A stretch of 22,306 bases of DNA, taken from Catajapyx aquilonaris (Eukaryota). The position numbers and the translations under genes were made by a program. The stretch lies in the NCBI GenBank assembly GCA_000934665.2, contig KZ538367.1:62001-84306 (forward strand), written 5' to 3'. Positions 1-22,306 of this stretch are shown in pieces; positions within the stretch are counted from its first letter, which is position 1, and every line of letters begins with the position of its first letter. The notes below the pieces were generated by a model. The model saw only the letters and a list, made by a program, of their open reading frames with translations. It ran no database searches and was not told the DNA's origin.

Positions 1-192
1 CCCTGCCCACTAATTATCCGGAATGAGCATTGTTGCGTGTATGATTGGCCCTCAATAATGGGTTTGAATTGAGCGCCAAACGATGGTATCGCTCGTGCGT
101 GTACCGCCATCGTTCATGGCGATGATGACGATGCTGCGGTAGTAGTAATAATCGTTGGTGTCTCCCTCCCTCCCTCCCTCCCCCCTTCCAAG

Positions 193-1080
193 ATGGCGTC
201 CCGTGGAGGATCCCGCCAGCATGTGGAGGCCCTGGTCAGGTGCGGGCTCAGGGCCTTCTCAGGGCTCGGGGCAGCAGGGCCGACACCACCAGGAGGGGCT
301 GGAGCAGGGCCTGCAGAGGAGGCTCCTGTCCCACCGCCCCACCTCCTGAAGGCGCTGATGGAGGCCGCTGGGAAGGTCAAGGCCGAGGACCTGGGTCTGT
401 CGGACAGGTACGTCAGGGACAGGTTCTACCCACCCGACGACGCCACAGCCGACGCCACCGCCAGCAGCACCACGTCGGCTGGCAGGAGGCGAAGCAGCAG
501 CGGGAGGGCCGCGCCTCCAATAGCACCAGCCGCCTACATTCCCATCTACGAGGACCAGCAGGTCTGTTCGCCGCATCTCCTTATTGTTCCTTCAATGCTT
601 CTCTCCCTGAACTCCGTGCTTGGGTATTCGCAGGTGACCATGGGGATATTCGTGCTGCGTGACGGCTGCAGCATCCCCCTCCACAACCACCCCAACATGA
701 CTGGGATCCTGAGGGTCCTCCTGGGGAGGGTGAGGATGCAGCCCTACAACCCCCTGCCCACCCGCGGGACCCCCTCCTCCACCCTCACGCTGGTTGTGCA
801 GCCGCCCGTGGACCTGGGCGCGGGGGATCTGCCAGTCCTCCTCACCCCGACCAGCGCCAACCTGCATGAGATCACCACCCAGGGAGACCACCCTGCCGCT
901 TTCCTGGACATACTGGGCCCTCCCTACAGCCCTGGCCAGGGACGGGACTGCACCTACTACACACCCATCTCACCCCCTGCGGAGGAGGAAGGGGGCCTCA
1001 CCACCCTCAGGGTCAGGCCAACCAACCCTCCAACCACCTTCTGGACGGAGCACTGGCCTTACGAGGGGCCTCCGCTCTAG
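193..1080 (+). CDS. ADO: 2-aminoethanethiol (cysteamine) dioxygenase, cupin thiol dioxygenase (ADO/PCO family); exons 193..561 and 634..1080, 271 aa after splicing
   Basis: ORF carries ADO-family motifs: YIPIYED..MGIFVL..G.SIPLHNHPNMTGILRVLLG (HxH iron ligands), LLTPTSANLHEI (third His), AAFLDILGPPY, RDCTYY and C-terminal YEGP. ATG is in a good context (caagATGG). Removing 562..633 (CAG|gtctgt...ttcgcag|GTG) restores the family spacing YEDQQ-VTMGIF. Confidence 0.93.
   Translation: MASRGGSRQHVEALVRCGLRAFSGLGAAGPTPPGGAGAGPAEEAPVPPPHLLKALMEAAGKVKAEDLGLSDRYVRDRFYPPDDATADATASSTTSAGRRRSSSGRAAPPIAPAAYIPIYEDQQVCSPHLLIVPSMLLSLNSVLGYSQVTMGIFVLRDGCSIPLHNHPNMTGILRVLLGRVRMQPYNPLPTRGTPSSTLTLVVQPPVDLGAGDLPVLLTPTSANLHEITTQGDHPAAFLDILGPPYSPGQGRDCTYYTPISPPAEEEGGLTTLRVRPTNPPTTFWTEHWPYEGPPL
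562..633 (+). other. 72-nt phase-0 GT-AG intron of ADO (in frame, stop-free)
   Basis: gtctgt donor, pyrimidine-rich body, cgcag acceptor. The 24 encoded residues interrupt a conserved cupin strand. Confidence 0.8.
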
Positions 1081-2277
1081 GGGAGGGAAGCAAGCATCCA
1101 TCGTCCACAGGTAAAACCATCTCTCTCAGAATAGGCAAATGGTCAGAAGCAGGTGGCAAAGAAACACAGATTTTGTCACTTCCATTGGATGGCATATTAT
1201 TTTGTCCACTCTTTCCAGGGAGTGAGTTTTATTTATTATAAACTCAGTATTTACAAGTATACATAACAATAGGCACATACTTAAATTATTGTAACAGCGT
1301 GTCTTTATGCCATATGCTTCATGTCGACACACCATGTGCAAGGCAATGACCGTTCCCCAGTGAATTGCTGCACTAATGGCCCATCACCTTGTACATTGTG
1401 TGCATGCCAAAAGTTAAGACGTACACATTGCCTCCTTCACAAGTTAGGAATGCGCCTGGGATTGCATGCGGAAATGTTTGGGCGTGCCACCACATGCATC
1501 CTGTAACATTCAAAATACTTTGCAGGTACCAACGTGGTGGTTGTTTACGACTTCTCATCTGCATGATATTGTCAAGGCCATTACTGGGAAACGAATAAAT
1601 TATCCAGTTAATTGTCCTAACCTAGACCACGTCCCTCATACGCACATGAATGTGGCTTGTGTTGTCGGTATACGGATGGTGCCTTGAACCGTTACAACAT
1701 TTTCAAAGTGAAGAAGAATGGGCAAGTGACACTACTCAGCCTGCGTGCACTTTTTCCAGGCGCGTATGCAGGATGGTTTTACCTCTGGACGCTCAATGCT
1801 GTATGTACCAACAATGCACGTTGTAAATAAATTGGCCTCTGCGTTCATTCATGCAAGCCCTGCCCTTCTTTCCCTTTATTGTGCTAACTGAAAATTGCCA
1901 CTGTAGAAGCCACGAGTGGAGAGGAGAGGTAAAAAATATAACAGGGCTAGGGTTTGGGGTGCTGACAGCGGAAGACACAAAAAATGTCCGTCTCAGTCCT
2001 GTACAATTAATTTCTCCCTGTTGCCGAATGACCACTGGCTCCCTGTAGAGGGGGGAGCACTGAATCAAGTCTTTTGCCTGACCGGGCAAGCGTTTTCTCA
2101 CACGAGTCCACTTTGGCATCCACCGGGACAGGCAGGAAATCTTTTTTTAAATATAATCTATGTATATATAATCTGTATGTAGAATTAATATATGTACCGG
2201 AGTTGTCATAATGAATGATTAATTGAATTCAGTCCAACATTCTCGCACACACCACAACAATTATTGCAACAACGGAC

Positions 2278-2418
2278 TCATCCAGAGATGGTGTCTGGGT
2301 CCTGGGGCGCATCCGGATCTTTGAAGTCGAGGATGCGTCTCTGGCATTGCCTCACGTACTGCTGCTGCTTGTGGTAGATCTTCAGCACACCCTTTATGCT
2401 TATGAAAGCCACTCCTCC
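2278..2418 (-). CDS. MARCHF5: MARCHF5 last coding exon (GGVAFISIKG...DTISG*)
   Basis: Acceptor ctcttccag|GGA on the minus strand; TGA stop at 2280..2278. Confidence 0.92.
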   Translation of the reverse strand, partial: GGVAFISIKGVLKIYHKQQQYVRQCQRRILDFKDPDAPQDPDTISG

Positions 2419-4891
2419 CTGGAAGAGCAGGGAAAGCACTTGTTTACTGACGGAGAAGCCTCGTACCAACAGGCTAAAACCCTTTACGAATCAAACGAGG
2501 CACGTGCGGATGATTTGCATGGGTATGTAGGTGTGTACTGACCAGTATGGCCCTCTGTAGATTGGATGGGACGGACTCGAAGAGCACCTTCCCAAAGAAG
2601 GTGGCGAGTGTCGGGAGGAGGAGGGCCCCGCAGAGCACCCTGGTGGCAGACATGGGGTCGGAGAGGGGTGGGAGGTCGGCTGGGTCAGGGACCGGGGGCA
2701 CCCTGTTGCCCTCCTCCCCTCCTTCCTCCTCGCTGGGCACTCCTCCCATCTCCTCCTCCCCTTGCCTTCCTCCAGCACTCCCTCCATTTTGGAACACGTG
2801 GCGGAGGCCGGGGATGTGCAGGGAGTGACTCCTCAAGAACCTGGAACCAAGTTTCGTTACAATGCAGCTGCCCAATTTGTCAACATAATTATGTGCACAA
2901 CTGGATGCCAATCACTGAATTACGACCATCACATCCATGTTTCATGGCCTGCAAGTACATTATTCCTTGGCCTTACCTGAGGAGGCAGTCCTCCCACCTG
3001 AGCATCTTGCCAAGCACAAGCGCAATGGGGATGGTGGGAAGGCCCACCAGGAGCAGCAGTGGGTCAGCCTGCTCCATAACGGCCAGTCCTTCCTTGTGTC
3101 CTACCACCTGCATTATGGTAACTGCTCCGTACGTAACGGCTGTCCAGTAGACGGAGCCAACCACTACTCCCGCCACCACAAAGGGGCACGCCTTGTACAC
3201 CATGGAATCGAGGGCGTCCAGCACAACCACCAGGGGACCCATGCGGGGGAACACTATCACATACTCCGTGTTGCACTGTGGGCAACGCACCGTCGCCGAT
3301 GGGTTGCCTTTCTGCTTCTCGTCCACCCAGCGCTGGATGCAGGATTGGTGGACCTGCACAGAGATACGACGCCACCCATCAGTAATCACGCACTTCTATT
3401 TTCGTACACTACAAACCCCAACAAATTAGGCAAACTCAGCAAATTCCCCATCAGATGAAAGCAAGACAATTTTTACACATGTTCATATGGTTTTCCATTC
3501 AAATTGTGACAAATATTGTGGAAAGAGCTACAAGAGACAGTGCATGTAAATATTGAGTGTGCACGTCCTTCACCCACTGACACGATTCCCGTACCAAAAC
3601 ACGCGCCATTCACCAAGAAAGTTTCATAACACCAGAACCAGTTCTCAAACGGTGTCAGAGGTTCCCTGCCCTTCCCCTCCCTCCTTTTAATTGCCCTCTC
3701 CATAAACTGTACATAAATCACGGGCAATTTAAAATCCCAACCGCTTTGCAAGCCAGCCACTGCAAATACCATGGCCTGCTGGCTCAATTAAAACGTGAAA
3801 GGTGCAGGCTGATGCCATAATCCAGCCATGTTGCAACACCCTCATTACGCAACCTTGCATTCCCTGCAATGTCATCCCCAAAGATGATTGCATTTTGCTG
3901 GCGAACCACTAAAAACATAACTGTTGCAATGAAATGCACAGCCACTTGAGAATAGGCAATGCAACATCACTTGTACGTTACATTCGTTGTCAACATAGAT
4001 ATGTAAATTGGAAAGGAGCTTTTCTTACAGTTTATTTAATTTATATATTTTGGCAACCCCGTGGTAGGGCAGAGCTTTTCTTACAGGTAAGGCCATGCAC
4101 CGAATGCGGATGAACAGGCGGTCACCTCAAACCTGTACTAGTCTAATCCAGGCCAACATAGGATAGGGCGAGTAGAGATACGCAAGCACCCCTCCACAAC
4201 TGACCCATTTAGTGGTTCCGCTACATCGGCATGGCTTGACCCAGGCGGCGAAGGGGTCGTCCTCGTCAGTGGCGAAGCAGACCCAGCAGTAGCGCCTGTC
4301 GTCGTCCTCGTCTGCCGTGGTGGTGGTGGGTGGTGGTGCGGCCAGTGCAGCCGCACTGGGGGCGGTGGGGAGTCCACTGGCCGCAAGGGCGGAGGGGGGC
4401 AGGTGGGGAGGGGAGGACCCTCCGCCGTCACTCCCCTGGTCTGTCCCTGGGTTCAACATGGGCGGCTGCGGACGGACACAAAGATTGTTAAGACCCACGG
4501 GTTCAGCTGGGATGTTCCGATGATGCCACTCAACCGTGTTACCTTCCTCATGCTTGCGGCACCAGCGAGTGTGTGTGTCTGTGATTATGTGTATGGGCCA
4601 GAGCGTGTGTGAGTGAGTGAGTGAGAGTAGAATGCTGCCGATTAGAGCGATATGTGTCGAGGTCAGTGTTACTACGTTCCAATCTGTTGTGTTGCTGCCT
4701 GCCTCTCCCGTACCCCCCTTTTGTGTCCCGTGGATCCCCTTTCCCTCCGAGGCCTGCCCTTCCCCTGGGCCTCCTCCTCCCCCGGCATTCTCCGTCCGTC
4801 CCCGTCCCTCCCTCGGCCGGCCCGGCCCCTCCCGAAGCCCTCCTTAAGCCCCAGAGCCAAGCGAGAGAACGACCCTTACCTTGCCCTCCAT
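2278..4891 (-). CDS. MARCHF5: E3 ubiquitin-protein ligase MARCHF5/MITOL (RING-CH plus four TM helices); complement(join(2278..2418,2543..2840,2977..3353,4205..4465,4880..4891)), about 362 aa
   Basis: RING-CH CWVCFATDEDD..AAWVKPCRCSGTTKW|VHQSCIQRWVDEKQKGN....RCPQC, followed by GSVYWTAVTYGAVTIMQVVGHKEGL, ADPLLLLVGLPTIPIALVLGKMLRWED, SATRVLCGALLLPTLAT and NLQRAIL|GGVAFISIKGVLKIYHKQQQY, all typical of MARCH5. Every junction is GT-AG with consistent phases (0,0,2,0). Total 1089 nt. Confidence 0.95.
2543..2840 (-). CDS. MARCHF5: MARCHF5 coding exon (FLRSHS...SATRVLCGALL...NLQRAIL)
   Basis: Acceptor ggttccag|G, donor CTG|gtcagt; contains the conserved TM3 motif. Confidence 0.9.
2977..3353 (-). CDS. 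MARCHF5: MARCHF5 coding exon (VHQSCIQRW...WEDCLLR)
   Basis: Acceptor ctctgtgcag|GTC, donor AG|gtaagg; second half of the RING-CH plus TM1-2. Confidence 0.95.
4205..4465 (-). CDS. MARCHF5: MARCHF5 coding exon (PPMLNPG...CWVC...GTTKW)
   Basis: Acceptor ccgtccgcag|CCG, donor TGG|gtcagt. Contains an internal in-frame ATG at 4459. Confidence 0.9.
4880..4891 (-). CDS. MARCHF5: Probable first coding micro-exon of MARCHF5 (MEGK)
   Basis: caagATGGAGGGCAAG|gtaagg: good Kozak context, strong donor, phase 0 in frame with the 4465 acceptor, and just downstream of the promoter motif cluster. Confidence 0.65.
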
Positions 4892-4939
4892 CTTGAATTT
4901 CTCCACCGGACACTCTCTTTTTTTTCCTCTCGTTTCCTC

Positions 4940-5200
4940 CATTTCATTGGCACCGCCCCTTTTCTGGTGACGTCACGGGATTGGGGGCGGGGTCTGCTCT
5001 CGTTCCAACCCTTCCGATTGGGCCGAGTTGCGATGGGCCAATCCAAGGGAAGGCCGGCCTGTGGGCGCATGCGTGTCGGTTGTTGTTGTTGTTGTTGTTT
5101 GCAGCTGGAATGTGTGAACTGAGTCGGCGGGATTTGCACCGCCATTTTTGATCAGGTCGAGGGAGAGCACGTGCCTGCGTCACAGCGCGCGCCTGGTTTG
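4940..5200 (-). promoter_or_regulatory. MARCHF5 proximal promoter (GC boxes, CCAAT boxes, CRE, NRF1/Ewg-like and YY1-like motifs)
   Basis: CpG-rich. GTGACGTCAC 4967..4976, GGGGCGGGG near 4984, ccgccc near 4953, several ATTGG/CCAAT, GCGCATGCG 5065..5073, CCGCCATTTT 5139..5148. Function is inferred from motif density and position. Confidence 0.55.
5079..5099. repeat. (GTT)7 microsatellite
   Basis: Directly visible. Confidence 0.9.
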
Positions 5201-6139
5201 AATTATTATAGAGTGTGCAGGTCGGGGGATACATGTCCGGGCGGAAAAAGGGCCATAGATTGTCATTATTTGCATTTTGATTGCTTCGGGCATGATCGAT
5301 GATGTAATGGGCGCTGAGTCGTAGGGTCACTGGATCGTTACAACTCATCGCAGCAGCTAGAGTATAACGTCATCTGACTGCTGGTCATCCGGAGGGGACG
5401 ACGAGGTTGTCTTCAGATTATGCCACTATCAGCCCCCTAATGATTTCAAGTGAATGACGACGGTGGAGCCCATATGCCCATATGACCGACTGGCTGCTTG
5501 TTCATCCGTCCCCATTAATTACCATTGAGATTACGGGTCTCTATTATTTTATCATTGCTTGGTTTGTTGTGTAGTACATGGGAGGATGGATATCTCCGCA
5601 TCACGTGAGTTTAGATCCGTGTGTTTGCCGGATGAGCCACTACTCTCCCCCAACCCTTCCCCTCTCCCTCCTTGCGCACTTGCAACGTGGTTATGAGGGG
5701 GAAGGAGGAAGGATAAGTGATGCAGCAATCAGATCAGCTGACCGTGTCTGTCGTAATTACGGTACTTCCCGGGTACTTCCTATTGCCCGCCACCCACCCA
5801 CTGCGCATGGGCACAGCAAAGCAAGCAGGGAAACACGCAGCTGCTCACCCACTGGTGCAAAAATAGTAGCGCCGCTACACGCTGCATGGCAATAAGCAGC
5901 TTGATAGAGCTACCACAAAGGCAAAGGGTACACGGAGTAAGTAGGTGCGCTGCGAATGGAATGGCCGAGACAACTGTATTCATTGAGCGGTGACCGAGCA
6001 TGACTGAATTGTGATGGAATGTGTCGGACAGCCTGAGGAATCCACGGGGAAACCTAATGTCGATCACGCTGCAGATGGAATAGCAGCTATCCCAAAGTAG
6101 CAGTTGGGGGGGCAGGAAGGGAGTCCATAATGGCTCCCC

Positions 6140-6315
6140 GTGTGTGGGCGGTGTGGATCCGGATTGGTCCAACAGGTCGGCCGCCCATTGGCTGCTGCTC
6201 CGGATCCATGGAGCATTTGCAGGACCCAACATGTCTTCCTCCCAATGTCGGCAGGGGGAGGGGGAGGGGTGCCGTCGTTCGATCCCGTGCGCATTCGGAC
6301 TCTCCCGCCCCTCCT
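6140..6315 (+). promoter_or_regulatory. Probable proximal promoter of the CPEB/orb2 gene
   Basis: GGGCGG/CCGCCC boxes (about 6146, 6181, 6305) and CCAAT/ATTGG boxes (about 6163, 6187, 6242). Followed by about 700 nt in which I see no ATG up to 6974, consistent with a 5' leader. Confidence 0.45.
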
Positions 6316-6343
6316 CTCCCCTCTCCCAAAATCCATCCCCCCT

Positions 6344-6345
<2 letters not shown>

Positions 6346-6379
<34 letters not shown>
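6346..6379. repeat. (AC)17 microsatellite
   Basis: Directly visible. Confidence 0.95.
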
Positions 6380-6381
<2 letters not shown>

Positions 6382-6973
6382 CCCCCCTCCCCTCCAGCCA
6401 GTCCTCCACCAACCAGCCTCTCCCTTCCTCCCTTCCTCCCTCCCTCCCTCCCGTGCTGGCTGCTCTCTTCCTGTACAGAGGAGAGAGGGAGAGGAGCAGC
6501 AGCACACAACACCAGCCCTGCCCCCCTTCTCGCTGCCTCTTGCCCTCCCTGCCTCCCAGTGTGGTGGTGGCCCCAGCAGAACACTCAAGAGGGAGCCCCC
6601 AGGAAGAAGGCAGGGCGGCCCCCACCCCCCTGCACACATCACAAGGAATACACACACGCACTGGTGGTGGGCCACGACTTCCATTCCCGTCCCCTCTCCT
6701 CTCCTCTCCTCTCTTTCCCTCTCTCTCCGCTCGGTCGGTCGACGACGACGACGAGAGAGACTATACGACACAGTTCGACACTGCAAAGAGAGGAGTTGGA
6801 GGGGAGGGAGGAGGGAGAGAGGGTCACACACCACCACATACATCACGTGTACATAGTCAGTACCCAGTTGTACCGGCAACACCACCACTCAACCGGACCC
6901 CCAGTGCTGGGCCCACTCGGGGGCAAGCAACGCATCACCCTCTGCCGCCGCCACCACACATCTGGTCATCGCC

Positions 6974-7432
6974 ATGACTGACTTCAAGTTCAGTGGATCT
7001 GGAGGAGCCGACTCGCTCTTCCTCTCGTTGCCCACCACCAACGAGGCTGGGTCGGGGGTCGGGTCGCCACAGCAGTCCAGCCCTCCCTCAGCCGGGGAGG
7101 ACGACCCCGCCTCCAACAACATGGGGCAGGACCAGGGAGGTGACCTCTCCGACCCTTCGCAGGGGAAGCAGCAGGTGGACGGGGACCCAGGACAGGACAA
7201 GCAGGCAGGGGACGGGGGAGCCTCCACGGGGGGAGCCTCCTCGCCATCCGTGCCCACTGTTCCCGTACAGGGACCTCCGGCCGGCCCTGCCTCCGCTGCA
7301 GCCTTCGACCCCAGTGCCGCACTGGGAGCCGGGCTCTGGTCTGCAGGTGCTGCAGACGACCCCGCAGGACTGCTCTACAACCTGGGGATGCCCACAGTCA
7401 ACGGAACGCTACCCTTCCAGAACTTCCCACCT
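6974..7432 (+). CDS. orb2: CPEB/orb2 first coding exon (153 aa, Ser/Gly/Pro-rich, MTDFKF...FQNFPP)
   Basis: cgccATGa start, donor CCT|gtgagt (phase 0), VNGTLPFQNF motif. Confidence 0.85.
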
Positions 7433-10400
7433 GTGAGTATCCCCTGTCTCTCGCTCGCTCGCCCTCCACTCCCTTAGCCAGTGCCACTGTCTGCTGCCCC
7501 CACGCCAGTCAACGCGACTTGTTGGACCCCCACTAGAGTGCCAGTGGCCTGCTTCAAGAGGTTCTGTACCAAAGTGTGGGGTAGCATTGCACCTGCTTGC
7601 TCCAATCTCCTGCCAGGACATGCATGGCTGCATTCTATGCATGCTTCTGTGACGCTTTTGGGGGACGTTAATGTCAGGCTTCACAGCAACAACGTTTGTT
7701 AACGTAGATCAGAAATGGACCCTTAGATTCTGGCTCGTGTTGCTTTGAGAGTGGTGTATTCACAGTGTGCCTCATTTTGGTAATTAGTAGAAAGCCGGGA
7801 TAGCTCGTGCTACAGACAGGGTTTGCAACACAAGTTGCAAGGCAGGTGTCTTATTACCCACTTCAAGACTTGCCTGGTCGGCCTACTGTTCCATGGTAAT
7901 TACTCTGATTACGGAGTCACTTTTTTTGTGTTCTCACATGCTGGGATATAGAGCACAATTGCATTCCGTACCGGTTTGGGACACTAGTGAATGATAATTT
8001 TCAGAACCTTGAACAACCTTGAACAGACAGACATGTCCACATGTGCTTTAGGAATTCCGTACAGAAAAATTCGCAGCATGGAGGTAGCCACTGCAGGAAT
8101 GTACAATCTCCCGTGCCAAAATGACGTACCAGTCGATACCATACACGACGATGAGGGTGGGGGCCTGCCTTGGTTTTTTTATGCGTTCAGTTGCCAAGCA
8201 GTGCCGACAGCTCTGTACATTTGCTTTGGTGTTGCATTGGCAGTTGGAAGAGGAGGGTTTGAGTCTCATCTGGACTTATCCCAGGTTAGGAAAATGAAAA
8301 ATAATGCAGGACTTGGCAGGCAGGGAGGGGGAATGTAATGATTTACCATTATATTGAGCTGTGAGTTAATAAATAATGAACTTCAAAAGAATACAGGCTT
8401 ATCTGGAGGTATCCCATTATTATTATTGTTATTATTGCAGTTCAAAAAGAGGTGTTGCTTGCTTTAAGGTGTTTCGAATGAATTTTCCCCGAACACTAAC
8501 ATGCACTCGCGCGCACAATATATTACGATCGAATTTTTTTTCGAACATGGCACCAGGTTTTGTAAGCGGCTGTCATTAGCCTCGTCTAATTTTAACAAAG
8601 CTTCGGTCATTATTAGAGGTAACTAAATGACCCCTGATAGAATTACAGTGAAACCTGGATATAGGTGGATATGCATATTAAACTTGATAAATTGGCCAAA
8701 CCTGGGGCAAAATTGGGCTTGGAGGCACGTGAGGACAACAGCCGCCTTCATTTGCGAAAAAGTGACAGCACATCCCATGTCCTCAGAGTTTAAGAAGTGG
8801 ACAGAGGTGGCAATGCTAATTCGGGTACATATTAACAAGGTGTAAATGAGATATTTCAAGTTACGGTATATGTAATTGCCTGATATAGTGGAAACTTGTC
8901 TGTCATGGAGATGTATGTCTGGATCTGCCAATTACCTACAAGTAGGTGGCATCTAGGAGGCACAAGCCTACCTCGAAATGACTGCCCCGCAGTGCGGCAC
9001 AGTACAATGGGACTTGCCTTAACGGCAGGTGGACTATTACTTTTGGGGGTATTAATAAAGCAGAGGGTAATTCCATTTTGCTTGGGCTTGTTTCCCCATG
9101 GAACATGATTTGATGCTTGTTTTGGAGTGTAGGGACAATAATTGCAAACACACAGCTGCTCTTGCTGGTTGCAAAATCTTGCAAATCCAGTGTAACATTG
9201 ATTGTTTGCAGCAATGGCAAATCAGTTTGTGCAATGCATGCGAAACCACCATGGAAATGATTAGGTACCGTAGGAGTGGAGATAGCTCTTTGTGTAGGTG
9301 ACAGTAAAATGATCCGATAAAAATTCCTTGGCGTTGGAGAGCATCAACGGAGATGCTACATCCAAACTACGTTACATCACAGGGATATTTTCCAAAAGAC
9401 TTAACCCTGTAATGCCCACTGGGTCATATCTGGCACACCATTTAGTGCAATTTTTGAAATTTTTATATTTCCTGTAAGTGCCAAATTGCACTAAATGGTG
9501 TGCCAGATATGACCCAAGGGGCATTACAGGGTTAAAAATTGCTCGCAGGAAGTCAGATGACTCCGTGCTTCAGAAACAACCAGCTGCCAAGTTGTACTGG
9601 TGCAGTATGCGAACCATGCTGAAAATTATGAATTTCGAATGTGTTGAATCTATGGTTCTCTATATATGCGGCATGTACACCTCTGAGCTGTAACTGGTGT
9701 CACCAAGGACAATGTGAGCCACAGTTGTGCAATCTCTACAGTCAGTGTTATCACACAAACCTGAATAAGGGTGAAATATCAGTGCCACTGACTACACGTA
9801 CTCAAGTGACCAGTGCTATTGGGTGGCAGCAGAAAGTTTTAGGCCATTTTATCCGATAACTCGAAGGGCCACATCGCGTTCTTGGAACTCTCCCTTTAGG
9901 TTTTTCTTTTAAAATCTATTTTAATCTAATTTAAATTTTTTTGTAATACCCTGTTATAGGGCCCCATTTAGGTATTTGTTATGGGCATCACCAGTACAGT
10001 GCTGGACGTTAATTCTGTCATACTGTTAGCGCCTTCTTCCGATGTGGCAGAAGTCCAAAGTGAATTGATGGAGTGCTGGTAAGAAATGGTAGGCCTTGGG
10101 TGACATCACCAGCTGGGGGCAATGACGAGAAAAGGGCTTGTCTACAGCCTGTGGCGTCACCCAAGGCCTACCATTTCTTATTCGTGCGGTTTGCGCTCCA
10201 TTGCACCTATGCCGCATCAGAAAATGTCGCTATCAGTACGAAGGAATTAATGTCCAGCACTGGACACCAACGCAATTGATGAAATCTTGAAACATTTTAA
10301 AATGTGTCAGGTGTGATTAGGTAGAGGCGTGGTTAATGGAGGTAGTGTATGTCACAGTTGACTCCACTCTCTGTCCATGTGCCTTTCCAATAACGATATT

Positions 10401-13124
10401 CAGAGGATGTTCTTCAGTGAAGTTAGTTGCTCTTATGTTTCAATTTCAGCCCCCTGGGTCTGGCAGCTTGTTCGGACAGACAAGCAGCTCAGTGCAACAG
10501 CAGCAGCCACCCCAGAGACGACCCATCACAGGCAACAACCACTTCCCCAACAACATCTCCAGGCAGCAGCAACAGCAGCAGCAACAACAGTCACTTTTCC
10601 TCCCGAGCAAATCTGGGTATTCCTCGTGGAGTGGAGGAAGCAACAGCAACAGTGTAGGGGGTGGTGGAGGGAGCGGCGGTTGGGGGGGAAGCTGCAACGT
10701 CACCCAGCCACAGTCTGCCCCCGTTGGAGGGGGTGGACCATGGGGGCGGACTGGAGGTAGAACCCCTGGTGGTGGAGTTGGGGGAAGTGCAAGCCCAGGG
10801 GCCGGGAGCGGGTTGGGAGGGCTTGGATCAGGGATGCTTGGAGGAAGGAAGCCCAACAGTGGAGGAGGAGGAGGGAGTCAGGCAGCTGCAGTGGCTGCTG
10901 CGGCAGCGGCGGCGGCAGCAGCAGCGGCTCTCAACCACCATCACCACCACCACCCTCATCATCATCCAGGAGGAGGGGGCGGAGGAGGAGGAGGAGGTGC
11001 GCACCACCAGCAGCACCACCCACACCACCCCCAGGCCCTCCACCCAGGGCACGCGGCAGCGGCTGCGGCTGCTGCGGCAGCTGCCCACCAAGGGATGCTG
11101 GTCTCTCCCTCAAAGTTCAGGCGATCCACCTCCTACCCGGGAAAGCAGCCCGCCTTTCACCCAGGGGCTGCTCCGCCACCAGCCTTTGAGGTCACTGCCA
11201 TAGATGACCTTGGGAGGGATGCGCTTCTCTCATACCAGGTCTGTCTCTCTTCTGTTGTTTTGCATGCAACCTTACTGGTGACAGCTGTTGCTTTGACTGA
11301 AATAGTATTGGCAGGTGTAATGCGCACATCTTGTGAGCACCAGAAGGCCTCGTTGACATTTTGTCGCGTTATTTAATTTCACTGGTGACAGGGAAGAAGT
11401 GGTTCAGCATTTGGAAATACACAGGGCATTCCAGTTGGAATGTTCATTTTAGTTCGTGTTTATTGTTTATTTTATTTTTGCACTAAGCTACTTGTTTTTG
11501 TTTTTTAATTTGCATCCTTTTAGTGTTTATCAAAAGTGCGCAGATTCCCCAGGGCTTGTGGCCTGCAAAAGAGTGGCATTTAATGCGAATTGTTCTAATG
11601 GGCTATTTTCAATTGGAAAGTCATTGCAGTTCAGAGCTTGGTTGGATTATTATTCAATTTGACCTGATTAGCTTATGCTCTAGATTTGTTCCAAGTAACG
11701 GCATAAAAACAAGCAGCATAGTGCCAAGCAGTTGCTAACTAAAGGGGTCATTTCAATAATTGGAATACCCTGTAGGTGTTAATTTGTTTCAAGGTCATCA
11801 TGTAGACTCATTTAATTAGGATGTTGGGGTTGCTTCCAAATTTTAAGGGGCAGTGGGCCATTCATTCAATGCGAGAAACATGGGTGACCTGGACGCTGAT
11901 TGACAGAGTAATTAAGATGGCTCCCAGTGAGGGTGCCACTAGAGACCAAACCCATTCCAATGGGCCACCACACATTATGTCAACACTAGCAGGTGGCTTC
12001 ATTGTTGCCTTGCTTTACTGCCCCAAAAAATCACGATGTATAGTCAGCAGGATAACGCTAGGAAATGAGACAATCTGCATAAATCTGTTTGACTCTGTCG
12101 TGAAAATTCTTGGTGTAAAGTGTGCAGAATGGCTTGAATGTAAAGAGATACCTACGATTGTGAAAAGGTGATAATCATGCATCGATGCAGGGGGTCAAAA
12201 TACCAAGATTTTTTTTTCTTTGTAACTTTCGTGGAGTGCAAGTGTTTGGAGGAATTTGATACAACATTAATTTTTGTAGCTATGGTAGCTGAAGCACAGT
12301 TCATAATAGATGTGCATTTGTTTTAGAAGGGACTAAACCAGATTAAACAATAAGTTTTGTATTATGCAAAGATGTCTGTTAAAACATTGGGCAAACTTGT
12401 GAATATCATTCGTGTAAATTTTTGTAAACGATATGCAACTAAAATATTGGCCCGACAGTTTCTAGATAAAATTAAATGTTTCGACCCCCTGCATCTTAGT
12501 TGATTGCCATTCTTGTGTCGTTTTCCTCTTTTTTCCACTCACACTGTTATGCAACTTTTCCACCAAAATCCTAAATGTGTCTGGAGCCAAATATAGTATC
12601 CTACAGATTTCCTGTCTTACTTGAGCATTCTTTTAACCGTGCTTGTCCAGAATTCCGAGTGCCAAGAAGTTAGTTTATATAAATTGTGCCAGGTGTGTTT
12701 GGCAGCTGTTTTGATGTTTGCGTCTAGAGGATTCAACCATGCGTCAGTTTTGGACAGAGCGTTACTGTAGTTATCCCTACCGGGTGTGCAGTATATATAT
12801 GAGCTTTGCACAAACATATCCTGGTGCTACCCAAATCCTCAGCACCCTATCAAGGTGAATATTTTTCCACGTTCCCAGCAGTTACCTTTCTAGCTTACAG
12901 ATAGTTTTATGGCGCCAGGATACAATATATTGTCAATAGCAGTTTATTTTTGACATTGAATGCTTCTCATGTAATTAATGTGGCACAACAAAGGCGTAGT
13001 TAAACAGGCATGGTTGACATTATTACCTAGCTCTTTCTGCTAGTTTTCCTGCATTAGTTTCAAGGGCAGTTGTATACACACGAGGATGCCAAAGGCAGTA
13101 GTGAAGCTAGAATCATGAAAAGTG

Positions 13125-13204
<80 letters not shown>

Positions 13205-16200
13205 ATGTCTGCAAAACTGCTACGACCATTATATGCACCTCCCAATCAGACAGCGAAGGCAAATGCGGCGGAAGGCAAGCCATGCATGTTATGGAAATAC
13301 AATGGGCGAGGGAGTGGGCCTTTATAAGTCTGGAGTACGATAGGGTCTCTGATGGAGAGTTGTGCAGCCCCTGGAGGGGGCCAGAGGGAGAGAAATGCGA
13401 AAATATTTGGCGAAACGCATGCTCCATCGTGCCATGTTGACGGGTTGCTGTGACCTGTAATGCGAAGGAGTGGACAAGTCGCCGCCTGTTGTTCCCAAAT
13501 AATTCACCGTGGACCGCACGTGCCTTTTCCCATTTTCTTACGAGGCTGACCGTCGTCGTGTTGAGTGGTCAGGAGCAGAGGTGTGAAGATGTCGAGGGTT
13601 GCGTCAATAAGGGAACACTGTATACGACTCCACAAAGCCCGGCCATTTATCGGTGTTTATAATTGAACTATTATAGGGTTGTCCGCTGGCGATATTTTTT
13701 AACTTTCCTCGAGCTTCCCATCTCAGACAAGAAAATTTGAACTCCCTTCCGGGATTTTTTTTTCTTTATTTTTTTTAAGAAACGTATTGTCTGAGAAAAC
13801 AGGAAAAGAAGACTCGTTTTGTTGTTGCGCCACCGCCGTCATATTTGGAAACCTTCTGAAGGATTGATAGGTGGAAGTTTTTTGAGCGACTCCTGAGGGA
13901 ACCTCTTGCAAGAATGCAGTTTCCAACATTTTTAGACATTCGTGGTCGATTTTACGAGGTCCAGACTTTCGATGCTAAAAGTGAGGTGAAAGCATGTCGA
14001 CTGGGGAAGTGGAAACTTGAATAATTATTGGAAAGAGGTTCCCTGAGTCTATATAGCTGTTATAATATGCAACCTTTCCATTACAATAATTATTTAATTA
14101 TTGTAATGGAAAGGTTGCATTTTAGTTTCCAATGTCAGGTGGGGACAGGTGGATATCGGGAGCGTTCTCAATATGATTTTTTATTTTAGTTATGTTACGG
14201 TAATGCTCAATCCAATGCTAGAGGTGCATACACTTAAATGCCCAAGTATTAGGGCTGTTGCTTAATCTCCTGTTGCATGTAGCAAATGATAACGCAATCG
14301 GATCTCTCCCCCCCCCCCCCCNNNNNNNNNNNTTGAAAGGATACACCCGGGCCTTATTTAACGTCAGTGAAAATTAGCCAGTGCTAAACCCTCATTATAA
14401 TGAAGCGCCACCGTTGGATGGAAAGGGACGGAAATGATTTTATTCACTTGTCACACGTTAATTTGAGAACGCCTAAAATCTGAGTTTGATTTGTATACTG
14501 AAAATGACGGGGGCAAATACGGAAAGTCAGAGCTCCGGCGGCCATCATCACACTCTGCTTGGACGTGGTTGTTATTAGTATTTATGGAGCATCTTCTCCT
14601 GAGTCGAGTGCTTCTGGACATGAAATGTTGACGACGCGTGCAGCAGCATCAGTACTACTTACGCAACCTTATTCACGTGTGTCTTTAAAATATTTATTCT
14701 CCCGCCGGCAGTCCCGTAGTGGTTTATGGCTGCTCTCGAGGTGTTTGGTCCTCAGACTCTTGCTTATGCAGCAGGGTGCAGTCCAATTATTTTTTGGGAA
14801 TATTGCATGCCCCACTCGATGGCTGCCCCCGCACAGGACATGTCTCCAAGAGAATGAATGAATGGGCAGTGATTCTGCTTTCCCAAGTCGGACTGCAACT
14901 TCCTTCCTCTAATAGGAGAAGTTCCTCAATAATTTTGGGATGGTCGCAGAGGAGTAGTTGTTGTAGTGGGCCTGCTATACAGTTGTGGGGTTGGGAGTTG
15001 CATCAGCAGAAGCCCTGGTGTGTATATGTACAGTAGGTGTGGGGGTACTGGTATATAGAGGGGAGAGGGATGTGCGGATGCATATTGTAACAGGTGCGCA
15101 TGATGATGATGATGATAATGCAGGGCGGTCGGGCAGTGTTGCCGTACCATGTACGACGTCACCCGATGCATGCCGTGTGTAGGCAATAGATCTCGTCGCA
15201 TTCTGAGCCAGCTCCTTCCCACCCTCCCGCCCTCCTCCTCTCTCTTATCCCAAAGTGCCCAGACCTTGACTCGTATAATCTGCCAAACTGCGTCGTTCAT
15301 CACTTATGTATTTCTTCTCTCTCTCTCCCCCCCCCCCCCCNNNNNNNNNNNNNNNNNNNNNNNNNNNNNNNNNNNNNNNNNNNNNNNNNNNNNNNNNNNN
15401 NNNNNNNNNNNNNNNNNNNNNNNNNNNNNNNNNNNNNNNNNNNNNNNNNNATCCATGCTGGATTATGGCCCCGTACATCTCCCGTGTGTATGCGCTGGAA
15501 ATGCGATATTTAATGCCGGCGGACGCCCACTGTAACCAAAGTGGTCTGTGAGGGACGGATGGATGGATGGATAGAGAGGGCGGGGGCGTTTGCAGGGGCC
15601 GGCTGGCTGCAAGGGAGGCAGGCCAGATCCAGGGTACATACTGTAGGGGTATAGAGAGGGAGGCGAATGGGGGTAACCCAATATGCAAGCTGCCTGCTCT
15701 CTCTCTCTCTCGGGTATCCTACCTGTCCTTGCAAAAAAAAAAGGGGGGGGGGGAGGCTGGACAGCTATTTTCGATACACTATTCTTGTCATGCCTGGAAA
15801 TAATAACATTCACGCCTCCAGACCATCTTCACACGTGCTGCCTTTGAATGGGGGGGAGTGGGGGGAAGGCGCGAACGTAGACCTCCCATGTATGTACAGT
15901 AATCATGCTGCTAGTTCAAGTTGGAAGCGAGAATACCCCGTGGAGACAGACACATGGCCGGTGCATTATACGAGCCAATTGCACGCGGATCAAGCAGTAG
16001 GTGCCAGTACTTCTATACTTGTGTTTCCTTGGCTGCCTCTCAGGGACGTGTCCCACACACTCGCTCGCACACACTGCTCTGTATGTGCTACTAGCGATAC
16101 TCGCGTGTGAGATTAACAGCGGGCGGAATATTATTATGTTAAAAATAAAAAGGACAACCCTGCTGGGGTTGTAACGCGTATTTGACGGGCACTTTTTCGG

Positions 16201-19200
16201 ATTTGTATGGAAGTTGTGCTGGAGCGAGTTTCTCCAGCGGATGGATCGATCTTTTCGCTACCGGGGTGAGAGGGAGGTAGAGGAGGGAGGGGAAGGGGGT
16301 AGCCCTGGAATATCCGGGATACATACCACTCCCACTCACGACCGTATGTACACCCTCCCTCACTCTGCCTTCAGGGGACGGAAAAAAACCCGGTTCAATG
16401 CTGGCAAATAAAATGTCTAGAAATGTAACTGGAGAGACCACCGTCACCCCCTCCGCTTTGACCGGCTTCGACATGTGGGTAGGGTTTTTTTTTCTTCTTC
16501 TTCTTCTTTCTGGCGGGTGGGTCGGTCAGTCGGCCATTACTACAGCACACTGCACATGTACAGGAACCAACCACCGATGTGCTACCTGTTCAGAAAAAGT
16601 TTCAGGCGAATTTTTCCAGCATCAGCACTGGGCTCCCTGGGCTGTGGAGGTGAGGCAGGGAAAAGACACCACCATCTGAGTGATGATGGTTGCATAGCTC
16701 CAGGAGGAGAAACTTTTCTTTCTTTCTTTTTCGCCAGCTGGTATAGGCCTACTTCTAAGAATGGTTGCATGCGGGCAGGAATCGTGATGTGTTGTGTGGA
16801 TTGATGGGCCTGTGTCGTCAGCCAGATAGGCCGAGCACCACGTAACCCAGCAGTCTGAGCCAGCCCGTGTCGATCGGCCGATTATTCCAGTCGATTGCGC
16901 TCCCATGTAACACTCGCTGCAGGTTTTATATAGCCGGCCCCTGCCAACGTCAATATCTGGATGCCACATGTGCCGGGCAACGCTCGTGTGTTTTTGCACC
17001 TCAACCAGCTCAACGGATGCTGCTACTTGGGGACTGAAGGAAAAGCCTGGAATATCCAGTCAGTTGCCCAGCGGCCCTAACACCTTATTGGCAAATAAAA
17101 ATGAACCGTGCAATTCTCAGCAAGGTGGAAGTTTGAGGCTTTATTTGAAGTATAGTCAGACTGATATCATGGCTTTTGTGCAGAGGATGACACGATTCTG
17201 CATAATGGTCGGTTTTCATCCTGCGAGTTGGGCCGCCGGGGCAAGCAGGGGAGGGCATTGGGTGGCCGTGAACAGCCAGGATGAAGAGGGGGGCTCCCCG
17301 GCTCTTCTCTAGATCATTGCGTGCTGGAGTTCCCAAAAGAGGCAGAAGAAGGTCGATTAGTAATCTGGTCCACTTCCTTTTCTGGAATCTGATGGGCAGG
17401 ATTCCCCTCCCTGGATGCTGCTGTCTTTCCCAGCCTGCTGCATGCATTCTGTGGAGAAAACAAAACGGATGGGAGAGCTCTTTTTTTATTTTTTAAAAAA
17501 TGGGGGGGTTCCGGGCGAGGCAGAGTTTTTCTCTGTTCCGGGTTCTCTCGCTGCTTCCCTGCCTAGCTGGCTGGATAGGTTGGTTGGCTGGTTGGCTGGT
17601 TATATGGTGGTGGCCTCTCTCTCCATCCTCCCCTCCCCTCCCTCCCTCCCTCCTCTCTCCAGGCAGTGAAGGGATCCAGTGCTGCTGCTGCCTGGAAAAT
17701 CAATGCTGGCAGCAGCTGGAGAATTCCAGGGCCGTACATGTGTGTGACCCACATTCTGCCTGGAAAATGGGAGCGGGACTCGATGCTATATTGATGGGTA
17801 CCCCCTGTATATGCACACGATGATTATTATCATTGAACCGATAGTGTGCATGTATATATAGAGGAAGTGATTGGTACAGAGAGTAGTAATAATAAAAAGG
17901 GTTGTGCTTGTGCCGAATGAAGTTGACCTTGTGTGACCTCCTCCCCAGCAGGATCGAGGTCTGGGCCCGTCGAACGGCACTAGTCCACTGGACAGCATGC
18001 GCAGCCTGGAACTGTACCTGAACGACATCATGAGGGGGGCCGCCGAGCCGCAGGACCAGCTCAAAGGTAGGGTTCATGCCATGCCCTCTCCTCGTCGACA
18101 TGCCATGCACGAATATGTACTTGGCGTGCTGGTTGAAAGGGTAGGGTGTCAAGTTGGGTGGGAAGGGGGTGAGGCGGCAGGTGGGGAGCACGGCCACACA
18201 CACACACACACTGTATGTGCTGCGTGAGGGTTCCGTCACAGGACTAGTGCAGGGGGCAAATGCTGAGGGATCAATGAATTGGGTAGGGGGGAGGGGGTCA
18301 GTCTGCATGGTTGGGACCCATCCAGATCCCACTATACCCATAGTTCTATACTAATACATAAGTCCATATAACATACCTGCAAATGTGGAGTGACCAATCG
18401 AATCGGCGCAATGACCGACAAAATTGCCGAAATCCAGTCGAATGGTAACAACACCCGTCACACCGGAGCGGGGACCACCGACAGTCAAGAGTTGCCCTTT
18501 TCCCAAATGAAATTATCCCAGGGGATTACTGCAACATTCGCATCAGACTTATTACACATCCTAACAAGCGAACAAAAACTGATACCTAAATCGTGGGCGT
18601 AATCGAGGAATAGTTTCAGGTTTGAACAGATCACGAGATTTGCTTAATTTTTTTGTGATGATTGGTGCTGATGTAATAACAAGAGGGAAGGGAAGATGCA
18701 ACAAAATGTTATATGCTTACATTGGGATAAAGCTTATTTCAACCGAATATGTTGATTTGGGAGATGTTTTTGATGACTCAAAACATCGCAGGGGCAACGA
18801 GTCAAAAACAGATCACGCGCGCAATAAATCAGATTCGTGAGCGAACTGTTACGAACTCATTTCACGTGCGTTTACTATCAAGCATAATATGAGGAAACAA
18901 GATGATATTGGCGCCTTCATGATGCCTGTAATGCGAATAGTTTCAGACAAGTTAATTAAGCTCACGGGCACCGTCTTAAAACTGTGACGCGGCTTATTTG
19001 ATCGGATACTCCAGAAATGCTGAATGGAAGAAGGGCGGAGGTAATTGATGTAGAGTGTAGCCTATACATTCTGGTGTGCGCATCGTTATTGTTGGGATGC
19101 CCCCTTCCAAACTAGCATCGAATGTACACTATATATAGGGAGAGCCAGTGACTGTTATAGTTCTGACTGTTGATATTTCGCTCCTGCTCCTCTCTGCCTC

Positions 19201-19392
19201 TTTTCTAAACTAGTGGACTTGTTATTGTTAACTGCCCAGTTCAATAATTTGGGTCGAAATGTGTAACGAGCTTGGGCGTGTAAGAGTGATTGGCATTGGG
19301 TTTGACTTGTGCTCTAGATATCTCTATGCTTATATTTCCAGGTTTCCTGAACTGCAACACGAACGCTCTGCACTCTCTCGCCCAGCTACACG
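6974..19392 (+). CDS. orb2: Cytoplasmic polyadenylation element-binding protein, CPEB2/3/4 (Orb2) subfamily; partial, 3' exons beyond the window. join(6974..7432,10450..11238,17949..18066,19342..19392)
   Basis: Motifs recalled from the CPEB2-4/Orb2 N-terminal region: VNGTLPFQNFP, QRRPITGNNHFP, SKFRRSTSYP, and SMRSLELYLNDIMR...LKG (vertebrate MHSLExSLIDIMRAExDxxKG). Q/H/A/G-rich domain. Splice sites are phase-consistent GT-AG. No RRMs are visible, so the call rests on N-terminal motifs and gene context. Confidence 0.85.
9405..9531. mobile_element. 127-bp piggyBac-type MITE with 49-bp TIRs and TTAA target-site duplication
   Basis: TTAA at 9401..9404 and 9532..9535. Termini are CCC...GGG. Arms 9405..9453 and 9483..9531 are reverse complements with 2 mismatches. 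Confidence 0.85.
10080..10180. repeat. About 100-bp fold-back element (30-bp arms with 2 mismatches, plus further internal pairing); possible TA-flanked MITE
   Basis: taagaaatggtaggccttgggtgacatcac versus the reverse complement of gtggcgtcacccaaggcctaccatttctta. Confidence 0.75.
10450..11238 (+). CDS. orb2: CPEB/orb2 second coding exon (263 aa, low-complexity prion-like Q/G/A/H region)
   Basis: Acceptor tcaatttcag|CCC, donor CAG|gtctgt, phase 0/0. Contains QRRPITG and KFRRSTSYP motifs. Confidence 0.88.
12188..12491. mobile_element. Candidate non-autonomous hAT-like element/MITE, about 304 bp
   Basis: Termini CAGGGGGTCAAAA and TTTCGACCCCCTG (1 mismatch; the inverted match extends to 17 bp at 12184/12495). 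AT-rich non-coding interior. The putative 8-bp TSD is poor (catcgatg vs catcttag). Confidence 0.5.
13125..13202. repeat. (ATT)26 microsatellite
   Basis: Directly visible; explains the poly-Ile and poly-Asn ORFs. Confidence 0.95.
14067..14120. repeat. Perfect palindrome, 26-bp arms with a 2-nt spacer
   Basis: atgcaacctttccattacaataatta-tt-taattattgtaatggaaaggttgcat. Confidence 0.9.
14322..14332. other. Assembly gap (N run)
   Basis: Ns following a poly-C run. Confidence 1.
15341..15450. other. Assembly gap (N run)
   Basis: Ns following a poly-C run. Confidence 1.
17949..18066 (+). CDS. orb2: CPEB/orb2 third coding exon ((Q)DRGLGPSNGTSPLDSMRSLELYLNDIMRGAAEPQDQLK-G)
   Basis: Acceptor ctcctccccag|cag|GAT (NAGNAG), donor AAAG|gtaggg (phase 1). 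Conserved MxSLExxLxDIMR motif. Confidence 0.87.
19342..19392 (+). CDS. orb2: CPEB/orb2 51-nt symmetric (phase 1/1) exon, GFLNCNTNALHSLAQLH
   Basis: Acceptor tatatttccag|GT, donor CACG|gtgagt; open in the frame set by the previous exon. Confidence 0.75.
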
Positions 19393-19545
19393 GTGAGTCC
19401 CTTACATATGGATCATCCCATAGCACCTGTGCTCCTCCTCTCCTTTCCTTTTTTTAAATCCTTGCGACTTATTTGCACATTTTCGCTTCCCCCCTCCCCC
19501 CCCCCTCCCCAACTTTCATTGTGCAATTCCTCCTTCTTTTTTTTT

Positions 19546-19789
19546 NNNNNNNNNNNNNNNNNNNNNNNNNNNNNNNNNNNNNNNNNNNNNNNNNNNNNNN
19601 NNNNNNNNNNNNNNNNNNNNNNNNNNNNNNNNNNNNNNNNNNNNNNNNNNNNNNNNNNNNNNNNNNNNNNNNNNNNNNNNNNNNNNNNNNNNNNNNNNNN
19701 NNNNNNNNNNNNNNNNNNNNNNNNNNNNNNNNNNNNNNNNNNNNNNNNNNNNNNNNNNNNNNNNNNNNNNNNNNNNNNNNNNNNNNNNN
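19546..19789. other. Assembly gap (N run)
   Basis: Ns between poly-T and poly-G runs. Confidence 1.
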
Positions 19790-22306
19790 TGGGGGGGGGG
19801 GGAAAAGGAATCGGTCGCATTCCTATGGAAAAACAAATCCGGCGTTTCCCCCCTCCCCTTCCCCCACACGTTCCCTTCTTGAGGGAGTTAACAGGACGTA
19901 CAAACAATGTGAATGCGGCGCATGAATTATTCAAGCCGAGATATGAAGGTTACGACATGGGCAGTGTTTCCTTTTCCACGTTCGGGGAAGCAAACGCCCG
20001 CCCCTGCAGCATGCTTGCATATGGCGTCGCGGCGGAAGGGATGGTGCCATATACGTGCAGGGTGGGTATATACGGCGCCACAGGGTGACACTGCTGCTGT
20101 GCATGTGTCATTTGGGTCTCCGCATTTTCGCCACTCAGCTAATCAGCATTAATCATACGGTGCTGATGTGACGCGACGTACTTCAATCTCCCGGGAGATT
20201 CCCCGATACACCTAATGAGATCTGGTCTTAAAGAATGTTAATAAATAGGTCTTGGGATTTCGTAGGGCTTCTTCTCTCTCTCCCCTTCCATTCGCGAATA
20301 AAAGGTGCGAAATGGTGCCAATGGGAAACGTGAAACCTACAGGATAGCAGACTTTATTGAGACGCCGCCGGAGTCAAAATATTGACATTGTTTGAATTTC
20401 TAACGTCGAAGGGCTGCAGGAGTTTGAGGGAATGTGCCAGTGTGAATGAATTTTTGTAGCAGTGATAAGAGGGCCAGATAATAGAGGTTCATTATATTCC
20501 CTAACAACGACATTTAATGAGATCAATGACTGCGCAGTATTTTCTGCGCAGTGCAAAAGTATTGGAGCATTATAATGGGCAACTTGGTCGATTTGATTAA
20601 ATGCAAATTACCGTAGACCAAAAATCAAAAATCGGGATTTTTATACAAATTAAATGTTGCGCGCATACGCGTTACATGTGCTGACGGGGAAAGTGAATTG
20701 TACTGAAGACGTAACTATTCCGACCTATAGTGACAGGGTTTCTGTGGTTATACAGTTTAATGAGAAAAGGATGGCGATTTTCACCAAAAAAAATGTCGAT
20801 TTTAAAGGAAATAAATTTACATTAACTACGCAGTTAGAGAGGCGGGCGGCGTCCGTGGCGTCGCGGATTGGGGGATGGAGACGGGGGAGGGGGTCACCAA
20901 AAGAGGCGAGGTCTGCATGCTGGCGTTCCTACTGCTCCCTAGAGACAATACCATGGTATTGCGCCTCGGATGTTTCCTGCTCAAATTTGAGCCCAATTTC
21001 GGCAATTACATGTCAAGAATAAGCCAGCAGCAGTTTTTAAAAATATAATAAATCCGACCCCCCTCTATCCGCCCCATTCCCCCCAAAAAGAGCAGAAAGT
21101 GTCAGACCAGCAAGAAGTGTTACATGGAAATTGCATGTCTATACACCTGGAATGGGAATGAGAAAGGCAAGGCCGTGTTTGGCGGGTCGCCTACCCGCCA
21201 GGATATGCCATGCGTCGCTTGAAGCTTCTCATTGTCAGCGTGAAACATTGGCCTCCCCACCATGCATGCCATGTAGTGATTCCCAGCAGGCGCCCATCAA
21301 CCCCCGCTGAAGAAGATTGGCTGAATCATTACGTATAGTATCAGTGGCACAGACAGGGAAAGGAGGGTCTTCCTCATAGAGGGAATTTCTCTCGCCCATT
21401 GACACCTTGATTCCGTCCTCCCCCACCCCAATTCGACCTGCACATCCTAGACGGATAGTGTGCATGATGCGAAAATAACAACATGGGAGGCGGTTATGAA
21501 GAGTCACGTGGTGCCTGATGCTCTTCTCTTGGAGAGTGAGCGACAGCTTGCCTCTCTCTCGCCCTCTGGCTCCCAATCTAGCTGGTGCTGGTCGGGTCCA
21601 AAAGGCAATCAAAATAGTTCCAGGCGGTGCCAAACAGGTGCTGTTCCTATACTGGTAGTTGGTGGTGGCCGTGTTGTACACACTTATGCAACGCGATGAT
21701 TCACACGCGCCCCTTTTAGTTGGGAGACGACGAGCGACGGTGGCAGAGGAGGGGACGAGGGAGGGGGGGTTGCAGAAGGCTCGCAGCATAATACCAACAT
21801 CTAGCTGATGACTCGGAATAGATCTTAATGCTGCTGTTTGATCATTGTGTCACGTCATTGGCACCCTGACGCTTGCCCCGCCCAGACGGATATATGGTTC
21901 AGGAGTCCAGAGCAACCTCTAGCTATAGAGAACCTGTTTAATATAGTCCTATACTATCCTGTGGAGTCTCTCGCGTGGTAGGCAACACCTATAATAAAAG
22001 GGGATTGTGGTGCCTCGTGGCGTCTTAGCAACTTCTGTTGAACATTCAGAGTATGCAGAAATATTGTTTGAGACACGCAGCTATATAGCATGAAAATCCT
22101 CTCCGCAACTGACCCTTTATGCCAGAGAACGGACGTTTCTCTCTCGCATAACGAAATCGTGTTGTCTGAAGGGAGCTGACCCTATATAGTCCGCTCTGTG
22201 CAGATTCCACTGCGGTATACTAGCAATGCGACAATTGGATTACCGGTAGGCGTGATTGACGTCATATGCAGGTATGCGCCTGCAATGTTGGGGGGTAGGG
22301 GGGGGG

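Follow-up and report, generated by a model that had tools for sequence, protein, structure and literature searches.

Our analysis revealed that MARCHF5 and an orb2 (CPEB2/3/4) gene stand head-to-head in the window, the whole stretch of 22,306 nucleotides that was analysed, and comparison with other animals supports an adjacency that is ancestral, widespread in invertebrates and older than Bilateria. MARCHF5 opens at ATG 4891 and orb2 at ATG 6974, leaving 2082 bases (2.08 kb) between the two ATGs. Such a compact, orientation-stable gene order, kept since before Bilateria, combines a developmental RNA-binding protein with a housekeeping mitochondrial ligase; the pair alone says nothing about synapses or mitochondria. 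The ancient pair, with CPEB3 linked and CPEB2 and CPEB4 unlinked, is already catalogued (see below), and our additions are its occurrence in a hexapod, in chelicerates and in a coral, and its apparent loss from winged insects.

Identity of the two genes

The MARCHF5 model and its 3' neighbour consisted of the following features:

4891-4880, minus strand: MARCHF5 coding exon 1, 12 nt from ATG 4891, modelled on a GT donor, an AG acceptor and an open frame
4465-4205, minus strand: MARCHF5 exon 2, first half of the RING-variant domain (Pfam RINGv, E=3e-6)
3353-2977, minus strand: MARCHF5 exon 3, with homologue matches and a spliced contig
2840-2543, minus strand: MARCHF5 exon 4, with flanking joints on both sides in X1 contigs
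2418-2278, minus strand: MARCHF5 exon 5 with the stop codon; beyond it, transcribed sequence extends to at least 1523
193..1080, plus strand: ADO (cysteamine dioxygenase family) gene, intron 562-633 (Pfam PCO_ADO, E=6e-33)

The five MARCHF5 exons encoded 362 aa without a stop, all four introns were GT-AG, the coding span measured 2.6 kb, and intron lengths ranged from 124 to 851 bases. Introns 3 and 4 were spliced as modelled in the contigs of X1, a run of unrecorded kind that yields spliced contigs; introns 1 and 2 were absent from the listed X1 joints, and the 12-nt first exon with ATG 4891 is a model. A second in-frame ATG was seen at 4459. Exon 3 was 70-80% identical to 120 homologues among the matches listed, mostly named MARCHF5, and the genome held a single copy. 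Judged from sequence, the product is a MARCHF5 (MITOL) orthologue, with a predicted N-terminal RING-variant domain, a conserved membrane region behind it, best matches to MARCHF5 and a corresponding position in a quick tree in which two out-of-frame rows (L049, L055) were ignored. The original prediction had placed MARCHF5 on the minus strand, and the five-exon model, the RINGv match and the homologues agree with it, ATG 4891 remaining modelled. ADO, the tail-to-tail neighbour of MARCHF5, lies outside the conserved pair; in X1 contigs its transcript overlaps or abuts that of MARCHF5.

The orb2 gene was divided between two contigs:

6974-7432, plus strand: orb2/CPEB2-3-4 coding exon 1 from ATG 6974 (N-terminal profile E=7e-9), with an X1 joint to 10450
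10450-11238, plus strand: orb2 exon 2, a low-complexity Q/G/A/H region with the KFRRSTSYP motif (profile E=2e-26)
17949-18066, plus strand: orb2 exon 3, with the MRSLE motif (profile E=2e-11)
19342-19392, plus strand: orb2 exon 4, matching damselfly Orb2 residues 386-405
28339-23738 of contig C2391 in the same assembly (G000), minus strand of C2391: orb2 remainder with RRM1, RRM2 and ZZ, placed by collinearity with damselfly Orb2

No RRM lies inside the window because the contig (C656) ends where the window ends. Residues 102-390 of damselfly Orb2 mapped to C656 and residues 548-827 to C2391, and the frames from both contigs joined in phase 1 to give 809 aa with no internal stop; the link thus consists of collinearity, phase and single copy, its junction not being seen in RNA. 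Within the window, X1 contigs joined 7432 to 10450, a loose end at 11238 read into the sequence at 17949, and one contig covered 6742-6950 of the 5' UTR. The C2391 exons were 77-98% identical to damselfly Orb2, versus 37-52% for a CPEB1-like locus (C3102), and a 131-aa RRM exon was 100% identical to several insect proteins. A CPEB N-terminal profile, built from 38 N-termini with the window and the coral contig L040 left out, matched four window exons and two coral exons, present in L040 and in its duplicate L041, and nothing else under E=0.1 among 6217 pieces. The sequence therefore points to a regular single-copy CPEB2-subfamily member with two RRMs and a CPEB2-type ZZ finger, distinct from CPEB1, whose window exons carry the predicted subfamily N-terminal motifs of CPEB2/3/4 (Orb2). 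The large introns (3.0, 6.7, 1.3 and more than 7 kb) sit in this gene. Our trees placed the window's animal within Pancrustacea, probably Hexapoda. The plus-strand gene had been predicted to be CPEB2/3/4 (orb2), which the damselfly mapping, the RRM and ZZ exons and the N-terminal profile bear out; the damselfly match and the tree make it an arthropod gene, ruling out a vertebrate source in which the synteny would be trivial.

Distribution of the pair among animals

Of 10 chelicerates, 8 had MARCHF5 and CPEB on one scaffold, as did all 10 lophotrochozoans, and the accessions were often consecutive; for chelicerates and molluscs, adjacency read from consecutive accessions on one scaffold is a proxy. 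Scaffold records put the two genes together in 18 other invertebrate species, and direct sequence does so in a coral; the pair recurs in vertebrates, molluscs, a nemertean, chelicerates, the window's animal and a coral. The stony-coral contig (L040, duplicate L041) carried MARCH5 and CPEB head-to-head with ATGs 1.5 kb apart, and therefore the pair is older than Bilateria. Two CPEB intron positions and their phases were common to the window gene and the coral. The single ESM Atlas match of a coral exon (0.76) was uninformative. In a tblastn search, 120 arthropod-dominated CPEB proteins gave no match at E<=0.01 in 80 metagenome loci; the coral CPEB exons were missed by that search and recovered by phmmer and the profile. 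Thirteen metagenome loci extend at least 2.5 kb upstream of MARCH5, and the remaining 11 of them had no CPEB exon there; several are duplicates or do not reach beyond intron 1.

The two genes were apart in other lineages. Winged insects had them on different scaffolds in all eight species, some assemblies being fragmented, and apparently lost the pair; they were also apart in a barnacle (n=1). The different short contigs that carry them in Allacma are uninformative. In Trichonephila clavipes and Araneus ventricosus, both counted as misses, the CPEB copy among the 15 of 21 members listed was on another scaffold, the second paralogue being absent from those rows. After genome duplication in spiders, only one of two CPEB paralogues has kept its MARCHF5 neighbour. 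A hemichordate MARCH5 and an amphioxus CPEB were found, each without the partner's accession. The adjacency is thus not absent elsewhere, as a tabulation of neighbours across invertebrates had been meant to reveal, though it appears broken in the winged insects. The original prediction suggested that the pair may date to the bilaterian ancestor; the pair is indeed ancestral and widespread in invertebrates, but that date is too young, since the coral pair predates Bilateria.

Orientation was head-to-head wherever it could be read (window, coral contig, mouse and human), and the gap was short in the window, in the coral and in mammals, where 73-76 bp separate the start sites. The far end of the pair is not conserved: ADO lies 3' of MARCHF5 here, whereas an account of the mouse locus puts March5 and Cpeb3 upstream of Ide. 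Assuming 15,000-20,000 genes, chance would make a named gene the divergent neighbour of another in roughly one of 10^4 cases per lineage. The window, coral and vertebrate pairs are a conserved ancestral microsyntenic pair in the sense of Irimia 2012, and the pair is usable as a synteny marker for CPEB2-subfamily orthology.

The intergenic region

Between the two ATGs there was no N run, and none of the seven ATG-started ORFs of at least 60 aa reached the Pfam cut-off, in agreement with the predicted divergent gap of about 2.1 kb without a credible gene. Two motif clusters were found, with no strand assigned:

4945..5148: promoter-like motif cluster P1, with CCAAT at 4945, 4979, 5016 and 5038, CRE at 4968, GC box at 4985, NRF-1 at 5065 and YY1 at 5141
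6162..6310: weaker motif cluster P2, candidate proximal orb2 promoter, with three CCAAT boxes and a GC box (four hits in 6100-6399)

P1 gave eight motif hits in 4900-5199 against a shuffle mean of 0.6 (0 of 2000 shuffles reached eight), and its bin ranked first of 174 300-bp bins over 52 kb (seven hits, runner-up three), in a post hoc test with a motif list picked after viewing the sequence. CpG o/e was 0.96 in 5001-5500. P1 has four of the five motif types reported to be enriched in human divergent promoters (Nrf-1, CCAAT, YY1 and Sp1, not GABP). X1 coverage stopped at 4931, was missing over 4941-6460 and resumed at about 6690-6742 at low depth; these contigs cannot show transcription starts, and missing cover is not informative on transcription. 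The loose contig end at 4931 had no match within the window. In an Rfam scan of the window none of 23 matches reached the gathering score, and no HDV-like or CPEB3 ribozyme was found. The top hairpin in the window was a repeated element. In the coral, ETS, CCAAT and YY1 motifs occupy 4502-4564, immediately ahead of the MARCH5 first exon, and no significant similarity was detected between the intergenic sequences of coral and window (best E=0.38).

Why the pair persists

The most likely explanation, which we hold at about even confidence, is that the pair persists through interlocked divergent promoters. Both 5' ends would be interlocked in one short CpG-rich promoter region, where a housekeeping-type cluster (NF-Y, NRF-1, Sp1, CRE, YY1) beside MARCHF5 would drive MARCHF5 and also serve orb2: it could supply an upstream start from which a non-coding first exon is transcribed, or it could activate, from close by, a second orb2 promoter at a distance of 1.1 kb. 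To part the genes, a break would have to hit 1-2 kb of DNA and would be likely to impair expression of one of them; therefore separation would be rare and mildly costly. The constraint would be escapable, as winged insects seem to have broken the pair and, where the genome was duplicated, MARCHF5 has stayed beside only one CPEB copy, which is CPEB3 in human and one of two paralogues in spiders. Such coupling would be architectural and would not require a shared pathway. Shared cis-regulation, which the original prediction offered as what may have kept the pair, is a candidate cause. The consistent orientation, seen in window, coral and mammals as expected of a bidirectional promoter, the short gap in all three, the unconserved other end, the P1 motif types and the coral motifs favour interlocking, as does the correlation of Cpeb3 and March5 expression in mouse lens (r=0.998 over eight samples). 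That correlation reflects a single comparison of epithelium with fibres, in which Cpeb3 changed by as much as 17-fold and March5 by less than 3-fold; it would also arise from passive spill-over, and a second mouse study saw little change in either gene. Against interlocking, two clusters 1.1 kb apart fit two independent promoters equally well, the intergenic sequence has no significant similarity to coral, the motif test was post hoc, the pair is apart in the eight winged insects and the barnacle, and no CPEB exon precedes MARCH5 in the 11 metagenome loci.

Neutral persistence is a less probable but serious alternative, by which ancestral neighbours with their own promoters (P1 and P2) stayed together because the gap is a small breakpoint target, co-expression being spill-over. 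The two separate clusters and the unconserved intergenic sequence fit this, and the separation in winged insects and fast-evolving metagenome lineages matches the finding, in the available part of Irimia 2012 (PMC3514665), that loss of ancient pairs tracks general rearrangement rates. However, the equally tight 3' junction of ADO and MARCHF5 is not common to mouse, the 5'-5' junction endured in four phyla plus coral, and MARCH5 and CPEB stay close despite intron growth around them (a 5.3-kb first intron in coral MARCH5).

A bolder form of promoter interlocking is doubtful. P1 would be a true bidirectional promoter from before the cnidarian-bilaterian split, equivalent to the mammalian one of 73-76 bp, launching an unannotated non-coding orb2 first exon and co-inducing MARCHF5 at the onset of CPEB-dependent differentiation, as in lens fibres, germ cells and neurons, and winged insects would have rewired orb2 onto its own promoter. 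If true, winged insects would be a natural experiment in dissolving a bidirectional promoter.

It is unlikely that a genomic regulatory block, in which CPEB enhancers within introns of the bystander MARCHF5 tie the genes together, explains the pair. PMC7530604 files it so (GRB 92 / pair 264), only one human ohnologue out of three has stayed linked, as usually happens to such blocks in that study, and the long coral first intron would suit it. That filing follows a Gene Ontology label, not an enhancer test; the MARCHF5 introns are short here, an extra 5' non-coding exon being possible, and it is orb2 that has the large ones. Since the bystander is tiny, promoter interlocking is indicated over the published enhancer-bystander block. 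The coral MARCH5 body is also CpG-depleted (o/e 0.0-0.5). Depletion of this kind is the look of a methylated housekeeping gene body.

Functional coupling, in which CPEB-driven translation programmes of neurons, germ cells and differentiating cells need simultaneous MARCHF5-dependent mitochondrial remodelling, is very improbable. Only the lens co-induction and the age of the pair speak for it; our literature searches gave no paper linking both genes functionally, PMC2871058 scores the GO similarity of the two genes at 0, and CPEB2, CPEB4 and insect orb2 work without a MARCHF5 neighbour. The proposed link between synapses and mitochondrial quality control thus went unsupported: the pair is apparently broken in winged insects, which include Drosophila, where, from the available part of PMC10284499, the memory role of Orb2 is best known. 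Convergence or a mis-join can be dismissed almost with certainty, as, despite a fragmented assembly (20,583 contigs) with orb2 split over two, the gap has no N run, two CPEB intron positions and phases match coral, and the distribution refutes it.

The 2-kb gap makes promoter interlocking easy to test, and the apparent winged-insect loss, with parallel retention beside only one CPEB copy after the vertebrate and spider genome duplications, provides dated contrasts.

Comparison with known systems

Human and mouse CPEB3 and MARCHF5 have been reported head-to-head at a putative bidirectional promoter (PMC2871058 supplementary file 6; PMC6336207), as the original prediction stated; PMC2871058 lists the pair in seven vertebrates only. 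The window has the same orientation and a short gap; it differs in that its ATGs are 2.08 kb apart with two candidate promoters. HSPE1-HSPD1, as described in the available part of Irimia 2012, resembles orb2-MARCHF5 in joining unrelated genes and in its conserved 5'-5' orientation, short gap and loss in some fast-evolving lineages; there, 5'-5' pairs are the commonest and most orientation-stable ancient pairs. The products of HSPE1 and HSPD1 are partners, and a bidirectional promoter has been demonstrated for the two genes, whereas for orb2-MARCHF5 no shared function is known and no promoter test was found. Like Drosophila orb2 in the CPEB2 subfamily (PMC10284499), the window gene is apparently a regular single-copy member, but the winged insects examined have no MARCHF5 beside orb2, Drosophila being judged only by its absence from the PMC2871058 row.

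We found no match to CPEB or MARCH5 in the supplements of PMC5429095 (12 of 16 files) and PMC5560861 (12 files), and a literature search for fish MARCH5B synteny found no paper with that term. Touceda-Suárez 2020 (PMC7530604 Table S1) tabulates CPEB3=MARCH5 among ancient pairs and shows CPEB2 and CPEB4 without the link, so the suggestion that CPEB3 is the ohnologue retaining the ancestral neighbour holds and is not new. That entry, taken from Irimia 2012 (PMC3514665), counts two of at most eight non-vertebrate species. It concerns the same two orthologous families, adjacent as in the window; our analysis extends it to a hexapod-like arthropod, chelicerates, molluscs, a nemertean and a coral, and gives the orientation in two of these.

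Gene models and identity of the orb2 gene

The window, which is the final 22.3 kb of contig C656 in an assembly totalling 286 Mb, contained three genes, for which we established the following models:

193-1080, plus strand: ADO-family gene, Pfam-supported
4891 to 2278, minus strand: MARCHF5, five exons, 362 aa
6974 to 19392, plus strand: CPEB (orb2) gene, first four coding exons

MARCHF5 and the CPEB gene had been described in the original prediction as diverging over about 2.1 kb without a credible gene between them. Both points were borne out: the ATG-to-ATG gap was 2082 bases, and none of its seven ATG-started ORFs of at least 60 aa reached any Pfam cut-off. In contigs of X1, the sole sequencing run used for splice support (its kind is unrecorded), the ADO intron, MARCHF5 introns 3 and 4 and CPEB intron 1 were spliced as modelled, and CPEB exon 2 continued into exon 3. 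Since the joints listed did not cover MARCHF5 introns 1 and 2, the ATG of this gene at 4891 is a modelled one. One low-depth X1 contig stopped at 4931, followed by 255 foreign letters unmatched in the window; no splice acceptor was present at that end, and the contig may be chimeric or may read into a MARCHF5 exon that lies further upstream and was not seen. MARCHF5 was found in one copy in the genome. At 362 aa the protein is longer here than its mollusc, coral and fish counterparts (273-291 aa), and it carries lineage-specific low-complexity insertions, namely an acidic/Gly loop (exon 4, 2543-2840) and a Pro/Ala N-terminus (exon 2, 4205-4465).

The window portion of the CPEB gene contained no RRM. 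Family searches of the genome revealed two CPEB RRM/ZZ loci, on contigs C2391 and C3102. The N-terminal part of damselfly Orb2 matched the window and its residues 548-827 matched C2391 with 77-98% identity, whereas the same region was only 37-52% identical to C3102; the latter (G000:C3102:21801-22689, in this animal's assembly) is therefore CPEB1/orb-like. The first C2391 exon lay 4.4 kb from the contig end, no N-terminal CPEB exon was found on C2391, and the phases of the window exons and C2391 agreed, giving a joined product of 809 aa with no internal stop. Judged from collinearity, phase and single copy, the two parts are predicted to form one orb2 gene. With damselfly Orb2 spanning both, orthology of the plus-strand gene to CPEB2/3/4 was established as proposed. 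In quick trees, with SH-aLRT as the only support, the CPEB protein fell inside a pancrustacean clade (99) and grouped therein with insects (94). MARCHF5 (two out-of-frame rows disregarded) also fell inside a pancrustacean clade (99), outside the clade of named winged insects (94). A vertebrate origin, which would make the synteny trivial, was thus excluded, and a non-winged hexapod would be compatible with both trees. Exon 2 of orb2 (10450-11238) has long runs of Gln, Gly, Ala and His, a candidate prion-like region from its composition, which is unlike that of the other Orb2 proteins in the CPEB tree.

Distribution of the pair

Homologues with equal scaffold length were taken to share a scaffold, a proxy that gives no orientation and in which the order of accessions reflects position only approximately.

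Species with MARCH5 and CPEB on the same scaffold
Limulus: XP_013775566/567
Tachypleus: XP_076367821-824 and 828-832
Trichonephila inaurata: GFY50958/59
Trichonephila clavata: GFQ83184/85
Nephila pilipes: GFT27788-89 and 93
Argiope: KAF8767399/401
Larinioides: CAL1273473-74/75
Caerostris darwini: by equal scaffold length alone
Haliotis rufescens, Argopecten, Mizuhopecten: consecutive accession numbers
Two Patella species: accession numbers 2-6 apart
H. asinina, Lineus, Ylistrum: accession numbers about 20-50 apart
H. cracherodii, Pecten: same chromosome only

The adjacency is far from missing in invertebrates at large: the two genes shared a scaffold in eight of the ten chelicerates with both genes listed and in 10/10 lophotrochozoans, and they are paired in a coral as well (see next). 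For Trichonephila clavipes and Araneus, CPEB was on a different scaffold only, among the matches listed. Four of the same-scaffold spiders had a second CPEB paralogue on a separate scaffold. In winged insects the genes were on different scaffolds in all eight species counted (Odontomachus, Microplitis, Diachasmimorpha, Ooceraea, Laodelphax, Diorhabda, Cryptotermes and Coptotermes). The pair was apparently lost there, with the reservations that two assemblies may underlie the Ooceraea records, that Coptotermes has an incomplete CPEB and that several of the scaffolds measure just 0.4-4 Mb. Copies in the barnacle Pollicipes, among the matches listed, sit on different chromosomes, and those of the springtail Allacma are on fragments of a heavily broken assembly. 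For invertebrate deuterostomes the matches comprised a hemichordate MARCH5 and an amphioxus CPEB, neither with its partner listed.

From a metagenome contig scan, 80 of 175 MARCH5 loci were kept, 13 of them with at least 2.5 kb upstream. Two of these, L040 and its near-identical duplicate L041, had a head-to-head CPEB gene:

4589-4702, plus strand: MARCH5 first exon (ATG 4667), spliced to about 10001 per transcript contig L025
start 3169, minus strand: CPEB, two exons on L040, 1.5 kb off

L040 is a stony coral locus, because L025, with 96% DNA identity to it, specifies a protein that agrees with Orbicella faveolata MARCH5 at every residue. The two CPEB exons were matched by a profile built from 38 CPEB2-4 N-termini (E=2e-6 and 1e-7); among 6217 six-frame pieces, only these and the window's four exons fell under E=0.1. 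The first exon also matched a Xenia CPEB4-like protein (E=1.6e-13, 289 sequences searched), and by eye it shared 26 of the 29 opening bases with the forward primer listed for Nematostella CPEB2 (PMC10284499). Furthermore, coral CPEB and the window's orb2 have two intron positions and phases in common. The pair is therefore head-to-head in one cnidarian too and older than Bilateria, which extends the age proposed originally, the bilaterian ancestor. In the remaining 11 loci, which include several duplicates and one coral locus that stops inside intron 1, no CPEB exon was found upstream of MARCH5; other genes lay directly upstream in some (L076, L084, L085). Within L040:1-11113, CpG o/e stepped down sharply from 0.76-1.36 at CPEB and the promoter to 0.0-0.5 along the MARCH5 body, the pattern that methylation confined to the body of the housekeeping gene would give.

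Flanking genes and repeats

The ADO transcript had a spliced 3' UTR intron (1111-1525) and ran on towards MARCHF5, while a MARCHF5 X1 contig extended down to 1523. X1 contigs, which are unstranded, also cover 1215-1552 without splicing, as would be expected if the two 3' UTRs overlap in antisense. Two 29-base arms (1093-1121 and 1772-1800) are 86% complementary. A 135-base miniature inverted-repeat element at 9401-9535 has 53-base arms, TTAA flanks and a CCCT start, like piggyBac-type ends; its family is young, because all 40 scored candidates (of 214) matched at 92-100%. Further hairpin-forming repeats in orb2 introns (9994-10265 and 14063-14124) are probably other small transposon relics, and the intronic inverted repeats gave weak Rfam miRNA matches under gathering scores. 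Upstream of the window (L002 and L003, G000:C656:42001-62000) genes are tightly packed:

plus strand: cytoplasmic dynein heavy chain, recognised from ORFs
plus strand: UBLCP1-like gene (ubiquitin-like and NIF phosphatase)
minus strand: histidine phosphatase gene, head-to-head with ADO

Human ADO is on 10q, sharing a chromosome with CPEB3, and UBLCP1 is on 5q, sharing one with CPEB4; this would be compatible with a single ancestral linkage group.

Promoter motifs and persistence of the pair

Two candidate motif clusters lie between the ATGs:

4945-5148: P1, adjoining MARCHF5; four CCAAT boxes, CRE, GC box, NRF-1, YY1
6162-6310: P2, closer to orb2; weaker

With a motif list picked post hoc, the sequence already in view, P1 had 8 matches in 300 bases; its bin ranked first among 174 across 52 kb (next best 3), and 0/2000 shuffles reached 8. 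The CpG o/e maximum (0.96) was beside P1. Human divergent promoters are reported to be enriched in motif types that include four of those in P1 (PMC2077898). The coral gap has ETS, CCAAT and YY1 motifs directly in front of MARCH5 exon 1 and, 400 bases closer to CPEB, two CCAAT boxes; no intergenic sequence was alignable between window and coral.

The gene models, the orthology, the orientation in the window and the coral and the broad distribution are demonstrated, and any promoter function is inferred. We favour interlocked promoters of orb2 and MARCHF5, which could keep the pair together, and give this about an even chance. Neutral persistence, the gap being a small target for breakpoints, is less likely but a serious rival. 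An enhancer of one gene lying within its bystander (a regulatory block) is unlikely, as the MARCHF5 introns are merely 124-851 bases here. Pathway-level coupling of the two genes seems more doubtful still, and convergence or artefact can practically be dismissed.

Comparison with the vertebrate pair

Human CPEB3 and MARCH5 are adjacent and divergent, as the original prediction stated, 76 bp apart in a supplementary row of PMC2871058, which records the pair in 7 vertebrates only among 64 eukaryotes. However, the distance is 47.9 kb where one representative transcript is used (PMC7530604), which suggests two starts for human CPEB3, one close to MARCH5 and the other distal. In mouse, the start sites are given as 73 bp apart, and expression of the two genes in lens as correlated at r=0.998 (n=8 samples) (PMC6336207). 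The ancient pair and CPEB3's special place are already published catalogue entries. In Table S1 of PMC7530604, 'CPEB3=MARCH5' appears as ancient pair 264, sourced from Irimia 2012 and seen in 2 non-vertebrate species out of a maximum of 8, with CPEB3 as the linked ohnologue and CPEB2 and CPEB4 unlinked; CPEB3 is thus the paralogue keeping the ancestral neighbour, as predicted. CPEB is absent by name from the accessible portion of the main text of Irimia 2012 (PMC3514665). Searches on both gene names, orb2/CPEB synteny and a CPEB3 bidirectional promoter turned up no paper specifically on the pair in the literature covered, chiefly open-access articles. To the catalogue we add wider taxon coverage, the pair's orientation in two invertebrates, the observation that winged insects have apparently lost it and, from the small MARCHF5 introns, a case against calling it a regulatory block. 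The spider duplication, with its unlinked second CPEB paralogue, adds a parallel case.
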